Assembly (NCBI GenBank): GCA_034435375.1
Contig: DAOTXR010000073.1
Location: 231,480-295,479, forward strand
Source: Anaerolineae bacterium
GTDB taxonomy: Bacteria; Chloroflexota; Anaerolineae; Aggregatilineales; UBA3940
DNA: 64,000 nucleotides
Direction of reading: 5' to 3'
Shown here: positions 1-64,000 of the stretch, in pieces
How the letters are laid out: each line of letters starts with the position of its first letter
Numbering within the stretch: the stretch's first letter is position 1
Position numbers and translations under genes: made by a program
The notes under the pieces: model-generated
What the model saw: the letters and a program-made list of their open reading frames with translations, nothing else
Told to the model about the DNA's origin: nothing
The model's database searches: none

Positions 1-908
1 TGCTCAAGCGCAATCACCTGATCGGCGGCATGGACGTGACCGAAGTCGCTGAGGTACACCGACTGCTCCGGCCTGAGGCCCAATTCGGCCAGCAAGCTGG
101 CGTGGAATGAGGCTTTGGTGTGGTTGACGGCAAGGAAGGCGATGTCCGCCGAGCTGCGCCCGCCTCGCTCGACTGCCTGACGGATCACCTGGACGAAAGC
201 CGACAGCGAGACCTGGTCTAGATGATGGCGCAAAGAGTCTGGGTCGGGCACGTCGAGCACGCGCTGGCCAGCCCGGACCGTCTCTGCAGAGGAAGGTTGC
301 CGTGTGCCAGCCGCAAGCACAACGATCTCCTCGCTCAGGCTGCCATCGGTGAGGATTGCGGTGCCTATCAGACAGTTCTCGTCCTGGTCGCGGCGTAGCA
401 GCAGCGCCCCTGCCCCGGCACTCAGGCCGATCAGAAAGTGAGTGTGCGGATCGGCATAGTCCGCTAGGTCCACATCATGGCTGGCAGCCACCAGCAGCAC
501 GTGCCGCAGCCGGGGGTCGTTGGCCATCATACTGCTTAGCGCAGCGAGCGCAATGCCAGTGCTCCCACCCGTCACCCCGATCTCGAAGGCTGCCGCCCGT
601 TCGGCGCTGAGCAGGTGCTGGATGTGCGCTGCAATAGACCAGAAGGGATAGTCGGTGTAGGCGCTGCCGTGATAGACCACCATGTCCACTTCGGCGGGCC
701 GGATGCCGGCCATGCCGAGGGCGTTGCGTGCGGCGGCAGCAGCCAACGCTGCTGGCGGCTCATCGGGGCCAGCCACATAGATTTGATGTACACCGAACTC
801 CTCGCGGATCACGCCAGCCGGGAGACCAGTCAGACGAGCCAGGTCGTTGGAGGTGCGTATTGCCCTGGGGAAAGCCGTCCCCCAACCTGCAATTCCGATG
901 TCAGTCAT
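1..908 (-). CDS. FabH-like (3-oxoacyl-ACP synthase III family) protein, C-terminus beyond the window edge; catalytic Cys position is Gly
   Basis: Not in the ORF track because it runs off the edge. Manual translation from ATG 908 (GAGGAG RBS): MTDIGIAGWGTAFP...VDMVVYHGSAYTDYPFWSIAAHIQHLLSAERAAAFEIGVTGGSTGIAL...GLSAGAGALLL...FLAVNHTK...DFGHVHAADQ, the KAS III layout. Confidence 0.8.
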   Translation of the reverse strand, partial: MTDIGIAGWGTAFPRAIRTSNDLARLTGLPAGVIREEFGVHQIYVAGPDEPPAALAAAAARNALGMAGIRPAEVDMVVYHGSAYTDYPFWSIAAHIQHLLSAERAAAFEIGVTGGSTGIALAALSSMMANDPRLRHVLLVAASHDVDLADYADPHTHFLIGLSAGAGALLLRRDQDENCLIGTAILTDGSLSEEIVVLAAGTRQPSSAETVRAGQRVLDVPDPDSLRHHLDQVSLSAFVQVIRQAVERGGRSSADIAFLAVNHTKASFHASLLAELGLRPEQSVYLSDFGHVHAADQVIALE

Positions 909-1081
909 GGTCTCCTCAAAATCTACCTGCCAGTGCATCATGTGTCGGCTGCTGAGGAAGTCTGCGTGTAAGTGTAGCCGAACGGCAGACGACATACAAG
1001 GTGAGAAACGCGCTGAGTCTAGAACCGCGATCTGTGGTATAGTGCTTGATCATGGGGGATCCGAATGATCTGGAGGCATCC

Positions 1082-1936
1082 ATGACGGAGTACACCATTG
1101 ATGGCCAGCGCATCCACGTCCACGAAGAAGGTGAGCCAGGCCAGCAGATCGCTCTGCTGATCCATGGATGGTCAAGCTCATGGTACGCTGTGTCGCCGTT
1201 GCTGCCCCTGCTGCGCCAACGCTATCACTGTCTGGCTGTTGATCTGCCAGGCTATGGCGAGTCTCCGCCGCTGGCCGAGCGCGCCACGATTCCTGGCTAT
1301 GTGACCCTGCTCATCCGGCTGATCGAGCAGGTGACGGACAAACCTCTAGTGCTGGTGGGTCACTCAATGGGCGGGATGATCAGCCTGACGCTCACCCTTC
1401 AGCGGAGCGACCTGGTAGAGCGGCTGGTGTTGCTGTGCCCGACCATCAGCGGGCTGCTGTCAACCCGCATCAACCTGACACTGACGCCCTTTGTGCTGAT
1501 GGAGCGCTTTGCCCTGACCAACTGGTTGATCAGCGCGCTTGAGCCGCTGGTGCCGGTCACTGACGGCCTGTTGCGCCCTGCATTGTTCGCTGACCGGACT
1601 GGCATCCGCGAGGAGGACTACCAGCGCATCCGGTCCGATGCACGCCGCCCTGGCCAGGGCCGGGTGCGAGCTGAGTGCTTCCGCGCCATGCGCGACAACG
1701 ACCTGCGCGGCAAGCTGAGCGCCATCACTGCGCCTGCGCTGGTGATCTGGGGCATGGAGGATAACACTGTGCCACTGCGCGATGCCAGCGTGGTAGCGCG
1801 TGAGATGCCAGAGGCCGACCTGCGCATCATCCCCAATGCAGGCCACTGGCCCCAGTTTGAAACACCGGAGCTGACCAAGCGCTACGTGCGGGCCTTTCTG
1901 AGCACACCGATTAAGCTGCTCAATCTGGAATTCTAG
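1082..1936 (+). CDS. Alpha/beta-fold hydrolase
   Basis: HGWSSS oxyanion motif, DLPGYG, nucleophile elbow GHSMGG, WGMED acid and AGHW His. GGAGG RBS before ATG 1082. Confidence 0.9.
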   Translation: MTEYTIDGQRIHVHEEGEPGQQIALLIHGWSSSWYAVSPLLPLLRQRYHCLAVDLPGYGESPPLAERATIPGYVTLLIRLIEQVTDKPLVLVGHSMGGMISLTLTLQRSDLVERLVLLCPTISGLLSTRINLTLTPFVLMERFALTNWLISALEPLVPVTDGLLRPALFADRTGIREEDYQRIRSDARRPGQGRVRAECFRAMRDNDLRGKLSAITAPALVIWGMEDNTVPLRDASVVAREMPEADLRIIPNAGHWPQFETPELTKRYVRAFLSTPIKLLNLEF

Positions 1937-1945
1937 GGGGCCACC

Positions 1946-2707
1946 ATGGGTGACCTCTACGAGGAGCTCAAGCGGAAGTTTGGCGACCGAGAATCGGCTG
2001 ACACGCTGAGCACGGTTGACATGATGAGCCTTCCAACGCCAGTCCGGCGGGTGATTCGCATCCTGCTGCGCAAAAACGAGATGACCTACTCCGACCTACG
2101 GCGGACCCTCGACCAGCTCCCAGCGGAGCAGCGGATCAGGCAGGAGGAAATGGACGAGGCGCTTGATGCGCTGTGCAAACTGGGTTGGATCAGACAGATG
2201 GAGAGCGCAACCAACGTCACCTACTGCATCAGCCTGGGGCGGCGGTGGAGCGCGTTCGCACCACAGGCAACTAGCCCGGCGCGTCGAGAACGGCCCACAG
2301 GCCCCCTGTTGGACAAACTGATCGCATCGGAGCCTGAGACTCCACACCCACAAGCCACAAAACCTGAGGGGACTCGATCAGAAGCTCCACAGGCAGCCAT
2401 CATTCCACCGGAAGCGCCCACCACAGAGGTTTCAAAGCCTATGGAGACTAGGCCAGAGCCAGCCCAAGTCAGCCAGACCAACGCCTGCAAACTCCAGGAC
2501 ACACAATCACAGCAAACCAAGCCGGAGACCGCGCCAGCGAAGGTTGCCGAGCCACAGGTTGCCCAACTCAAGACCCCACCGGATCAGCAAGAAGCCCTCA
2601 GCGAGCAGAGCCAGGAAGCCAGGCGTCGCGGGGCCTTCCGAACTTGGGCAGAACGCCTGCTTCGACGAGGAGCAAAGGATACGATGCAGGGGCAGACAGA
2701 GGAATAG
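1946..2707 (+). CDS. Hypothetical protein with N-terminal winged-helix-like region and Pro/Ala/Gln-rich low-complexity C-terminus
   Basis: LLRKNEMTYSDL...EALDALCKLGWIRQ resembles a wHTH; starts 9 nt after the hydrolase stop. Confidence 0.55.
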   Translation: MGDLYEELKRKFGDRESADTLSTVDMMSLPTPVRRVIRILLRKNEMTYSDLRRTLDQLPAEQRIRQEEMDEALDALCKLGWIRQMESATNVTYCISLGRRWSAFAPQATSPARRERPTGPLLDKLIASEPETPHPQATKPEGTRSEAPQAAIIPPEAPTTEVSKPMETRPEPAQVSQTNACKLQDTQSQQTKPETAPAKVAEPQVAQLKTPPDQQEALSEQSQEARRRGAFRTWAERLLRRGAKDTMQGQTEE

Positions 2708-2776
2708 GTCTGTTTGAGGAAGGAGGGAAGCCGCGCCGCCGATCCTGTGCCAGACCAATGCACAGCCCGAACTGCC

Positions 2777-4315
2777 CTATCGCCCCTGTTCCAGCGCGTA
2801 AATTTCCAGGCGTGTCGACTTGCCCTTGAGCGGAATCCGGCCCAGCGAACGGCAGCCAAAGCGATCGCAAACCTGGCCGTATACTGCCTCGGTCATCAGG
2901 ATGCGGTTGCCAAGCGCCTTACCCATCAGTCGCGCAGCGGTATTGACCGCATCCCCCAGGACATTGAACTCGCGCCGGCCACGCGGCTCGCCGATCTCAG
3001 CGGCGAACACAGGCCCCTGCGATATGCCAATCTGGCAGGCCAGGCTGATCTCACGGCCACCAATAGCAGGAGCCTCAGCCTTCAGCACAATGTCACGGAT
3101 GGCGAGAGCCGCTTCTACCGCACGAAGGGGGTCATCGGTGTGGGCCGTTGGCACACCAAACAGAATGATCATGTCCGAGCCGACCAGGTGGTAGGTGACC
3201 TTCTTCAGCACGCCGCCGCGCGCCTCGACCGCGGCGTTGACCAGCGCAAAGGTCCGGGAGAAGCTGCGCACCACCGTTCCGACCTCCTCCGGGGTGGCCG
3301 CATCCACCGATTCGGGCAAGCCGATCAGATTGACCGCCAGGATGGTCGGCTGAGGAAAATCAGGCGGGATCTCGCGGCGGGCTGCCGTCTCGACCAGCAG
3401 GTTCAGCACAGGGGCCGGGATGAAAGCCGCTAACGGCTCCACCCGGCCAAGCATCTCCCCAATGGAACTGATCAATCCCTCGATGCTGCGGTCGAACAGC
3501 ACAGCGGTTGCCAGGCGGCTGCGGATGACGCCGATATCAAAGGTGCCTAGCTCCTGGTCGCTCAGATCGTCGATGACGTACACAAACCCTGGCTGGCCCG
3601 ACTCAAAGCGAAAGAGGTCCTTTACCTGCTGATAGGCGGCGTGAGTCAGGCACACGCGGCCCACCTGCCCCGCACTCTCGGCGCGTTTGGCCTCATGCAC
3701 ATCCCTGCCAAGCAGGACGTGCTCCATGCGATGCGGCGTGCCGATGTCAGCGGTCAGAAAGCGCCCGGCGTGGATGCCAACCCGCATGCCCAGCGAGTAA
3801 GTGCCGTCGTCGGTCTGGAGGACGGCATAGCGGCCCATGGCGCGCTGCATACGCAGCCCGGCGCGGACAGCCTGGGCCGTCTCGTCGCCGCGCTGGTTGG
3901 CTGGGAACTGCACCAGCATCGCATCGCCGGTGAACTCCAGCAGCTCTCCGCCGGACTTGCTGATGATCTCCAACATCTCGGCAAAGTAAGCATTCAGCAC
4001 ATCCAACAGGCTGCGTGCGCCCTGGGTTCCATGAGCCGCATTGGCTTCCATCAGAGGAGTAAATCCAGAGAGATCGGTAAACATCAGCGCGCCCTGCTCC
4101 CAGCCCAGCCGCACCTGACCCGGCGCAGCAGGGGAACTGGCGAGCTGGCGGGGGAGGTAGTTGTGCAGAACGTGCAGCAGCGTGCGCAGATGCTCGAAGA
4201 CGCGCTCCAGGTTCTCGGACGACTGATCGAGCCAGGCGGTGGCATACAGATCGGCGGGGAGCAGCGGGCGCAGCCTCGGCTCCAGGGGAGCAAGCGGCGC
4301 TTGCGTGTACGGCAT
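2777..4315 (-). CDS. Class III nucleotidyl (probably adenylate) cyclase with two tandem cyclase domains
   Basis: Domain 1: FTDLSGFT, EFTGDA, RVGIHAG. Domain 2: LKKVTYHLVGSD, QIGISQGPV, FNVLGDAVNTAARL, IPLKGK. Confidence 0.9.
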   Translation of the reverse strand: MPYTQAPLAPLEPRLRPLLPADLYATAWLDQSSENLERVFEHLRTLLHVLHNYLPRQLASSPAAPGQVRLGWEQGALMFTDLSGFTPLMEANAAHGTQGARSLLDVLNAYFAEMLEIISKSGGELLEFTGDAMLVQFPANQRGDETAQAVRAGLRMQRAMGRYAVLQTDDGTYSLGMRVGIHAGRFLTADIGTPHRMEHVLLGRDVHEAKRAESAGQVGRVCLTHAAYQQVKDLFRFESGQPGFVYVIDDLSDQELGTFDIGVIRSRLATAVLFDRSIEGLISSIGEMLGRVEPLAAFIPAPVLNLLVETAARREIPPDFPQPTILAVNLIGLPESVDAATPEEVGTVVRSFSRTFALVNAAVEARGGVLKKVTYHLVGSDMIILFGVPTAHTDDPLRAVEAALAIRDIVLKAEAPAIGGREISLACQIGISQGPVFAAEIGEPRGRREFNVLGDAVNTAARLMGKALGNRILMTEAVYGQVCDRFGCRSLGRIPLKGKSTRLEIYALEQGR

Positions 4316-4441
4316 AGGACCTACCTTATCGAACGGCTGCGTTGCAGAGGCATAACTGCATTATACTTGAAGGGCATTTGCCGCCACAACCGACATCACC
4401 TACAATGCCGTATGATGCCTTGATGGGCTTCACACGGAGTA

Positions 4442-5788
4442 TTGAGTATGCCCAACTTCCTGAGTCGACTCCTGCGCGTGTATCCGGGCGAAGAACGCAT
4501 TGTCCTGGTGCTCGGCTTCCTGCTGATGGGCAACGCACTGGCTTTGGAGCTTTCCGACGTTGTGGCTGTAAGCGGCTTCCTCGATCAGGTCGATGCGTCG
4601 CTCATTCTTGTGGTTTGGATCGTCGACATGGTCGTCATCCTGTTCACAGCCGGGCTGCAATCTCTGATCGTCGACCGCTTTGAGCGCGTACAGTTGGTGC
4701 GCGGAATGGCGCTTGTGGCTGCACTGGCTTACGCTTTCCTGCGGTTGTTGTTCATGATCCCAGGCCTAGACTGGCTGAACTACTCGCTGCTGTATGTCTT
4801 GAGCGACCAGCAGTGGCTCTTCGTGCCGCTGGTGATCTGGGTTTTGGCCAACGACATGTGCGACATGGCCCAGGCCAAGCGTCTCTTTCCGCTGATCGCT
4901 ATCGGCAACTTCGTCGGCCAGGTCTTAGGGTTGGGCATTGCCGCCATCTCGCCAGCCATTTTGGGGCAATGGGGTATTCGGACAGTCGAAGTGCTGTTCC
5001 TGAACGCGACGCTGGGCGTGGTGATGTATCTGATCGCCTTGCGGGGCCTGCGCGACGTTCGGGTGCGGAAAACGGCAGGCAACTCTGCCTCGCCGCGCGA
5101 GACGCTGAGCGAGGGCATGGGCTTCATCCGCGAGGTGCCGTCTTTCCGCTACATGACGATAGCCATGCTGGCGCTGGCCATGGCGGTGGCCGTGATCGAG
5201 TTCCGCTTTCTGGTCGTGTCGGATCGGGAACTGGCCAACGCCGATGTCTTTCAGACCTTCTACAGCCTGTACCGGCTGGGAGTAACGGTAATTGCGATCC
5301 TGATCCAGTCGTTTGTCACCAGCCGGTTGATTGAGAAGTTGACGCTCAAAAATATCTTCTTGATCCTGCCGATCACAGCCCTCGTGTGTCTGGCCGGCAT
5401 GATAGTCTCACCAGGGCTAGCCATCAGCACCGCCGGGATCGTGCTGGCGCGGCTGGCGCAGGAGACCATCGACGAGTCGGCACGCAAGGCATTCCAGGCG
5501 TTGGTGCCAGAGGAACGCCGGGGCCGAGTGAGCGTGTTCATGGAAAGTTATCTGTTGGCAGTGGGGACCATTGTGGGCTGCCTCATCGCTGGGGTGATGC
5601 TCTTGATAGGCGGGCGGCTGGTGGGCGCGGCGCACTTTTACTTCTACCTGGGCGCAGCGTTAGCAGCGACACTGGGCGCCCTCTGGGCCATCTTACAGAT
5701 GCGACGGGTGTACGACAGCAGCCTGCTGAACTGGCGGCTCAAACGTCGCCAGCGCGGGGCAAGCGTGCTCGACAAGCTGGAATTCTGA
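4442..5788 (+). CDS. MFS transporter, NTT/TLC (nucleotide translocase-like) family
   Basis: About 12 hydrophobic segments; family-like motif WVLANDMCDMAQAKRLFPLIAIG and later ARLAQETIDESARKAFQALVPEERRGR. Confidence 0.75.
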   Translation: MSMPNFLSRLLRVYPGEERIVLVLGFLLMGNALALELSDVVAVSGFLDQVDASLILVVWIVDMVVILFTAGLQSLIVDRFERVQLVRGMALVAALAYAFLRLLFMIPGLDWLNYSLLYVLSDQQWLFVPLVIWVLANDMCDMAQAKRLFPLIAIGNFVGQVLGLGIAAISPAILGQWGIRTVEVLFLNATLGVVMYLIALRGLRDVRVRKTAGNSASPRETLSEGMGFIREVPSFRYMTIAMLALAMAVAVIEFRFLVVSDRELANADVFQTFYSLYRLGVTVIAILIQSFVTSRLIEKLTLKNIFLILPITALVCLAGMIVSPGLAISTAGIVLARLAQETIDESARKAFQALVPEERRGRVSVFMESYLLAVGTIVGCLIAGVMLLIGGRLVGAAHFYFYLGAALAATLGALWAILQMRRVYDSSLLNWRLKRRQRGASVLDKLEF

Positions 5789-5822
5789 ACCCAAAGGGGC
5801 GCACGGTGCGCCCCTTTGGGTT
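5788..5822. terminator. Perfect 17-bp inverted repeat, probable bidirectional terminator
   Basis: AACCCAAAGGGGCGCAC-G-GTGCGCCCCTTTGGGTT between the convergent transporter and uppP genes. Confidence 0.8.
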
Positions 5823-5867
5823 CCAGACAGCCATCAGGCCAGCCCGTTGGATCAGCGGCCTTAGCGC

Positions 5868-6668
5868 CTACCTCCACAGGGCCAGCGCAAGCACCACAGC
5901 AGCTATCCCCAGGCGGTACCAGCCGAATGGCTTCAGCGTGTGCGATCCCAGCAACCGCACGAAAAACTCCACCGCCAGCCAAGCCGATCCAAAGGCGACA
6001 GCAAACCCAATCCCAAAGAATGGCACATCTGAGGCGCTCAGCAGCGGCAGGCTCTTCCACAAGTCGTACAGCGCTGCGCCACACAGGGCAGGCACGGCAG
6101 CCAGGAAAGAGTACTCCGCTGCCGTGCTGCGCCTCACCCCTATCAGCATCGCACCCAGGATGGTGGCCGCCGCACGCGACACCCCTGGCCATAGCGCCAG
6201 GCACTGAAACATCCCCACGATCAGCGCCTCGCGCCAGGACAGCTCATCGAGCGACTCGCAGCGTGTGGCGGGCAGACGAGCTTCAACAACCAGAATGGCT
6301 ATCCCCCCCACAGCCAACCCGACAGCGACGGTGATAGGATTAAACAGGCGCGTCTTGATGGCCTGGTGAGCCGCAGCGCCCACCACAACGGCTGGCAGCG
6401 TTGTCAGCGCTAGCAACCCCCATCCCCGCAGACCTTTGAAGCCTTCGGGCTGCCGGAAACGGAACAGATCGTAGAACCGGCGGCGATAGATCGCCACTAC
6501 AGCCAGGATCGCGCCGAGCTGAATAAAGATCTCGAAGGACGCAGCGCGGCTCCCGTTGAACCCCAACAGATAGCCCACCAGGATCAGGTGGCCTGTGGAT
6601 GAAACGGGGATGAACTCAGTGAACCCTTCTACCAGACCCAGGATGAGAGGAACGAAGAGGTTAGCCAT
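5868..6668 (-). CDS. uppP: Undecaprenyl-diphosphate phosphatase
   Basis: GLVEGFTEFIPVSSTGHL and LALWPGVSRAAATI motifs; start placed at MANLFVP. Confidence 0.95.
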   Translation of the reverse strand: MANLFVPLILGLVEGFTEFIPVSSTGHLILVGYLLGFNGSRAASFEIFIQLGAILAVVAIYRRRFYDLFRFRQPEGFKGLRGWGLLALTTLPAVVVGAAAHQAIKTRLFNPITVAVGLAVGGIAILVVEARLPATRCESLDELSWREALIVGMFQCLALWPGVSRAAATILGAMLIGVRRSTAAEYSFLAAVPALCGAALYDLWKSLPLLSASDVPFFGIGFAVAFGSAWLAVEFFVRLLGSHTLKPFGWYRLGIAAVVLALALWR

Positions 6669-6809
6669 AAGATTGTGATAGACACTCCGAGGTAGGAATG
6701 AAGTTACAGAGCGATACCCAAGCGGCCCCGCCAGGGTGCTCGACTGGGCTGCTGACAATGGCCCATCACTGTATCACTTTGGGGCGTAGCAGGCGAATCG
6801 AGAGCCGCC

Positions 6810-7709
6810 TCACGGCGCTCGGTGGGCCAGCGCGAGCGCGGCCAATCGATCAGCAACGTCGCGCACGATGTCGTCAGGCACGCCATCAGCGGTCCGCGAT
6901 TGCAGACGCAGGTCGATCTGGTCGTTGACATAATCGACCACCACAAACAGCCCCTCAGCGGTCAGGGCAATCTCGGTGGAAAACAGCTCCAAACGGCATA
7001 CACGGGCAATAGAAGCCGTCTCGCGGCGCAGCGGCGCAAGGCCGAAACGCTCCTCCTCATCCGGCGTGAGAGGAGTGTAGCGGTGAGTAGTTGTGTCCCA
7101 CCAACAGGGATAGATCTGCCCCAGGCAGTAGATCACACGAAACCAGGCTGGTCGCTCCCCTAACCTGGTGGGGACGACATGCGCCTGAAGCAGGTATTGA
7201 TCTGTCGGGTGTTCCTGTCGGGCAGCACACACCTGGCTTGGAGAGGTTGCCTCGGTGACCACGCCCTCCCCACCGCCGCCATGGGCAGGCTTGATGGTGA
7301 AGGACATCCCCAGGGGGGAAAGGTCAGGTAGCGACAGCGTTGGATGCATCTGGTAAGGCGGCAGGACAATGGTGTAAGGCGTCTGCAGACCCGCTTCAAT
7401 GAGGGCCAGATGCATGGCCGCCTTGTCCCAGGTCCACAGCGCCCGCTCACGCGCATTGATACAGTACACAGCACGCGCCGTAGCCCAGCAGACAAGCGAC
7501 ACAAAGCGCGCATCGTTGTCTGAGGCACGGTCAAACAGCACGCGAAACTTGAGGCGGGTATCGGCCAGGGCTTCCAACACTGCATCGAGGGTGTGGGGCG
7601 TGACCTGCAGCAGAGAAAGCCCATATGCCCGGCAAGCTGCCTCAAGCAGCGCTGCAAAATCGGCGTCGTATTCCCAGTTCCAGGCCAGACACAAGTCATA
7701 CCGGCTCAT
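6810..7709 (-). CDS. ATP-grasp-fold protein of unknown function
   Basis: DKAAMH...TPYT, TIKPAHGGGGEGV, YLLQAHV, FSTEIA, VVDYVND follow the ATP-grasp layout. Confidence 0.65.
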   Translation of the reverse strand: MSRYDLCLAWNWEYDADFAALLEAACRAYGLSLLQVTPHTLDAVLEALADTRLKFRVLFDRASDNDARFVSLVCWATARAVYCINARERALWTWDKAAMHLALIEAGLQTPYTIVLPPYQMHPTLSLPDLSPLGMSFTIKPAHGGGGEGVVTEATSPSQVCAARQEHPTDQYLLQAHVVPTRLGERPAWFRVIYCLGQIYPCWWDTTTHRYTPLTPDEEERFGLAPLRRETASIARVCRLELFSTEIALTAEGLFVVVDYVNDQIDLRLQSRTADGVPDDIVRDVADRLAALALAHRAP

Positions 7710-7800
7710 GCTTCTATTGTACCTGTTGACTGAGGGGTTGGCCTGAAATAGTTCCGAGACCTTTTCAGGCCAGGTGGTCTGATCTGTTCTCAGCCAAACG

Positions 7801-7839
7801 CTTAACTTACTCTTAACAAAAGGCTAAACCATGCTTAAT
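7801..7839 (+). promoter_or_regulatory. PHO-box-like array of four 11-bp-spaced direct repeats
   Basis: CTTAAC (7801), CTTAAC (7812), GCTAAA (7823), CTTAAT (7834) upstream of pstS; the 11-nt period is typical of PhoB/OmpR-family sites. Confidence 0.75.
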
Positions 7840-7895
7840 CTGCTGTGGATACGTTTAGTGGCGAAACTCAACAAAATGAGAGGAGAAGATTTTCA

Positions 7896-8951
7896 GTGAC
7901 AAAGCTCAACAAGTTCTTGACACTCGCCACCCTGGCGGCCATCGCGGTCCTTGCGCTGGCAGCATGCGGTGGCGCCCCCGCTACCACCGAGGCCTCTTCC
8001 CAGAACCCAACGGCTGAACCACCCCAAGCTCCAGCTGAGGAGCCAACCCAGCCCTCAGCGGAAGAGCCTATGGTGATGCTCTCCGGTGATGTCGTAGTCG
8101 ATGGATCGAGCACGGTATACCCGATCACGACGGCGGTGGCGGAGGAGTTCTCGGCGATCTATCCTGATGTACGAGTGTCGGTGGGCCTGTCAGGCACCGG
8201 CGGCGGCTTCGAGAAGTTCTGCGCCGGCGAGACCGACGTGAGTGACGCTTCTCGCCCCATCAAGGATGCCGAGAAGGAAGCATGTGCGGCGAGCGGCATC
8301 GAGTACGCCGAGTTTCTGGTGGCGCTGGACGGCTTGACGGTGATGGTCAATCCGGAAAACGACTGGCTACAGTGCCTCAGCGCCGAGCAGTTGGCTCAGA
8401 TCTTTGGGGTCAACAGCACCATCACCCGCTGGTCCGACATCGACCCGACCTTCCCCGATGAGCCGATCCTGTTCTTCGTCCCTGACCCCGACTCCGGCAC
8501 TCGCGACTACATGATCGAAGTGCTTGAGAAGGCCATTGAGACGGAAGACGACATCCGTCAGGATGACAACACCACCTTCTCCAGCGACGACAACGTCCTG
8601 CTGGACGGCATCGCCAATGAGACATACGCCCTCGGTTTCTTCGGCTATGCCTACTATATCAACAACCAGGACGCTGTGCGCGCCGTTGCCATCCAGAACA
8701 AAGATGGTCAGTGTGTCCTGCCCAGCAACGAGACTGTTCAGGACGGCTCTTACAACCCGCTCAGCCGACCGCTGTTCATCTATCCCAATCTGGCCAGCCT
8801 GCGCGAAAAGCCCCAAGTGGCTGAGTTCGTGCGCTTCTACTTCAGCCCTGAGGGCGCTCCTGCCATCATGTCTGATGTGGGCTACAGCCTGCCCCCTGAT
8901 GGCACTTTTGAAGCCAATCTAGCCTTGCTAGATGAGCTGCTCGGCCAGTAA
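7896..8951 (+). CDS. pstS: Phosphate ABC transporter substrate-binding lipoprotein
   Basis: Lipobox [42 protein letters not shown]; GTG start after an AGGAG RBS. Confidence 0.95.
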
Positions 8952-8992
8952 TGAGCGGAGTAGCTGGCAACAACCGTCGCTGACGACTCAAT

Positions 8993-9030
8993 CCCTCACC
9001 CCTCCACACAGGTTGTCGGAGGGGTGAGGG
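8993..9030. other. Intergenic stem-loop between pstS and pstC
   Basis: CCCTCACCCCTCC ... GGAGGGGTGAGGG, 13-bp perfect arms. The position after a binding-protein gene suits an mRNA stabiliser or partial terminator. Confidence 0.55.
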
Positions 9031-9075
9031 CAGCTTGTCGCCGAGCTTATGCCACACACCACACGAGGTAATCCT

Positions 9076-10092
9076 ATGGCCGAAGTATCGCGCAGTATCT
9101 CATCGGGGCGGGTTGCCGTGCAGCGACCACGCCTCTTCGCGCTGGGTGAATGGCTGCGCAGGCCGCATGTCCGCAGCCTGCGCGAGAGACTGATCCGCAT
9201 TTCCCTCTTCCTGTGCGGGGTCCTCTCAGTGCTGACAACCCTGGGGATCATTTTCTCGCTGTTCACCGAAGCCATCGGGTTTTTCGCACGTCCTGAGGTC
9301 AACCTGTTCCAGTACCTGACCGGCACGACCTGGAGACCTCTGGCTGAGCCATACGTGCCGGAGAACTTCGGCGTGCTGCCGCTGATCAACGGGACGTTGC
9401 TGGTGGCAGTCCTGTCCGGCCTGGTTGCCATTCCCCTGGGCCTGGGCAGCGCCGTGTTTCTGAGCGAGTATGCGGGCGAGAAACTGAGAGCTACACTCAA
9501 GCCCATCCTGGAAATCCTGGCTGGCATTCCCAGCGTCGTTTACGGCTACTTTGCCCTCAGCCTGATCACGCCAGCGCTGCGCAGCATAGCAGACCGATTG
9601 GGCGCCTTGTTGAACACTGAGATCCGTATAAGTTTCACCAACGCCGCCAGCGCCTCTATTGCGCTTGGCATCATGATCATCCCGCTTGTGGCCTCGATTA
9701 GCGAAGATGCCATGCGCAGCGTACCGCGCGCTTTGCGCGAGGGGGCTTATGCCCTGGGCGCAACCCGGTTCGAGGTCGCCTTCCGCGTCGTAGTTCCCGC
9801 CGCATTGAGCGGCATTCTGGCCGGGTTCATCCTGGCCTTCTCGCGGGCTATTGGAGAGACCATGATCGTCGCTATCGCCGCCGGATCGACCCCCCGCGTG
9901 ACGCTGAACCCCTTCACCAGCATTCAGACCGTCACTGGCTTCATTGTGCAAGTCAGCTTTGGCGATAACCCCGTTGGTTCACTGAGCAGCCAGGCGATCT
10001 TTGCGGTGGGCGCTACGCTGTTCGTGCTGACCTTCATCATGAACATCGTCAGCGACTGGATCATGCGAACCTTCCGAGAGGTGTATGACTGA
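9076..10092 (+). CDS. pstC: Phosphate ABC transporter permease PstC
   Basis: [28 protein letters not shown] loop; TGATG overlap with the next gene. Confidence 0.95.
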
Positions 10093-11162
10093 TGGCCACA
10101 ACAACTCGACGCCGGGAAGCGATCAAACCATCGGAACCTGCTGTGCTGGCTCGGCGCAAAAAAGCAGTGGGGCTTATCGCACACTATGTACTGCTAGCGT
10201 GCGTCCTGTTCGGGCTTCTGATGCTGGTCGCGCTGTTGGTGGATGTTGCGATTGAGGGCCTGCCGTGGGTCCGCCCGACGTTGTTCAATAGCTACCATTC
10301 ACGGCACCCCGAAGAGGCCGGAATGAAATCGGCCATCGTCGGCAGTGTGATCATCTTGGCCCTGACAGCGCTGTTCAGCTTCCCTTTGGGCGTGGGGACT
10401 GCTGTCTACCTGGAAGAGTATGCGCCCAAACACTGGTTGACCAACCTGATCAACATCAACATCTCGAACCTGGCAGGAGTGCCATCGGTGATCTACGGTC
10501 TGCTAGGGCTGGCAGTGTTCGCCCGCTTCTTTGGGGCGTTCCAACCAGGCAGCCCGTTGACACTGTTGTTGACCGGCCAGCCTGCTCTACTGCTCGGCCA
10601 GCAGGTCCAGTTGCCGTTCAGCGTGGCCGATGCGCTGGGGTGGGAAGCCGGGGCGCGTGGCGGTTTCACCCTGCATCTTCTGGGTCTGGCCATCAAGCTG
10701 CCATTTGAGAAGAGCCTGCTGGCTGGCAGCTTGACGATGACGCTGCTGGTCCTGCCAACCGTCATCATCGCAGCACGCGAGGCGGTACGAGCCGTGCCAT
10801 CCTCGATCCGCGAAGCAGCCTATGCGCTAGGCGCCACGCCCTGGCAGGTCACTTCACGCCAGGTGCTCCCAGCGGCTATTCCGGGCATCCTAACGGGCAT
10901 GATCCTGGCCCTGGGTCGCGCCATGGGCGAGGCAGCGCCGCTGATCATCTTGGGCGCATACACCTACGTGCCTTTCCTGCCAGCTTCGATCTGGGACGTG
11001 TTCACCGTTATGCCGATTCAGATCTACCTGTGGATCAGCCTGCCCCAGCACGAGTTCCGCTTCAACCTGGCCGGAGCGGGCATCTTGGTGCTGCTGGTTG
11101 TGCTGCTGGCGATGAATGCCCTGGCAGTGTACCTGCGCAACAAGTTTGAGATTAAGTGGTAA
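10092..11162 (+). CDS. pstA: Phosphate ABC transporter permease PstA
   Basis: [38 protein letters not shown]. Confidence 0.95.
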
Positions 11163-11168
11163 TGTTGT

Positions 11169-12047
11169 ATGATGAAACACCTGAGACATACTATGGACAT
11201 CGGCAAAATGGATGAATCTCTTCCAGAGACAGCACAGACGCAAGCACACGCTGTTGTCTCTCCAGCGACCGACGATGTTGTGATCGACACCCGCCATCTC
11301 AGTGTCTGGTATGGCGACAAACTGGCCGTGCACGACATCTCGATTCAGTTCTACCGTAACCAGATCACCGCCATCATCGGCCCTTCAGGCTGCGGCAAGA
11401 GCACCCTGCTGCGCTGCTATAATCGCCTGAACGACCTGATCCCCACCGCGCGAGTCGAGGGGGATGTGATATACAATGGGCACAACATCTACGGGCCAGG
11501 GGTGGACCCAGTGGACATCCGCCGCCGGATCGGGATGGTCTTCCAGAAGCCCAACCCTTTCCCCAAGAGCATCTACGACAACGTGGCCTTTGGCCCCCGC
11601 ATCAACGGCTACCGGGGCAACCTAGACGACATCGTCGAGTGGTCACTGCAGCAGGCTGCACTGTGGGATGAGGTCAAGGACAAGCTGCACGAGAGCGGAC
11701 TGGCCTTGTCGGGTGGTCAGCAGCAACGATTGTGCATCGCCCGCGCCATCGCGATTGAGCCTGAGGTGATTCTGATGGACGAGCCGGCCTCCGCGCTCGA
11801 CCCAATCGCCACGCTCAAAATCGAGGAGCTGATGCAGCAGCTGAAACAGAACTACAGCATCCTGATCGTCACCCACAACATGCAGCAAGCTGCCCGCGTC
11901 TCAGACATGGCGGCCTTCATTTCTATCGACCGCGAACGGCCTGAGGAACGAATCGGGGTGTTGGTGGAATACGGTCCCACCACCCAGATCTTTACCAACC
12001 CGCAGCTTAAGGAGACCGAGGACTACATCACAGGGAGATTTGGATGA
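11169..12047 (+). CDS. pstB: Phosphate ABC transporter ATPase PstB (exact start uncertain)
   Basis: [46 protein letters not shown]. Confidence 0.97.
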
Positions 12048-12481
12048 ACCGCCGGCGAGTGCTGTTCCTGTGCACCGGCAACTCGGCCCGCAGCCAGATG
12101 GCCGAAGGGTTGGTCAACCACTTTCTGGGCCAGCAGTGGCAGGCCCTTTCGGCAGGAACACACCCTGCGGTCGAGGTACACCCCGTGGCTATCCAGGCTA
12201 TGGCTGAGCTGGGCATTGACATCTCCCAGCAGAAGCCCAAGCCAGTGGCCGAGTTCCGCGACATGGCCTTCGACGTGGTCATCACGGTGTGCGACAGCGC
12301 TGCACAGGAGTGTCCGCTTTGGTTGGGATCAGGGCTGGTGAAGCATTTCAGTTTTCCTGACCCGGCCTCCGCGCAAGGCAGCGAGGCCGAGCGTTTGGCA
12401 GCCTTCCGCGAGGTGCGTGACGGCCTGCGCGAGCAGGTGTTGCCCTATCTGAGAACCATCGGGGTTCCTACGGCGGATTGA
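12044..12481 (+). CDS. arsC: Thioredoxin-type arsenate reductase (LMW-PTP fold)
   Basis: P-loop [12 protein letters not shown], resolving Cys pair [12 protein letters not shown] motif; ATGA overlap with pstB. Confidence 0.85.
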
Positions 12482-12623
12482 GCGCCTTCGAGGTGAGCTT
12501 CATCACCGCGCCAGAAGCCCAGCGCGCCGGAAACGGCGGCTGGCGGCCACTGGGGGCAGGTTGTGGGCGTGCTCAAAGGCAGCAGGGGACGGTATGACGT
12601 GCTTGCCGTGTCTAGGCATACCG

Positions 12624-13736
12624 TCATTCCCTGAGGTACACCGCTTTTCTCACCGCGACCTTCTCCAGCCCGTCGAGCCTCACAGCCACGCCCAGGCCCG
12701 GCCCCTGCGGCACCTCCAGCGTGCCGTCAGGGTTCAGCACAAAGGGCGGATCGACGATGTCCTCATGCCAGTAGCGGTCCGAAGCGGAGATGTCGCCGGG
12801 CAGGGTAAAGTTAGGCAGCGACGCCACGGCCAGATTAGCTGCCCGCCCAACGCCCGACTCCAGCAGGCCACCACACCACACCGGAATGCCGCGTTCCTGG
12901 CACAGATCATGGACAGCGCGGGCTGCTGTCATGCCACCCACACGCGGCGGCTTGATATTGATGATGCGACAGCTTCCCAGCGTCAGCGCCTCGCGTGCAC
13001 GCCGCACCGACGTGATGCTTTCGTCTAGGCAGATCGGCGTCTTCATCTCGCGCTGAAGCGCAGCATGGTCGAGCAGATCGTCATAGGCGAGCGGCTGTTC
13101 GATCATCAGCAGATCGTACTCGTCGAGCGCATGCAGCAGAGGCGCGTCGGCCAGGGTGTAGGCCGAGTTGGCGTCGGCCATAAGGGCAAGGTCGGGGAAG
13201 CGCTCACGGATAGCCGCCACGATCGCTACATCCCAGCCCGGTTTGATTTTGACCTTGATGCGCTGGTAGCCCTGACCACGATACTCAGTGACGCGATCCA
13301 ACAACTCAACAACCGACCCCTGAACGCCAATGCTGACTCCACACTCAACGCGGATGCGCGTTCCACCGAGCAGCTTCGAAATCGAGACGCCGGCCAGCTG
13401 CGCTTCCAGGTCCCATACCGCAGCCTCCAGCCCAGCTTTGGCCATGGGGTGGCCGCGTGCTCGCGCAAACAGCGTGGGGAGGTCGGAGGCATGTGCAACC
13501 GGCCCGCCCAGCAGCAGAGGGATGAGCAGGTCACGCTGGACGTGCCAGCACGTCTCGACTGTATCGGGGGAGTAGAGGGGCAGCCTCTCTACCGGTGATT
13601 CACCATACCCCACCAGCCCCTCGGCGTAGACAGCAACGATCACCTTCTCGACCACCTCCTCGCGTCCGAAGCTGGTCTCGAAGGGGCGCTTGAGGGGCAT
13701 CTGAACATGGAACTGCTCAACACGGTCAATATTCAT
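12624..13736 (-). CDS. menC: o-succinylbenzoate synthase / N-succinylamino acid racemase (enolase superfamily, NSAR/OSBS subfamily)
   Basis: KVKIKPG, DANSAY, IEQP, LDES, NIKPPRVGG, WCGGLLESGVG, PGDISASDRY. Confidence 0.85.
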   Translation of the reverse strand: MNIDRVEQFHVQMPLKRPFETSFGREEVVEKVIVAVYAEGLVGYGESPVERLPLYSPDTVETCWHVQRDLLIPLLLGGPVAHASDLPTLFARARGHPMAKAGLEAAVWDLEAQLAGVSISKLLGGTRIRVECGVSIGVQGSVVELLDRVTEYRGQGYQRIKVKIKPGWDVAIVAAIRERFPDLALMADANSAYTLADAPLLHALDEYDLLMIEQPLAYDDLLDHAALQREMKTPICLDESITSVRRAREALTLGSCRIINIKPPRVGGMTAARAVHDLCQERGIPVWCGGLLESGVGRAANLAVASLPNFTLPGDISASDRYWHEDIVDPPFVLNPDGTLEVPQGPGLGVAVRLDGLEKVAVRKAVYLRE

Positions 13737-14688
13737 CGTAGGCTTCCTCAGGCTCAGCCAGAAACGACTGGCGGGCTATAGCAGCCACGTCAAACTCGCG
13801 CGTCAACACGTAGGTGCTACGCCGCGTCCCTCCTTCGATCTGCGAGGCAAACCAGGTGACGGAGTATCCCGCCTGGAAGGCGGCTTCCATCAGCTCACGA
13901 ATGTGGAAGCGCCATGCCTGCGCCAAGCCCATGTCAGCCGACTTGATGGCGGCGAACTCGCCAGGGATCTCCACCAGGATGCGCGGCAGGTCCGGCAGGT
14001 CAAAGTTCGCAGCGGGCGCACGCAAACCGTCCGGGCGGACCACAGACGGGTTGACAATCGGGATCTCGCCGTGCAGCCAGGCCTGCGCGTCGGGCTGCGA
14101 GAGGCCCTGCATCCGGCGCAGGACGTGCTCGCTGGCAATCCACCACTCAACCTCGAAACGGTCGGTAGGCAGCCCGGCGTTGATGCCGGGTAGCTCATCA
14201 TAGATATTGCGAATATAGGTGCGCGAAATGCCGCCCAGACGGGTCATGTTGAAGTGAGCATTGCGGCTGAGGAGAGGGTCGAAAGTCCAGGTGACGAGTC
14301 GGAATCCTTGCGACAGGGCGATGCGGCGCTGTTCTTTCTTCAGCTCGTAGCCAATGCCGCGATCCTGGTACTCCGGCAGGACGCCCAGCATCTGCGAGGC
14401 GTGGAAGAAGCGGGTACCCATCCACACCGAGCGCGGATCGGTTTCCGGCAACAGGCCCGGATAGCCAAACAGGAATCCCACCAGCGTCTTGCCCACAAAG
14501 GCGCCCAGCACAATGCCGCCATGCAGCACAAATGCAACGAGCAGATGCATGGGCACCACGTCACTGTCGATCATATTCCAGGTAAGGCGCTGGATGTTCT
14601 CACACTCACGCAATTCAGCGTGGGTAGAAAGCGGCTTGATGGTCAGGTCTTCGGCCATCGTCTTCGTTTCCTCGCTTTTCTCAGCCAT
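13726..14688 (-). CDS. GNAT acyltransferase, probable D-amino-acid N-succinyltransferase partner of NSAR (start uncertain)
   Basis: ASQMLGVLPEYQDRGIGYELKKEQR, WTFDPLLSRNAHFN, PTDRFEVEWW; stop overlaps the NSAR start. Confidence 0.75.
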   Translation of the reverse strand: MAEKSEETKTMAEDLTIKPLSTHAELRECENIQRLTWNMIDSDVVPMHLLVAFVLHGGIVLGAFVGKTLVGFLFGYPGLLPETDPRSVWMGTRFFHASQMLGVLPEYQDRGIGYELKKEQRRIALSQGFRLVTWTFDPLLSRNAHFNMTRLGGISRTYIRNIYDELPGINAGLPTDRFEVEWWIASEHVLRRMQGLSQPDAQAWLHGEIPIVNPSVVRPDGLRAPAANFDLPDLPRILVEIPGEFAAIKSADMGLAQAWRFHIRELMEAAFQAGYSVTWFASQIEGGTRRSTYVLTREFDVAAIARQSFLAEPEEAYDEY

Positions 14689-14772
14689 AGGGTTCACAGA
14701 TTTGCTGCTCCCGGCACGCTGATGCTACTATACGGCGTGCGCTCCGTTCCGTCAATTGGAGGAAGGCCTCGC

Positions 14773-15726
14773 ATGGCACGGATCGTCTTTCTGGGCACAC
14801 CGGAGTTCGCCGTTCCCAGCCTGCAAGCGCTGATGGATCACCCGGACTTCGAGATCGTAGGGGTGGTCACCCAGCCGGACCGCCCTGCCGGGCGTGGTCA
14901 GCGGGTGCAGCAGTCGGCAGTCAAGCAACGGGCAGTGGCGCTGGGCCTGCCCGTGTTCCAGCCGACAACTCTCCGCGACGAGTCTGCGGTGGCGCATCTA
15001 CGCAGCTGGCAGCCCGACGTGATCGTCGTGGCGGCCTTTGGCCAGATTCTGCGTCAGCCTGTGCTAGAGTTGGCACCACATGGCTGTGTAAACGTCCACG
15101 CCTCGCTGCTGCCACGCTGGCGCGGCGCGGCGCCGATCCAGTACGCCATCCGCGCCGGGGACACCCAGACCGGCATAACGATCATGCAGATGGATGCCGG
15201 TCTGGACACCGGACCGATTCTGGCGCAGCGGGCCATCCCGATCGCGCCGGACGAGACTGCTGCCACGCTGCATGACAAGCTCTCAACCCTCGGCGCAGAG
15301 ATGTTGCCCGGCACGCTGATCGGCATGTTGAGCGGGGAGATCAAGCCGCAGCCGCAGCCCGACGAGGGCGCCACACTCGCTCCGACGCTCAGCAAGGAGG
15401 CCGGGCGCATTGACTGGTCGCAGCCGGCAGTGGAGATCGACCGGCAGGTGCGGGCCTACGATCCGTGGCCGGGAGCGTTCACCTTTGTAGACGGAGAAAT
15501 GCTGAAGGTTATCAGCGGCAGTCCGCGCCCGGATGAGGAACGCGGCGCGCCACCAGGGACGCTGATCACTGTAAGTGCAGTCGATCAGCCACCTCTGCCG
15601 GGTGTACAAACCGGGGCTGGGCTGTATGTGTTGGAGTCAGTCCAGCCCGCCGGGAAAAAGCGTATGACCGGCCAGGCGTATCTGGCCGGTCATCGGGATC
15701 GGATCGGGATGCGGGTGGGCAGCTAA
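14773..15726 (+). CDS. fmt: Methionyl-tRNA formyltransferase
   Basis: FLGTPEFA, TQPDRPAGRG, NVHASLLPRWRGAAPIQ, MDAGLDTG. Confidence 0.97.
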   Translation: MARIVFLGTPEFAVPSLQALMDHPDFEIVGVVTQPDRPAGRGQRVQQSAVKQRAVALGLPVFQPTTLRDESAVAHLRSWQPDVIVVAAFGQILRQPVLELAPHGCVNVHASLLPRWRGAAPIQYAIRAGDTQTGITIMQMDAGLDTGPILAQRAIPIAPDETAATLHDKLSTLGAEMLPGTLIGMLSGEIKPQPQPDEGATLAPTLSKEAGRIDWSQPAVEIDRQVRAYDPWPGAFTFVDGEMLKVISGSPRPDEERGAPPGTLITVSAVDQPPLPGVQTGAGLYVLESVQPAGKKRMTGQAYLAGHRDRIGMRVGS

Positions 15727-15760
15727 GTGTTTTCCCGGCGGCAGCGTCTATTGTCCCTGA

Positions 15761-16240
15761 CTATGGCTTGCCTGCGGCCAGGGTTCGGTCGATCTGCTCG
15801 AGGTGCCCTTCGCCGTGGTCGGCGTAGATGCGCAGCAGGTCCTCCAGGGTAACCTCGCCGATCTCCTGGTGCAGTCCGATCCGCTGCCATTCGGCCTCTT
15901 GTAGGCTCTCTAGCAACGTTGCCCAACGGCGGTGCAGCCCACGCAGCAGCAAGAGCGAGTCCTCAACCGAGGGGTTATCGGCGTCGGGTCTCTCGGCCCA
16001 TAGCTCCTGGCGATAGGGCTTGAGGGTGGGCCTATCCTCAGTCAGGATCAGTTTGAAGCGGATGAAGCTGTTCATGTGCGAGTCAGCCAGGTGGTGAACA
16101 TTCTGCGCCACAGTCCACTCGCCAGGAATGAAGTGAGTGGCGAGCTGCTCAGCGCTAAGCGGTCCGACCACCGCCTCAAGCTGATCCGGCAGGCGACGGA
16201 TTTTGTCGATCATCTCACGACGCTGTTCGTTGGTCAGCAT
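15761..16240 (-). CDS. YfiT/DinB-family metal-dependent protein (bacillithiol transferase-like)
   Basis: WTVAQNVHHLADSH, FKLILTEDRPTLKPY, YADHGEGHLEQI His triad. Confidence 0.85.
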   Translation of the reverse strand: MLTNEQRREMIDKIRRLPDQLEAVVGPLSAEQLATHFIPGEWTVAQNVHHLADSHMNSFIRFKLILTEDRPTLKPYRQELWAERPDADNPSVEDSLLLLRGLHRRWATLLESLQEAEWQRIGLHQEIGEVTLEDLLRIYADHGEGHLEQIDRTLAAGKP

Positions 16241-16403
16241 GGTTATCCCTCCTAGGCCATAGCTTCTGGAGCCGCACCGCTGTCGGCGCTTGGCTCCTGT
16301 CTTCGTTGTCCCTTCAAGGCCGGGTCATTCTACTCTCATTCGCGATGGAAAGGTAAACCAACGTGTTATAATTCATGCCAACAAAGCCATTTGAGGGGAA
16401 AAG

Positions 16404-17408
16404 ATGCCCAACAGGCATATTCTGCTTGCCGCATCGCTTGTGTTTGCCGCTTGCCTCCTGGTCGGACCGGCTCTGGCCCAGCAGACCGAGACGATTGCCA
16501 CACTGCGCATCAGCCTCTGGCCTGAGTTCGACCAGCCCTCGGTGTTGGTGTTCTACACAGGTGAAGTTCGGGCCGATGCTGTGTTGCCAGTCGATTTGCG
16601 CTTCCCGCTGCCAGAAGGCGCGTCGGTCAACGCCGTAGCCTATCGCAGCGAGAGCGGCCAGCTCGTCAACGCTCCCTTTACCGTCGAGGACGCCACGCTG
16701 CGCATGACATCGCCTAACGGCTCGTTTCACGTCGAGTTCTACGACACGACGCTCCAGATCGACGGGCAGACCAGACACTACACATTGACGTGGGCCTCGA
16801 TGCACCCCGTAGAATCGCTGATCTGGGAGGTTCAGCAGCCAGCGGGAGCAGGCAACCTGACTCTGACACCCGGCATGAGCACACTGCACAAAGATGAGTT
16901 CGGGCTGAACCTGTACCGCCGTGAGGTAGGAGCAGTCGAGGCAGGAGAGATCGCCAGCATCATACTGAGCTACGACAAGCCAATCCCAGCCCTGACCGTG
17001 GAGCAGCTCCAGGGCACAGCCAGCGTCCCCCCACGGTCCAAAATGCCGTGGGGGTGGATCGCAGTGGCGGCAGTGGCGGCAGTGACAGCCGTGGCAGCAG
17101 CAGAGCTGGGTGCGATGCTGTATCGCCGCAGGAGACAGGGCAAGGCTGCGCCAGAGGGTCCAGCGACCGAGGAAGAGGACACCTCAAGTGCGGCGGGTGA
17201 AGGGGATGATCTAACCGAGCGTGAGATCGAGGTGCTGAAGCTGGTCGCTGAGGGGCTAGTAAACCGGCAGATCGGCGAGCGGCTGGGGATCAGCCCCAAG
17301 ACAGCCGCCCGCCACCGCGAGAACATCATGCGCAAGCTCCACCTGCATAGCCGAACCGACCTGGTAAAGTACGCCATCCAGAAGGGGCTGATCGACATCG
17401 ACTCGTGA
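16404..17408 (+). CDS. Membrane-anchored LuxR-type regulator: signal peptide, extracytoplasmic domain, TM helix, C-terminal LuxR HTH
   Basis: N-terminal signal ending PALA-QQ, TM WGWIAVAAVAAVTAVAAAELGAMLY followed by RRRR, then LTEREIEVLKLVAEGLVNRQIGERLGISPKTAARHRENIMRKL. Confidence 0.8.
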   Translation: MPNRHILLAASLVFAACLLVGPALAQQTETIATLRISLWPEFDQPSVLVFYTGEVRADAVLPVDLRFPLPEGASVNAVAYRSESGQLVNAPFTVEDATLRMTSPNGSFHVEFYDTTLQIDGQTRHYTLTWASMHPVESLIWEVQQPAGAGNLTLTPGMSTLHKDEFGLNLYRREVGAVEAGEIASIILSYDKPIPALTVEQLQGTASVPPRSKMPWGWIAVAAVAAVTAVAAAELGAMLYRRRRQGKAAPEGPATEEEDTSSAAGEGDDLTEREIEVLKLVAEGLVNRQIGERLGISPKTAARHRENIMRKLHLHSRTDLVKYAIQKGLIDIDS

Positions 17409-17445
17409 TCCAGCAGGCTGGCGTCAAATTCTCCAGGGAAAGGAA

Positions 17446-17468
17446 ACCGGCGCGCCCATCGCGCCGGT
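17446..17468. terminator. Hairpin between convergent genes
   Basis: ACCGGCGCG-CCCAT-CGCGCCGGT. Confidence 0.55.
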
Positions 17469-17510
17469 AGATGCACATCCCAGAGGGATCAGGCCAGCCC
17501 AATACCTCGA

Positions 17511-19580
17511 TTAAGGCAGGCTCTCTGGCCCCCCGATCCGCTCCACTTTGACCGCGCATACTTTGTATTCGGGTATCTTGGCCACGGGGTCGACGACATT
17601 GTTAGTGAGCACATTGCCCAGCGCCTCGGCAAAGTGGAAGGTCATGAAGATCAGCCCTGCGCGGGGCCGCCCCGTGACCCATGCCCGGGCCGTCACCGCG
17701 CCACGACGCGATGAGACACGGACCCAGTCGCCATCGGCAATGCCCAGCCGGGCAGCGTCTGCCGGGTTGATCTCCACCCGCTCCTCCGGAGCGAGGAAAT
17801 CCAGGCCGCCCACGCGGCGTGTCATCGTGCCGGTGTGGTAGTGCTGGAGAATGCGCCCCGTGGTGAGCATCAGCGGGTACTCACTGTCGGGCAGCTCGGC
17901 GGCAGGTTGGTGGTGGACCGGCGTAAAGCTACCTCTGCCGCGTGGAAACTGCTCCGCATGCAGCACTGGTGTGCCGGGATGATCTGCGGATGGGCATGGC
18001 CATTGTAAGCCGTCGCCGTCCAGCCGGTCATAGGAGATGCCGCCATAGATGGGCGTCACCTCAGCGATCTCGTCCATGATGTCTGCCGGATCGGCGTAGT
18101 CCCAGCCAGTCGCCCCCATACGCTGAGCAATCTCACAGAAGATCTGCCAGTCGGCGCGGGCCTGGCCGGGCGGCTCCAGCGCTTTGCGCACACGTTGCAC
18201 GCGCCGCTCAGTATTGGTGAAAGTGCCGTCCTTCTCAGCGTAAGCGGCTGCCGGAAACACCACATGCGCATGCTCGGTGGTCTGGTTGAGGAAGATGTCT
18301 TGACACACCAGGAATTCGGTGCGCTCCAGGCACTCCCGCACGTGCTGAGAGTCGGGATCGCTCATAGCGGGGTTCTCGCCCATAAAGTAGAGGGCGCGCA
18401 CCCGTCCATCGTGGGCTGCCTGAAGCATCTCGGTGAGCGTCAAACCGGGTTGGGGCGGAGGCTGCGGTCGTCCATAGTAGGCAGCCATTTTCTCCCGCAC
18501 CGCCTCGTCAGTGACGCGCTGGTAGCCGGTATAGACATTGGGCAGGCCGCCCATATCACAGGCCCCTTGCACATTGTTCTGGCCACGCAGCGGATTGACG
18601 CCGCCGCCCCGCACTCCCAGGTTGCCGGTCAGCATGGCCAGGTTGGCGACCGCCAGCACGTTTTGATGGCCAACGGTATGCTGGGTAATGCCCATGGCGT
18701 AGAAGATCGAGGCTGGGCGATTGCCGCCGTAGATGCGAGCCGCGCGGATCAGGTCCTCGTCCGGCACCCCGGTGATCTGGCTGACCCGCTCCGGCGGGTA
18801 CTGTTCGACTGTGGCCAGCCACGCCTCGAAGTTCTCGGTGCGCTCGGCGATGAAGGCCGAGTCGTGCAGGTTCTCTTTGAGGATAATGTGCGCCAGCCCG
18901 TTGAGCAGGGCAATGTCCGTGCCTGGTTCGTGCTTGAGATGCAGCACAGCGAAATCGGCCAGTTCAATGCAACGCGGATCGGCAACAATAAGCTGCGCCC
19001 CATATCTGCGCACCGCCGTCTTGATCTGCAGACTCAGGACGGGATGTTGTTCGGTGGTGTTGGTGCCGATAGCCAGAATAGCCTTCGCTTCGGTGATGTC
19101 GGCCATGGAGTTGGTCATTGCGCCACTGCCGAAGGCCTGCACGAGGCCCGTCACAGTTGAGCTGTGGCAAAGACGGGCGCAGTGATCGATGTTATGTGTG
19201 CCGATCACCTGCCGAGCGAGCTTCTGCATCAGATAGTTCTCTTCATTGGTGCACTTGGCGCTGCACAGCAGCGCCATGGCATCCGGGCCGCTCTCGGCGA
19301 TCACAGCGCGGAAACGATTGGCCGCCAGATCGAGCGCCTCATCCCAGGTGGCCGGTTCTAGATGGCCGTTGCGGCGAATCATCGGCGTGGTCAGCCTGTC
19401 AGGGTGCCACAAGAAGTCGTTACCAAAGCGCCCCTTGACGCACAGGGCGCCGTAGTTAGGCGCACTGTCGAAGGGGGCATCGACGCGGAAGACGACCCCT
19501 CCTTTGACGCTCAGATTAATCTGGCATCCCACGCCACAGTAGGGGCATGTGGTTTTGACGACGGTCTCTGCCTGGATCAT
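17511..19580 (-). CDS. fdhF: Formate dehydrogenase alpha subunit (Mo/W-bisPGD), Cys-type
   Basis: TTCPYCGVGC...LCVKG Fe-S motif, DHCARLCH active site (TGC codon), PLRGQNNVQG, LTTGRILQHY; start at MIQAET after a GAAGGTG RBS. Confidence 0.93.
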   Translation of the reverse strand: MIQAETVVKTTCPYCGVGCQINLSVKGGVVFRVDAPFDSAPNYGALCVKGRFGNDFLWHPDRLTTPMIRRNGHLEPATWDEALDLAANRFRAVIAESGPDAMALLCSAKCTNEENYLMQKLARQVIGTHNIDHCARLCHSSTVTGLVQAFGSGAMTNSMADITEAKAILAIGTNTTEQHPVLSLQIKTAVRRYGAQLIVADPRCIELADFAVLHLKHEPGTDIALLNGLAHIILKENLHDSAFIAERTENFEAWLATVEQYPPERVSQITGVPDEDLIRAARIYGGNRPASIFYAMGITQHTVGHQNVLAVANLAMLTGNLGVRGGGVNPLRGQNNVQGACDMGGLPNVYTGYQRVTDEAVREKMAAYYGRPQPPPQPGLTLTEMLQAAHDGRVRALYFMGENPAMSDPDSQHVRECLERTEFLVCQDIFLNQTTEHAHVVFPAAAYAEKDGTFTNTERRVQRVRKALEPPGQARADWQIFCEIAQRMGATGWDYADPADIMDEIAEVTPIYGGISYDRLDGDGLQWPCPSADHPGTPVLHAEQFPRGRGSFTPVHHQPAAELPDSEYPLMLTTGRILQHYHTGTMTRRVGGLDFLAPEERVEINPADAARLGIADGDWVRVSSRRGAVTARAWVTGRPRAGLIFMTFHFAEALGNVLTNNVVDPVAKIPEYKVCAVKVERIGGPESLP

Positions 19581-19638
19581 GTGAATCACACCTTCCCAAA
19601 GTGTTGCCAGAGCGAACGAGCACAGCCCTGGGCGGGCT

Positions 19639-20193
19639 TCAGAGGCTGGATGAGCTTGCCAGCCAGGGGTGGCCTGCCTGAGTAAACGTGTTGACAAACT
19701 GCTGAAGCTGCCGCTCCAGTTCTTCTGCCGTCGAGAAGGACCAAATCTGGTCCTCGCCATCGTGATGCAACCTGCCGGGCAGACTCGACATCCGGGTGTG
19801 CAGTCGCCCCGACCAGGCTGGAACAGCAATCTGGGTTGTCGGGTCCTGCACTTTGAAGCGATCTAGGTTGATGAAGTAGCGGTGCACTTTGCTATTGGGC
19901 AGAAAGTGCGCCCACTCGTCGTGCTCAAAATGGACACGCAGCAGAACGTCTGGCAGCAGGTAGCTGATAAACCGCACATTGGCGTGATAGGTATCCATCG
20001 TGTTGTCCACGCGACCAGCCAACTTGACGACTATATCGCTGCTCTTCAACTCATAGCCCAGGCTGCCCAACGGACCCTGTAGCGCATCGACGATGGGCTG
20101 GTTGAATGCCTGCTGAAGCATGGCGACATCCGGCGGGTCATCGTCAAGGGGTGCGTGAGGTAAATGCCACAAATAATCGTTGATCTTGGTCAT
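19639..20193 (-). CDS. Hypothetical protein inside the FDH operon
   Basis: 184-aa ORF from ATG 20193 (GATTCCTCG upstream, weak RBS), co-oriented between the Fe-S subunit and FDH alpha; no motif recognised. Confidence 0.55.
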
Positions 20194-20239
20194 CGAGGAA
20201 TCTCGCTTTGAGGCGCCCCACAGGGGTGCTTTCAATGAA

Positions 20240-20953
20240 CTACCCTTCTACTCTCTGTTTGTGGCTTTTCTTGCCCTGGCGCGTGATCTGCCTGATCTTC
20301 TCTAGGTCGAAACCCTGCTCCAGGCCCCACTGCACCTTCGGCTTGAGCGCGCCCGTGGGGCACACCCCTACACACTGCCCACAGAACACGCAGGTAGTAT
20401 CTGGCATAGGGGAATCGGCGAAGGTAGCAATATGGGTGTGAAAGCCGCGCTCGCCGAAGTTGAGGGCAAAGGCAAATTGCCCATCATCGGCACAGACCTG
20501 CACGCAGCGCCAGCACAACACACACTGCGAATAATCGCGCACGTAAAAGGGATTATCGTCTTTGAGCGGATGGGTGCGCTTCTCACCCTCGTCAAAACGC
20601 TGGGGGTCAGCACGATAGTCGGCCAGCATGGCCTGGAGGTCAGGCGCTTCGCTCAGGTCCACCGTCGAGTTGAGCAGCTCCAAGATGGTGCGGCGAGCCA
20701 GCACGACGCGCTCGCTGCGGGTGTGAACGACCATCCCTGGCGTGCACTCAGCCACACACGATGCCACAAGCACGCGCGACTTTTCGACCTCGACGACACA
20801 CAGGCGACACACCGCAGGCGGCGTCAGCCGTTCGTGGTAGCAGACGTGCGGGATGTCAATGCCAATCTGGCGGGCCGCCTGGAGGATGGTCGTGCCACGC
20901 GGCACCGTCACTTGCTGTTGGTCGATAGTGAGGGTGATCATGTCATCAGCCAT
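20240..20953 (-). CDS. Fe-S electron-transfer subunit ([2Fe-2S] plus 2x[4Fe-4S]; NuoG-N/HoxU-like)
   Basis: [15 protein letters not shown]...[32 protein letters not shown]. Confidence 0.9.
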
Positions 20954-21038
20954 GCAGTATCATCTCCATAAAAGTACAAACTCAGGAGCGCCTGGTCACC
21001 AAGACAGCTTCACAACGCGGAGAGCCGGCAATACATGC

Positions 21039-21869
21039 CTACACCTGCGCAGCAGCCATCACTGGAGGGGACGCGCCTTCTGGGCACAGCACCCGCCTGG
21101 GATGGGTGTAGATATTCATGCTGTTGCGGCGCAGGTAGCCAATCAACGTCACATTCCACTCGCGGGCCAGACGGACCGACAGACTGGTTGGAGAGGTACG
21201 CGACGCGACCAGCGGCACTCCCATACTGCGCGCCTTGTTGATCATCTCCGAGCTGACACGTCCGGTGGTCAGGATGGCGCAGCCATGCGTGTCGACGCCA
21301 GCCTTGAGCGCCAGACCGCGCAGTTTGTCAAGCGTGTTGTGACGCCCCACATCCTCTGCGGTGAAAAGCACCTGCTCACCATCGCTAAGCACAGAGGTGT
21401 GCACCCCACGTGACCGGCTGTACAGGGTCGCTCTCTGGTAGAGAGCATCCATCAGCGCCCACAGTCGACCCGGCGTGACGCATATCTCGGCCTCGACCGG
21501 CGGGTGGGCGGCGCTCAGATCGTCGAACGTGACCCCCCCGCCACAGCCTGATGTGAGGATCAGGCGGCGGGGCGGCTCGAAGCGACCAATAGCCAGCCAC
21601 ACGTCCACACATGCTCTGCTAGGGCAGATGTGGACAGCCCGCACATCGCTCATTGAGCGGAGTGTGCCTTCGTTAGCCAGGAAACCTAGCGCCAGGGCGT
21701 CCTGATCGCGAGGCGTGCACATGACAGTCGCCAGCTCCTGACCGTTGACGAAGATCGAGACCAGCCGTTCGTCGATGATCTCGGCATCGACCTCCTCCCA
21801 CGCACCGCCGCGCCTGACGGTGGTGTAAGTCACGGGCGTCGTTCCCTCACACTGGTATCGATCCTCCAT
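21039..21869 (-). CDS. fdhD: Formate dehydrogenase accessory sulfurtransferase FdhD
   Basis: LILTSGCG, GVHTS, EDVGRHNTLDKL, TTGRVSSEMINK; start placed at MEDRYQ. Confidence 0.93.
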   Translation of the reverse strand: MEDRYQCEGTTPVTYTTVRRGGAWEEVDAEIIDERLVSIFVNGQELATVMCTPRDQDALALGFLANEGTLRSMSDVRAVHICPSRACVDVWLAIGRFEPPRRLILTSGCGGGVTFDDLSAAHPPVEAEICVTPGRLWALMDALYQRATLYSRSRGVHTSVLSDGEQVLFTAEDVGRHNTLDKLRGLALKAGVDTHGCAILTTGRVSSEMINKARSMGVPLVASRTSPTSLSVRLAREWNVTLIGYLRRNSMNIYTHPRRVLCPEGASPPVMAAAQV

Positions 21870-21873
21870 GCCT

Positions 21874-23937
21874 TCATCCCCGCCAACCACTGTCCAACGA
21901 CGACCTGCCAGGCTCTTCCATCACGTCCACTTGAGCTGCACGGTAAGGAGGTGCGATCTCAGGGACCGCAGCCGGGCCAGCTTCGAACGCCTCAGCAATG
22001 CCCGCGCGGATCGCGTCCCAATAGGCGCGCGCTGCCGACCATTTATCCGTGCGGAAGCGATCCACCCAGGCGTGCAGTTCTTCATCCTTCAAGCCGAGGC
22101 CGACCCAACTTTCTAGGTATTGCCAGATGATGTCAACAGTACGTTCACTGTCCCAGAAGACCACGCTGCCGCCTTCCCGTTCAAAAATCTGGCGGGCCAA
22201 CTCGAACTGATGAGCTTTATAATCGACCGGGAAACGGTAGTGGGCCGCGATGATGTCGTCGACAATGGCCTCGGCCCACTTGCGGTGAAAGCGGCACACG
22301 CCGCTGTTCTCGCTGAACAACTCATACACCATGCGGTGCACGCATCGACGCCCCAGTTCGCGCGGCGGCAGGAACTCGACGCCGTAGTAGACAAAGTACT
22401 TGCCCATCATAGGCATAGGGCTGAACATACCCGGCACCCAATACTGATTGGGAGTCATACATCCCCGCTCGCCGTGGGCGGTGAAGACGGCCCGATCGAG
22501 GGTACGCCCACCCACTTCGGCCAGTCCATAACGCTCGTCAAGAGCTGCTGCCGCAGCTCGGATGCCCTGGCGGAACAGTTCGCCCTGCGGTTCGAACAGG
22601 ATCATGGACACAATGGCGCGGGCATATTCAGCGTTGCGGCGCGACGCGGCCACCACATCAAAGTGGGCCGGGTCGCTTTGGAAGGTGAACTGCAGCGCGT
22701 CGGCTGGCGGCAGGCCGAAATCGTCCGGGGGCACGATCCCCTGATGGACTAACTCCATGATCCATGCCACCGTTCCTCCGGCCTGAATGGCATCCCAGCC
22801 TAGCGCATCGACGAAGTGATTGAGTTCTTCAGCCGCCCGCTGGTCGAAGATGCCGCACTGCGGGCCAAGGGCCTGGTAAGGCTCATAGTCCTTCTTATAG
22901 ATGCGATCATACTTCTTGCAGGCCACAGAGCACGGTTCACCGCAGTGGGCAAAGTGCTTTGGCTCGATGATCTCCAGGTTGAATTGCTTCAAGTAGTGAT
23001 CAAGGACAAAGCGATTGTGTTGCTCACGGCGGGCCTGCTGGCTGGCATAGACCGAACTATAGTTGAAGCTAAACAGCCTATCGTCGGCGGTGTACATATT
23101 GACGCCAAACGTGCCGCCAGTGCGGAAGCCGGGTACGTAGCGATACTTTTCAGTCGCGCCCAGGTCCACCTTGATCATCGACTCGCCATAGTAGCACCGG
23201 AAGTAGCCGTCGATCTCCTTCGAGTCGCGGAGGTCCGGGTCTTCCCATGCGCCGCCAAAGATGCAAGCCGCGATACGGTGGCGCTGAAGCAGACGGCTGC
23301 CTAACCCACCACGCCCTGCCCAGTCGTCAATGGGCAGGATGCGACCATCCTTGATCTGGTTGCTGCCGATGATGCCCTGGCTGGTATGGCGGGCTGCCGG
23401 GCCAACGGCCAGGACGCGCACCCAATCGGCGGGATATTCGCCGCCGTAACGGTCAAAGACGGCCTGCTGGAGCGCGTAGAAGCCGAGCAACCACTCGCCG
23501 TCGGGGCCAGCATAGCCGGTCCACAGCACATCGGGGTCGATAGGTTCCAGGCGCACCTGGATTTGCCCATCTTTGTGGTTGAGCAGCAGCACCGAGTCCT
23601 GAGGAGCAGCGCCCTTGAGACAGACAAAGTCAACCCCAACGCGGTGCATGACATAGGCTCCACCGCCCAGACTAGAAACGTAGAACCCCTCCCACTGAGG
23701 CGAATAGCCGCAGAACACCAGCCGCCGCGTGCCGGGGATACGTGAGCCGGCCAGCGGGCCGCCTCCCCAGGTCAGGATAGCGGGGTCGGTCTCACCCGTC
23801 GCCTGGGCCGCCTCACTGAAGCGAACCCAGCCGTAATCGACCGGACCGATGATGCGCTCGTCCGTGATGGGATACAGATGAGTGTTGCCGGTGGTCAGGT
23901 TGATGATCAGCTCGCGCTGCATCAATTCGTGGGTCAT
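21874..23937 (-). CDS. Aldehyde:ferredoxin oxidoreductase (AOR/WOR) family protein
   Basis: AGRGGLGSRL, TGGTFG, CGEPCSVAC, DYEPYQALGPQCGI, NHFVDALGWDAIQAG, CRFH. Confidence 0.8.
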   Translation of the reverse strand: MTHELMQRELIINLTTGNTHLYPITDERIIGPVDYGWVRFSEAAQATGETDPAILTWGGGPLAGSRIPGTRRLVFCGYSPQWEGFYVSSLGGGAYVMHRVGVDFVCLKGAAPQDSVLLLNHKDGQIQVRLEPIDPDVLWTGYAGPDGEWLLGFYALQQAVFDRYGGEYPADWVRVLAVGPAARHTSQGIIGSNQIKDGRILPIDDWAGRGGLGSRLLQRHRIAACIFGGAWEDPDLRDSKEIDGYFRCYYGESMIKVDLGATEKYRYVPGFRTGGTFGVNMYTADDRLFSFNYSSVYASQQARREQHNRFVLDHYLKQFNLEIIEPKHFAHCGEPCSVACKKYDRIYKKDYEPYQALGPQCGIFDQRAAEELNHFVDALGWDAIQAGGTVAWIMELVHQGIVPPDDFGLPPADALQFTFQSDPAHFDVVAASRRNAEYARAIVSMILFEPQGELFRQGIRAAAAALDERYGLAEVGGRTLDRAVFTAHGERGCMTPNQYWVPGMFSPMPMMGKYFVYYGVEFLPPRELGRRCVHRMVYELFSENSGVCRFHRKWAEAIVDDIIAAHYRFPVDYKAHQFELARQIFEREGGSVVFWDSERTVDIIWQYLESWVGLGLKDEELHAWVDRFRTDKWSAARAYWDAIRAGIAEAFEAGPAAVPEIAPPYRAAQVDVMEEPGRSSLDSGWRG

Positions 23938-23982
23938 CGGGCCTACTCCGGGCAAGACACAAGGTCGCGGGGGCCGCCCGCC

Positions 23983-25722
23983 TCACCGGCTACCGTTGGG
24001 CCTGACCAGATCGGGCCACAGTTTAATCGCACTCATCACCGCTGTGGCCGCCGTCTGGCCCAGGCCACAGATCGAAGCGTCAGCCATCGTCCTGCCGAGG
24101 TCTATCAAGCGTTCAACGTCGCCGGGCTGTGAGCGGCCCTCAGCCACCCGATCGAGGATCTCCATCTGACGCTGCGTGCCTAGCTGACATGGGAAGCACT
24201 TGCCGCACGATTCGTGAGCAAAGAAGTGGGCCAACGTGCGCAGCATGTCGCGCAGATCGATGCTGTGGTTGAAGACCATGATCGCCCCGGAGCCAATCGA
24301 GGCGCCAAGCGGGCGCAGATGCTCGAACGTGAGCGGCGTATCGAGATGGTCAGGGGTAAGGAACGCGCCCGCTGCGCCCCCCATCAGAATGGCCTGAGGT
24401 GCTCCCCTAAAGCCGCCACACCAGCGCTCGATCAGGTCGCGCAGAGGGATACCCAGAGGGGCCTCGACGACACCCGGCTGGTTGACATGCCCGCTGACGC
24501 AGAACAGCTTGTAACCAGTTGATTCAGGAGTCCCCCACTGCCGATACCATTCACCGCCATGCCACACGATGTCAGGCACCTGGGCCAGCGTCTCCACATT
24601 GTTGATCACGGTCGGCTTGCCGAACACGCCATGTGTGGTGGGGAACGGCGGCTTGACACGGGGATAGCCGCGTTTGCCCTCGATGGCCTCGAACAACGCC
24701 GTCTCTTCGCCGCACACGTAGGCCCCAGCCCCACGCCTGATAGTGATGTCGAAGTCGAAGTCGCTGCCGAGAATCTTCTTGCCGAGCAGCCCTGCCGCGT
24801 ATAGCGCCTCGATGGCTCGCTGGACAATGGCCGTCGCCTGGGGGTACTCGCCACGGATAAAGACGAAACCTTGAGATGAGCCAATGGCGTAGCCAGCGAT
24901 GGCCATGCCGACCAGGATGGGGAACGGGTCGCCCTCCAGCAGCACACGATCTTTGAAGGTGCCTGGCTCGCTCTCATCGGCATTGCACACGACGTATTTC
25001 GGCGTGCCTGCCGCCCCGCGTGTAAACTGCCATTTCATCCCCACCGGGAAAGCTGCACCGCCGCGCCCCACCAGATTGGCAGCCTTGATGGTGTCGATGA
25101 CCTGCTCCGGCGTCATCTCGGCGAGGACTTTCTTGAGCGGCTCAAAGGTGGCCGCCGCGCGGTGCGCTTCCAGGTCAGTCGGTGGGATCACGCCAATATG
25201 GCGGGTTAGGTTACGCGGCTCGCCAGTGACGCGCAGGACGGAGGTGGGCGCGGTGGCAGCGAACAGCTCATCCACCGTTTCAGAGGACAGGCCCACTAGC
25301 GCTAGGTCATCGACCAGCGCCGCCGGAGCCTGGTCGCACAAGCCCAGACAGGTGCAACGTTCAACTGTCACCTCACCATCAGCGGAGGTCTGGCCAGGGT
25401 GAATCCCCCCGGCCCGCTGGCAGGCCGCAACCAGCACATCCTCGGCCCCAGCAGCAGCACAGGCGGGGTCGGTGCAGATGCGGATAATGCGTTTGCCCAC
25501 CGGTTCCCGGTAGAGCAGAGTGTAAAACTCCGTCACCCCATGGATGTCAGCCAGAGGCACGTGCAGCGCCTGGCCAATAGCAACCAGGACAGGCGTCGGC
25601 AGGTAGCCGTAGATGCGCTGCGCATCATACAGCGCAGGCAGCAGATCGGCGCGAGAGCCTCCCTGGTATTTATCGAGCACAGGCTGGAGCAACGAGAGGT
25701 CGATGTGGCCGTCTGTACTCAT
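23983..25722 (-). CDS. Fused NuoE-NuoF-like (HoxF-type) NAD(H) diaphorase subunit
   Basis: CTDPAC and CLGLC [2Fe-2S] ligands; GRGGAAFP, CNADESEPGTFKD, GAGAYVCGEE, ESCGKCFPC...CGLG. Confidence 0.92.
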   Translation of the reverse strand: MSTDGHIDLSLLQPVLDKYQGGSRADLLPALYDAQRIYGYLPTPVLVAIGQALHVPLADIHGVTEFYTLLYREPVGKRIIRICTDPACAAAGAEDVLVAACQRAGGIHPGQTSADGEVTVERCTCLGLCDQAPAALVDDLALVGLSSETVDELFAATAPTSVLRVTGEPRNLTRHIGVIPPTDLEAHRAAATFEPLKKVLAEMTPEQVIDTIKAANLVGRGGAAFPVGMKWQFTRGAAGTPKYVVCNADESEPGTFKDRVLLEGDPFPILVGMAIAGYAIGSSQGFVFIRGEYPQATAIVQRAIEALYAAGLLGKKILGSDFDFDITIRRGAGAYVCGEETALFEAIEGKRGYPRVKPPFPTTHGVFGKPTVINNVETLAQVPDIVWHGGEWYRQWGTPESTGYKLFCVSGHVNQPGVVEAPLGIPLRDLIERWCGGFRGAPQAILMGGAAGAFLTPDHLDTPLTFEHLRPLGASIGSGAIMVFNHSIDLRDMLRTLAHFFAHESCGKCFPCQLGTQRQMEILDRVAEGRSQPGDVERLIDLGRTMADASICGLGQTAATAVMSAIKLWPDLVRPNGSR

Positions 25723-26133
25723 GTAGCGCTTCCTGACTAAGAAGTATGAGCTGTCGCGGAATTTTCAGACGCGGGTTCTGGGCGCAATGCCCGCCTACCC
25801 CGGCGTGCTGCGGGTGAGATCTCACTTGGCACGCGCTACCAGACAGGATACCCCAGTCACGTGGGGATGTAAAGCCAAACCGGAACGATTCGAGAAGTTC
25901 GTCACGCCAGATCGTGACAAGTCTACAACAGATGAAACCAGCGGCCCTGCGCAGGTATACACCCTCAAGTCCAGAAGAGTGAATGCATGTCGGCTGTGGG
26001 GCAGCTCAGCGCCGCCGCGATCCCACTGGGGTTCCTGCCCCAAACGAGGAACACGCCCCAAAAGAGACCGGGGCTTTACGACCGGGTGGATTGGTGTTAG
26101 GCTATGATCAAGCCACACCGATCATGAGGAACT

Positions 26134-27498
26134 ATGGTTACACCATCGTTTGAAAGTCTGACGCTCGCCCAGATCTCGATGCGAATCCTGGCGGGGACAC
26201 TATCTCCAGTAGACGTGGTCGAGGCGTGCTTAGCGCGCATCGAGCGGCTGAACCCGACGCTCAACGCCTTCCTGACCGTCCTGGCTGAGGATGCCCGACG
26301 TGAGGCTCGTCAGGCAGAAGAAGCCCTGGAACGCGGCGAGGATTGGGGGCCGCTGCATGGCATCCCGATCGGCGTCAAAGACCTGATCGATGTAGCAGGC
26401 GTACCCACCACCGCAGGCAGTGACTTCTTACGCCACAACGTAGCTACAGCCGACGCGACTGTCGTCCAGCAGCTCAGAGCGGCAGGCGCGATTGTCATCG
26501 GCAAGACACACCTGCACGAATTTGCCATTGGTGCGACCAACGTCAATCCGCACTATGGTCCAGCCCGCAACCCGTGGAATCCGGCGCTTAGCCCCGGCGG
26601 ATCGAGCGGCGGATCGGCAGCGGCGGTGGCCGCCGGCATGTGCCCCGCCGCATTAGGCACCGACACTGGAGGGTCGGTGCGGGTGCCGGCAGCGCTGTGT
26701 GGGTTGACGGGGCTACGACCACCCACCGGCCAGGTCAGCACGTTAGGTGTGGTGCCGATGAGCTGGACGCTCGATACGGTGGGACCGATGGCCCATACTG
26801 CTCACGACGTAGCCCTGCTGATGGATGCGCTCGACCTGAGCGCACCCTCGCGTCACACCGACCAGCTGCGCGAGCCGGTGCGGGGCCTGCGCGTGGGGCA
26901 ACCCGGCGACCGTTTCTTTTGGCAAGAGACAGACGTGGAGATCGTAGCGGCGGTGCATGCCGCTGTCGATGCGCTGGCTGACCAGGGGGCAGAAGCCGTC
27001 GAGGTGAGCCTGCCGGAGGTTGAGGATGCCCTGCGAGCTGCTGCGGTGATCGGGCTGGGCGATGCGGCAGCCTATCACCGGGAACGGCTGGCGGCAGAAC
27101 CGGAGCGGTTCGGCGCGGACGTGCGGACGCGCTTAGAGTGGGGATTGTCGAACAGCGCCGCCGACTATGCTCAGGCAGTCCGGACTGGGAATGCATGGCG
27201 GGCGGGGTTGCTGCGCCTGTTTCGCGACGAGATAGATGTGCTGATCACGCCCACCACACCGGTGGCAGCCCACGAGATCGCCGGAAGCGAGGGACTGAAG
27301 GCCGCGCGGGAACTGCTGCGCTTCACGTATCCCTTCAGCCTGAGCGGGCTGGCGGCCCTGTCGATGCCGTGCGGAGTCACACGGGATGGGCTGCCCGTGG
27401 GAGCGCAGGTGATCGCGCCAGAGACAGGCACCGTGCTCAGGGTCGCCTATGCATACCAGCAGGCCACTGACTGGCACATGCGGCGGCCTGACATATAG
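26134..27498 (+). CDS. Amidase signature family protein (GatA-like)
   Basis: GVKDL, PGGSSGGSAAAVAAG, GTDTGGSVRVPAALCG (Ser-cisSer-Lys triad). Confidence 0.92.
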   Translation: MVTPSFESLTLAQISMRILAGTLSPVDVVEACLARIERLNPTLNAFLTVLAEDARREARQAEEALERGEDWGPLHGIPIGVKDLIDVAGVPTTAGSDFLRHNVATADATVVQQLRAAGAIVIGKTHLHEFAIGATNVNPHYGPARNPWNPALSPGGSSGGSAAAVAAGMCPAALGTDTGGSVRVPAALCGLTGLRPPTGQVSTLGVVPMSWTLDTVGPMAHTAHDVALLMDALDLSAPSRHTDQLREPVRGLRVGQPGDRFFWQETDVEIVAAVHAAVDALADQGAEAVEVSLPEVEDALRAAAVIGLGDAAAYHRERLAAEPERFGADVRTRLEWGLSNSAADYAQAVRTGNAWRAGLLRLFRDEIDVLITPTTPVAAHEIAGSEGLKAARELLRFTYPFSLSGLAALSMPCGVTRDGLPVGAQVIAPETGTVLRVAYAYQQATDWHMRRPDI

Positions 27499-27606
27499 TT
27501 CCTATCTGCTGATTCGACGGCCACATCCAGCTCTCACGGAGAGAGCTTCCACGCCATCGAGGCCAAACCGAGCATTCAGCCCAAAGCCCCCTCTTTGAGA
27601 ATACGG

Positions 27607-28059
27607 TCACTCTCCACTGGCGCGAGACAGAGCCGGCTCAAAGGCAGTGATACGCTCGCGCCAGACATCGGGAATTGGGATTGAGGTGTTGCGAGAGTAG
27701 TCATACGCAACCTGTACAGTCATCCCCAAGGCAGCGATCTCCGGCGGTTGGTCGCGCCGCTGACGGGTGAGGACATACTCAAAGTCAAAGCTCTTGTGCC
27801 CCAGGCGTGCCGTGCGCAGATAGAGACGCACCTCATCTCCCCATACCAAGGGCAGCAGATAGTCGCAGGTAGCGCGGGCGACGATCACACCAAAGTCATG
27901 CCAGCCACCGCTCCAGCCCACCACCTGGGCGAAGTAGTGAACGCGGGCTGTCTCCATGTAGGTGAAGTAGGTGACGTTGTTGACATGCTGCAAAGCGTCG
28001 ATGTCAGCGTAGCGCAGCTCAACAGGACAGGAGAAGCGAAAAAGCGACAAATCGGGCAT
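27607..28059 (-). CDS. Acyl-CoA thioesterase (hotdog fold, YbgC/FadM-like)
   Basis: LRYADIDALQHVNNVTYFTYMETAR; GAGG RBS before MPDL. Confidence 0.9.
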   Translation of the reverse strand: MPDLSLFRFSCPVELRYADIDALQHVNNVTYFTYMETARVHYFAQVVGWSGGWHDFGVIVARATCDYLLPLVWGDEVRLYLRTARLGHKSFDFEYVLTRQRRDQPPEIAALGMTVQVAYDYSRNTSIPIPDVWRERITAFEPALSRASGE

Positions 28060-28189
28060 GAAATTTCCTCGGAATGCCTGTATAGTCAGTGAAAGGCTGG
28101 TGCAGGAGATTGTAACACACCTTGCCAACGCGGTGAGTGGAAAGAGCGGCTTGCGGATGGATGGCCGCCTGATGCAGACGGGGGAACAG

Positions 28190-28753
28190 ATGATGAGCCA
28201 AGATGTGCAGGCATGGCTGAGGGATGTAGAGGATCGCGACTGGACAGTGCGTAGCGAGGCAATCCGGCGGCTGGAGGTGATGGGGGACCCGGCAGCAGCG
28301 CCGGGGCTGATCCGGATGCTAAGGGACGAGAGCCAGTATGTGCGAGCTGCCGCCGCGCGGGCGCTGGGGAAGCTGAAGAGCGCCGAGTCAGTGCCAGCTC
28401 TGATCGCCGCGATGGACGACAAGGCGTTCATCGTTCAGCAGAGCGCCATGTGGGCCTTGGGGGATATCGGCCCGGCGGCGAAAGATGCGCTCCCCGTGTT
28501 GCGCGGCAGAGCCGAGGACCCGACGTGCTACAAAGAGCGCATTGAGCTGACGGTGGGACAGGTAGCTCGCCTGGCCATCTCGCGCATTGAGGCCGAACCA
28601 GAGCCAGTGGCCGAGGCTCTACCTGCCAGCGGGGTCCCTGCCTCTGCTGCTGAGGCGCAGACACAGCGCGTGCTGACTCCAGAGGAGCGCAAGGCCAAGC
28701 GCGAAGCAGCCCTGGCCCGCAAACGCGCCCAGGAAGGGGGAGCATCGGTCTGA
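28190..28753 (+). CDS. HEAT-repeat (PBS lyase-like) protein
   Basis: Three repeats of the type D-x-x-x-x-VR-x-x-AA-x-ALG (WTVRSEAIRRLE, QYVRAAAARALG, FIVQQSAMWALG). Confidence 0.8.
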   Translation: MMSQDVQAWLRDVEDRDWTVRSEAIRRLEVMGDPAAAPGLIRMLRDESQYVRAAAARALGKLKSAESVPALIAAMDDKAFIVQQSAMWALGDIGPAAKDALPVLRGRAEDPTCYKERIELTVGQVARLAISRIEAEPEPVAEALPASGVPASAAEAQTQRVLTPEERKAKREAALARKRAQEGGASV

Positions 28754-28823
28754 CGCCATGCCCAGGGCACATTGTTAAGAGATTGTAATCGCAATGCGGG
28801 TGAACAGGTGGTATGATCGGGCT

Positions 28824-29019
28824 GGTTCGTGAGCGCTTTCACGATCTTCACCTTCACAACCCAACCCGTGACGTCACATCGATCTTCGACCTGAACGCCT
28901 GAACATCCACATCATCGACATCGACAACGCCCTCAGCGCCTATCCTCACCTAAGACGCCGACCGACAGAAGCGCTCAACACCACCCTGGACCGCGACACC
29001 CGTCGCGGTCCTGTTTTTT
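28824..29019 (+). ncRNA. Candidate stand-alone small RNA of about 195 nt
   Basis: Extended -10 TGGTATGAT (28809-28817), 9-bp end-pairing TGAGCGCTT (28830-38) with AAGCGCTCA (28969-77), G-poor interior, intrinsic terminator. No Rfam family recognised. Confidence 0.45.
28988..29019 (+). terminator. Intrinsic terminator
   Basis: GGACCGCGAC-ACCC-GTCGCGGTCC followed by TGTTTTTT. Confidence 0.85.
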
Positions 29020-29121
29020 ACCCGGCAAGGAGACTCTCTGGTACACTGTGGACAGCAGTGAAGGTCTTTTTGGGAGATCCAAAACGCTGACAGGGCTGCG
29101 GTCAGCCTGGGCACAGCATAT

Positions 29122-29949
29122 TTGAGGCCGCTTGTGAGGTTGTTATTCGATCCAGACTTTGACGACTGCCAGTGGACCGACGCCTGGCTCCACATGCCGG
29201 TGATCCAGGTGGTGCCAGGTCTCTACGGGCCGTTCAGCGTCAAAAGCTGGCAGATGGCTGAAGCGGACATCTGCGGGCAGCGAGTGGCGCTGGAGCCACC
29301 CCTGGAAGTGCGTGGGCTGATGACAGCCGAGGGCCGGCTGTGGATGTCAGACGTGCCGCAAGAACGGCTGATGATGTTCAACAACGCCCAAGCCACGCGG
29401 GGCCGGGTGCTGGTGGGTGGGCTGGGGTTAGGACTGTATCCACAGTACGCGCTGCCACGCGCCAGCCGGATAACCATCGTGGAACGCGAGGCCATGCTGA
29501 CAGAAGTAGTCGAGCCAGTGGTGCGGATCGCAGCAGAGGCAATTGGGGTGCCAGTTGAAATCCGGTTAGGAGACATTGAAGATACATTGCAGGCTGAACC
29601 TACCGACCGCTTCGACACGATCTTCCTGGACACATGGGACACACTCGACGCGGCGCACCTGCCACACATCAACCGGATGCGCGACCTGGCGCTGCGCCAT
29701 CTGTCGCCGGAGGGGCGCGTGCTGTTGTGGGGCTACCGCTGGATGGTGCGGCTGTTCGAGAGCGCGTGCGAACACCTGCTCCGGATCGAGCCGGGAGAAC
29801 GGCACAACTGGCTGCGGATCATGACGCGACAGCGACCTGCGGTGTGGCATTTGCTGCTGCCAGTGGTGGAGCACTTCGCTGGGCTGGCGGTGGAGGACAT
29901 GGGGCCGGCGCTGGCGTGGTGCCGGGAATATGTGACGAGGGTATCCTAG
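29122..29949 (+). CDS. Class I SAM-dependent methyltransferase / spermidine-synthase-like fold protein (start uncertain)
   Basis: RVLVGGLGLG motif I, ITIVERE, GDIED, FDTIFLDTW. Confidence 0.7.
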   Translation: MRPLVRLLFDPDFDDCQWTDAWLHMPVIQVVPGLYGPFSVKSWQMAEADICGQRVALEPPLEVRGLMTAEGRLWMSDVPQERLMMFNNAQATRGRVLVGGLGLGLYPQYALPRASRITIVEREAMLTEVVEPVVRIAAEAIGVPVEIRLGDIEDTLQAEPTDRFDTIFLDTWDTLDAAHLPHINRMRDLALRHLSPEGRVLLWGYRWMVRLFESACEHLLRIEPGERHNWLRIMTRQRPAVWHLLLPVVEHFAGLAVEDMGPALAWCREYVTRVS

Positions 29950-30072
29950 GAAGCGCGAGAGACGCCGCTGGGGCAGGGAGACAGGGGCGTCAGACACACG
30001 ACATTCCCCCAAAGCAGACTGTGCAGCAATCGCAACCCGCGCGTTGCGCCCCCTACGCCTTCGGGCAAAGCC

Positions 30073-31314
30073 TTAACGCTCTTGCAGGACAGGCAGAGTG
30101 AACCAGAACAGCGTTCCGGCACCCAGCTCACTCTGGACGCCGATCTCTCCGCCATGACCCTCGACGATGCGCTTGGCAATCGCCAGGCCCAGGCCGGTAC
30201 CCTGAGTGTAGCCTTCTGTGTCGGACACGCGGTAGAACTTCTCAAACATGTGCTCCAGATTCTCCTGTGAGATGCCGTGGCCGGTATCTTCGACCTCCAC
30301 CCGGATGAATCTGTCCTGCTGGATGGCGCGCACCCAGACGTTGCCGCCCTCCTTATTGTACTTGACGGCATTGGTCAACAGGTTAAGCACCACCTGCGTG
30401 AGCTTCTCTTCATCACCGACAATGCTCGACATTCCCTGCGGCGGATCGACGATTAGTTGCAACGTGAGATGGCGATCGTGCGCCTGGTGACTAACGGTCT
30501 GGATGGCTGCGCCAAGCATGGCGGGGATATTGACCGGTTTGCGCTGGAGGCGTGTCCGGCCCGACTCCAGCCGCGCCAGGTCCAGAAACTCGGTAGTCAT
30601 GCGCGTCAGGCGAGTCGTCTCCTGGGCGATAGTGTCCACAAGCTGTTTGCGCTTCTCATCGCTTAACTCAGGCCGCAGGATAATATGGGTGGTGGCTTTA
30701 ATGGCTGCCAGGGGTGTGCGCAGCTCATGCACCATCTCGGCGATCAGGTCACTCTGCTCAAACAGGCGAGCATTCTCGATTGCCACCGCCGCCTGAGCTG
30801 CGAGGGTGGTCAGCATGTTCACATCCTCGTCGGTGAAAATCTGATCGCCACGTTTGTTGAGCGCCTCCAGACAGCCAATGGTCTTGTTGTGAGTGCGCAT
30901 GGGGACAGCCAGCATGTTGCGCGTCTGGAACTCGGTCTCCTCATCGACATTGCTGGACCAGCGAGGCTCCTGGCGCACATCAGCGATAACAAGCGGTTCC
31001 GAGTGGGTCACGACCCAGCCAGCGATGCTGCCTTCGAGCGGCACCTCAATCGAGTCGAGGGACAGCCCACGGGGGTCAATGGCAGCCTCAAAGCGTAGGG
31101 TGCCAGCCCGGCTCATGAGCAGGATCGAGGCGGCCTCAGTGTCGGTCAGGTCAACGGCAGAGGCCACGATATGCTCCAGCAGGGAATCGAGGTCGAGGGT
31201 AGAGCTAAGGGTGCGACTGATCTCGATCAGGCGCTCGTAGCGGGCCAACGTGCGCGCATACCGATGCGCGATCTCAAGATCTCCCTCTGGGTGAGAAGCA
31301 TCTACCTGTGTCAT
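30073..31314 (-). CDS. Cytoplasmic GAF-domain sensor histidine kinase
   Basis: GAF (SIAGWV...MLAVPM), H-box [36 protein letters not shown]. Confidence 0.95.
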
Positions 31315-32126
31315 GTACCTTGCTTACCCTCCATCAGATCTACCAGATAGGGAAGCACTCGGGCCACATCCTCGTGGAGGACAACAGCAGCCCGGTCGTC
31401 TACGTAGGTCGCTTCGTAGTTGATAATAATCAATTGTGCATCGTGCGCCAGTGCGATCAGCGGCAGATCGGCAATGGGAGACACGGCCAACGAAGACCCG
31501 ACAACAAGCATCAGGTCACAGTCGCGGGCAGCACGACGAGCTTCCTGGAGCGGTTTGAGTGGAAGCTGTTCACCGAAGAGGACGGTATTGGGCTTCAGCA
31601 ATCCACGGCAATAGGGACAGCGAGGAATCTCACCTGATTCGATGAAGCCCGCGAGAAACAGGTCAGTCGGGTAGACGCGGAAGCACTCGACACAGGTGGC
31701 CTCGCGCATATGGCCGTGAACCTCAATCACCGCACGCGATCCGGCGCGGCGGTGCAGAGTATCGATGTTCTGGGTGATGAGCATCCGAATCAGCCCCATG
31801 GCCTCGAGGCTGGCCAACGCCATGTGAGCAGGGTTAGGTTTGGCCTCCAGCATGAGGTGCGCCAATGGCCTGATCCAGGCGTAAAACTTGGCAGGGTTCT
31901 GGCGGAAGCCATAGATGGAGGCCACTTCCATCGGGTTGGCGTGGGTCCACAGGCCAGAATGAGGGCTGCGGAAGTCAGGGATGCCGGAAGGGGTGCTGAC
32001 TCCTGCGCCGGTCAGGGCGACGGTGTAGCGCGCCCGTCGCAGGAGTTCGGCGGACCGTTCGAGTGCGGGGTAGAAAGCCGCGCTATTCTTATCCACAGCA
32101 GGGACCGAAGGCTCGCTATAGCCCAT
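31311..32126 (-). CDS. cobB: Sirtuin NAD-dependent protein deacylase
   Basis: [27 protein letters not shown] and CPYC zinc ligands, [13 protein letters not shown]. Confidence 0.92.
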
Positions 32127-32132
32127 TAAACT

Positions 32133-33251
32133 TCAACTTCCCGTTTGCACTGCTGCCCACAGGTCGCGGGCCAGAGTGCGGAAGCTACGCGCAGGCCGGC
32201 TGCCCGGCGCGAACACGAGCAGTGGCATCGCGGCAGCCTCGGCATGGGCAAACAGGTCAGGTGCGGCCTCGATCACCGCCAGGTGATCGACCCCCAGACC
32301 ATCTTGAATAGCGCGATAGTTCACCAGCCCAGGCGGCGGCTGCCGGTGGATCAGCACAACGCTTAGCCTAGCGCCGTTGCCGTCACACTGGCGCAGGTCG
32401 TTAAGCAGACGGGTCGAGGCCAGCAACGAGGAACGCGAGGCTTCAGCGACTACGACCAAGCGGTGGGCGAGGACCATCAAATGACAGTCCAAAGGGAGAG
32501 CGCCGCTACCTAGGTCGAACAGCGCAACATGCCCCAGCGAGGCTGCTGCCCGGACGCATCGTTCACACCACGCCCTGCAACGAGCCTCGTCCTCAGGCAA
32601 GCAATCCAGCGAAGGAAACACATGAAGCAGCCTGCCGACCGGAATGAGCGCACCGCCTATTTCCTCCGCAGACAGGTTGCGGAGAGGCACAGACGCGGCA
32701 GGGAGGTTCAGGCGGTAGCGCAGCATGTCTGCCCCCGGTCCAATCCCAGCCAGCAGCGTGAACAGGCCGGCCCTGGCCAGCGCCAGAGCTGTGTTCACGG
32801 TGACGGTAGTTGTGCCTGAGCCGGCTGTCGCGCCCATGAAAATCACAACACGCCCAGCGGCTGCCACAGGCTCCAATGCCCTGGACGAGGCATGGGCCAG
32901 GGCCGACTTGACGCGCGAGACCAGCTCTGCGGGTTGGATCGGCTTGGTCAGATAATCGTCAACCCCTGCCTCAAAACCGGCAACCTTGTCGTCAATCGAA
33001 CTTTTGGCCGTCAGTATGATGATCGGAACACTGGCAGTCGGGCCATAGGCGCGCAGGCTGCGGGCAACAGCGTAGCCATCCATGCCGGGCATCATCACAT
33101 CCAGGATGACGAGATCAGGAGGCTTTGCAGCGACCAGGTCGAGAGCCTCCTGCCCGCCGCTGGCCCGGCTCACACGATATCCCTGTCGGGTGAGCAGCAG
33201 GTCGATCAGGGTCAGCGTTTGGAGATCATCGTCCACAGCCAGGATGTGCAT
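32133..33251 (-). CDS. Response regulator fused to a degenerate MinD/ParA (CpaE-like) domain
   Basis: REC: AVDD, LDVMMP, LTA, KP. Then FMGATAGSGTTTV deviant Walker A and LFDLG. Confidence 0.8.
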   Translation of the reverse strand: MHILAVDDDLQTLTLIDLLLTRQGYRVSRASGGQEALDLVAAKPPDLVILDVMMPGMDGYAVARSLRAYGPTASVPIIILTAKSSIDDKVAGFEAGVDDYLTKPIQPAELVSRVKSALAHASSRALEPVAAAGRVVIFMGATAGSGTTTVTVNTALALARAGLFTLLAGIGPGADMLRYRLNLPAASVPLRNLSAEEIGGALIPVGRLLHVFPSLDCLPEDEARCRAWCERCVRAAASLGHVALFDLGSGALPLDCHLMVLAHRLVVVAEASRSSLLASTRLLNDLRQCDGNGARLSVVLIHRQPPPGLVNYRAIQDGLGVDHLAVIEAAPDLFAHAEAAAMPLLVFAPGSRPARSFRTLARDLWAAVQTGS

Positions 33252-33469
33252 AGGGGTAGTGTAGCAGAAAAGAATCGGGGATACAAGGAACCCCCCAGCG
33301 GATGTTGCCCAACCCTCGATAGATGCCGAGTCTAAGCTGCCCACCCTCACGGCTCTCTTGGGCGACCCCCTTCACTTGCGCGGCCCTTTTTAACAGTGTA
33401 TAGTGACAACACGACAATGATTGGAAACCAGTTGATTGCGCGTGTTTGCGCCGAGGCTGCGGAGTTCCT

Positions 33470-34156
33470 ATGGGTGAGAAGATACTGGTCGTTGATGATG
33501 AAGAAACCACCGTCCACCTGCTCACCATCCTGCTCGAGCACAAAGGCTTCGAGGTGATCAAGGCTCTCCGCGCCGAGGAAGGACTGCGCAAAGCATACCG
33601 CACCCAGCCAGACCTGATCCTGCTTGACATCATGATGCCGGACATGGACGGGCTGGAGGTCTGTCGTCGTCTGCGCGAACTCTCGGACGTGCCCATCATC
33701 TTTCTGACCGCCCGTACCGACACGAAGGACATCGTGAAGGGGTTGGAGATGGGGGCCGATGATTACATTGTGAAGCCCTACGACAACGACGAACTGATCG
33801 CGCGCATTAAGGCTCACCTGCGGCGTGCCCCCAAGAACGCGATGGTGGAAGAGCTGGTTTTCGATGGGGGCAAATTCCGCATCAATCTGATGAACCGTGA
33901 GGTAGTCGTTGACGGCGTGCAGCGCCATCTGACCCCCAAAGAGTTTTCGTTGCTGAGTGTGCTGGCTCGCAACGCGGGGCGCGTGGTCACGCGCAGAGAG
34001 TTGGTGATGGAGGCTTGGGGGTCAGAGTATGACGACGCCATCGACAGCCTGAAACTGTACATCCACTATCTGCGGAAGAAGGTAGAAAAGGACCCCAACC
34101 GCCCAGAGTACATTCTGACCTCGCGTGGAGTGGGATACCGATTCGCCAACCGGTGA
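33470..34156 (+). CDS. OmpR-family response regulator
   Basis: ILVVDD, LDIMMP, GADDYIVKPY; winged helix LTPKEFSLL...YLRKKVE...YILTSRGVGYRF. Confidence 0.95.
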   Translation: MGEKILVVDDEETTVHLLTILLEHKGFEVIKALRAEEGLRKAYRTQPDLILLDIMMPDMDGLEVCRRLRELSDVPIIFLTARTDTKDIVKGLEMGADDYIVKPYDNDELIARIKAHLRRAPKNAMVEELVFDGGKFRINLMNREVVVDGVQRHLTPKEFSLLSVLARNAGRVVTRRELVMEAWGSEYDDAIDSLKLYIHYLRKKVEKDPNRPEYILTSRGVGYRFANR

Positions 34157-34215
34157 AATCTGATGGCAGAGAAGACCGCAGAGGCATCAAAAGGGAATTT
34201 GAGCTGAGGCCATCC

Positions 34216-34869
34216 TCAATGCGACTGCCATACGCGGAGATGGTCAAACTGCATTGCCGCCCCGCCAGCGGTCAGGGCTTCGACGACAAAGCCAATTTGC
34301 AAGGCTAAGGTGGACTGCGTTCTCCCTGTGGCATCGGTCAGAACGGCAGCCAGTTCGTCGTTGATGCGCACAACCACCTGATCGCCAGTCAAGTCGGCGC
34401 GGATGCGATTGGGTTCACCATGCGATCTGAGGTGGGGAAAGGTCTGCCAGTCTACAATGAAGTCAATCTCACTGCCCTCCACCTTGTAGACGGCGTAGTA
34501 GCCATTGCCGTTGACGACTACCACGAACGCATTGTCCGGCCCTGACCCCCACCATAAGCCATACCCAGCGTCGGATGGCCCGTCTACCTGCCGCGCCGTG
34601 ACCTCGACTGTGGCGGGGGGGTGGATGGTGTAGGATGTCATCACAAAGGTTCGGGCGCGTGGATTGGCCACCTCGACAAGGTATGTGTCACCCAGGCTGG
34701 CATCGACGGTCAGATCGCCTAGAGGACGCGGGTCGCTGATGCCCCCAAGCGCCAACGCCAGCAGCGCCGCGATGAACACCAGCACGCCGACCAGCACGCC
34801 GATAGAGGCTTTCCACAGCCAGAGAGGAACCTCGTCGGGGCTGGTCAGGACGTCGCTTCCACGGCTCAC
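34216..34869 (-). CDS. Membrane-anchored hypothetical protein with beta-sandwich (ConA/DUF1080-like) domain
   Basis: Single N-terminal TM, then GYGLWW...NGNGYYAVYK...DWQTFP...NRIRA...VRIND. Confidence 0.6.
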   Translation of the reverse strand: MSRGSDVLTSPDEVPLWLWKASIGVLVGVLVFIAALLALALGGISDPRPLGDLTVDASLGDTYLVEVANPRARTFVMTSYTIHPPATVEVTARQVDGPSDAGYGLWWGSGPDNAFVVVVNGNGYYAVYKVEGSEIDFIVDWQTFPHLRSHGEPNRIRADLTGDQVVVRINDELAAVLTDATGRTQSTLALQIGFVVEALTAGGAAMQFDHLRVWQSH

Positions 34870-34884
34870 GGCGACCCATACCCC

Positions 34885-35958
34885 TCAGCAGATCCTCGGC
34901 AGCTGCTCCCCAACCAGGGTATCGATCACCCGGCTGCCGCCAATGGCCGTGCGAGCCGTCACCATACCAGGATGCGCCTCGACCACCCTGCCAATGAGAG
35001 CGGCATGGCGGCCTTTGGGGTGCGCCCTCATAGCATCAAGAAGCAGATCGGCAGCAGATTCCGGCGCCACGACAACTAGCTTGCCTTCATTCGCCACGTA
35101 GAAGGGATCGAGGCCCAGCATTTCGCAGGCCGCACCGACGGCAGGCGGCACTGGCACCGCCGCTTCATCCACCTCGATGCCCACGTGCGAAGCTCGCGCG
35201 AATTCGTTGAGTGTGGCAGCCAAGCCACCGCGTGTCGGGTCACGCATACAGTGGATGTCCTGCGTCACGGCTAGCATTGCTGCCACCAGGTCATGCAGCG
35301 GCTGGGAGTCGCTGCGCAGCTCCGTCTCGAACTGGAGACCTTCTCGCACGGAAAGAATGGCTATGCCGTGCTCGCCGATAGGACCACTCACCAGCACCAC
35401 GTCACCGCGGCAGGCATGGTGCGGCGCAATGTGTACGCCGGATGGCACGAGGCCGATCCCCGTGGTGTTGATGTACACACCGTCGCCGTGTCCCTTTTCA
35501 ACCACCTTAGTATCGCCGGTGACGATCTGCACACCGGCAGCACGAGCTGCCTCTGCCATTGACGTAGCAATCTGGCCCAACGTGTCAATCGGCAGGCCTT
35601 CTTCCAGGATATACCCGGCGCTCATGAACAGTGGCATGGCCCCGCTCATGGCCAAATCGTTGACCGTGCCGTGCACCGCCAGGCTGCCAATGTCGCCGCC
35701 AGGGAAAAACAGCGGGCTGACCGTGAACGAGTCAGTGGTGAAGGCTAGCTGCACACCAGCGATGTCAACAATAGCCTGATCGCCAAGTACGTTCAGGGCA
35801 GGGTTGTCAAACAGCGGTCTGAAGATGTGCTCGATCAGGTCGGCGGAGAGCTTGCCTCCGCCACCGTGGCCCATCACAATGGTAGGGTAAGCACGCAAAG
35901 GGACAGGGCACACCCAGCCTTCGGCTTGAATTGAGTTGAGTGGAGGAAGATCGGTCAC
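34885..35958 (-). CDS. hypE: Hydrogenase maturation carbamoyl dehydratase HypE
   Basis: MGHGGGG, TTDSFTV, GTVNDL, GDTKVV, MRDPTRGG, C-terminal EQLPRIC; start placed at GTG (MTDLP). Confidence 0.95.
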   Translation of the reverse strand: MTDLPPLNSIQAEGWVCPVPLRAYPTIVMGHGGGGKLSADLIEHIFRPLFDNPALNVLGDQAIVDIAGVQLAFTTDSFTVSPLFFPGGDIGSLAVHGTVNDLAMSGAMPLFMSAGYILEEGLPIDTLGQIATSMAEAARAAGVQIVTGDTKVVEKGHGDGVYINTTGIGLVPSGVHIAPHHACRGDVVLVSGPIGEHGIAILSVREGLQFETELRSDSQPLHDLVAAMLAVTQDIHCMRDPTRGGLAATLNEFARASHVGIEVDEAAVPVPPAVGAACEMLGLDPFYVANEGKLVVVAPESAADLLLDAMRAHPKGRHAALIGRVVEAHPGMVTARTAIGGSRVIDTLVGEQLPRIC

Positions 35959-36329
35959 AGGCACCTCTGCGCTGTACAACAGCCATACATGGACAACCGA
36001 GAGGCGACAACCCGGCGTCTATATCAACCGCAGCAAGCACAATGATAAGGGCAAAGAGCGATTCTGCACAGATCTGCCCAAGGGGCCTCAGGGTATGTAT
36101 TCTGGCTGTGCTCACTGGGTATCACTACCCCTGGCTCGACCCCAACTCGGAGGGGGAGCAGCTCCGAATGGGGGATTGACAGTTTGGCAATAGTCTATCA
36201 CAATGAGGGCAGTCGCTTCTTCCCGGTCGCCGTGTAGGGAAACACCGAACGGGGAAGAACAAGGGATCGGTTGAGTGAGGACAGGTGCGACTTGTACTTG
36301 AGCCTTTCTTTATCACAGAGGAGCACATC

Positions 36330-36761
36330 ATGGGCCTTTTTGGCGGTATGAACTTTCCGAGGACTGTTCAGAAGTACTGCAATGAACAAGGGTGGAAGAT
36401 CGACGATCTCAATGACAGGCGCGCCATCCTCAAATTCAACATGCCCTCGGGCCGTGCGCAGACGCTGTTTATCATCCTGTTTGAGTCAACGTTGGAGTTC
36501 TCGGTGCCTAGCATCGCGATCTTTGACTCCGAAAAGGACATTCCGCACTTCCTGTCTACGATCCTGCTCAAGCGCAGTGCGGAACGAAAGATCGGCTTCT
36601 GGGTGATTGAGGAGATCAACGGCAAGCACGTCTACTCGTGCATGCACAACGCTGAGCTTCAGTTGATGAACGGCGACTACTTTGCCAAAGTGGTTCGAGC
36701 GCTTGTGACGGAGTGCGATACTTTTGAGGGATTGCTGCTGGATATTTTGCGGCAGAGTTAA
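36330..36761 (+). CDS. Hypothetical protein, possibly YbjN/type III chaperone-like fold
   Basis: GAGGAG RBS; 143 aa; ILLKRSAERKIGFWVIE resembles the amphipathic motif of YbjN-like proteins. Confidence 0.55.
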   Translation: MGLFGGMNFPRTVQKYCNEQGWKIDDLNDRRAILKFNMPSGRAQTLFIILFESTLEFSVPSIAIFDSEKDIPHFLSTILLKRSAERKIGFWVIEEINGKHVYSCMHNAELQLMNGDYFAKVVRALVTECDTFEGLLLDILRQS

Positions 36762-37005
36762 GCGTTTCGTAGGGCAGGGTTTCAATCCCTTTGGTGAAGC
36801 CTCAGGTTCGATTGAGAGCTGTTCGGTCAAACGCTTAAGACCCTCTCAGTATGCTCAACTAAGTGTGGATTCTGGGGAACCATCTTAGTTGCCTGCCTGT
36901 TGGGGTTCCATTGCCAGGCGAATGTATGAGGGGTAGCGTGGCTTTTCTGCCATGCTACCCCTCTTCGATTCCGACTGCACAAAGCGGATAAAAGGTCTCC
37001 AATTG

Positions 37006-37034
37006 TTGTAAAACCCTTGGTGTTGTGATACCAT
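37006..37034 (+). promoter_or_regulatory. Sigma70-type promoter of the nuo operon
   Basis: TTGTAA-N17-TACCAT with extended -10 TG. Confidence 0.55.
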
Positions 37035-37049
37035 CCTCTTAACCTGACT

Positions 37050-37067
37050 TTGTGACGTTTGCCACAA
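37050..37067. promoter_or_regulatory. Rex-like (or CRP-like) operator
   Basis: TTGTGACGTTTGCCACAA versus the Rex consensus TTGTGAA-N4-TTCACAA; lies just downstream of the predicted start site. Confidence 0.55.
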
Positions 37068-37187
37068 CGGGAAACGCGGCCCCATGGGCTTTTCGCCGGC
37101 CTGCTGCGGGTTGTCGCTGTCTGCGACCCACCTCGATACCAGAGAGGACACGCCTCCAACGTCTTGGTCTTGTTGAGGGAAGGCCAC

Positions 37188-37547
37188 ATGTTATTTCAAC
37201 AGTACCTGCCCATCATGATCCTGGTGATTCTCTCAACACTGCTCAGCCTAATTGTGGTATTTATTTCTACGATCATGGGGCCACGCCGTCCCACGGCCAA
37301 GAAGCTGACTCCTTACGAGTCAGGAATGACACCCATCGGTCCTGCTGTGCGTCGTCTGCCGGTCAAGTTCTATCTAGTGGCAGTGCTGTTCATCCTATTT
37401 GACGTTGAGATCATCTTCCTGATGCCCTATGCCGTGGTTCTGCGCAAACTGGGGGTGTACGGCCTGGTTGTCACGGGCATTTTCACGTTTGTGTTGACGG
37501 TAGGGTTGGTGTATGAGTGGCTGAGAGGGGGACTGAAGTGGGAATAG
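37188..37547 (+). CDS. nuoA: NADH-quinone oxidoreductase subunit A
   Basis: [19 protein letters not shown]. Confidence 0.95.
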
Positions 37548-38065
37548 ACAGCCCTGAGGGCAAATCCGGAACGCTAGGCATTGTCACGACCACGCTTGAA
37601 CAAGCGGTCAACTGGAGCCGCACTCGCGCGATGTGGCCCATGCTGTTTGGCCTGGCCTGCTGCGCCATCGAAATGATGAGCACCCAGGCGTCGCGCTATG
37701 ACATGTCGCGCTTTGGGATGGAGTTGATGCGGGCCTCACCTCGGCAGAGCGATCTGATGATCGTTGCTGGTCGGGTGAGCCGCAAAATGGCCCCTGTGGT
37801 TCGCCGCCTGTACGATCAGATGCCCTCGCCGAAGTGGGTCATCGCCATGGGCGACTGTGCAAGCTGTGGAGGCGTGTTCAACAACTATGCCATCCTGCAA
37901 GGCGTGGATGAAGTGGTGCCCGTGGACGTGTACATCGCAGGGTGTCCACCCCGCCCAGAGCAGTTGATGCATGGCATCCTGACACTCCATCAAAAGGTGA
38001 TGGACCAGAAGTTCTCAGACTGGGCCACGTGGGGCAAGAAGAAGGAAACGGCTACCGCAAGATAG
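37538..38065 (+). CDS. nuoB: NADH-quinone oxidoreductase subunit B
   Basis: [27 protein letters not shown]. Confidence 0.96.
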
Positions 38066-38137
38066 CCACCATTATTGCGCCGAGTTCATCAGTGCCTGCG
38101 ATAGCGCAGGCATCCTGCTGCTAAATGGACAACTGAA

Positions 38138-38662
38138 ATGAGCGTCTATTCACGCAAGATAGCCAACCGAATTCAGGCCAGGTTTCCAGAAGCAGTCCAG
38201 GAGATTGTGGAATTTCGAGGCGAGATCACAGTCGTGATTGGCCGCCAATCCCTGGTCGAGGTGGCCGCCTTTTGCCGCGATGCTGAAGGTCTGGAGTTTA
38301 ACATGCTTGCTGACCTGGCAGCAGTGGACTACTGGCCACAGGAGCCGCGACTGGCAGTGAATTACGTCTTGTACTCACTAGCCCTCGGCCACATGATCCG
38401 GCTGAAGGTCTATGCGCCCGGCGATGATCCCGTGATCCCGTCAGTCACCGGGGTGTGGGCGGGGGCCAACTGGCCAGAGCGCGAGGCCTGGGATATGTTT
38501 GGCATTAAGTTTGAGGGGCACCCTGACCTGCGCCGTATCTTGATGCCCTACGACTGGACTGGCCATCCGCAGCGCAAAGACTATCCGTTGGGATACGAGG
38601 AAGTTCAGTTCAGCTTCAACTTCGGTCGTGTGCAGGCCCACAAGCCACAGCCGAAGGAGTGA
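38138..38662 (+). CDS. nuoC: NADH-quinone oxidoreductase subunit C
   Basis: WPEREAWDMFGI, GHPDLRRIL, GHPQRKDYPL. Confidence 0.96.
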   Translation: MSVYSRKIANRIQARFPEAVQEIVEFRGEITVVIGRQSLVEVAAFCRDAEGLEFNMLADLAAVDYWPQEPRLAVNYVLYSLALGHMIRLKVYAPGDDPVIPSVTGVWAGANWPEREAWDMFGIKFEGHPDLRRILMPYDWTGHPQRKDYPLGYEEVQFSFNFGRVQAHKPQPKE

Positions 38663-38666
38663 CGCC

Positions 38667-39944
38667 ATGACGTTTTACGGCTATGACCCTACCAGCGCCA
38701 CGCAGATCGAGACGGATCGGCAGACAATCACTATCGCGCTGGAGCAGATCAAGGGCCTGGTGTCCGAAGAGGCCTTCACCGGTGACACGTTGCTGCTCAA
38801 CATGGGGCCGCAGCATCCCAGCACCCACGGCGTGCTGCGCCTGATGCTGGAGCTAGACGGCGAGACAGTAGTGAGCTGCTTGCCCGATATTGGCTACCTG
38901 CACACCGGCATTGAGAAGAACATGGAGGCCAAGACTTACGAAAAGGCCCTGGTCATGACCGACCGGATCGACTATCTGAACAACCTGGGCAACAATTTGG
39001 CCTATTGCCTGGCCATTGAAAAGCTGGCCGATCTGGACGTGCCCATCCGCGCCCAATATGTTCGTGTGATCCTGGCCGAGCTTCAGCGTATCGCCAGCCA
39101 TCTGGTGTGGCTGGGCACGCACGTGCTCGACTTGGGCGCCACCAGCCTGTTCTTGTATACCTTCCGTGAGCGCGAGTACATCCTCGACATATTCGAATCG
39201 ATCTCTGGCCAGCGAATGATGGGCAGCTACATCCGCCCTGGCGGGCTATGGCGTGACCTGACAGATGACTTCGAACCGATGCTCAGGCGATTTCTGTGGT
39301 ATATGCCACGCAAGATCGACGACTATGAGCGCATCCTGAGCCAGAATCCGCTGTTCATTGAGCGTACCAGAGGCATCGGGGTGATCCCTCCGGACAAAGC
39401 GGTCAATTGGAGTCTGACTGGTCCGGCGTTGCGGGGGTCTGGCGTCAACTTTGACATCCGCAAGGCGTTGCCCTACTCCAGTTATGATCACTTTGAGTTT
39501 GACGTGCCGCTGGGTACGCATGGGGATGTGTACGATCGCTATTTGATCCGCATCGAGGAGATGCGCCAGTCATTGCGGATCGTCGAACAGGCGTTAAATA
39601 GGCTGCCCGGCGGACCGTTTCGCAGCAGCAATCGCAAGTACGTACCGCCGCCGCGCTCCGAGTTGGGGATCAGCATGGAGGCCGTGATCCATCACTTCAA
39701 ACTGTGGACCGAAGGGTTTACACCCCCTCAAGGCGAGGTTTACATCCGCACCGAGTCGCCTAAGGGCGAGCTAGGCGTATACTTGGTCAGTGATGGTGGA
39801 CCCAAGCCATACCGGGTGCACTTCCGCACGCCGTCGTTTGTGAACCTCCAGTCGTTGAGTTGGATCTCGAAAGGCTACATGGTGTCTGATCTGGTAGGCA
39901 TCATCGGCAGCATTGATATTGTGCTCGGCGACTGTGACCGCTAA
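38667..39944 (+). CDS. nuoD: NADH-quinone oxidoreductase subunit D
   Basis: NMGPQHPSTHGVLRL, GYLHTG, DRIDY, ESPKGE, DIVLGDCDR. Confidence 0.97.
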   Translation: MTFYGYDPTSATQIETDRQTITIALEQIKGLVSEEAFTGDTLLLNMGPQHPSTHGVLRLMLELDGETVVSCLPDIGYLHTGIEKNMEAKTYEKALVMTDRIDYLNNLGNNLAYCLAIEKLADLDVPIRAQYVRVILAELQRIASHLVWLGTHVLDLGATSLFLYTFREREYILDIFESISGQRMMGSYIRPGGLWRDLTDDFEPMLRRFLWYMPRKIDDYERILSQNPLFIERTRGIGVIPPDKAVNWSLTGPALRGSGVNFDIRKALPYSSYDHFEFDVPLGTHGDVYDRYLIRIEEMRQSLRIVEQALNRLPGGPFRSSNRKYVPPPRSELGISMEAVIHHFKLWTEGFTPPQGEVYIRTESPKGELGVYLVSDGGPKPYRVHFRTPSFVNLQSLSWISKGYMVSDLVGIIGSIDIVLGDCDR

Positions 39945-39956
39945 GGAGGCGATCGG

Positions 39957-40331
39957 ATGCTGGTCTTAGTCCTGATCCTGTTGTTAGCGTTGTTGGTGGC
40001 GATTGTGGCTATCGTCTTTGCCCTGGGGAATCCAGGCATTATCACTGTGCATGTCCTCACCTGGAGCTTCGAGAGTTCCTTGACCCTGCTGTTGTTGGCA
40101 GCCTTTGGCCTGGGTGTGCTGTTGGGGTGGTTGATCACGGTGCCATCCTCCATCAAGCGCGGCTTGACGCTGGCCGGCCAGAAGAAGAAAATCGCAGAAC
40201 TGGAGAAGGCGCAGGCCAGGGCTGAGGCGGCAGTGGCTGCGGCCAAGCCTCAGGAGCCTCCTAAACCGCCAGAGCCTCCCAAGCCGCCTCAGGGGCCGGA
40301 ACAGCCCCCTGCACAGTCCACATCGCAATAG
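39957..40331 (+). CDS. LapA/DUF1049-like small membrane protein within the nuo operon
   Basis: TM, FALGN...V, TM, coiled coil (KKIAELEK), Pro-rich tail; GGAGG RBS. Confidence 0.75.
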   Translation: MLVLVLILLLALLVAIVAIVFALGNPGIITVHVLTWSFESSLTLLLLAAFGLGVLLGWLITVPSSIKRGLTLAGQKKKIAELEKAQARAEAAVAAAKPQEPPKPPEPPKPPQGPEQPPAQSTSQ

Positions 40332-40345
40332 TGAAGGCTCACAGA

Positions 40346-40849
40346 ATGGCTCTCATTGACACGCGCAGAGAAGACATTGAGCATCACCTGGCCAAGTACC
40401 CAGACAAGAGATCGGCCATCATGCCGCTGCTGTACATCGCCCAGGAAGAATACGGCTACATTACCGACGAAGCCATGCAAGAAATTGCCGATCTGGTGGG
40501 TGTCGAGGTGACACATGTGAAAGGCATCGTCGGTTTCTACACGTTGTACTACGATCAGCCCAAGGGCAAGTACCTGATCCAGGTGTGCACCGACCTGCCC
40601 TGTGCGTTGCGGGGCGCTGAGAAGTTTAGCAAGCACGTCTGTCAGCACTTGGGCATCCAGCCTGGTCAGACGACGGAAGACGGTCTGTTCACAGTGGAGA
40701 ACGTGATGTGCATCGGCGCCTGCGACCGCGCGCCCGTCATGCAGGTGAATCTCAAGTTTCATGAGAATATGACCGAGAAGAAAGCCGAGCAGCTTATTGA
40801 GGCGTTGCGCCGTGAACACCAGGCCACCCAGCCCTATCGGAAAGAGTGA
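40346..40849 (+). CDS. nuoE: NADH-quinone oxidoreductase subunit E
   Basis: VCTDLPC, CIGAC [2Fe-2S] ligands. Confidence 0.95.
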   Translation: MALIDTRREDIEHHLAKYPDKRSAIMPLLYIAQEEYGYITDEAMQEIADLVGVEVTHVKGIVGFYTLYYDQPKGKYLIQVCTDLPCALRGAEKFSKHVCQHLGIQPGQTTEDGLFTVENVMCIGACDRAPVMQVNLKFHENMTEKKAEQLIEALRREHQATQPYRKE

Positions 40850-41252
40850 CTACGAGCGTGTAATGGCGCTGTGGCAAGCTGCCGGGCTGCACATCAAACC
40901 AACTGGGCGCGACTCGCGTGCAGCCTTCGAACGGCAGATAGACGGCGGACGCCAGACCGTGATCGGCGTTGAGACTGAGGCAGGCGACCTGGTGGGGGTG
41001 GTGATTGCCACTCACGATGGACGCAAGGGCTGGATCAATCGGTTGGCCGTCCACCCCGACTACCGCCGTCAGGGAATTGCCACGGCACTGATCAAGGCTG
41101 CCGAGGATGCACTGCGTGCACAAGGCATTGAGATTTTCGCTGCGCTGATCGAGGCAGATAACCACGCTTCGCTGTCGGTGTTCCTGGAGGCCGGATACTT
41201 GGAGTGGACCGGCCTGCATTATGTCAGCAAACGTGACCGCGAAGATGTATAG
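40812..41252 (+). CDS. GNAT N-acetyltransferase within the nuo operon
   Basis: DYERVMALW, GWINRLAVHPDYRRQGIATALI (acetyl-CoA motif A), NHASL; GTG start overlaps the nuoE 3' end. Confidence 0.85.
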   Translation: MNTRPPSPIGKSDYERVMALWQAAGLHIKPTGRDSRAAFERQIDGGRQTVIGVETEAGDLVGVVIATHDGRKGWINRLAVHPDYRRQGIATALIKAAEDALRAQGIEIFAALIEADNHASLSVFLEAGYLEWTGLHYVSKRDREDV

Positions 41253-41309
41253 CTGCTGGCTGTCGATCCCGGCAGCGGGCAGCCGCGAAGAGGATTGAGG
41301 GCTATACCT

Positions 41310-42611
41310 GTGGCACACATCTTGCTGCGTGAACTCGACATTCCCGACATTGCCCAGATGGACGTGTACCTGGCGCACGGCGGCTACGAGGGCCTGCGTA
41401 AAGCTGTCACCGCGCACGAACCCGACCAGGTGATCGAGATTGTGAAGGCGTCGGGGCTGCGCGGGCGCGGCGGCGCGGGCTTCCCGACCGGCGTCAAGTG
41501 GAGCTTCGTGCCCAGGGACGTGTTCCCCAGGTACGTATGCGTCAACGCGGATGAGTCCGAGCCAGGCACGTTCAAAGACCGCCAGCTGATGGAATACAAC
41601 CCCCATCAGGTGATCGAGGGCGCGTTGATCGCCGCCTATGCCATCCGCTCTGAAGCCATCTACATTTACATTCGTGGTGAGTACTGGGACATTGCCGATT
41701 GGCTCGACCAGAAGATCGAAGAAGCCCGCGCTCATGGCTTTGTCGGACGGAATATCCTCGGCTCTGGCTGGAGCTGCGAGGTTTACACTCATCGAGGGGC
41801 AGGGGCATACATCTGCGGTGAGGAGACCGCGCTTTTGGAGTCGCTTGAGGGCAAGCGGGGGCAGCCGCGCATCCGGCCTCCGTTTCCGGCCAGTGTGGGT
41901 CTCTATGGCAAGCCGACGGTGATCAACAACGTGGAAACGCTGGCGAACGTGCCCTACATCCTGGTCAACGGCGCGGAGGGCTATCGGCAGTTTGGCACCT
42001 CGGACAGCCCGGGGGTTAAGATTTTTTGCCTGAGCGGGCACGTCAATCGACCCGGCAACTATGAGATGCCCTTTGGCGGCGAGACGACCTTCCGCAAGCT
42101 GATCTACGAGCTGGGAGGTGGTGTGCCGGGTGGCAGGCAGGTCAAGGGTATTCTGCCTGCTGGAGCCAGCGGAGCGATCCTGCCCGCCACTGACGAGGTG
42201 CTCGACACGCCCATCGCCTATGGCAGCTTTAAGAAGTGGAACACCGATATTGGTTCGGCCTCCGTGATTGTGTTGGACGAGACAGTTGACATGGCATGGG
42301 CCGCCAGCAAGATGATCCACTTCTTCTCACACGAGTCGTGTGGGCAGTGTACGCCTTGCCGTGAAGGGACATACTGGCTGAGACGACTGTATGAGCGCCT
42401 GGAATCGGGGCTGGCCGACGAAGGCGATGTAGAGACGATGAACAGTGTGGCTTCTCAGATGAAGGGCAAGTGCATCTGCGCCCTGGGCGAGTTCGCCGTT
42501 AATCCAGTCGTGGCGACCATTCAGCACTTTCGCAGCGACTACTCGCTGGCGGTCCGCAGCGAGAAGGCCGAAGAGACCGCCCGCGCTGAGGAAATGGCTG
42601 CATCTGATTGA
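41310..42611 (+). CDS. nuoF: NADH-quinone oxidoreductase subunit F
   Basis: GRGGAGFPTG, NADESEPGTFKD, GAGAYICGEE, ESCGQCTPCREG, CICALG. Confidence 0.97.
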   Translation: MAHILLRELDIPDIAQMDVYLAHGGYEGLRKAVTAHEPDQVIEIVKASGLRGRGGAGFPTGVKWSFVPRDVFPRYVCVNADESEPGTFKDRQLMEYNPHQVIEGALIAAYAIRSEAIYIYIRGEYWDIADWLDQKIEEARAHGFVGRNILGSGWSCEVYTHRGAGAYICGEETALLESLEGKRGQPRIRPPFPASVGLYGKPTVINNVETLANVPYILVNGAEGYRQFGTSDSPGVKIFCLSGHVNRPGNYEMPFGGETTFRKLIYELGGGVPGGRQVKGILPAGASGAILPATDEVLDTPIAYGSFKKWNTDIGSASVIVLDETVDMAWAASKMIHFFSHESCGQCTPCREGTYWLRRLYERLESGLADEGDVETMNSVASQMKGKCICALGEFAVNPVVATIQHFRSDYSLAVRSEKAEETARAEEMAASD

Positions 42612-42701
42612 CAGGCTCCGCCTGTCCAGGGATCGCCAGCGGTGAACGAGGGGCATCTAACCTGCGCTGAACGTATACATCGGTGAATGGGACACGACTC
42701 C

Positions 42702-45320
42702 ATGACGGACATCGTAAAGATCACAATCGATGACATCGAATACGAAGTCCCGGCAGGCATGAACTTGGTCGACGCGGCCAAGCGATGCGGTGTTGACATC
42801 CCGGTCTTCTGCTATCACCCCAAGCTAGGACACGATGGCAATTGCCGGATGTGTCTGGTCGAACTGGCCACCCCGCGCCAGAACCGCGACACGGGCCAGA
42901 TGGAACTGGCCTGGCTTCCCACGCTCCAGACGGCCTGCACCCAGCGCACCAGCGAGGGCCTGGCCATCCGCACCCGGTCGCCCAAGGTGATCGATGGTCG
43001 GCGTGAGATTCTGGAGTTCCTGCTCTCCAGCCATCCGCTCGACTGCCCAATTTGTGACAAGGGCGGCGAATGCCCACTCCAGAATCTCACCATGCGCCAT
43101 GGTCCAGGCACCAGCCGGATGTACTGGGAAGAGAAGATGCACCTGGGCAAGCACATCCCGCTGGGCGAACTCATCTTCCTGGATCAGGAGCGGTGCATCC
43201 ACTGTGCACGCTGTATCCGCTTCCAGGACTTGATTGCTGACGATCCGGTGTTGGGATTTGACCAACGCGGGCGCAGGCAGCAAATCATCACTCACAGCCA
43301 TCCGCCCTTTGACAGCATTTTCTCCGGCAACACCACCGACATCTGCCCCGTGGGTGCGCTCACTACCGCCGACTTCCGTTTCAATGCCCGGCCTTGGGAG
43401 ATGGTGCAGGTGGCGACGATCTGCTCGCACTGCCCGGTGGGTTGCAACATGAGCTTCGACACACGTCCTGACCGCCTGGCCGGCGGACGCACGACGATCA
43501 AGCGCGTGATGCCCCGCCAGAATGAGCGTGTCAACGAAATCTGGATCTGCGACAAGGGCCGCTTTGCTTACCCCTACATGGACCATTCCGATCGCCTCCG
43601 GCATCCCATGGCCCGTAGAGGCGGTCAACTGGTCGAGGCAACGTGGGACGAGGCCATCAACGAGGCGGTGGCCCAGCTCAAGGCTGCCGGGCCAAGTGTA
43701 GCGGCTATAGCAGGGGGCCGGCTGAGCAATGAAGACCTGTACGTGCTGCAGAAGCTGATCCGCACCCAGGGCAGCCATTGTCTGGCTCCCTACCCAGATA
43801 CAGCGCCAGGCGGCCAATTCGCTGCGTGGTACGGCGTAGGGGTCGGCACCAATCTGCTGGATATGGGCGCAGGGGATGCGATCCTGGTGATCGCCTGCGA
43901 CCTGCACCAGGAAGCACCCGTGTGGTGGCTGCGCGTTATCGCTGCCGCCAAACGCGGCGCGCAGGTGATCGTCATCAACGGGCGCGAGACACGCCTGGAC
44001 AAGTTCGCTACCCATGCAGTCCGCTATGCCTATGGGGACGAGATCGCCACGCTCAATGCCCTGCTGGGCAGCCTACCCAAGAGCGCCATCCAGCCAGGGC
44101 GAGTTGTCGAGGGGTTGGAAGAAGCTCTGGCCTATGCCAGGGAATGCAAAGCCAGCGCCGACGTGAGAGCTGCGGCCAAGTCTCTGACCGAAGCACGCCA
44201 CGCGATTGCCTTCGTGGGCAGCGAAGGGCTGGGGCCACTTGACAGCGATCAGCTAGCTCAGGCAGCGGCCAATCTGCTTGTTGCCACCGGGCACACAGGC
44301 CGCCCGAACAACGGTCTGGTGATCGTGTGGCCAACGGCGAATGGCCAGGGAGCATCGGATATGGGCTTTCGCCCCGATTGCCTGCCCGGCTACTGGCCGC
44401 TTGAAACACCGGGCATGGGGTATGCCGACATTCTCTCGGCATTGGAGAGCAATCAGATCAAGGCTCTCTACATCGCAGGAGCCGACCCGGCTTTTGACGA
44501 TCCAGCGGCAGAGCGGGCTTTGCGGCAGACCAAGGGCTTCATCATCGTGCAGGACATGTTCCTGACTAACACAGCCAAGTTGGCCGACATCGTGCTTCCG
44601 GCGTGCAGCATCGGAGAGCGTGAGGGTACCTACACCACCGGTGAGCGGCGCGTGCAGCGCTTCTATCCAGCTATCGAACCAATCGGCCAGAGCCGCCCGG
44701 ACTGGCAGATCGTGCAGACGATTGCCGCCGGCCTCGGCCACGGCCAGCCTGCCCCTTCGGCGGCAGCGCTCTTAACGGAGATCGGGCAGGCAATACCGCA
44801 ATATGCAGGCATCACCTACCAGGCGCTGGCTCAGATCGAACCGCAGTTCCCGGATGTGGGCGGTGAGGACCTGTACTACGGCGGCACAGCCTTCACCAAT
44901 GTGCGTGGGTTAGGCGTGCAGTGGGCCACCCTGGCCGAAGACTCGAATGCAGCGCTGACCGTCCGGCCTGCCAGAGTGGGCACATCGCTGTCGGCTGCGT
45001 CTGAAAACGACACGTGGGTCGTCGTGCCAATCACCCTGATCTACGATGCCGAGCCGGTGTTCGGCAAGACCTCGTTGTTGCATCGCCGCGTCCCAGCGCC
45101 ATACGTGGGCCTCAATCCGGCAGATGCTGCTCGTCTGAATGTGTCGAACGGCGAGATGTTGGCTGTGATGTTGGGCGATCACCGCGTGGCGGTGGCTGCC
45201 TATGTCGATGCCCAGACGCCCGCCGGTGTGCTCACTATGCCGCGTCGTCTACAACCTCAGGGTGCGCCACGCATGGCCACGCTTGCTCACGTTGCCAAAC
45301 TGGAGAAGATGGAGGCATGA
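42702..45320 (+). CDS. nuoG: NADH-quinone oxidoreductase subunit G
   Basis: N1b FCYH...GNCRMC...C, N5 HPLDCPICDKGGEC, N4 CIHCARC, N7 CSHCPVGC...CDKG. Confidence 0.96.
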   Translation: MTDIVKITIDDIEYEVPAGMNLVDAAKRCGVDIPVFCYHPKLGHDGNCRMCLVELATPRQNRDTGQMELAWLPTLQTACTQRTSEGLAIRTRSPKVIDGRREILEFLLSSHPLDCPICDKGGECPLQNLTMRHGPGTSRMYWEEKMHLGKHIPLGELIFLDQERCIHCARCIRFQDLIADDPVLGFDQRGRRQQIITHSHPPFDSIFSGNTTDICPVGALTTADFRFNARPWEMVQVATICSHCPVGCNMSFDTRPDRLAGGRTTIKRVMPRQNERVNEIWICDKGRFAYPYMDHSDRLRHPMARRGGQLVEATWDEAINEAVAQLKAAGPSVAAIAGGRLSNEDLYVLQKLIRTQGSHCLAPYPDTAPGGQFAAWYGVGVGTNLLDMGAGDAILVIACDLHQEAPVWWLRVIAAAKRGAQVIVINGRETRLDKFATHAVRYAYGDEIATLNALLGSLPKSAIQPGRVVEGLEEALAYARECKASADVRAAAKSLTEARHAIAFVGSEGLGPLDSDQLAQAAANLLVATGHTGRPNNGLVIVWPTANGQGASDMGFRPDCLPGYWPLETPGMGYADILSALESNQIKALYIAGADPAFDDPAAERALRQTKGFIIVQDMFLTNTAKLADIVLPACSIGEREGTYTTGERRVQRFYPAIEPIGQSRPDWQIVQTIAAGLGHGQPAPSAAALLTEIGQAIPQYAGITYQALAQIEPQFPDVGGEDLYYGGTAFTNVRGLGVQWATLAEDSNAALTVRPARVGTSLSAASENDTWVVVPITLIYDAEPVFGKTSLLHRRVPAPYVGLNPADAARLNVSNGEMLAVMLGDHRVAVAAYVDAQTPAGVLTMPRRLQPQGAPRMATLAHVAKLEKMEA

Positions 45321-46345
45321 GCGATTTTGCCATCTTCCTGATCGACGTCATCGTCAAGTCGGTGCTGATCATCATCGCCTTGCTGACAGGCTTCGCCTAC
45401 ACCACTGTGCTAGAGCGACGCTTTATTGCCCGCCTGCAGTCGCGCATCGGCCCCAACCGCGCAGGCCCCTGGGGGTTATTGCAACCGGTAGCCGATGGAT
45501 TGAAGCTGTTCTTTAAAGAGGATATTGTGCCCCAGCAGGCCAGCAAGTTTCTGTTCTCGATTGCCCCTGCTGTGGCTGCCGTTCCAGCGTTTATCGTGCT
45601 GGCGGTCGTGCCGATTGGCGAAGAGGTGAACCTCTTTGGCCATAAGACGGCGCTGGGACTGACGGATATCAACGTCGGCGTGTTGTACATTCTAGCCATT
45701 ACCTCGATTGCCGTGTATGGCATCGTGCTGGCCGGATGGGCTTCGGCCAACAAGTATGCCATGCTGGGTGGGCTGCGGGCCACGGCACAGATGATCAGCT
45801 ACGAACTGGCCATGAGCCTGACAGTCATGACGCCAGTTATGCTGGCCGGGTCGATGAGCCTGGGAGACATCATCGATGCCCAAAAGAACGTGTGGTTTAT
45901 CTTCCTCCAGCCCATCGCAGGCGTGATCTTTTACATTACTGCGCTGGCCGAGACCAACCGTGCGCCTTTTGACCTGCCCGAAGCCGAGCAGGAGCTGGTG
46001 GCCGGGTATCACAGTGAGTACAGCGGCATGAAGTTTGCCGCCTTTTTCATGGCCGAATACATGAAGATGATCGCTGAAAGTGCGATCTTCGCTGCATTAT
46101 TCCTAGGTGGCTTTCGCATGTTCGGCTGGGAGAGCCTGCTGGGCGGTTGGATGGGTCCTGTGATCCTGTTCGGCAAAGTCGTTGTGTCGTTGATGGTGAT
46201 GATATGGATCCGCGCCACCGTGCCGCGCTTCCGCTACGACCAGCTCATGTCGTTTGGCTGGAAGATCATGCTGCCAGTTTCGCTGGCGAACGCTGTAGTG
46301 ACCGCCGTGCTGATCGTCCTGGACATGTTTCCGGGTTTAGCATGA
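45317..46345 (+). CDS. nuoH: NADH-quinone oxidoreductase subunit H
   Basis: RIGPNRAGP, ADGLKL, AETNRAPFDLPEAEQEL, PRFRYDQ. Confidence 0.97.
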   Translation: MSDFAIFLIDVIVKSVLIIIALLTGFAYTTVLERRFIARLQSRIGPNRAGPWGLLQPVADGLKLFFKEDIVPQQASKFLFSIAPAVAAVPAFIVLAVVPIGEEVNLFGHKTALGLTDINVGVLYILAITSIAVYGIVLAGWASANKYAMLGGLRATAQMISYELAMSLTVMTPVMLAGSMSLGDIIDAQKNVWFIFLQPIAGVIFYITALAETNRAPFDLPEAEQELVAGYHSEYSGMKFAAFFMAEYMKMIAESAIFAALFLGGFRMFGWESLLGGWMGPVILFGKVVVSLMVMIWIRATVPRFRYDQLMSFGWKIMLPVSLANAVVTAVLIVLDMFPGLA

Positions 46346-46398
46346 GTTGAGCTGAGGAATCTCGTACAGGGTTTCGGGATGAGAGGGAATCTGGAACC

Positions 46399-46914
46399 AT
46401 GAACAGACTAAAACAAGGGCTTGGGCTGATCGAAGGGTTAGCAACGGTGTTGAAGTATGCCTTCGAGAAGCCTGTCACGATCGAGTATCCGGAGGAGATG
46501 AAGCCTTTCGCCGAGCGCTTCAAGGGCCGCCACGAGCTGAAGCGGTATGACAATGGCCTGGAGAAATGCATCGGGTGCGCCCTGTGTGCGGCAGCCTGCC
46601 CTGCCGATGCCATCTGGGTGGAAGCTGCTGAGAACACCGACGAGGAGCGCTACTCGCCAGGCGAACGCTACGCCAAGACCTACGAGATCAACATGCTGCG
46701 CTGTATTTACTGTGGCTACTGTGAAGACGCCTGTCCCACCGAGGCGATTGTGCTTGAGCATCACTATCAGCTCTCCTTTTTCGACCGACAGAGCGCCATC
46801 TACACCAAGGAGATGCTGCTCGTTCCACCACCGCCGGGCGCCCAGGACACGCCCCAGCGGGTGGAACCGGGCAGTTTCGACCGCTCTATTCCGGTGATGG
46901 AGGACCCGAAGTGA
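46399..46914 (+). CDS. nuoI: NADH-quinone oxidoreductase subunit I
   Basis: CIGCALCAAACP and CIYCGYCEDACP. Confidence 0.97.
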   Translation: MNRLKQGLGLIEGLATVLKYAFEKPVTIEYPEEMKPFAERFKGRHELKRYDNGLEKCIGCALCAAACPADAIWVEAAENTDEERYSPGERYAKTYEINMLRCIYCGYCEDACPTEAIVLEHHYQLSFFDRQSAIYTKEMLLVPPPPGAQDTPQRVEPGSFDRSIPVMEDPK

Positions 46915-47008
46915 CGAAGAGGCTGGATGAGGTCGCCCGTGAGTCGTCCTGCCACACCTCTTTCTGGTTGCCAGGGCTTGAGGTTTTCACGACAAAGGCA
47001 GTTGCATC

Positions 47009-47590
47009 ATGATCGGAACAATCCTGTTTGGACTTGTGGCTCTGGTGGCTGTGGCGGCAGCCATTGGCATGCTGATCAGCACTAATGCTGTACACGCTGC
47101 GCTCTACCTGGTCATTAACCTGTTGTGCGTGGCGATGTTTTACCTGGGCTTGCACGCTCCTTTCCTGGCTATGGTGCAGATCAGCGTATATGCTGGGGCT
47201 ATCATGGTGCTGTTCCTGTTCGTCATCATGCTGCTGGGCGCAGAGCGTGTATACCTGCAATCACGGCTGCGCTGGCAGGCCCCGCTGGCGATTGTGCTGG
47301 TTGCAGTGCTGTTGAGTGTCTCGGTGTTCATTCTGATCAGCCCCCAGGTTGGCCTGGAATTGACCAATCCCCAGCCGCTGGGCGAGGCGGGAGTGTCGAT
47401 GGAGGGATACGGCAGCCCGCAGGCCGTCGGCGAGTTGCTGTTCACGCAGTACATGTTGCCTTTCCAGATGACCGGGGTGCTGTTGTTGGTGGCCATGATC
47501 GGAGCGATTGTGCTGGCTAAAGAAGAGAAGAAGCCCAAACCACAGACGCCGGTCGGGGCCGCCCAGGACTCCACAGCGATGGACCGCTGA
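47009..47590 (+). CDS. nuoJ: NADH-quinone oxidoreductase subunit J
   Basis: [20 protein letters not shown]. Confidence 0.95.
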
Positions 47591-47609
47591 GCCTATCTCC
47601 AAGAGGGCA

Positions 47610-47936
47610 ATGATGTTCGACGAAACGACTTTTCTGGTGCCAACGAACTATTACATCCTGCTGAGCGCAGTGTTGTTTGCCATTGGCGTGACCGGCGTCC
47701 TGATCCGGCGTAACGCGATCCTGATCTTTATGTCGGTCGAGCTGATGCTCAACTCAGCCAACCTGGCCTTTGTGGCCTTCGCACGCGCCTTCCAGGACCT
47801 GGGAGGGCAGGTGTTTGTCTTTTTTGTGATGACGGTTGCTGCCGCAGAGGTCGCCGTGGGTCTGGCGCTGATTGTCACCATTTTCCGCACCAAGCAAAGC
47901 ATCGACATCGACGAGCTGCACGAGATGAAAGAGTAG
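47610..47936 (+). CDS. nuoK: NADH-quinone oxidoreductase subunit K
   Basis: [23 protein letters not shown]. Confidence 0.96.
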
Positions 47937-47940
47937 CCCT

Positions 47941-50220
47941 ATGGATGGCCTGTTCTCGTTGATCCCGCTGATCGTCCTCTTTCCCTTCGCGGGCGTGTTG
48001 ATCAACGCCTTCCTGGGACGGCGGCTGATGCAAGCTCGTCACGCGGTCGCGCCGGGGGTGATAGCCTCGCTGCTATCCGGCTCGTCGTTTGTGATTGCCG
48101 TGCTGATGTTCATCGCGCTGCTGGCCCACCCCGAAGGGGCTGAGGTGCCCTTCCTGACGTGGATGAATATCCCCGCCGGCGAGCGTGTGCTCGATGTGTC
48201 GTGGACGTTCAAGGTCGATACACTCTCGTCGGTGATGATGCTGGTGGTCACAGGGGTCGGCACCCTGATCCATATCTATGCCATTGGTTACATGCACGGG
48301 GATATCGAGGAACAGATCGCCAGACGGGGGCTGAGCGAGGAGGAAGCTTTTGACTTCAAGCGTCGGCGCTACTCCAAGTTCTTCACATTCTTTAACCTGT
48401 TCCTGGGATCGATGCTGATCCTGGTCACCGGCAACAATTACTTGATGATGTTCGTTGGGTGGGAGTTGGTAGGGCTGTGCTCGTACTTGTTGATTGGTTT
48501 CTGGTTCGATGACCCGCTGGTCGGCGTGTACAACTCCGGTGCAGGCAAAAAGGCGTTCGTCGTCAACCGTGTGGGCGACTTTGGCATGGTGATGGCCATC
48601 ATGCTGATCTTCTGGACCTTCGGGACGCTGCGGTTTGACGATGTATTCGCCCGCGCCAGGTGCATGGCCGAAGAGCCGCAGGCTGCATGTCTGACGATTC
48701 GGGCCACACAGGCAGCCCACGTGGGCGACGAGCACGCCGCCGAAGGTACCGAGACCGTTGGAGAGGCTGCCCTGACCACCCCCATTGCTCTTGGCGGGTT
48801 GGCGGCGCCCCTGGGCGTGATCGTGACGATCATCACGTTGCTGCTGCTGCTGGGGGCGACCGGCAAGAGCGCCCAGATTCCACTGTTCGTCTGGTTGCCC
48901 GATGCGATGGCCGGGCCAACGCCGGTCAGTGCGTTGATCCATGCGGCCACCATGGTGACCGCTGGGATTTACATGATCGCGCGCAGCAATGTGTTGTTTG
49001 CAATGGCCCCTGTAAGTGGTACGGTGGTGGCGGTGGTGGGCGGGGCGACGGCCTTCGTGGCCGCGACCATCGCTGTGGCCCAGTTCGACATCAAACGTGT
49101 GCTAGCCTATTCGACGATCAGCCAGCTTGGCTTTATGGTAGCCGCGGTGGGGCTGGGCGGCTACGTGGCCGGAATCTTTCATCTCGCGACGCATGCCTTC
49201 TTTAAGGCATTGTTGTTCCTGAGCGCCGGGTCGGTGATCCACGGCCTTGAGCACGGGCATCACCATGCCCGGCATCATAGCCATGATAAACATGCCCACG
49301 AGGACCAGCCCTTCGACCCCCAGGATATGCGCAGCATGGGTGGACTGGCCCGCCAGATGCCTCTCACCACCGCCGTGTACATCGTTGGGGCTTTGGCGTT
49401 GGCAGGCATTCCACCGCTGGCAGGCTTCTGGAGCAAAGATGAGATCCTGCTGGATGCCAGCAAGAACAACCTGCTGGTCTACATCCTGCTGACGGCTGCG
49501 GCGTTCTTCACTGCCTTCTACATGGGAAGACAAGTGTTCATGGTATTCTTCGGTCCGCCGCGCTCCCCAGCGGCCACGCATGCCGCCGAGAGTGCGCCTG
49601 TCATGACCGTGCCGCTGGTCATCCTGGCGGTGTTGGCAGTGCTGGGTGGAGCCATGAACCTGCCCTTTGAGGGTTTCCACCACCTGGGCAGGTGGCTTGA
49701 GGAGAGTGTTGCTCACGCCCATGCTGCCGGATCGCTCAACCTGACCGTGGCCGGCGTCTCAACAGGGCTGGCGCTGGTGGCAATCGGCCTGAGCTACTTG
49801 ATCTACGGCCTGAAGCCGCTCCAGGAAACCCAGGCCGATCCGCTGCGCGCCACGGGGCCGGTGTTCACCTTCCTCAATCGTAAGTGGTATTGGGATGAGC
49901 TGTATGCAGCGATCTTTGTCCGGCCTTATAACCGCATTGGCGAGTTCCTGGCTGTGACGATTGACTGGAAATTCTGGCACGATTATGTGCACGATACAGT
50001 GATCCGCGATGGGGTCTTCCGCAGTTGGGCGGCCATCCTGAGCCAGCCTGTCGATATGGGGATAGTGGACGGCGCAGTGAACGGCATCGCCCGTCTGATC
50101 AGCGGGTCATCGCAAGAGCTGCGCAGAGTCCAAACTGGCTATGTGCGTAACTATGCGCTGGCCGTGGCGCTGGGTGTGGTGATCATCCTGGGATACATCG
50201 CGATTCGCCTTTTGATCTAG
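47941..50220 (+). CDS. nuoL: NADH-quinone oxidoreductase subunit L
   Basis: GWELVGLCSYLLIGFW, GKSAQIPL..WLPDAMAGPTPVSALIHAATMV, HAFFKA. Confidence 0.96.
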   Translation: MDGLFSLIPLIVLFPFAGVLINAFLGRRLMQARHAVAPGVIASLLSGSSFVIAVLMFIALLAHPEGAEVPFLTWMNIPAGERVLDVSWTFKVDTLSSVMMLVVTGVGTLIHIYAIGYMHGDIEEQIARRGLSEEEAFDFKRRRYSKFFTFFNLFLGSMLILVTGNNYLMMFVGWELVGLCSYLLIGFWFDDPLVGVYNSGAGKKAFVVNRVGDFGMVMAIMLIFWTFGTLRFDDVFARARCMAEEPQAACLTIRATQAAHVGDEHAAEGTETVGEAALTTPIALGGLAAPLGVIVTIITLLLLLGATGKSAQIPLFVWLPDAMAGPTPVSALIHAATMVTAGIYMIARSNVLFAMAPVSGTVVAVVGGATAFVAATIAVAQFDIKRVLAYSTISQLGFMVAAVGLGGYVAGIFHLATHAFFKALLFLSAGSVIHGLEHGHHHARHHSHDKHAHEDQPFDPQDMRSMGGLARQMPLTTAVYIVGALALAGIPPLAGFWSKDEILLDASKNNLLVYILLTAAAFFTAFYMGRQVFMVFFGPPRSPAATHAAESAPVMTVPLVILAVLAVLGGAMNLPFEGFHHLGRWLEESVAHAHAAGSLNLTVAGVSTGLALVAIGLSYLIYGLKPLQETQADPLRATGPVFTFLNRKWYWDELYAAIFVRPYNRIGEFLAVTIDWKFWHDYVHDTVIRDGVFRSWAAILSQPVDMGIVDGAVNGIARLISGSSQELRRVQTGYVRNYALAVALGVVIILGYIAIRLLI

Positions 50221-50251
50221 ACCTGCCATCGGGCTGCCACGAGGAGCTGGT

Positions 50252-51757
50252 ATGACCGCAGACGTGTTTCCAACCTTTCTCACGCTGATCCTGGCCCTGC
50301 CGCTAGCCGGTTTTGTCATTGTGATCTTCACACCGCGAGAGAACAAGGATTTCATCCGCTGGACGGCCTTGGTTTTCTCAACTCTGACCTTCATTGTGTC
50401 GCTATTTTTGCTCAGTGAGCCGTTTGGCCAGACAGGTCAGATGTTGTGGGCGGGCCGGGTGGATTGGATTCCCACGGCAGGGATCAGTTACGCGCTGGGC
50501 GTGGATGGCGTGAGCATCCTGTTGGTGCTGCTGACCACGCTGCTCTCACCCATCGCGATCTTGTCTTCCTGGTCGGCTATTGAGGATCGTGCGAAGGAGT
50601 ACTATGCCTTCATGCTGCTCCTTGAGACCGGCATGGTGGGCGTGTTCGTGGCGCTGGACCTGTTCCTGTTCTATATCTTCTGGGAGTTCACGCTCGTCCC
50701 GATGTACTTCCTGATCGGCATCTGGGGCGGCCCACGTCGTCAGTACGCTGCTATCAAATTCTTCCTGTACACGATGGCCGGCTCGCTGCTGATGCTGCTG
50801 GCCATTCTATACCTGGGCATCACGGGGGGATCGTTCTATCTGCCGGACCTGGTCGGGCTGAACATTCCCCTCGGCACCGAGCGATGGCTGTTCCTGGCGT
50901 TTGCGCTGGCATTTGCCATCAAGGTCCCGGTGTGGCCGCTGCATTCCTGGCTGCCTGACGCCCATGTCGAGGCTCCCACCGCAGGCTCGGTGATCCTGGC
51001 GGGCGTGCTGCTCAAGATGGGAACCTATGGCTTTGTGCGCTTCAACCTGCCCCTTTTTCCCAACGCCTCGACGGAATTTGCCCCCTGGATTGCGGTACTG
51101 GCAGTGATCGGCATCATCTATGGCGCATGGGTCAGCTATGCCCAGACAGACGTCAAGAAGCTGGTGGCTTACTCGTCTGTCAGCCACCTGGGATTCGTGA
51201 TGCTGGGCATTTTCTCGCTAAACCAGATCGGCATCCAGGGCGCGATTCTACAGATGATCAACCATGGCCTGAGCACAGGTGCATTGTTCCTGCTTGTCGG
51301 TATGCTGTACGAGCGGCGTCATACCCGTGACCTGGATGCCTTTGGCGGCGTCTGGAAGGTAATGCCGATATTCAGCGCGCTGACGCTGGTCGTTACCCTC
51401 TCATCGATGGGCCTGCCAGGGCTGAACGGCTTCGTGGGCGAATTCACCATCCTGATGGGGTCATTTAACGCAGCAGCCCTGGGCGCACGCCCCTGGATCT
51501 TCACCGCGTTCGCCACGACGGGCGTGATTCTGGCTGCCATCTACTTGCTGTGGATGTTCCAGAAGGTGTTTCTGGGGCCGCTGGACAAGGACGAGAACAA
51601 GAAACTCGCTGACCTGAACTTCCGCGAGGTGTTGACGCTGGTGCCAATCTTGCTCTTCATCTTCTGGATTGGCCTGTACGCACAGCCGTTCTTCAACCTG
51701 ATGCAGCCCTCGGTGCAGGTGCTGCTCGACACACTTCCGGCAGTGGCCGGACTGTAA
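50252..51757 (+). CDS. nuoM: NADH-quinone oxidoreductase subunit M
   Basis: FWEFTLVPMY, AIKVPVWPLHSWLPDAHVEAPTAGS, FVGEF. Confidence 0.96.
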   Translation: MTADVFPTFLTLILALPLAGFVIVIFTPRENKDFIRWTALVFSTLTFIVSLFLLSEPFGQTGQMLWAGRVDWIPTAGISYALGVDGVSILLVLLTTLLSPIAILSSWSAIEDRAKEYYAFMLLLETGMVGVFVALDLFLFYIFWEFTLVPMYFLIGIWGGPRRQYAAIKFFLYTMAGSLLMLLAILYLGITGGSFYLPDLVGLNIPLGTERWLFLAFALAFAIKVPVWPLHSWLPDAHVEAPTAGSVILAGVLLKMGTYGFVRFNLPLFPNASTEFAPWIAVLAVIGIIYGAWVSYAQTDVKKLVAYSSVSHLGFVMLGIFSLNQIGIQGAILQMINHGLSTGALFLLVGMLYERRHTRDLDAFGGVWKVMPIFSALTLVVTLSSMGLPGLNGFVGEFTILMGSFNAAALGARPWIFTAFATTGVILAAIYLLWMFQKVFLGPLDKDENKKLADLNFREVLTLVPILLFIFWIGLYAQPFFNLMQPSVQVLLDTLPAVAGL

Positions 51758-51776
51758 GCGCCTGAAGGGGTCTGGC

Positions 51777-53279
51777 ATGGACCTTCCAACCTTCGAATCG
51801 ATCGCTGTGTTGGCAGCACTCCCTCTGCTGATCGTTGTCGGCTGGGGCTGCGTGCTGCTGCTGGCCGACCTATTCATCGGATCAGAGCACAAGCATTGGA
51901 CCGCCTGGCTGGCGATGTTGGGATTGTTGGGAGCGGGCGCGGCACTGATCTGGCAGGGAACGCGCCTCATGAGCACGAGTGGGCCAGTAGCAGAGTCCGC
52001 TTTCGGCGGGATGTTAAGGGTGGATGGATTTGCAGTATTCCTACAGATGCTGTTCGTGCTCTCAGCGATACTGGGCATCCTGCTGGCCCTGGACTATCTG
52101 CCTCGACATGGCATTTATCGCGGCGAGTTTTATGTGCTAATGCTGTTTACTACCGGCGGTATGATGATCATGTCAATGGCCGATGAGCTGATCGTGATCG
52201 TCATCGCGCTGGAGCTGCTGACTATCCCGCTCTACATCCTGTCAGGGCTGGCTCGTCCCAACCTTCAATCAGAAGAGTCGGCCATGAAGTACTTCCTGCT
52301 TGGGGCGTTCTCAAGCAGTTTCCTGTTATACGGCGTAGCCCTCATCTATGGCGGCACGGCCACCACTTCGCTTCCCGGCGTGCTGACCGCCGTCCGGGCC
52401 GGGACATACAGCCAGCCGTTGGTGCTGATCGGCCTGGCGATGATCCTGGCTGGATTGTGCTTCAAGGTTGCTGTAGTGCCTTTCCACATGTGGACCCCCG
52501 ATGTATACCAGGGCGCGCCCACACCGGTCACTGCCTTTATGTCCGTCGGGGCTAAGGCTGGCGGTTTCGCTGCCATGATCCGCGTCCTCCTGACAGCAGC
52601 GCCGGATGTGGCGACTGAGTGGGGGCCGATTCTGGCCATGATTGCCATCCTGACCATGACGCTGGGCAATGTGGTGGCGATTGCCCAGAGCAACATCAAG
52701 CGCATGTTAGCCTACTCAAGCATTGCCCACGCCGGCTATGTGCTGGTCGCAGTCGCGGCGGCCCAGCGCCCTGCGGATGCGCCCTTGGCGGTGAGTGCAG
52801 CCCTCTTCTACCTGCTGACCTACACTTTTACCAATTTGGGCGCCTTTGCCGTGGTCATTGCCGTAGAGCGGCACGACAGCACCGGCAACGAGATCGGCGA
52901 CTTCTCAGGGCTGGGCAAGACCCACCCTTGGGCGGGAATTGCTATGGCGATCTTTATGCTCTCGCTCACTGGGATGCCGATCAGCGCAGGGTTGGTGGGC
53001 AAGTTTTTTGTCTTCAAAGCTGCGATCCAGGCTTCGCTAGGCAACCCATGGATGTTGGCCGCGGCGGTGGTAGGCGTGGTCACGAGCGTCGTCAGCGCAT
53101 TCTACTACCTGCGGGTGGTGTGGGTGATGTTTATGGGCGATGGCGAAGGCAGGGCCAACCTTCCGCCTGCACTGGCCGCTGCTCTGGCCACGACGGCGGT
53201 CGTCACGTTGGCCATAGGAGTGATCCCCACGCCCCTGTTCCGCCTGGCGCAGGAGGCGCTGCTCGTGGTTGGGGGATGA
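51777..53279 (+). CDS. nuoN: NADH-quinone oxidoreductase subunit N
   Basis: ESAMKYFLLG, FKVAVVPFHMWTPDVYQGAPTP, KRMLAYSSIAHAG. Confidence 0.96.
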   Translation: MDLPTFESIAVLAALPLLIVVGWGCVLLLADLFIGSEHKHWTAWLAMLGLLGAGAALIWQGTRLMSTSGPVAESAFGGMLRVDGFAVFLQMLFVLSAILGILLALDYLPRHGIYRGEFYVLMLFTTGGMMIMSMADELIVIVIALELLTIPLYILSGLARPNLQSEESAMKYFLLGAFSSSFLLYGVALIYGGTATTSLPGVLTAVRAGTYSQPLVLIGLAMILAGLCFKVAVVPFHMWTPDVYQGAPTPVTAFMSVGAKAGGFAAMIRVLLTAAPDVATEWGPILAMIAILTMTLGNVVAIAQSNIKRMLAYSSIAHAGYVLVAVAAAQRPADAPLAVSAALFYLLTYTFTNLGAFAVVIAVERHDSTGNEIGDFSGLGKTHPWAGIAMAIFMLSLTGMPISAGLVGKFFVFKAAIQASLGNPWMLAAAVVGVVTSVVSAFYYLRVVWVMFMGDGEGRANLPPALAAALATTAVVTLAIGVIPTPLFRLAQEALLVVGG

Positions 53280-53349
53280 AAAGTTCTGAACTCCCCTTCT
53301 CGTAAAACATAGCCTGCCAGGGATGCCTTGAGACCAGCGCGTGGGCGCT

Positions 53350-54654
53350 TCACATGGCCGGAGTTGCCTCGATCATGTCGCGCGTGAACTGGCGTAGTTT
53401 CGGGTAGCGCCATGCGATCAGCGCCGTTAACAACACAGTGGCCACACCACCGCTCACGATCGAAAATGGCACGCCCAGCGCCGATGCGACCAGCCCAGCT
53501 TCCAGCTCGCCGAGCTGTGGGCCGCCCATAAAGAAGATCATGTTCACGCTGGTCATTCGCCCGCGCAGCTGATCGGGAGTCATTAACTGCCGGATGGTGC
53601 CCCGGATCACCATCGACACTGTGTCGGCAGCCCCGGTCAGCGCAAACAGGACGTAGGACAACGGGAACACAGTGGAGAGACCAAACAGCGCCGTGGCCAT
53701 GCCATAGATGGCCACGCTGACCAACAGCACCACACCCTGGCGATGAATGTCTCTGCGCAGTGACACCAGGGCCCCGGCCACCAGTGCGCCAACCGAGTCG
53801 GCGGTGGCCAGCAGGCCGTAGCCCCCTGGCCCCACTTTCAGAATGTCTCCAGCAACGATGGGCAGCATAGTCCGCGCCGACGAGAAGAATGTGGCGAGGA
53901 AGTCGAGCAGCATGGTGCCCATAATAATACGGGTCTGGAACACAAAGCGTAACCCCTCCATCAACGCCGACCAGCCTAACCCGCTGCCGTTGTCCATGAC
54001 CTGCCCCCGGTATTCCATCACAGCCAGTGTGGCGATCACCACCACGAACGACAGGGCATTGACGGCATACACCACACCCAGACTGAACTGCCCGACCATC
54101 AGGCCCGCCAGCGCTGGGCCGGCGATGGCTGCTACCTGGAAGTTCAGCGTGTTCAGGCTGATGGCGTTTGTCAGATGCTGGCGGGGGACCAGGTTGGGGA
54201 TGAGCGCCTGGCGTGCCGGGTTGGCAAAGGCGGCGATGGCTGCCGTCGCTGCTGTAATCAGGTAGATCATCACAATGGTTGCCCAGCCACCGAGCGTGAG
54301 CATGGCCAGAATCAGGGCTAGCACAGCGGACAACATCTGGGTGGCGATCAGAATGCGGCGGCGGTCCACCGTGTCGGCGACCATGCCGCCCAGCAGTGCA
54401 AAGACGATGATCGGCACGACGCGCACCAGCCCCAACGTGCCCAGCCCCAGCGCTTCGGCGTTGAGCGGGATGGCCTGTCCGAACAGGTGCAGAGTGTACG
54501 ACTGTCCGCGCAACAGAGCATAGATGTGCCAATTGATGGCCACCGTCTGCATTTGTGAGCCGATCATCGAGAAGAATTGCCCCACCCAGATCAATCGGTA
54601 GTCGCGATGCTGGAGGGCGGCCAGACGGTTCAGCGAGAGAGAGTTGTGAGCCAT
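53350..54654 (-). CDS. MFS efflux transporter (EntS/DHA3-like)
   Basis: ALQHRDYRLIW, GGMVADTVDRRR, NPARQALIP, TPDQLRGR. Confidence 0.88.
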   Translation of the reverse strand: MAHNSLSLNRLAALQHRDYRLIWVGQFFSMIGSQMQTVAINWHIYALLRGQSYTLHLFGQAIPLNAEALGLGTLGLVRVVPIIVFALLGGMVADTVDRRRILIATQMLSAVLALILAMLTLGGWATIVMIYLITAATAAIAAFANPARQALIPNLVPRQHLTNAISLNTLNFQVAAIAGPALAGLMVGQFSLGVVYAVNALSFVVVIATLAVMEYRGQVMDNGSGLGWSALMEGLRFVFQTRIIMGTMLLDFLATFFSSARTMLPIVAGDILKVGPGGYGLLATADSVGALVAGALVSLRRDIHRQGVVLLVSVAIYGMATALFGLSTVFPLSYVLFALTGAADTVSMVIRGTIRQLMTPDQLRGRMTSVNMIFFMGGPQLGELEAGLVASALGVPFSIVSGGVATVLLTALIAWRYPKLRQFTRDMIEATPAM

Positions 54655-54830
54655 ACAAGTCCTCGATAACGATGGGTGTAGTGCAGGTGCTAATGCTGAA
54701 TATATCCACAGATGATACACACCGCACAGACCAATGCCAGGGATTCTGTGCTACTCCACAACTGGGGGTGTATTTCGGGGCAACTCTGAACCGCCCTAAA
54801 CATGCAACGCACCCCATACCTGGAATCGGT

Positions 54831-54859
54831 TTGACACATGGAACACATGTTCGTATAAT
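54831..54859 (+). promoter_or_regulatory. Consensus sigma70 promoter containing a LexA (SOS) box
   Basis: TTGACA (54831)-N17-TATAAT (54854); GAAC-ACAT-GTTC at 54841-54852 in the spacer. Confidence 0.9.
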
Positions 54860-54865
54860 CGGATT

Positions 54866-56107
54866 ATGAATGTGCGAATGGCCCCAGACCCCATTGAAAA
54901 GCTGGCGCTGATCGGCGATGTCAACTGCTATGAATCCGCTGGCGACCGCCCTCACGCCGAGCGTGGCCTGCCCATCCAATTATGCCCCCCGGAGCAGAGC
55001 CGGCGCCGTGAAACCCCCGCCAGGGTAGCCGGTGTTATGTCGTGCATCACTGAGGTGACAACGCCCACAGGCAAAAAACCGGTCCTCAAAGGCATGGTTA
55101 CAACGGCCTGTGAGAAGGATTGTCACTACTGTCCCTTCCGCGCCGGGCGGTCGGCCATGGATCGGGTGACCTTCAGGCCAGACGAGTTGGCGCTGGCCTT
55201 CGATCACCTCCAGCAGGCCAGGCTAGTTGACGGCCTCTTTTTGTCGTCCGGGGTGATCAGGGGTGGAGCATCGACGCAGGATAAGATCATCGATACTGCC
55301 GAGATTATCCGCTGTAAGTACCACTACCAGGGCTACATCCACCTCAAGATTATGCCAGGGGCGGAGCGCGATCAGGTAGTGCGGGCCATGCAGCTTGCCG
55401 ACCGTGTCTCGATCAACCTGGAAGGTCCGACGCCAGAGCGGTTGAGTGCGCTTGCACCTCACAAGGACTTCACAGGCGACTTGCTGGAGCGGATTCAGTG
55501 GGCGCGCGACATCCGGCAACAGGCCGAAGCTAGCGCACCGCGGTCGATCCGAGCCGGAGTAGTGACACAGTTCGTTGTCGGCGCAGTCGGCGATACCGAC
55601 CTGGAGCTGCTGGGGCTGACGGCTAACCTCCATCGACAGATGGGCTTGCGCCGTGTCTACTATTCCGCCTTTAACCCGGTCGCTGAGACGCCGTTCGAGA
55701 ATCTGCCTGCCACGCCGCCGCTGCGCGAGTTCCGGCTGTACCAGGCCAGCTTCCTGATCCGGGATTACGGTTGGGAGGTGGAGGACCTGCCGTTCGAGGG
55801 TGTGGGCAATCTGCGGCTCGATGTGGACCCCAAACGCGCCTGGGCCGAGGAGCACCTGAGAAGCCAGCCAGTCGAGGTCATGCAGGCCACTCGCCAGGAG
55901 CTGATGCGCGTGCCTGGCATCGGCCCCAAAGGCGCCGATGCCATCCTGCGGGCGCGGCGCAAGGGCCGCCTGACCGACCTCGCTCACCTGCGGGCCGTCG
56001 GTGTGCGGAACGTCGTGTGGGCTGCGCCCTACATCCTCCTTGATGGACACAGACCAGTTGAGCAGCTGACCCTTTTTGATGAAAACGTCCTGATTCAGAA
56101 GACATAG
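54866..56107 (+). CDS. Putative DNA modification/repair radical SAM protein with helix-hairpin-helix
   Basis: CEKDCHYC (CX3CX2C), LFLSSG, YIHLK, REFRLYQASFLIRDYG, HhH RVPGIGPK. Confidence 0.88.
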   Translation: MNVRMAPDPIEKLALIGDVNCYESAGDRPHAERGLPIQLCPPEQSRRRETPARVAGVMSCITEVTTPTGKKPVLKGMVTTACEKDCHYCPFRAGRSAMDRVTFRPDELALAFDHLQQARLVDGLFLSSGVIRGGASTQDKIIDTAEIIRCKYHYQGYIHLKIMPGAERDQVVRAMQLADRVSINLEGPTPERLSALAPHKDFTGDLLERIQWARDIRQQAEASAPRSIRAGVVTQFVVGAVGDTDLELLGLTANLHRQMGLRRVYYSAFNPVAETPFENLPATPPLREFRLYQASFLIRDYGWEVEDLPFEGVGNLRLDVDPKRAWAEEHLRSQPVEVMQATRQELMRVPGIGPKGADAILRARRKGRLTDLAHLRAVGVRNVVWAAPYILLDGHRPVEQLTLFDENVLIQKT

Positions 56108-56316
56108 GGACGGCTGCGCCTCTTACACGTTGCCCTTCTCGCCGGACAGAGTGGGGAGCTTGCCTTCCGTGAGAGGCATCAGTGTGTGGAACCCCACAGT
56201 TTGGGGTTCCGTACATAATGGCAAATGTGATACTATTAGCCCCTGACCATGTAATGTTGAGGCAGTGACCTGACTGCACCCGTAGAGGTAGCAGGTTAAG
56301 TGAGAGGGTTAACGAT

Positions 56317-57279
56317 ATGGCTCGCGATCCCGCCATTGCCATGCAGAGTGTTGTGCGCCGCTTTGGGGAGGTCGTTGCTGTCAGCGGAGTGACGCTGGAG
56401 GTCGAGCGTGGTGAGGTTTTCGGCTTCCTGGGTCACAATGGTGCAGGCAAGACAACCACCGTCCGTCTGCTCAATGGTGTGCTGATACCCACCGCAGGCA
56501 CACTTCGGGTGTTGGGCCTCGATCCCGTCACTGAGGGGCCAGCACTGCGTCGCAGGACCGGTATTCTGACCGAGTCGCCATCGCTGGACGAGCGGCTGAC
56601 AGCCCGTGAGAACCTCACCATTTATGCTGTCCTGTACGACGTACCACAGGAGAAGGTTGCCAGCCGCGTTGAGGCCCTGCTGGAGCAATTCGAGCTGGCT
56701 GACCGCGCCGATGAAAAAGTGAGCGGCTACAGCAAAGGCATGAAACAGCGCATGGCGTTGGCTCGTGCGCTGATCCACCAGCCAGAGTTGCTGTTTCTCG
56801 ATGAGCCTACTTCTGGCCTGGACCCCGTAGCGGCGCTGCACGTCCACCAGCTGATCACCCACCTGAGCGGAGAGGGCCGCACCGTGTTTCTGTGCACACA
56901 TAACCTGATCGAAGCACAGAAGCTGTGCGATCGAGTTGCTGTGCTGGAACATGGCCAAGTCCTGGTGATGGGCACGCCTGCTGAGTTAAGCCGCCGTTAT
57001 GCCCATCGGCAGCGCCTCGAAGTTGAGGTGTCACCACAGACCATGCCCACCGCGCTGGGAGCGCTGCAAGCCATGCCGGGCATCACCGACATCACAAGCG
57101 AGAATCACCGCACCCTTGTCTTCTCTGGGGCTGACCACGAGCGGATTCCCGAAGTGGTGACGTTGTTGGTCGGGGCGGGGGTGCGCATCTATCGCATCAC
57201 CCCTCAAGAGCCATCGTTGGAGGATGTCTACTTCGCGCTGCACGGCGAGGGGAAAGCGACTGAGGAGGGGAGAGCATGA
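56317..57279 (+). CDS. ABC transporter ATP-binding protein (exporter type)
   Basis: GHNGAGKTT, YSKGMKQR, LDEPTSGLD. Confidence 0.95.
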   Translation: MARDPAIAMQSVVRRFGEVVAVSGVTLEVERGEVFGFLGHNGAGKTTTVRLLNGVLIPTAGTLRVLGLDPVTEGPALRRRTGILTESPSLDERLTARENLTIYAVLYDVPQEKVASRVEALLEQFELADRADEKVSGYSKGMKQRMALARALIHQPELLFLDEPTSGLDPVAALHVHQLITHLSGEGRTVFLCTHNLIEAQKLCDRVAVLEHGQVLVMGTPAELSRRYAHRQRLEVEVSPQTMPTALGALQAMPGITDITSENHRTLVFSGADHERIPEVVTLLVGAGVRIYRITPQEPSLEDVYFALHGEGKATEEGRA

Positions 57280-58100
57280 ACTGGCGTGGGATCAGGGCTG
57301 TGATAGCCAAAGACTTGAAGGTGGTGATGCGCAGCAAGATGATCATGCTGCCCATGATCATCTTGCCCGTCATTTTGCAAGTGCTCGTGCCCGCTGGATT
57401 TGGCCTAACTGCCTACTTTGCTGCTGACACAATGGCTGCCGACACCGAGGACGACATGCAGGCTATGCTGGAGATGATGCCGCCGGCGGTACGAGAGCAG
57501 ATCGCTGATATGCAGCCCAACCAGGCGTTTCTCACGCTGATGACAGTGTATGTCTTTGCGCCCATGTATCTGATCGTCCCGATGATGGTCGCCAGTGTGA
57601 TCGCTGCCGACAGTTTTGTGGGCGAGCGCGAGCGCAAAACGCTGGAAGCCTTGCTGCACACGCCGCTCACCAACCGAGAGCTTCTGACAGCCAAGATGCT
57701 CTCGGCCTGGTTAGCTGCGATTGGGGTGGCGATGGGCAGCTTCGTGCTGTATGCGCTGGTTGTCAACGGTGTCGGTTGGCTGGTAATGGGCCGCCTGTTT
57801 TTCCCTAACTGGATGTGGATTGTGCTGGTGCTATGGGTCGCACCAGCAGTGGCGGGAATAGGTCTGGGTTTGACGGTCCTGCTCTCGACCCGCGTCAACA
57901 CCTTCCAGGAGGCGTATCAGATGGGGGGTGTGGTTGTGCTGCCGTTGATCGCACTGATGATCGGCCAGCTCGCAGGGGTGATCACCCTGAGCACAGGATC
58001 TACATTAGCTATTGGCGCAGTGTTCTGGATCATTGACGCAGTGATTATCTGGTTGGGGGCCAAGACCTTCGACCGCGATGCCCTGCTCGCGCGGCTGTAG
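57276..58100 (+). CDS. ABC-2 type exporter permease
   Basis: SFVGERERKTLEALLHTPL...AKML; six TM segments; ATGA overlap with the ATPase. Confidence 0.9.
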   Translation: MNWRGIRAVIAKDLKVVMRSKMIMLPMIILPVILQVLVPAGFGLTAYFAADTMAADTEDDMQAMLEMMPPAVREQIADMQPNQAFLTLMTVYVFAPMYLIVPMMVASVIAADSFVGERERKTLEALLHTPLTNRELLTAKMLSAWLAAIGVAMGSFVLYALVVNGVGWLVMGRLFFPNWMWIVLVLWVAPAVAGIGLGLTVLLSTRVNTFQEAYQMGGVVVLPLIALMIGQLAGVITLSTGSTLAIGAVFWIIDAVIIWLGAKTFDRDALLARL

Positions 58101-58121
58101 GTGAACGCCCTGACCACGTGA

Positions 58122-58151
58122 AGCAGGGGTGGCGGGACGTCCACCCCTGCT
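58122..58151. terminator. Hairpin between convergent genes
   Basis: AGCAGGGGTGG-N8-CCACCCCTGCT. Confidence 0.65.
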
Positions 58152-58208
58152 GATTCTGGCATCAATCTATGGAAACAGGCCGTCTCTTTGCTCTTGGCAT
58201 TATCTGGA

Positions 58209-59882
58209 TTACCGGGGCGGACAGCGAATCCCCTCGCCGTCGAAGACAACAAACTCATGGATTGCCTCCCACCGCCCTGCTTCGACCAGCGGCGCTGGCG
58301 CCCCATCGTCGATCACGGCAACAACCTCGTAGCCTGCAATCGTGTCACTGTCTGGCACACACACCGGCAGCAACCCCCAGCCCTGGATGCGGTCGTCGGC
58401 CCAGTCTAATACCCATATCTGCCGGTCGTTCTCCATCATTGCCGTGGGGACAAGCTCTGGCGCAGCCTCTGACCAACGGAGGTAGGCAGGAGACGGCCCC
58501 GGCGGCGGGTCTACGTCGGGATGCGAGACCATCGTGATGTCTCTCCCCTCTGCCAGAGCCATGTAACGAACCGCCCAGCTATAGTAGAACGCGGGCGAGT
58601 TACGGCCCGGCATCAACACCCACGCGCCTGGCTCGGTTTTATCCAATAGCGCCTGGCTGCTCTCAGCAAAAGTGGTATTGTCGCTCTGGTCGACTGCTGG
58701 CAGGTAAGCATACAGGTTGATGGCCAACGCCAGCACCCCTGACCCGGCCAGCGCTGCAAGGTAAGTGTATCCGGACAGGACCCCGCCCTGAATCAGCAGC
58801 AGCCTGTATTGCGGCTGGAGCAATTCCCACACCTGGAGTGCTCCGTATCCGACAAGCGGCGTAGCGATGATATACACCGGGATGAGAAAGTCATGCCAGT
58901 CGGGAATGGCGTAGGCAATGACGAACAGGTACTCAGCCGCCAGGCCCAACACGAACGTCCAGGCCAACTCGGCGCGGCGTTGAAATAGCTCCCATGCGCC
59001 GATGATTCCCAGCGCCAACCCCCACGGCATGAACTGCTGGGCAACCTGACCCAGCGACTCCGGAAGGCGTGCCAGCAGCTCGCGGCGAGGCAGCGCCAAG
59101 ATTTGCGCCCTGAAGGGACCGCCCGTCAGATAGTCGATCAGCCCTGCGGGATCAGTCGCCAGGGACTGCGATGGAATGGGGCAGTAGTTGCAGAAAGGCG
59201 GGTTGGCCGCTGCACGGAGCGGGATGTAGAGGTATTGAAGGGCTGCGACGATCACAATGACGGCAGTGACAGCCAGATGACGTGGGCGCAGCAGCATTGA
59301 GCGGTCCGTGATCTGGACGATGTACAGGAATACCGGCAGCAGCAGGATCATCGACAGGTGATTGCCAAAGCTGAGAGCGTATACAACGACCGCTGACCAG
59401 TACGCGGCAGGGTTGCGCGTTTGGTGCCATGTCACTAACAGGTAGAGCACCAGCGCGACATACAACCCGTTCAACGAATACAGTTCCGCAATGCTGGCCT
59501 GGTACCACACGCGCGGCGCGACAGCCAAGAGCAACGCCGCAAAGCTGCTCGTGACCAGATTTTGTGTCAGGCGATAAGTCAACAGGAAAGTCACCCCGAT
59601 CATCGCCGAGGCGCACAGCGCTGACATCAGGTTGAGAAGGTAGGCCGGGCTGGGGCCAGGGATGGCCGTCATGATCAAGCGCCCCAGCATGAGATACTGA
59701 GGACTGCCCGGTGGGTGGATCACGCCGCCGACCAGTGCTGCAATCTGGAGTTCCATGCTGTCCAACGACGGCCCAACGCCGGGGTGCAATGTCTGCAGAT
59801 AGAGACCCAGCGACAGTAGTCCTACCGCGAATGCTGCCAGTAGCACGATGCGCGACACAGAGGATTGATCAGACTCTGGCAC
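58209..59882 (-). CDS. DUF2723 / TMEM260-like GT-C membrane glycosyltransferase
   Basis: LDSMELQ...HPPGSPQY, AELYSLN, LSFGNHL; multiple TMs; GTG start after GGGAGAG. Confidence 0.8.
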   Translation of the reverse strand: MPESDQSSVSRIVLLAAFAVGLLSLGLYLQTLHPGVGPSLDSMELQIAALVGGVIHPPGSPQYLMLGRLIMTAIPGPSPAYLLNLMSALCASAMIGVTFLLTYRLTQNLVTSSFAALLLAVAPRVWYQASIAELYSLNGLYVALVLYLLVTWHQTRNPAAYWSAVVVYALSFGNHLSMILLLPVFLYIVQITDRSMLLRPRHLAVTAVIVIVAALQYLYIPLRAAANPPFCNYCPIPSQSLATDPAGLIDYLTGGPFRAQILALPRRELLARLPESLGQVAQQFMPWGLALGIIGAWELFQRRAELAWTFVLGLAAEYLFVIAYAIPDWHDFLIPVYIIATPLVGYGALQVWELLQPQYRLLLIQGGVLSGYTYLAALAGSGVLALAINLYAYLPAVDQSDNTTFAESSQALLDKTEPGAWVLMPGRNSPAFYYSWAVRYMALAEGRDITMVSHPDVDPPPGPSPAYLRWSEAAPELVPTAMMENDRQIWVLDWADDRIQGWGLLPVCVPDSDTIAGYEVVAVIDDGAPAPLVEAGRWEAIHEFVVFDGEGIRCPPR

Positions 59883-60141
59883 AGCACTTCTCTCCCGGCC
59901 TGCAGAATAAGGGGTCACCGACGGGGGCAATTGTGCCCCCTGAGCGACAGATCGGCAACTACGCGATCCCGCTTGTCACCTCTTATGGCGTGCTCCTCGC
60001 CGCAACCGCCTTGCTTGCTGTCCGCTTTTTGTCCCATTCTGGACCGATTCGCCCTCTGAAGGCGCGAGCATTTCCTTCAGACTGAGAACAGCCGCCCTGG
60101 GAAGGCAGGCGGCGAGTCTCAGGAGAAAGGAGCGCCAGCCT

Positions 60142-60192
60142 ATGTCAAGCCCCGGTTCCCCCGGCTCTGGAGGGGGAGGCGACCCCGTCTAG
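60142..60192 (+). CDS. Candidate micro-peptide MSSPGSPGSGGGGDPV
   Basis: AAAGGAG RBS 9 nt upstream of the ATG; downstream 15-bp hairpin; below the ORF-track size cut-off. Confidence 0.4.
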   Translation: MSSPGSPGSGGGGDPV

Positions 60193-60219
60193 GGGTCATC
60201 CTGTCCGACCTTCCAGAGA

Positions 60220-60258
60220 ACACAAGGAGAGCAGTCCGGTGGGCTGCTCTCCTTGTGT
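60220..60258. terminator. 15-bp hairpin, probable bidirectional terminator
   Basis: ACACAAGGAGAGCAG-N9-CTGCTCTCCTTGTGT between the micro-ORF and the CHAT gene 3' end. Confidence 0.75.
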
Positions 60259-60323
60259 GATGGAATGCTGATCAGACTGGAGATGGACGTATGCCAGACC
60301 TGGCGCTTTTTCTGTACACCTCG

Positions 60324-63300
60324 TTACGGCCTGCCAAACAGGCTAAAGGGCGCCCAGTAATAGGCTTCCAGACCACTCCGAGCGGCGGTCCGCTGCGCTT
60401 GGGCCAGCGCGGCCAGCGGACTTTCCCCCTGATTGAGTGCAGCGTAAAACTCAGCCATCAGATCGGCGGTCTGTGCGTCGGCAGCCAGCCACAGGCTTGC
60501 TACAACAGCCTGGGCGCCAGTGCTCAGAAAAGCCTGAGCCAGCCCTGAAATCTCGTCTCCATAATGCCAGCGCCCCATCCCACTCTGGCATGCCGATAGC
60601 GTCACCAGCCGTGCTGCCAGCCGCCATTGTGCAATGTCTCCAATTGTCAGGATGCCGGAGCCAATCAGCAGCCCGGTAAAAGCGCCGGTGGCCGGATCGA
60701 CATAGGCGTGGGTAGCCAGGTGCAGCCAGTCATAGCCGAAGAGCCTGCCTTGCGCTCCATCCTCGGCCAGCTTGTTGCAGTCTATTTCAGCAGACAGCAA
60801 CATCCGGATGCGGTTACTCTGCTGTACCACAGCCTCGACTTCCTGCGTGATGTGCGGCAGGTCGGAGTAGCCGGGCATGTCGAAGTGCGTCTGCGCCACC
60901 AACAGCCCCTGTCCTTCCACCGGCGGCGGTGGAGCAGACCGCTCCATCAAGCTGGCCAGCAGACTCAGCGACGGCGTGTACAGCAACCTACTCCGTTCGA
61001 TCAGCGGCGCTTCGTCATCTAGCAGGGCCTGAAATGCCAGTCCATGAAGCTGGTGGGAGGGGACGATGATCAGGGTGTGGTCCGGATGCAGACGAGCGCG
61101 CACGGCGGCGGGTATGAGCAGTCCAAACAGGTCGCGGCGACTGGCCAGGCTGAGGGGGAGGGCATTGCTCTGCACCGAAGAACGGCCCAGGTAGGCGAAC
61201 CGGCGAAATGTATCATCGGGGTTGGTGCACAGACGTAGCGCCGGCTGTGTCCGTCCTTCCAGCGGGATGTGATGCCAATCCAGGCCAGTGGGAGTCAGAG
61301 TGAACAGGAGGAGGCTCCGGCGATGCCAGGCGTAGCGCAGCACAGTCCATGCGCGACCCAGGCAGCGGTTCAGTTGCTCAGTCAGGCGAGCCGCCAGCGT
61401 CTCAAGATCGTGTCCCTCCGGCGGCAAGTAACCCAGCCGAGCGCTGAGCAGTTGAGCGCCTTGTAGCTCAGCGATGATGAATGCCCGCGCCGAGTCCCCC
61501 AACTCGCTGGCGATGTCCAGTGCGCTGTCGTAGGTTGGCTGCCAGGTCCGGGCGAGCTGCCCCGCTTCTTCCTCGCGGTGCAGAGTGCGACGGGCTGCCC
61601 GGACCTGGCTCAGGGCATCTAGGTAGGATTGCAGGGCTTCCTGAGGACGATGCTGTGCATGGGCAACCTTGCCTGACAGAGCGCAATGCCGCCAACGCAG
61701 AATGGGCGGCAGCGAGCCAACCTCCAGGTGGTCCAGCTCCCGGCTGGCCTCATCGCTGCGGCCCAGGTCAGTGTATGCCTCAGCGATGCCGAGCTGGGCT
61801 TCCCAGGCTGCCTCGCGCTGACTCAGAGCTTTGAACTCGCTCAGGCTGGCCTGATACAACTCAAGGGCTGTTGAGGGGTTGCCCTGGCTCATGAACACAT
61901 CGGCGCGGGTTCGCCTGCACAGCGCCACATCGAAGTCAACTCCGGCAGCTTGAGCCTGTTCAGCAGCCCGGTCCAGCAGAGCATGGGCGCGATCAGGCTG
62001 CCCGCGCTGGGCCAGAAGCTGCGCCAACAAGGTCACTGGCTGGGCAGCCAAAGCGCCGGGGCCGAGCTGATCGGCAATTCGAATAGCACTCTCCAGATGT
62101 TCGATGGCTGGCTCCAGGTAGCCGAATGTGGCGTAAGTCTTGCCCAGGTTGTTGTGCGCCGTGGCAAGCAATTCCAGATAACGCTCGCGCTCGAAGACCG
62201 TCCGAGCCTCGTTGATCAAGCGCAGCGATTCGGAGAAGTTCCCTTCACGGCGGGCGACCACGCCCAGATTCAGGGTGCAGGTTGCGCTGAAGATCGGGTC
62301 ACCGACCTGGTTATACAACTCAGCTGCCCGGCGATAACCGGCAGCGGCTGCCTGATAATCGCCCTGCTGCAAGCGGTGGTTGGCAATTGTCAGTTCACTG
62401 TGAGCCAGAGTGGCTTTGAGGTCGAGACGGATCGCCAACAAGCTGATGTGAACCCAGGTCTGGAGATGGCGATCCAGGTTCCCCTGCTGAAACTGGATGG
62501 CTGCGATGTCTGTCAGGCTAAGGAGCTGATAGTATTCGTGCCGGAGCGCCTTTGCCCGGTTGTGAGCGGCCCACGACCAGTGTAGCGCCTGATCTACTTG
62601 ATGGCGCTGAGAGTAGTAGACGCTTCGCACCATCCAGGCAAAACACAGCATAGCCGTCATATCTCTCTGGCTGAAGGTCTCCTCCGCCTGATCTAGCAGC
62701 CCCAGCCCAGCCTCAAGCTCCCCTCGGTACAGCAGGTCACGCGCTTCAATCGACAGCGCGATGGCCCTGTCAGCTGGGAGGTCATGGCTGGCGAAGAACT
62801 GCTTGGCGTCTCGGAGGACGACTTGCGCCTCTGTGCGGCGGGTGTCTGCAAGCAACGAATACACAGCATTCAGCCGACAGCGTTGCGCATTGATTGCGTC
62901 ACCGGAGGCGTCCAACCGGTCGGCGATGCTCATCAGGCGGCTATCGGTGCCACGCAGTCCCATCAGGCGACGTTCGCACAAGACAGCGTGCCATTCGGCC
63001 ACCAGAAGCGACTGTTGGGTATCTAGCTCTGGCAACGCCTCATCGAGACAGTCCCTGGCATCGCGATAGTATCCCCACCAGCACAACGCAATCCCCAGAC
63101 CTGCGACAGCCTGAGCCACCAGAGATGGCTCCTGGCAGCTCCAGGCTGCTTTGAGCGCACCCAGCCCCTGGGCAACGCTCAGCACCGGGTTCTCACGGGC
63201 CAGTTCCAGGGCAGCCGCAGGGAGCATGTGTGGGTTTTGAGATAGGAGCCGGGCGCCATCGGCCTCGGCTGCATCCATGCGATAGGGCAGTACAAGGGTC

Positions 63301-63350
63301 GAGTCAACGGCGTGCAGGCGTTCGTATAGCAGAGAGAGGTCAGCGGGCAT
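60324..63350 (-). CDS. TPR-repeat plus CHAT (caspase-fold) protease (start ATG 63350 or TTG 63389)
   Basis: TPR units such as TLNLGVVARREGNFSESL and HNNLGKTYATFGYLEPAI; CHAT motifs LIIVPSHQLHGL.F.AL, HLATHA (His), LVTLSACQSG (Cys), GLAQAFL..G..AVVASLW, YYWAPFSLFG. Confidence 0.92.
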   Translation of the reverse strand: MPADLSLLYERLHAVDSTLVLPYRMDAAEADGARLLSQNPHMLPAAALELARENPVLSVAQGLGALKAAWSCQEPSLVAQAVAGLGIALCWWGYYRDARDCLDEALPELDTQQSLLVAEWHAVLCERRLMGLRGTDSRLMSIADRLDASGDAINAQRCRLNAVYSLLADTRRTEAQVVLRDAKQFFASHDLPADRAIALSIEARDLLYRGELEAGLGLLDQAEETFSQRDMTAMLCFAWMVRSVYYSQRHQVDQALHWSWAAHNRAKALRHEYYQLLSLTDIAAIQFQQGNLDRHLQTWVHISLLAIRLDLKATLAHSELTIANHRLQQGDYQAAAAGYRRAAELYNQVGDPIFSATCTLNLGVVARREGNFSESLRLINEARTVFERERYLELLATAHNNLGKTYATFGYLEPAIEHLESAIRIADQLGPGALAAQPVTLLAQLLAQRGQPDRAHALLDRAAEQAQAAGVDFDVALCRRTRADVFMSQGNPSTALELYQASLSEFKALSQREAAWEAQLGIAEAYTDLGRSDEASRELDHLEVGSLPPILRWRHCALSGKVAHAQHRPQEALQSYLDALSQVRAARRTLHREEEAGQLARTWQPTYDSALDIASELGDSARAFIIAELQGAQLLSARLGYLPPEGHDLETLAARLTEQLNRCLGRAWTVLRYAWHRRSLLLFTLTPTGLDWHHIPLEGRTQPALRLCTNPDDTFRRFAYLGRSSVQSNALPLSLASRRDLFGLLIPAAVRARLHPDHTLIIVPSHQLHGLAFQALLDDEAPLIERSRLLYTPSLSLLASLMERSAPPPPVEGQGLLVAQTHFDMPGYSDLPHITQEVEAVVQQSNRIRMLLSAEIDCNKLAEDGAQGRLFGYDWLHLATHAYVDPATGAFTGLLIGSGILTIGDIAQWRLAARLVTLSACQSGMGRWHYGDEISGLAQAFLSTGAQAVVASLWLAADAQTADLMAEFYAALNQGESPLAALAQAQRTAARSGLEAYYWAPFSLFGRP

Positions 63351-63363
63351 GGATGTGAGGCTT

Positions 63364-64000
63364 CTACGTTTGGGCGTTATCTGTCTCAAGTGTCAGGTGG
63401 ATACGCTCCACACGGTCGTCCTGGTCGAACCGCACATTCTCGAAGCTCATGCGCCCATCCTGCACCTGAGCATGATACATGTGGCTGCCGATGAAAAGAC
63501 GCGCGTGGACAGTTGGAGGCAGCGAATCGGCGTAGAGATCGCCGGTGATAGTGTATTGGCCGGCTTCATCCTCCCCGTGCAGTGTCAGCATCACCAGCAC
63601 CGGGTCTTCACCGAGCAGAATTGTGTCGTAGAGCAGCAGACGGCCTCCGGGCTGGATCGGGCCAAAGCCACGCGCGGCCCTGACCTGGATCGGCTCTGCT
63701 ACCCTGCTGATGGGCAGCACGATGTGAGCCTGGAACATCTGACCGTTGCTGCCTGGCGCTACTATGTACTGGACTTGGTCAGGGTGTCGAAGGAACTGCA
63801 ACGTGTCAGCGGGAATGAGTTTGCTCTCGCCGAGGTCGTCTGCGCGCAGAAGGTCGGCGAGCAACGCCTGGCAGACCAGACACTGTCCCAGATGAAACGC
63901 CACCTGAGGATACATGGTCGCAGCGTCGCGGTGGGCCTGAAGCAAGTCGGCATAACGAGGCAGAAGCTCGACGTACAGCCAGTGATCTTCAAAACCAGTG
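63364..64000 (-). CDS. Zinc anti-sigma (ZAS)-like protein with C-terminal beta-rich domain, N-terminus beyond the window edge
   Basis: The frame is open to the edge: ...ELLPRYADLLQAHRDAATMYPQVAFHLGQCLVCQALL (HxxxCxxC), followed by a beta-strand-rich region with no TM. Confidence 0.7.
   Translation of the reverse strand, partial: TGFEDHWLYVELLPRYADLLQAHRDAATMYPQVAFHLGQCLVCQALLADLLRADDLGESKLIPADTLQFLRHPDQVQYIVAPGSNGQMFQAHIVLPISRVAEPIQVRAARGFGPIQPGGRLLLYDTILLGEDPVLVMLTLHGEDEAGQYTITGDLYADSLPPTVHARLFIGSHMYHAQVQDGRMSFENVRFDQDDRVERIHLTLETDNAQT

Follow-up and report, generated by a model that had tools for sequence, protein, structure and literature searches.

Soluble adenylyl cyclase (sAC) is of interest both as a drug target and as a model for the sensing of bicarbonate and pH. 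Discussion of its bacterial origins usually centers on the single-domain enzymes of cyanobacteria. The characterized carriers of the NTT family are importers or exchangers. We know of no NTT that exports a cyclic nucleotide (cNMP), and of no function for the NTT-like carriers of free-living bacteria. In sAC, bicarbonate is bound by Lys95 and Arg176 (PMC12250328, PMC12867704), and natural sACs without K95 or R176 show no bicarbonate sensitivity (PMC12867704). A full-length bacterial sAC-like cyclase, with C1-C2, a STAND ATPase, and TPRs, is represented by a Chloroflexus enzyme, which PMC11006738 cites from Kobayashi et al. (2004). For the NTTs, Major, Embley and Williams (2017, PMC5381601) described uptake roles and an unfused "reverted" clade that includes Chloroflexi, and proposed cAMP control of an NTT fusion carrier.

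The window, by which we mean the whole 64,000-nucleotide stretch of Anaerolineae bacterium DNA analyzed here, contains a cyclase gene and a carrier gene that diverge from a common spacer (Table 1). The minus-strand gene encodes a soluble, single-chain, pseudo-heterodimeric class III cyclase and a bacterial counterpart of sACt, the truncated form of the sAC catalytic core. PF00211 matches it in two stretches (E 3e-31, 108.8 bits against a Pfam cut-off of 21.9), and the AF2 model (pLDDT 91.7, pTM 0.91) is wholly occupied by N-terminal helices, C1, linker, and C2. The N-terminal segment is modeled as helices at pLDDT ~95 and contains many positions that are invariant in 56 sequences, including E12, L15, R16, L19, P20, Y24, W28, and H42-R44. 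An earlier reading of this DNA, made from the sequence alone, described a cyclase with no sensory, TM, or TPR domain, and searches with Pfam and NCBIfam likewise found none. The STAND NTPase and TPR C-terminal region is also absent from the 512-aa protein, both by Pfam and in the AF2 model. The cyclase family spans filamentous Chloroflexota and a nested cyanobacterial clade, at 52-74% identity.

Table 1 Features of the cyclase-carrier locus, in window coordinates.
Feature	Coordinates	Strand	Basis or remark
Tandem class III cyclase, stand-alone, 512 aa	2777..4315	-	ORF; PF00211 twice; sAC (ADCY10)-like C1-linker-C2 core
Conserved N-terminal helical segment, residues 1-60, before C1	4136..4315	-	56-sequence alignment; AF2 helices
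C1 domain, residues ~76-238	3602..4090	-	sAC alignment, family counts, sAC residue table in PMC12867704
C2 domain, residues ~319-509	2789..3361	-	sAC alignment, family counts
Divergent intergenic region between cyclase and carrier, 126-132 bp	4316..4447	.	Sequence
Unfused TLC/NTT carrier	4448..5788	+	446 aa from ATG 4448; 448 aa from TTG 4442
Carrier C-terminal tail motif RRQRGASVLDKLEF	5744..5785	+	Kept in orthologues, LD[KG][LI][ED]F
Gene convergent with cyclase 3' end	1946..2707	+	Distant, longer homologue of a small no-Pfam protein in the same position in relatives
Alpha/beta hydrolase, ends LLNLEF	1046..1936	+	Pfam Abhydrolase

The catalytic residues were checked in two alignments, one made by HMMER to human sAC and one of 120 family sequences; human sAC lies outside the latter, and the mapping of sAC residues onto the cyclase rests on the HMMER alignment. 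The metal-binding aspartates of C1, D81 (FTD) and D131 (GDA), are present in 120/120 sequences, in agreement with the sequence-only reading, which had both retained in domain 1. That reading also had domain 1 without its Asn/Arg pair. This is correct for the Asn, as the canonical position is His207 and is variable across the family, and incorrect for the Arg, which is present as Arg211, though the position is not conserved and holds Leu, Gln, Arg, or His in the family. The loss of the first Asp from domain 2 stood up, with Asn329 in its place; Ser380 replaces the second metal Asp as well, a loss that had gone unmentioned. The Lys and NTAAR motif noted in domain 2 are both conserved. K372 aligns with sAC K334 and adjoins the 98% conserved K371, and the transition-state pair N458/R462 is found in 120/120. 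The second base-specifying position is an invariant Asn451 rather than Asp or Thr, and the PPi-contacting basic residue R178 is also invariant (56-120 homologues). C1 would thus give the two metal aspartates, and C2 would add the Lys that contacts the base, Asn451, and the Asn458 and Arg462 of the transition-state pair, which together would make one competent active site. These residues fit the division of labor first proposed for the two halves, with one competent site and one degenerate pocket.

Judging from these residues, the product is most probably cAMP, though it is not certain because the Lys/Asn base-specifying pair is unusual (N451 against Thr405 in sAC). The alignments indicate that the mirror pocket is degenerate yet lined with the invariant residues E127, K210, N329, and S380. 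Glu127 and Lys210 (each 120/120) occupy the positions of sAC Lys95 and Arg176, and the mammalian bicarbonate mechanism is predicted to be lost. We infer a regulatory role for the degenerate pocket, by a mechanism other than that of the mammalian bicarbonate site. Lys210 may toggle between Asp131 and Glu127, and with such a switch pH or an ion would be a more plausible signal than bicarbonate.

Both halves of the cyclase align to human sAC (4clf, 4oya) by phmmer, over residues 54-230 and 324-465, and no gap is needed across the C2 loop insertion in the HMMER alignment to human sAC. When the cyclase model was compared with the PDB using Foldseek, ranks 1-24 were all human sAC (TM 0.73/0.80, ~490 columns), with AC9 next. 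The mammalian C1/C2 enzymes had been offered as the parallel for this protein. That comparison holds for the division of labor but not for a match to the G-protein-regulated membrane cyclases, as ADCY10 fits better by both sequence and Foldseek.

The neighboring gene is an unfused NTT/TLC member, from a branch whose fused members bear HEAT and cNMP-binding domains. Its ORF (4442-5788, plus strand) opens with TTG; ATG 4448 is the likelier start, because GGAG lies 8 nt upstream and because it yields the 446 aa of the gene as called in the protein database. PF03219 (TLC) scores 23.5 bits in the window carrier against a Pfam cut-off of 21, and 41.3, 45.1, and 31.6 bits in orthologous carriers, while MFS_1 falls under its own Pfam cut-off. 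TIGR00769 reaches only 23.9 against an NCBIfam cut-off of 387, so the carrier is not the canonical equivalog. The carrier sequence alone gave no match to the PDB with phmmer, and a profile of 18 orthologues matched NTT1 chains alone at E<=1 (AtNTT1 and C. pneumoniae NTT1, E 1.8e-9). The carrier model is a two-times-six-helix bundle with a short helical tail, and its top two Foldseek hits are NTT1 (9j3n and 9j3m, TM 0.73), with SPNS2 and MdfA close behind. By its relatives, profile, and Foldseek matches, the carrier therefore groups with NTT/TLC rather than with sugar or drug MFS families, and the NTT/TLC-like identity given to it from sequence is confirmed. The same reading had it without a fused HEAT or cNMP-binding tail, and neither domain was found in it by Pfam or in the structure model. 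Such domains are common in the longer carrier relatives that we found, with HEAT in 24/24 and PF00027 as well in 22/24. One orthologue, P0158 (57% identical, from a single 2.6-kb metagenome contig), carries the same tail motif followed by a cNMP-binding domain, without HEAT. Because fused relatives have this domain, the cyclic nucleotide seems more likely to regulate the carrier than to be carried by it.

The length of the intergenic region agrees with the divergent promoter region of roughly 125 bp that had been proposed. One sigma-70-like site lies ahead of the carrier on the plus strand (4378-4406), and no shared motif was seen by eye in the divergent spacers of the window and loci L018, L033, and L066. 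At the 3' end of the cyclase, the product of the convergent gene is 25-32% identical over ~100 aa to small proteins in the same convergent position (L010 3331-3804, L011 12189-12545, and others). Pfam and NCBIfam gave no hit for this convergent protein, and its matches in the Atlas are Chloroflexota hypotheticals only. The hydrolase is 60% identical to one within the carrier operon of genome G223 (L016 9421-10275) and was not found in the other 80 loci; it is possibly associated with the gene cluster described below. An ATP-grasp-like ORF in the window (6810-7709) is unrelated to the PGM1-like ATP-grasp of that cluster.

The pairing of cyclase and carrier recurs in other genomes, as the sequence-only reading would have it, and the two genes co-occur strongly. 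The divergent pairing is found in five other species, and in two more the carrier is upstream with a wider gap. Loci that share the window's arrangement, with the carrier upstream of the cyclase and on the other strand, are L018, L033, and L066 (spacers of 180-195 bp), L034 (the two ORF calls overlap), L030 (477-bp gap), and L028 (1124 bp, with room for a gene). The carrier lies <=10 kb from the cyclase in about 17/80 loci, in several gene orders. Of 301 Chloroflexota genomes, counted with related genomes included, 20 have the cyclase, 21 the carrier, and 18 the two together; every genome positive for either gene is one of the 36 with a ParA-like ATPase. Presence of the two genes also matches within genera (G103 vs G085, G166 vs G218). 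The cyclase is found without the carrier in G019, G002, Microcoleus GLPB, and Tychonema BBK16, and the carrier without the cyclase in G154, G199, and G131. In most complete genomes the two are far apart, by ~1 Mb in G258, G223, and G043. Conserved around the cyanobacterial cyclase genes are a prepilin peptidase, AccD, two PsbV-like cytochromes, a cytochrome c, and a TPR protein, which we read as lineage synteny and not as a functional link.

The constant member of the cluster is a MinD/ParA-type P-loop ATPase in which the signature Lys of Walker A is replaced by Arg (FRGGTGKS). It is accompanied by kinase-less HAMP, GAF, and cNMP-binding sensors that have a common C-terminal helical tail. A short C-terminal motif is common to the carrier, small proteins, and the PrsW protease of the cluster, the last of which adjoins an ECF sigma/anti-sigma pair. 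A regular expression for this tail motif, chosen post hoc with the data already seen, matches 11/16 carriers, 16/27 small proteins, and 6/7 p110 proteins, against 3% of other ORFs. Long Chloroflexota paralogues of the cyclase have the architecture of full-length sAC, with AAA_16 and TPR in addition, and the long form in G031 holds the same position in the cluster (ParA, small protein, cyclase, then PrsW-cNMP). In the window genome, the HAMP-tail, ATP-grasp, and ParA genes are 10-13 kb upstream of the window (G000:C73:218518-221841), and a GAF-tail sensor is on contig C48. Neither a PrsW-cNMP fusion nor a tail-bearing cNMP-binding protein was found in this genome, so the proposed reader of cAMP there would be either the GAF-tail protein or a cNMP-binding protein of the ordinary kind.

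We consider it probable that the cyclase and carrier are accessories of this Chloroflexota/cyanobacterial ParA-like ATPase cluster, with an sACt-like cyclase and a regulated carrier. The cyclase would supply cAMP as one input, to be read by the cNMP-binding or GAF sensors or, in some relatives, by the cNMP domain fused to the carrier. The carrier would be a regulated output, and its cargo could be a nucleotide or a substrate or product of the operon's ATP-grasp or GNAT-like enzyme. In the window genome the cluster is split, with the carrier still beside the cyclase. The two genes are likely linked in function, but not as producer and exporter. A broader proposal, which we advance tentatively, is that this is an undescribed signaling system of filamentous bacteria, with a ParA-type hub, tail-docked sensors, and motif-docked effectors, in which sACt-like cAMP controls transport and possibly proteolysis without a CRP-type factor. 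The HAMP, GAF, and cNMP sensors would dock on the ATPase hub through their common helical tail, and the effectors (the NTT-like carrier, PrsW protease, and small winged-helix-like proteins) through the common short C-terminal motif.

The sequence-only reading instead had the carrier either exporting a cyclic nucleotide made by the cyclase or importing a nucleotide substrate, possibly for cell-cell signaling. The divergent spacer common to the window and several other species, the strong co-occurrence, and the carrier's membership of a nucleotide-transporting family all fit this scheme, but we regard it as unlikely. The pair is adjacent in a minority of genomes, each gene is also found without the other, and the carrier is joined more constantly to ParA, the HAMP-tail sensor, and the ATP-grasp or GNAT-like enzyme. 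The cNMP-binding domain of the fused relatives fits regulation better than cargo, and what is known of NTTs speaks for import or exchange rather than cNMP export. It is also improbable that the adjacency is functionless, with two independent genes held together by synteny in one lineage. The ~1 Mb between them in several complete genomes, the divergent spacers without a conserved motif, and the many cyanobacterial cyclase genes with housekeeping neighbors only would all be expected in that case. However, the genes come close in at least four gene orders (including divergent, ParA-carrier downstream, and carrier-GNAT-HAMP upstream), their phyletic match extends down to genus level, both are confined to ParA-positive genomes, and the fusions give an independent link to cNMPs.

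There is similarly little likelihood that the tandem protein is not an adenylyl cyclase, whether as a source of cGMP or a pyrimidine cNMP or as a non-catalytic nucleotide-binding regulator. Asn451 is invariant where adenylyl cyclases have Asp or Thr, and a tandem cyclase-like, ATP-binding non-enzyme does exist (PDB 6yii, Foldseek rank 36). Against this, none of the metal Asp pair, R178, Lys, and Asn/Arg pair varies among 56-120 homologues, a pattern that an active enzyme would show, and the base-specifying Lys is of the adenylyl cyclase type and not the Glu of guanylyl cyclases.

As a tightly conserved, stand-alone bacterial C1-C2 core, the cyclase offers a simple model that combines an intact active site with an allosteric pocket where invariant Glu/Lys have taken over from Lys/Arg. 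It should help in tracing the evolution of the degenerate site of pseudo-heterodimeric cyclases and in learning what that site senses. The carrier family, with its linked cyclase, cNMP-binding fusions, and ParA-type cluster, makes cAMP control of NTT-like carriers testable.

Among known systems, the sACt form of ADCY10 (PDB 4clf, 4oya, 5iv4) is the best PDB match of the window cyclase in both sequence and fold. Each is a single C1-linker-C2 chain of ~50 kDa with no membrane anchor, and their C2 loop insertions are of equal length. Both have the metal Asp in C1 alone (sAC D47/D99, window D81/D131), the Lys, Asn, and Arg in C2 alone (sAC K334, N412, and R416; window K372, N458, and R462), and an Asn at the first-Asp position of C2. 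The two proteins are only ~20% identical, the sAC bicarbonate residues are exchanged as described above, and the window cyclase has a conserved 60-residue N-terminal helical segment unlike sACt. It is also a stand-alone gene, whereas sACt is a splice form. The full-length bacterial sAC-like cyclases come from the same phylum and have the same tandem catalytic core, and the window cyclase shares 36-38% identity with the long forms in G031, G015, and G002. Unlike these, the window cyclase lacks any AAA_16/TPR extension and belongs to a separate clade with much tighter conservation.

The carrier family shares the FW..AN...AK+.YP stretch with the plastid and chlamydial NTT1 ATP/ADP translocases (PDB 9j3j-9j3o). 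Identity between the window carrier and NTT1 is 13-14%, the match covers the central third alone, the carrier is ~50 residues shorter, and other MFS folds score nearly as well. Its nearest longer relatives are the NTT-HEAT and NTT-HEAT-cNBD fusions (clade of PMC5381601), to which it is 24-31% identical, without their HEAT or cNBD. The C-terminal motif, operon partners, and cyclase neighbor of the carrier are not described in PMC5381601. Like MinD-MinE, ParA-ParB, PomZ-PomXY, and McdA-McdB, the cluster combines a MinD/ParA ATPase with candidate partner peptides. The basic-plus-amphipathic terminal motif of several cluster proteins recalls ATPase-interacting peptides, a likeness that we take as a lead only. 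By gene context, the partners of the cluster ATPase are sensors, a carrier, and a protease, whereas those of the known MinD/ParA systems are DNA or division proteins.

The cyclase and carrier genes are divergent and separated by 126-132 bp. For the carrier, a start at ATG 4448 is likelier than at TTG 4442, since a GGAG lies 8 nt upstream and the 446-aa form is in a public protein collection. The class III cyclase domain was found twice in the 512-aa protein (Pfam, E 3e-31), with no further Pfam domain beyond the two stretches. The carrier scores 23.5 bits for TLC, just above the cut-off of 21, with MFS_1 under its own cut-off, and NCBIfam added nothing specific for either protein. The coordinates and anatomy given in the sequence-only reading were correct. 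Each gene is single-copy in its own genome, barring distant single-domain cyclase paralogues.

Positions of the cyclase, the carrier and associated genes (window coordinates unless a contig is named)
Feature	Position	Strand	Remarks
Cyclase ORF	2777-4315	-	uninterrupted, 512 codons
Carrier ORF	TTG 4442 or ATG 4448 to 5788	+	
Distant, longer homologue of small convergent protein	1946-2707		by cyclase 3' end, as in relatives
HAMP-tail, PGM1-like ATP-grasp and ParA genes	G000:C73:218518-221841	-	own genome, 10-13 kb upstream of window

The pairing of cyclase and carrier is real, and forms one aspect of a larger system that is uncharacterised. Across a sample of 301 Chloroflexota genomes, 20 have the cyclase family, 21 the carrier and 18 both; because related genomes are not independent, we give the pairing as counts rather than as a probability. 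The match extends within genera, where G103 has both genes vs neither in G085, and G166 both vs neither in G218. Immediate adjacency in this sample is found in the own genome only; in G112 and G103 the two genes are separated by 6-7 kb, and in G258, G223 and G043, which are complete genomes, by about 1 Mb. In a panel search of the 80 loci of the best cyclase relatives, the carrier sits upstream of the cyclase, on the other strand, in L018, L033 and L066 (divergent spacers of 180-195 bp), L034 (overlapping ORF calls), L030 (477 bp) and L028 (1124 bp, enough to accommodate a gene). In about 17 of these loci no more than 10 kb separates the carrier from the cyclase, and this proximity recurs in different gene orders, which argues against mere inherited synteny. 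On these counts the pairing is partly conserved, and immediate adjacency is rare in the 301-genome sample.

Comparison of the relatives' loci showed cyclase and carrier to be members of a recurring gene set. A MinD/ParA-like ATPase with Walker A motif FRGGTGKS is encoded in 42 of the 80 loci, six labelled cyanobacterial and the cyanobacteria-like L050 among them, and 24 loci have a gene for a small protein without Pfam match that converges on the cyclase 3' end. Other members are a PD40 propeller protein and a PrsW-type membrane protease that is followed by a cNMP-binding protein or fused to one. The HAMP, HAMP-GAF and cNMP-binding proteins have a common helical C-terminal tail of ~60 residues (…IEIDE…EIT.TDFF..L..KA…R). 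The carrier operon takes two forms: carrier, GNAT-like and HAMP-tail genes, or carrier, HAMP-tail, ATP-grasp and ParA genes. A related short end motif (…RR..G.S.LDKLEF; …GIW..LD.KL) occurs in the carrier, the small proteins, a ParA-adjacent 110-aa protein and some PrsW proteins. Its pattern, picked post hoc after the data were seen, occurs within the final 30 residues of 11/16 carriers, 16/27 small proteins, 6/7 110-aa proteins and 4/14 PrsW proteins, vs 3% of other ORFs. The motif consists of a basic patch, then hydrophobic-W/L-x-x-L-D/E (window 5744-5785; tails in L010, L011, L016 and L018-L089).

The ParA-like ATPase is encoded in 36 of the 301 genomes, including all cyclase-positive and all carrier-positive ones, and its gene lies immediately ahead of that for the carrier in G015, G131, G199 and G126. 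Cyclase and carrier are both present in families f1, f2, f3, f11 and f35; the ParA-positive families f9, f19, f21, f22 and f36 have neither, and f47 has the carrier without the cyclase. In two genomes, the gene for a PrsW-cNMP fusion beside the cyclase is immediately preceded by genes for an ECF sigma factor and for a small protein bearing a TM helix at its C-terminus (L099 9456-13006, G031; L012 2890-5772, G139). The small protein is possibly an anti-sigma factor. Since PrsW-type proteases are site-1 proteases of anti-sigma factors, this arrangement could represent cAMP-gated regulated proteolysis.

In the window's own genome the cluster is split. Its ATP-grasp is PGM1-like (best PDB match 3wvq, 2e-7). 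An HMM of the shared tail, run on the six-frame translation, returned just one further bearer, a GAF protein on contig C48. The two sole tail bearers, the HAMP membrane protein (L017 8772-9827, minus strand) and the GAF protein (L098 5602-6516, plus strand), are both outside the window, and the GAF-tail gene adjoins a LiaF-like gene and a gene for a 1358-aa STAND-HEAT protein. Neither a tail-bearing cNMP-binding protein nor a PrsW-cNMP fusion was found in this genome; ordinary cNMP-binding domains are present elsewhere in it. At L018, the closest genome locus with a carrier (cyclase match 68% identical), the genes carrier, HAMP-tail, ATP-grasp, ParA, ParA form an intact operon that diverges from the cyclase. 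This comparison shows the window arrangement to be a remnant of an L018-type operon.

An alpha/beta hydrolase at window 1046-1936 ends in LLNLEF and is 60% identical to the carrier-operon hydrolase of G223, which ends in LLKAQF. A small-protein homologue follows the hydrolase in G223, and the same order is seen in the window. The ORF at window 6810-7709 was rejected as the cluster ATP-grasp: it shows no more than a weak RimK-family hint (E 4e-4) and has no relation to the PGM1-like protein.

Searched with a profile of 18 carrier orthologues, the PDB gave two matches and no more at E<=1, namely NTT1 of Arabidopsis (1.8e-9) and NTT1 of Chlamydia pneumoniae. Both are ATP/ADP translocases, and the matches include the conserved FW..AN...AK+.YP stretch. 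The AlphaFold2 model (pLDDT 86) has a two-times-six-helix bundle with a helical cytoplasmic tail, and NTT1 supplies the top two Foldseek matches, followed closely by other MFS proteins. The predicted carrier is thus shown to belong to the NTT family; neither profile nor Foldseek clustered it with sugar or drug MFS families, in keeping with the NTT/TLC type first assigned. Nucleotides are the cargo of characterised NTTs, and this carrier could move a nucleotide or else a compound that the operon's amide-forming enzyme uses or makes. At least 783 relatives are of similar length, about 445-455 aa, and JGI often annotates them as ATP:ADP antiporter.

The sequence-only reading had also proposed cyclic-nucleotide export, for which nothing specific speaks beyond adjacency. 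All 24 longer carrier relatives found are TLC-HEAT fusions, and 22 of them have a cNMP-binding domain too. Major, Embley and Williams described this TLC-HEAT(-cNBD) clade, noted an unfused offshoot including Chloroflexi, and suggested cAMP control (PMC5381601). A metagenome orthologue, P0158 (588 aa, 57% identical over the full carrier length), has a cNMP-binding domain after an LDKLDF tail motif and no HEAT repeats, a direct fusion inside the orthologous group to be taken with caution as it comes from a single 2.6-kb contig. Because fused relatives join the cNMP-binding domain to the carrier itself, regulation of the carrier by cyclic nucleotide is favored over export. The earlier observation of cyclase, carrier and pairing is confirmed, and its interpretation is supported in part only. 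The domain anatomy, residue pattern and conservation, fusions, neighbourhoods and co-occurrence are demonstrated here; regulation of the carrier could work as follows. The cyclase would make cAMP, with its degenerate pocket serving as a putative non-bicarbonate regulatory site; cNMP or GAF sensors, or a fused cNBD, would read the cAMP; the shared tails and end motifs may be docking elements for the ParA-like ATPase; and the carrier would be the regulated output.

Cyclase matches at E<=1e-10 exceed 1000 proteins, of which the best 120 are all 478-600 aa, 60-74% identical and named only as generic cyclase-domain proteins. Among the 301 Chloroflexota genomes, 17 have a 52-61% identical orthologue and 3 have a long form at 36-38% identity, with open frames spanning 1055-1315 aa. 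Two long forms, called at 1050 and 1293 aa, were scanned: each has AAA_16 in addition and one has TPR as well, the architecture of full-length soluble adenylyl cyclase (sAC, ADCY10). A species-genome scan gave 374 relatives, the best 80 coming from Anaerolineae-like Chloroflexota, Chloroflexaceae and filamentous cyanobacteria (such as Microcoleus, Tychonema, Kamptonema and Leptolyngbyaceae). In a quick maximum-likelihood tree, the cyanobacterial cyclases form a single clade (aLRT 96), nested among Chloroflexota when midpoint-rooted between two long forms and the rest. This suggests a single transfer between Chloroflexota and cyanobacteria, with long branches making the midpoint root unsure.

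The L050 cyclase falls within the cyanobacterial clade. Its contig, labelled Actinomycetota MAG69, has genes for prepilin peptidase, AccD and PsbV-like cytochromes by the cyclase, a Microcoleus-type cyanobacterial synteny, and is probably misbinned. Among cyanobacterial loci L055-L097, only some keep the ParA-like gene beside the cyclase (L073, L074, L085, L090). An unfused carrier orthologue is present in FACHB-471 and absent from Microcoleus GLPB and Tychonema BBK16.

Both cyclase halves align with human sAC (phmmer, PDB), residues 54-230 with sAC 20-196 and 324-465 with sAC 293-419. The AlphaFold2 model from 56 homologues is confident (pLDDT 91.7, pTM 0.91), with three N-terminal helices, C1, a partly flexible linker and C2. 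In Foldseek against the PDB, ranks 1-24 are human sAC entries (~490 aligned columns, TM 0.73/0.80), followed by AC9 soluble domains. The modelled cyclase thus shows an sAC-type fold. Given these phmmer, model and Foldseek results, the right comparison is the ~50-kDa truncated isoform of ADCY10 (sACt), and not the G-protein-regulated membrane cyclases.

Using the phmmer alignment to sAC and the residue tables of PMC12867704 and PMC12250328, we mapped the active site and counted residues in 120 homologues (R178 in 56).

Active-site residues of sAC and their equivalents in the cyclase
sAC or canonical residue	Role	Cyclase residue	Conservation in family
D47, D99 (C1)	metal binding	D81, D131	invariant
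K144 (C1)	PPi contact	R178	invariant
Asn (C1)	transition state	H207	variable, mostly Q
Arg (C1)	transition state	R211	variable (L/Q/R/H)
First, second Asp positions (C2), lost in sAC too		N329, S380	96%, 100%
K334 (C2)	base contact	K372 (K371 adjacent)	88% (98%)
T405 (C2)	adenine contact	N451	invariant
N412, R416 (C2)	transition state	N458, R462	invariant

The proposed division of labour between C1 and C2 stands, with the amendment that C2 lacks both Asp residues and not one. C1 was also said to lack the Asn/Arg pair; His does replace Asn and the Arg position is unconserved in the family, but Arg211 is present here. The second base-specifying position is an invariant Asn, which is unusual. Because of the base-contact Lys, cAMP is the likeliest predicted product.

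The C2 loop insertion of the sAC bicarbonate site is kept at equal length, as the alignment is gapless there. The sAC bicarbonate ligands Lys95 and Arg176 are replaced by Glu127 and Lys210, each in 120/120 homologues, and natural sACs in which one or the other ligand is missing are insensitive to bicarbonate (PMC12867704). From this we infer that regulation of the cyclase family differs from that of mammalian sAC. In inactive sAC, Arg176 pairs with Asp99 (PMC12250328); Lys210 could plausibly act as a switch by alternating between Asp131 and Glu127. By its sequence, then, the cyclase is a stand-alone bacterial sACt-like enzyme of predicted activity, with a rebuilt allosteric site.

Follow-up and report, generated by a model that had tools for sequence, protein, structure and literature searches.

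Between a HEAT-repeat gene (28058-28753) and a gene resembling SAM-methyltransferases, here called MT (29134..29949, plus strand), the genome of an uncultured member of the Anaerolineae carries an element at positions 28772-29019. Positions refer to the window, the whole 64-kb stretch of DNA that was analysed, which belongs to genome G000 (95% complete); the element is single-copy in this genome. At its upstream end are two 11-bp-phased direct repeats, TTGTTAAGAGA and TTGTAATCGCA (28772..28794, plus strand), in which TTGTTAA (28772-78) and TTGTAA (28783-88) are spaced 11 bp from start to start and the proximal box overlaps the -35 position; together they are a candidate site for a response regulator of the OmpR/PhoB type. 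An extended -10 element, TGGTATGAT (28809..28817, plus strand), predicts a transcription start at about 28823-28826. The 5' strand of a closing helix, UGAGCGCUU (28830..28838, plus strand), is matched by a 3' strand, AAGCGCUCA (28969..28977, plus strand), so that TGAGCGCTT (28830-38) and AAGCGCTCA (28969-77) are exact reverse complements of each other. The 130-nt loop that they enclose (28839..28968, plus strand) is G-depleted, C/A-rich and mostly unpaired, with repeats of CAUCGA, UUCAC, CUGAAC and YCGAC (on the DNA, TTCAC three times, CATCGA three times and CTGAAC twice) and a stretch resembling an anti-Shine-Dalgarno (anti-SD) sequence, CCTATCCTCACCT. The element ends with an intrinsic terminator (28988..29019, plus strand), the predicted 3' end of the RNA, which consists of a G+C-rich hairpin at 28988-29011 (ten pairs, eight of them G-C, with a 4-nt loop) followed by TGTTTTTT, which supplies a run of U6. 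Every feature listed in a first-pass annotation of this DNA was found in place.

The plus strand folds with z = -3.8, and both the closing helix and the terminator are present in its minimum-energy structure (RNAfold). The minus strand was considered as the RNA strand and was rejected despite its lower folding z-score, because the T-run and the promoter elements are on the plus strand only. The whole window has no match in Rfam 15 at gathering thresholds; with permissive filters the sole match is P10, on the opposite strand, at 12 bits (gathering score 37, E = 7.3). Judged from sequence comparison, the segment 28772-29019 very likely encodes a real, separately transcribed non-coding RNA with a predicted length of about 195 nt, and this RNA very likely represents an undescribed family of the Anaerolineae (Chloroflexota), absent from Rfam.

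The gene downstream is unclassified: the MT proteins, 271-275 amino acids long, belong to no Pfam or NCBIfam family, resemble class I SAM-methyltransferases and spermidine synthases, and in some sources are named as class I SAM-dependent methyltransferase or spermidine synthase. In the window the longest reading frame of MT begins at TTG 29122, and a promoter-like sequence, TGGTACACT (29040..29048, plus strand), is separate from the promoter of the RNA. The corresponding sequence TG(C/G)TACACT is located 6-7 nt before the MT start codon (ATG or GTG) in most relatives, with or without the element (L007, L009, L011, L018, L119). Because this distance is so short, the MT mRNA appears to be leaderless in most relatives. 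G000 itself has about 75 extra bases between the TACACT box and the conserved FDP codons, which hold an open reading frame of 25 codons (29048-29125) whose TGA stop overlaps TTG 29122. At three more distant MT loci (L144, L074, L146), about ten tandem repeats of GCTGACTC/GTTGACTC replace the spacer, 10-100 nt upstream of MT and immediately before its promoter.

Distribution of the element among the Anaerolineae

When 40 relatives were searched by DNA similarity, the copy in G000 itself was the only match. The family was recovered by inspecting the DNA upstream of MT orthologues, and now has ten members, which represent five lineages within a single family of the Anaerolineae (G000, G002, G020, L114, L115, L117, L119, L129, L137 and G014). 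Five of these form the g3 clade, which belongs to a genus other than that of G000 and consists of genomes G002 and G020 and metagenome contigs L114, L115 and L117. L119 is a contig of an NCBI metagenome-assembled genome with the same order of thioesterase gene, HEAT gene, element and MT as in G000, and L129 is its metagenomic sister; L137 represents a much deeper lineage, with an MT protein only 55% identical. Every member is located directly upstream of the promoter of MT and is co-oriented with it. The MT proteins of the carrier lineages are only 55-72% identical, yet the boxes, the register of the helix, the depletion of G in the loop and the terminator are all retained.

Covariance models connect the subfamilies to one another. 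Model R1, built from G002 and G020, finds the element of the window as its sole match in the window (21.5 bits), and model R2, built from L119, L129 and L137, finds the window element with 21.9 bits and L117 with 20.8 bits. Among 151 genomes of the order, the best match of R2 was a new member, G014, which is located between a HEAT gene and an MT operon and represents the fifth lineage. R2 is a noisy model: the other full-length top matches that were inspected proved to be antisense to acidic low-complexity genes, or other coding sequence. The novelty proposed in the first-pass annotation, which had named Infernal and covariation analysis among its checks, is supported by the lack of an Rfam match and by models that detect each other's subfamilies, within the one order that the model searches covered. 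G000 contains no paralogue; other G-poor stretches exist in this genome, none of them with the same helix and terminator.

Most relatives lack the element, and in these the HEAT gene and MT are 0-200 nt apart. A tree of MT proteins shows carriers interspersed with non-carriers of the same family. Because of this scattered distribution and the short HEAT-MT spacers of the non-carriers, the element may be read as an ancestral one that was lost several times.

Promoter architecture and predicted RNA structure

The direct repeats upstream of the -10 element conform to the pattern TGTWA-N6-TGTWA, which occurs once in the 64-kb window compared with an expected 0.06 occurrences. The whole genome contains 14 occurrences, several of them at ordinary promoters, from which no regulon emerged. 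The TGTWA boxes start 28 and 39 nt upstream of the -10 hexamer in G000 and G014; the five g3 sequences all share these two positions and have a third box that starts at 50 nt; in L119 and L129 they are found one helical turn (11 nt) further upstream. The -10 hexamer is TATGAT, TATCCT, TATGCT or TATTCT, and precedes the 5' strand of the helix by 10-14 nt in all members. OmpR/PhoB-type sites are laid out as direct repeats of 6-7 bp that recur about every 11 bp and border on or overlap the -35 position. Other lineages have the boxes at the same distances from the -10 box, which supports the earlier proposal that they are a candidate binding site of this type. G000 encodes at least eight OmpR-family regulators. 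One of these, an orphan regulator encoded near the element, shows no linkage to it in G002, G020 or G014; in G002 and G020 its orthologue is on another contig.

A resemblance to the pst box had also been pointed out, in that the reverse strand of the boxes contains CTTAAC. Four 11-bp-phased boxes of the CTTAAC type do precede pstS at 7800-7850 of the window, and one of these has TTGTTAAG, box one of the RNA promoter, as its reverse complement. The likeness extends to this one box in G000 only, in the opposite orientation, and TGTWAY, the consensus of the family, is not that of the pst box. No clear comparison with the RNA boxes came from the pst promoters of G002.

The closing helix has 7-9 bp in every member, with its 5' strand at the predicted 5' end of the RNA and its 3' strand 1-10 nt before the terminator. 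Because MAFFT failed to align the 3' strand and the terminator across subfamilies, the helix columns were tabulated by hand-anchoring. Compensatory changes were found in four columns among the five lineages of one order (column 1, U-A/G-C; column 5, C-G/U-A; column 8, U-A/G-C/U.G; column 9, U-A/A-U), together with two wobble changes and one mismatch between lineages. The helix and the terminator are part of the minimum-energy fold in all nine members that were folded, and the strands of G014 pair in register. In G000, a helix of this length between the 5' end and the segment before the terminator arose in 0.1% of shuffles, and the same test applied to each sequence gave P values from 0.001 to 0.24. 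The covariation that the first-pass annotation had proposed to look for was found in five lineages, and it supports the closing helix, short of statistical proof. A strand-specific T-run follows the terminator hairpin in G000 and most homologues, and is broken or weak in L117, L119, L129 and L137. No pairing alternative to the terminator is apparent in the folds, as the first-pass annotation had noted for the element. With its conserved promoter architecture, covarying closing helix and lack of a conserved open reading frame, the element retains the character first ascribed to it, that of a free-standing non-coding unit with its own promoter and terminator.

Between the strands of the helix, composition and short motifs are kept rather than sequence, and the interior diverges fast. 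G makes up 14.6% and C 41% of the G000 loop, compared with 29.8% G for the genome, and only 0.07% of strand-specific 130-nt windows of that genome are as poor in G. Across the ten members, loop length ranges from 110 to 135 nt, G content from 8% to 18% and C content from 32% to 42%. CATCG occurs three times in the G000 loop where 0.2 occurrences are expected. In counts summed over six sequences for the five lineages, which are homologous and not independent, and compared with mononucleotide shuffles, CATCG (9 versus 0.9), TCGA (14 versus 2.3), TCACC (14 versus 2.3) and CATCA (10 versus 1.6) are 6-10 times over-represented, and YCAY occurs 40 times versus 25.7. The exact hexamer CAUYGC is not enriched in the loops (1 versus 0.5), and a search of the G000 genome for RNAs dense in CAUYGC found none. 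Many of the G residues in the loops belong to YCGAC motifs, a tendency that is clearest in G000 and L137. The positions of the motifs shift between lineages, as does their order: UUCACCUUCAC and CCUGAACAUC are swapped between G000 and L137.

Longer conserved blocks are restricted in their distribution. The five g3 sequences all carry an unchanged 18-nt block of the loop, AAGACCACACAAUCGCGA, while differing in the loop centre; this block is not conserved in the other lineages, and no block is common to all of them. Exact-word scans of the species genomes recovered the g3 block from no genomes but G002 and G020, apart from a single 19-mer match due to chance; a 15-mer, AACATCACCATCATC, proved non-specific. 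A looser core, (G/A)AACAUC(A)CCAUCA, is common to G000, L119, L137, G014 and L114. Inside the invariant block of G002 and L117 (loop positions approximately 26-35) is a perfect 10-nt palindrome, AAUCGCGAUU; G020, L114 and L115 keep nine nucleotides, AAUCGCGAU, at this site, and G000 has AUCGAU at a similar place. The palindrome could be a site of RNA dimerization or a DNA operator.

The open reading frames in the loops are unrelated between lineages. G002, G020 and L115 have none of eight or more codons, and a mini-frame, AUG-AGC-GCY-UGA, is the only one in the loops of G020, L114 and L115. Single-base indels shift the frames within g3, and an indel of one nucleotide between the nearly identical L119 and L129 changes the whole peptide.

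Possible functions of the RNA

The reading tentatively preferred is that of a trans-acting RNA under the control of a response regulator, with the G-poor single-stranded loop serving as a multivalent landing pad for a protein. A response regulator that reads the upstream TGTWA boxes would set the amount of the RNA, the 5' end of which would pair with the segment just before the terminator and so close a loop of 110-135 nt. Kept almost free of G, and therefore single-stranded, the loop might act in trans by binding a protein that recognizes short C/A-rich motifs (YCGAC, CAUCG, CAYCA, UCACC), either titrating or scaffolding it. The shuffling of motifs between lineages favours such a sponge, because sponge RNAs tolerate shuffling better than sRNAs that depend on a seed. 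The invariant 18-nt block of g3 argues against it, in that it resembles a base-pairing seed or one specific site more than a field of repeated motifs.

By analogy, the RNA would work most like a sponge of the CsrB/CrcZ type, yet its motifs, its potential partner proteins and its Rfam scores place it outside those families. With CsrB, CsrC and RsmX-Y-Z it would share the plan of a terminator-ended non-coding RNA under two-component control, with many short unpaired motifs that drift in number and position between species, all of this being predicted here. Whereas CsrB and the Rsm RNAs display GGA in many hairpin loops, the Anaerolineae element has C/A-rich motifs in one large G-free loop; GGA occurs 0-2 times and ANGGA not at all per loop in all ten members. 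The Hfq/Crc sponges of Pseudomonas (CrcZ, CrcY and CrcX) are closer in being unstructured and G-poor, with A/C-rich motifs and a promoter of the response-regulator type, but the element described here is roughly half as long, contains no AANAANAA motifs and has no Rfam match. Neither Hfq (PF17209) nor CsrA (PF02599) was found in G000, and for CsrA the control genomes gave matches. The first-pass annotation had named CsrB and CrcZ as precedents; with neither a CsrA nor an Hfq gene found in G000, and no arrays of GGA or AANAANAA in the element, the element is not a member of either family.

Nearly as likely as a protein-binding RNA is a base-pairing sRNA independent of Hfq, a possibility in which one or a few conserved C-rich segments of the loop would base-pair with G-rich stretches of mRNAs from other loci, for example their ribosome-binding regions, so as to activate or repress these mRNAs. 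The single-stranded 18-nt block, invariant in g3 where the rest of the loop diverges, would be a suitable seed, as would the core that is common to G000, L119, L137, G014 and L114, and the C-rich loops are complementary by composition to purine-rich SD sites. The loops of L119 (L119:1400-1420) and L129 contain CACCUCCUUCUAG, which is nearly identical to the 3' tail of the G000 16S rRNA, CACCUCCUUUCUAG (contig C5), with one U fewer. The anti-SD-like stretch to which the first-pass annotation drew attention is present, but the loops pair with the SD consensus no better than composition-preserving shuffles do (P 0.02-0.5). Extended complementarity was not found in the G000 genome, nor does the g3 block, which the other lineages do not conserve, have a complementary site in the genomes of G002 and G020 beyond its own locus. 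A seed, moreover, has no need of a G-free stretch of more than 100 nt.

C-rich sRNAs that act without Hfq are known from other phyla, among them RsaE/RoxS of the Firmicutes and Yfr1 of cyanobacteria, in which an unpaired ACUCCUCACAC is located between stems. In these RNAs the seed is short, highly conserved and located in small loops. The element resembles them in its unpaired C-rich sequence able to pair with G-rich ribosome-binding sites, its intrinsic terminator and its lack of dependence on Hfq, and differs in being G-depleted over more than 100 nt, in having no block common to all lineages and no CCCC runs, and in anti-SD pairing that does not exceed what composition predicts. The likeness is one of composition only.

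The position of the element, adjacent to and co-oriented with the MT gene or operon in all five lineages, is what would be expected of a cis-acting leader or attenuator, which would allow conditional read-through into MT, either past the terminator or past a Rho-dependent stop loaded on the C-rich loop. The loops have the composition of a Rho utilization (rut) site, with C far above G and 18-35 YC dinucleotides per loop, and Rho is encoded in G000; the assignment is one of composition and of the presence of Rho. The resemblance to rut sites, which are unstructured for some 80-130 nt and rich in YC dinucleotides, is offset by context: rut sites are part of a longer transcript and precede a Rho-dependent stop, whereas a helix closes the loop described here and a strong intrinsic terminator comes directly after it. 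Such a leader is nevertheless unlikely. A conserved promoter-like TG(C/G)TACACT separates the terminator from the MT start, and orthologues without the element have this box too. There the start codon follows it by 6-7 nt and has no SD sequence, so that RNA reading through into MT would be translated poorly. No specific pairing of the loop with the 5' region of MT was detected, and the features of leader-peptide attenuators of the his, thr or trp type were not found: there is no conserved reading frame that could encode a leader peptide and no apparent antiterminator, and a promoter-like box stands before MT.

It is also improbable that the element has no separate function, being either a long 3' untranslated region (UTR) of the HEAT gene or neutral intergenic DNA in which the helix and the composition are incidental. 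The rapid divergence of the interior and the absence of the element from most relatives are compatible with such an origin, as is the lack of a terminator between the HEAT stop codon (28753) and the element in G000, where the same RNA could additionally be made by read-through as the 3' UTR of the HEAT gene. Against this, a terminator of the HEAT gene itself precedes the boxes in L119, L129 and L137, and the gene upstream of the element is divergently transcribed in g3 and is khpA in G014. Because of these arrangements, the element needs its own promoter in four of the five lineages, which excludes the notion, raised with the first description as the finding that would undo it, that the region is only the 3' UTR of the HEAT gene. 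Neutral DNA would also be hard to reconcile with boxes, helix register, G depletion and terminator that persist where MT identity has fallen to 55-72%.

Far less probable still is a small-protein gene. The Thr/Phe-rich frame of 21 codons from GTG 28829 (28829-28894), offered earlier as an alternative for the element, exists but is not conserved. A CAY-rich stretch in every member, from CACCAUCAC (G002, L117) to CACCAUCACCACCAC (G020), provides a run of His in one frame (CAYCAY) that would act as a leader peptide; this frame lacks a start codon and is broken in L115. The peptides are unrelated, some members have none, and indels shift the frame between close relatives.

If the preferred reading of a protein-binding RNA is followed, proteins with KH domains of the KhpA/KhpB type are the leading candidate partners, because Hfq and CsrA were not found. 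The presence of Rho and KhpA, the khpA gene beside the RNA in G014 and the C-rich ligand of Thermus KhpB, detailed below, count in favour of this reading. A wider and rather doubtful proposal is that the element is one of a class of decoy RNAs with G-free loops in Chloroflexota that lack Hfq and CsrA, titrating either KhpA/KhpB or, through a loop that mimics a rut site, Rho. Were this the case, such RNAs would place global post-transcriptional control or transcription termination under a two-component system.

Chloroflexota are abundant in sediments and wastewater sludge, and to our knowledge their riboregulation is almost unexplored. The genome examined here has no detectable genes for two of the best-studied protein partners of sRNAs, Hfq and CsrA. 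A family defined by regulator boxes, a panhandle between the 5' and 3' ends, a G-depleted loop and a terminator offers a concrete RNA with which protein partners (KhpA/KhpB, Rho) or mRNA partners could be found, and the conserved promoter boxes offer a handle on one two-component regulon. If the RNA is only an ordinary, lineage-restricted sRNA, what is gained is one more family for the catalogue and a corrected annotation of the HEAT-MT interval.

Both Rho and KhpA are encoded in G000. A recent preprint (bioRxiv 10.64898/2026.10.12.757534) refers to a structure of KhpB from Thermus with a C-rich 10-mer bound. G000 and G002 have one khpA match each, away from the element. G014, the single case in which khpA adjoins the RNA gene, has one copy of khpA elsewhere and a second khpA-type KH-domain gene (PF13083, 84 amino acids) at L196:1126-1380 (G014:C73), between the HEAT gene and the RNA gene.

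Follow-up and report, generated by a model that had tools for sequence, protein, structure and literature searches.

The window analysed in this work, i.e., a stretch of 64,000 nucleotides from an Anaerolineae bacterium, harbors a self-contained micro-gene that is under coding selection and is coupled to a gene encoding a TPR protein. The 16-codon frame very probably represents a real, conserved coding gene tied to that TPR gene. As for its role, the best explanation as a whole, to which we assign about even chances, is that of a translated micropeptide gene combined with a switch in which a ligand of the TPR protein controls a protease and the release of a sigma factor. The source genome (4.2 Mb, 60% G+C, 96 contigs) is metagenome-assembled. 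The micro-gene is located in a spacer of 393 bp separating two genes on the minus strand, which code for a TMEM260-like glycosyltransferase (58209-59930) and for the TPR-CHAT protein (60324-63389). The features of this region are the following:

60019..60046, plus strand: three direct repeats, TGTCCG, TGTCCC and GGACCG, with a spacing of 11 nt and T-rich spacers; putative activator site
60078..60083, plus strand: -10-like hexamer CAGACT, exactly 31 nt past the third repeat
60084..60141, plus strand: putative 5' UTR beginning at a predicted transcription start, with a GCCGCC/GGCGGC inverted repeat (60091-60113) and the Shine-Dalgarno sequence AAAGGAG (60126-60132)
60142..60192, plus strand: micro-ORF of 16 codons plus TAG, coding for a Ser/Pro/Gly-rich peptide
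60220..60258, no strand assigned: 18-bp hairpin lying between the stop codons of the two convergent genes; presumed bidirectional terminator
60292..60315, plus strand: second terminator-like site, a 5-bp stem followed by a T-run
60324..63389, minus strand: TPR-CHAT protein of 1021 aa, with an alpha-solenoid (about residues 18-650), a beta unit and the CHAT domain (752-1019); convergent with the micro-ORF
63364..64000, minus strand: zinc-anti-sigma-like protein of 219 aa; the gene extends to 64023, a short way past the edge of the window, and has 26 nt in common with the start of the CHAT gene

An earlier, sequence-only reading of this DNA had proposed a translation signal (AAAGGAG, nine nucleotides, ATG) opening a frame of 16 Ser/Pro/Gly-rich residues. 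Both are in place: AAAGGAG occupies positions 60126-60132 and, after a gap of nine bases, the frame runs from the ATG at 60142 to a TAG at 60190-60192, with the translation MSSPGSPGSGGGGDPV. The genome makes use of Shine-Dalgarno sequences, AGGAG being found before 11.3% of 3690 crude gene starts vs 1.6% of 20000 random 20-mers. A lone frame of 16 codons with a Shine-Dalgarno sequence and an ATG is, in 64 kb, unremarkable. A pattern composed of a Gly run and a Pro-Val/Ile/Leu end followed by a stop was searched for in the six frames of the whole 4.2-Mb genome and retrieved 35 matches, among which only the micro-ORF of the window has a start that is preceded by a Shine-Dalgarno sequence and gives a product of 40 residues or less.

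The same reading had also put forward three hairpins. The terminator of 15 bp shared with the CHAT gene is indeed there, the inverted repeat 60220-60258 forming an 18-bp stem, 15 bp of which are perfect; the fold of the 176-nt stretch reaches -93.1 kcal/mol (z -4.25), and none out of 200 shuffles was as stable. The GC-rich hairpin upstream of the frame survives only in part: the two arms are present (GCCGCC, 60091-60096, and GGCGGC, 60108-60113), but the minimum-energy fold of the UTR does not contain that pairing. The 5' UTR alone has a z of 0.13, with 115 of 200 shuffles folding equally well, and across 10 loci the values range from -1.84 to +1.39, none of them being convincing. Similarly, the arms of the hairpin over the stop codon (GACCCC, 60181-60186, and GGGGTC, 60192-60197) do exist in the window, but such a structure was not seen at orthologous loci. 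Hairpins comparable to the terminator were recognized by eye between the stop codons of the micro-ORF and of its partner in five of the first seven orthologous loci; in G009 and G007 the two stops have no hairpin between them.

The conservation of the micro-gene was analysed in a sample of 24 genomes belonging to one Anaerolineae family, that of the window included, all of which, like the other genomes used, are metagenome-assembled. The DNA of the 393-bp spacer did not share any similarity with the 40 relatives against which it was searched; conservation is visible only as architecture. Full-length TPR-CHAT orthologs (30-49% identity) are harbored by 11 of the 23 other genomes of the family and by none of the 358 genomes sampled elsewhere in the order (E 1e-60). 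A first scan past the stop codon of the CHAT gene revealed, at six of 13 loci (the window being one of the six), a convergent frame of 14-19 codons containing a Gly run and ending in Pro-Val/Ile, and at none of these 13 loci was a Gly-run frame found in the sense orientation. The addition of one metagenome contig brings the distinct cases to seven; all of them have an AAGGAG-like site 6-10 nt before the ATG, and Gly codons that differ from one another in the third base. As a control, two public collections supplied 139 loci of distant CHAT paralogs, none of which showed the Gly-run pattern within 450 nt downstream, on either strand.

This first pattern was composed after the first matches had been seen, and the later scans, based on promoter models or on an unbiased search for Gly-rich frames, are less circular. 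The unbiased search for small Gly-rich ORFs preceded by a Shine-Dalgarno sequence (826 kb, both strands) gave 22 positive loci out of 171, 16 of which correspond to the family micro-ORF and six to unrelated ones. A degenerate DNA pattern covering the whole gene recovered, from 41 genomes, only four known cases amid noise, and promoter models were therefore used in its place. A Gly/Pro-rich ORF of 13-19 codons, one per genome, is found in 11 of the 24 genomes, and all 13 micro-ORFs of the family have a Shine-Dalgarno sequence 6-11 nt upstream of the ATG. The distance between the stop codon of the micro-ORF and that of the TPR-CHAT gene goes from -4 to 131 nt in seven genomes and two metagenome contigs, and the genes on the far side of the micro-ORF differ between genera at the TPR-CHAT ortholog loci. 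According to the micro-synteny, a like small ORF, together with its ribosome-binding site and promoter, flanks homologous TPR-CHAT genes in seven further genera and two metagenome contigs; the sequence-only reading had named as evidence against itself the lack of both a translation signal and a conserved small ORF beside homologous CHAT genes, and both were found.

The coupling is not universal. G001, G004 and G021 possess the anti-sigma-like gene and no match to the promoter model, and the G004 genome, which is 93% complete, has a 42%-identical TPR-CHAT gene lacking such a match. G002, G020 and G005 have the micro-gene at a site not linked to the CHAT gene, and each copy consists of a Shine-Dalgarno sequence, a Gly/Pro-rich ORF of 13-15 codons and a terminator. 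The protease module can thus occur without the peptide gene, or away from it. Moreover, part of the linkage may be passive, since the tight tail-to-tail spacing leaves few rearrangement breakpoints able to part the pair.

Upstream of every micro-ORF of the family the same promoter geometry was recognized: three TGTCCG-like direct repeats follow one another with a period of 11 nt and T-rich spacers, and exactly 31 nt after the third repeat there is a hexamer nAnnnT, followed by a G. Ten of these promoters, later 15, align without gaps, and in 15 out of 15 the hexamer has A as its second and T as its sixth base and is followed by G. The triple repeat of the window is the sole one in its 4.2-Mb genome, and the promoter, with 53.9 bits, is the only strong match of the model in that genome. 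Scanning the 60019-60083 region with a simple sigma-70 model did not retrieve a promoter, which would fit a weak -35 box and a dependence on an activator; in our view, phased direct repeats are reminiscent of the sites of OmpR/WalR-type regulators.

Model R1, built on the DNA sequence of these promoters, gave one match per genome, with 41-61 bits, in 12 of the 24 genomes of the family, the best match otherwise found in the 24 genomes reaching 18.7 bits. All but one of the 12 promoters lead into a micro-ORF of 13-19 codons with a Shine-Dalgarno sequence and an ATG, and the model added three more micro-ORF variants beside CHAT genes, with different C-terminal residues. Directly next to the promoter, in divergent orientation, four of the 12 genomes have a glycyl-tRNA synthetase gene, which was assigned with Pfam in G002 (9.4e-134), G018 (2e-133) and G006 (9.8e-136), and via an 85% DNA identity to G002 in G020.

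At the level of the order, the matches of R1 were confined to the family of the window and to one weak case, G116, in which the same promoter geometry is followed by a Shine-Dalgarno sequence, a Pro-rich ORF of 17 codons, a hairpin and a convergent gene for a 401-aa TPR_12 protein lacking the CHAT domain. A second model, R2, gave 30 matches in 29 of the 151 genomes of a sister family. In 25 of the 30 loci there is a Pro-rich micro-ORF of 10-38 codons, with a Shine-Dalgarno sequence and an ATG, starting 24-63 nt past the promoter block. The other five matches are false, as four lie inside a gene on the opposite strand (presumably a RelA/SpoT-like HD gene, judging by eye from its motifs) and one has no ORF. 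The micro-ORF is tail-to-tail with the gene for a TPR protein of 305-426 aa in 22 of the 25 loci, 19 of these 22 having a gap of 2-88 nt. Over the nine loci of the family of the window and the 22 of the sister family, 28 of the 31 gaps fall between -4 and 131 nt, and the TPR gene is the sole conserved neighbour, all the others being variable.

The TPR-only partners can be aligned with one another, and the TPR partners of the two families appear to be related. The alignment of the TPR-only partners with the CHAT protein (hhalign) has a probability of 98.1% and an E of 1.2e-13 over 356 columns, a score that repeat similarity may inflate, and it matches columns 10-376 of the former with residues 165-522 of the latter. 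Since the partner in the sister family is a TPR-only protein without CHAT, the micropeptide is tied to the TPR array rather than to the protease; the TPR array being the constant partner, the family of the window appears to have added the protease and the sigma/anti-sigma pair to it as an output. The idea that the locus pairs a TPR protein with an adjoining peptide gene, in the style of the RRNPP systems, had been advanced for the window alone, and it is strengthened by this second family.

The peptides encoded by the 38 micro-genes are 10-38 residues long and contain 29.6% Pro and 18.2% Gly, vs 9.1% and 5.0%, respectively, in 72 control small ORFs with a Shine-Dalgarno sequence from the same loci. 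Runs of Gly or Pro codons are present in the 38 micro-ORFs; Lys plus Arg make up 2.9% of the residues, and no hydrophobic or basic N-terminal segment nor any export signal can be recognized in the amino acid sequences. Many peptides have an aromatic residue at the N-terminal followed by Asp-Pro. Five pairs of the same length differ at 9, 8 and 23 sites in codon positions 1, 2 and 3, respectively, and in one same-length pair all five changes out of five are synonymous. Furthermore, G002 and G020 share 85% identity over 3 kb, and the only fully identical window of 60 nt is the one embedding the ORF plus its Shine-Dalgarno sequence, the synonymous sites of the ORF being unchanged too. This hints at purifying selection, with a constraint acting at the nucleotide level as well.

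Such a constraint is what might be expected if the gene product were a small regulatory RNA, possibly with a dual function, whose G-rich stretch folds into a G-quadruplex or pairs with a target; the ORF would then be secondary or incidental. The predicted transcript is short and self-contained, the 100% nucleotide identity of the ORF window is found in two species that are 85% identical overall, and (GGN)n sequences are able to form two-tier quadruplexes. The preservation of the Shine-Dalgarno sequence and of the ATG at 6-11 nt from each other in 13 of 13 micro-genes of the family and in 25 of 25 of the sister family argues against this, as does the excess of substitutions at third positions; on the same strand, moreover, the genes of the sister family are C-rich (Pro codons) and not G-rich. 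No Rfam match was obtained at E 0.01 at five related loci, and in the window the best one is with a miRNA model (22.6 bits vs a gathering score of 44.7) that merely covers the terminator hairpin. The purely non-coding transcript that had been left as an option for the window does not, hence, agree well with the retained start signals and the third-position changes, and we regard the regulatory RNA as a remote prospect.

A second way of accounting for the codon runs is a cis-acting sensor of translation. Classical leader peptides have similar codon runs, and stalling at polyproline is known; ribosomes would pause at the Gly or Pro codons under a shortage of Gly-tRNA, Pro-tRNA or elongation factor P, and the pause would alter the termination or the stability of the short transcript and, via the 3' overlap, the convergent TPR mRNA, the peptide being a by-product. 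Besides the runs themselves, the divergent glycyl-tRNA synthetase gene in four of 12 genomes, the unchanged synonymous sites of G002 and G020 and the two loci (G009 and G007) that have no hairpin between the stops speak in favor of this mechanism. Unlike what happens with attenuation leader peptides, however, there is no gene downstream of the micro-ORF on the same strand, a strong hairpin and then the convergent gene following in five of the first seven loci; alternative pairings of the terminator/antiterminator type were not found, and shuffled sequences fold as well as the leaders do. Moreover, no prolyl-tRNA synthetase is encoded among the 11 upstream genes scanned in the Pro-rich family, and residues beyond the runs, such as the N-terminal aromatic followed by Asp-Pro, are conserved too. 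On the whole, we consider the translation sensor unlikely.

Returning to the peptide as the functional product, the TPR-only partner has Pfam matches to TPR families only (the generic TPR_12), and no match in NCBIfam. Its AF2 model (pLDDT 90.9) is one continuous helical solenoid without an HTH domain. According to VIA-align, it superposes over about 330 residues on RapF with its peptide (Z 27.2), a phage Rap with its pheromone (26.8), NprR (24.4) and AimR (22.1). The top match is APPBP2 bound to an RxxGP degron (PDB 8jal; Z 31.3, rmsd 3.2, 364 residues), and the Rap-like match is thus not specific, since unrelated TPR solenoids (APPBP2, APC subunits, LGN) score Z 24-31. APPBP2, a substrate receptor of CRL2, offers the likeness of a TPR solenoid that grips the end of a short Gly/Pro-containing peptide; being a eukaryotic ubiquitin-ligase adaptor, it is alike in fold only, with no bearing on descent or function. 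A complex prediction for a 38-aa peptide of the family with its own TPR partner scored 0.02 vs a mark of 0.32, a value that bears neither way.

A TPR receptor with its cognate small-peptide gene is a kind of system already known, to which the present one is likened on the basis of its genes and models. As in the RRNPP cassettes (Rap-Phr, NprR-NprX, Rgg-SHP, AimR-AimP), a cytoplasmic, all-helical TPR-type protein of about 400 aa lies beside a very small peptide gene, and the modelled TPR-only partner superposes on their receptors nearly full length (Z 22-27, for a fold that is not specific). RRNPP receptors carry an N-terminal HTH DNA-binding domain, with the exception of Rap, which the TPR-only partner resembles in having none; one SHP/Rgg group has its peptide gene in convergent orientation. 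In contrast, the TPR-only partner matches no sequence family apart from the generic TPR_12, the promoter of the micro-gene consists of three direct repeats rather than of a palindromic box, and the phylum is Chloroflexota instead of Firmicutes. The peptides, unlike the Phr pro-peptides, are Pro/Gly-rich, lack an export signal and are far shorter, and the candidate receptor of the window is fused to a CHAT protease and associated with a sigma/anti-sigma pair. By analogy with these cassettes, the micropeptide might be an intracellular ligand of the TPR solenoid, a possibility whose chances we put slightly short of even.

A peptide that is exported, processed and re-imported, as in the strict RRNPP scheme, or a RiPP precursor would also be encoded by a small gene adjoining a TPR protein. 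In the window, a radical-SAM gene (54866-56107) lies 4 kb from the micro-ORF, and ABC transporter genes are found on either side. Against these options, the products of 10-38 residues have no hydrophobic or basic segment at the N-terminal and are too short for a leader plus a core, and the TPR gene is the only neighbour conserved in the 31 loci, which leaves no conserved modification enzyme. Neither the TPR-CHAT nor the anti-sigma-like protein has a conserved stretch reaching the hydropathy of a membrane helix. A RiPP-like product, which had been suggested for the window, is therefore hard to reconcile with the conserved neighbourhood, and we see only a slim chance for a modified or secreted peptide.

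The TPR-CHAT protein of the window has Pfam matches to CHAT (5.5e-50) and TPR_12 (1.2e-22), and no HTH domain. Residues H894 and C934, which from their motifs we take to be the catalytic dyad, are invariant in eight TPR-CHAT orthologs. In the AF2 model (pLDDT 83.8), a solenoid of about 630 residues is followed by the CHAT domain. Probing with this model, Foldseek retrieved DdvA as the best match (6.9e-14, 1044 columns), then separase (about 1e-13) and Csx29 (7.1e-13), with low TM-scores (0.2-0.45), as expected for long flexible solenoids; the NCBIfam model of Csx29 gave 28.3 bits, below its cut-off of 300. The gene order (sigma gene, zinc-anti-sigma-like gene, TPR-CHAT, all on the same strand) is conserved at the orthologous loci, and wherever the flank of an ortholog locus was examined, the anti-sigma-like gene preceded CHAT. 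An H-x3-C-x2-C motif is visible in eight full-length rows of the alignment of the anti-sigma-like proteins, Pfam zf-HC2 being matched by only three of 11 members and marginally (best E 0.43), and a search by sequence of this protein against the PDB did not retrieve any match; a Pro-Gly-Gly-Arg-Leu stretch is nearly invariant in it.

The presence of a protease with invariant His and Cys next to the micro-gene raises the question of whether the peptide is a substrate, a pseudo-substrate or an active-site inhibitor of the CHAT domain. Seven of the 13 peptides of the family of the window contain Asp/Asn-Pro-Gly-Gly/Ser, and a recognition motif shared with the Pro-Gly-Gly-Arg-Leu stretch of the anti-sigma-like protein is conceivable; the tripeptide Pro-Gly-Gly, however, is common. 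The specific proposal of a cut after Asp, made from the window alone, loses ground in that the partner of the second family lacks CHAT and the Asp before Pro-Val is not conserved, an Asp before the C-terminal Pro being found in a minority of the peptides of the family of the window. There is, in our opinion, only a small likelihood that the peptide acts at the active site.

The profile of the sigma protein matches RpoS, SigA and ECF sigma chains (1.5e-5 to 5e-4); Sigma70_r4_2 is recognized in six of eight members and Sigma70_r2 in two of eight. In the genome of the window the sigma gene contains a tandem duplication of 5 nt that puts region 4 out of frame, and because of this frameshift the output arm may be dead or mis-assembled here. 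The locus looks like a split, soluble version of the DdvA-DdvS or Csx29-Csx30 logic. DdvA is described, in the part of the source consulted, as one transmembrane polypeptide that unites a zinc anti-sigma domain with a TPR-CHAT region located in the periplasm, reported only in Myxococcota and one Comamonas and with no neighbouring micropeptide gene mentioned in that part; according to the same text, its mechanism can be validated only once its signal is found (PMC11506125). The two systems have in common a sigma factor, a zinc-anti-sigma-type domain and a TPR-CHAT region, and it is DdvA that the modelled TPR-CHAT protein resembles most in structure, whereas in the window the anti-sigma-like (219 aa) and TPR-CHAT (1021 aa) proteins are separate and have no conserved membrane helix. 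As for Csx29 of the type III-E CRISPR systems (Craspase), cleavage relieves, in the published model, the inhibition of sigma by Csx30 (PMC10028731). It shares with the present protein a cytoplasmic TPR-CHAT architecture and a similar fold (Foldseek 7.1e-13), and the protease-sigma logic is proposed here by analogy with Csx29-Csx30-CASP-sigma; in contrast, the window locus has no CRISPR effector, and the activator, which for Csx29 is a target RNA bound by Cas7-11, would here be a peptide.

In principle, we can depict the following scenario. The micro-gene would be a transcription unit of its own, in which an activator-type promoter and a short leader are followed by a strong ribosome-binding site and the ORF, and which is closed by a hairpin terminator serving the convergent gene too. 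It belongs to a family of Pro/Gly-rich micropeptide genes that are found in two families within a single Anaerolineae order and are coupled there to a TPR solenoid, cytoplasmic and Rap/NprR-like. The peptide may run, in extended form, along the concave groove of the adjacent TPR array and alter its conformation. Its occupancy would, in turn, switch the CHAT protease fused to the array, and the switched protease would remove the soluble zinc-anti-sigma-like protein, freeing sigma, with the same logic as that proposed for DdvA-DdvS and for Csx29-Csx30-CASP-sigma. The narrower version of this scenario, in which the leaderless Pro/Gly-rich micropeptide is a dedicated signal for a Rap-like family of TPR receptors of Chloroflexota, here fused to CHAT and gating the cleavage of the anti-sigma, is tentative and, on balance, rather improbable.

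A full-text search of the literature, with subscription journals outside its coverage, did not retrieve any description of such a micropeptide gene. Unusually for a system of this kind, the peptide is leaderless and Pro/Gly-rich, the promoter has a triple repeat, the output goes through CHAT and sigma, and the hosts belong to the phylum Chloroflexota. A gene of 16 codons is invisible to gene callers, yet it can be recognized from the conservation of promoter and synteny alone; in this way, a family of 38 micro-genes with a testable promoter motif is defined in Chloroflexota, a phylum for which peptide signalling was not found described in the literature searched. A conserved and genetically coupled micropeptide is, moreover, a concrete candidate ligand for stand-alone TPR-CHAT proteases and for DdvA-type anti-sigma proteins. 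If the scenario is true, this would be the first TPR-CHAT protease gated by a peptide, RRNPP-like peptide-receptor systems would have their first example beyond Firmicutes and the phages of these bacteria, and the single-copy triple-repeat promoter would supply a regulated, perhaps feedback-coupled, production of the signal. If the peptide acts within the cell that produces it, the pairing of TPR and peptide would be used otherwise than in quorum sensing.

The factor reading the TGTCCG repeats is one other than the sigma of the module. The latter was considered as the reader and rejected: no TGTCCG repeats are found upstream of five sigma operons, and in the sister family, which has the same promoter, only generic sigma matches (42-49 bits) were retrieved, coinciding with promoter-positive genomes in seven cases out of 29, about five being expected by chance. 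In two genomes from other families of the class, the same repeat geometry is found upstream of a gene that, judging by eye, we take to be degV-like, and a class-wide factor thus likely reads the repeats. Finally, the promoter, the leader and the first codons of the micro-gene recur in G018, where they continue directly into the sigma gene of the module.

The triple-repeat promoter, that is, the three TGTCCG-like direct repeats that precede the micro-ORFs, was also found upstream of a sigma gene. In genome G018, the promoter, the leader and the first few codons of the micro-ORF continue straight into a sigma gene of full length, a member of the family found in the module (sigma gene, zinc-anti-sigma-like gene and TPR-CHAT gene). 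The next gene codes for a DUF3054 membrane protein, and neither an anti-sigma nor a CHAT gene adjoins this sigma gene. This arrangement looks like a rearrangement that placed the sigma gene under the promoter of the micro-gene. The fusion and the promoters whose immediate divergent neighbour is the fused glycyl-tRNA synthetase gene glyQS, in four genomes of the family, are the following:

L229 / L248 1495-2404 (G018): promoter-sigma fusion
L221 (G002), L220 (G020), L014 (G006) and L248 (G018): promoters adjoining glyQS

In G000, glyQS lies on a different contig. The family in which the promoter stands beside glyQS is the one whose micro-ORFs are Gly-rich.

At L297 (G509; 239-316) and L298 (G477), which belong to other families of the class, a gene that we take, by eye, to be degV-like has three to four TGTCCG repeats upstream of it; their spacing to an A/T-rich -10 region is the same as at the micro-gene promoters, and no micro-ORF is present at these two loci. 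This finding suggests a regulator that is shared across the class and has very few targets in each genome.

Concerning the module itself, in the window genome a tandem duplication of 5 nt splits the sigma gene and puts region 4 in a different frame; the gene is unbroken in the orthologs. The duplication may be a genuine lesion, a variant within the population or an artifact of MAG assembly. The break and the genes flanking the locus are located as follows:

window-equivalent ~64030-64160, just outside the window (L204 ~1030-1160), minus strand: frame break in the sigma gene
window 54866-58100, one flank: radical-SAM and helix-hairpin-helix protein and an ABC-2 type transporter pair
L204 2107-6298 (window-equivalent 65106-69297), other flank: ABC ATPase, permease and an 834-aa protein with ABC_transp_aux and WD40 domains

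In G011 (L012 / L018), a single in-frame TGA interrupts the TPR-CHAT ortholog at a point that separates the solenoid from the CHAT part; the micro-ORF is nevertheless retained. In the sister family, the Pro-rich motif is internally duplicated in the micro-ORFs at L256 1316-1432 (38 codons) and L273 1341-1427 (28 codons), and G288 harbors two copies of the micro-gene, on separate contigs. Lastly, visual inspection revealed a 7-bp G+C-rich inverted repeat (window 59924-59941) where the glycosyltransferase ORF is annotated to start.
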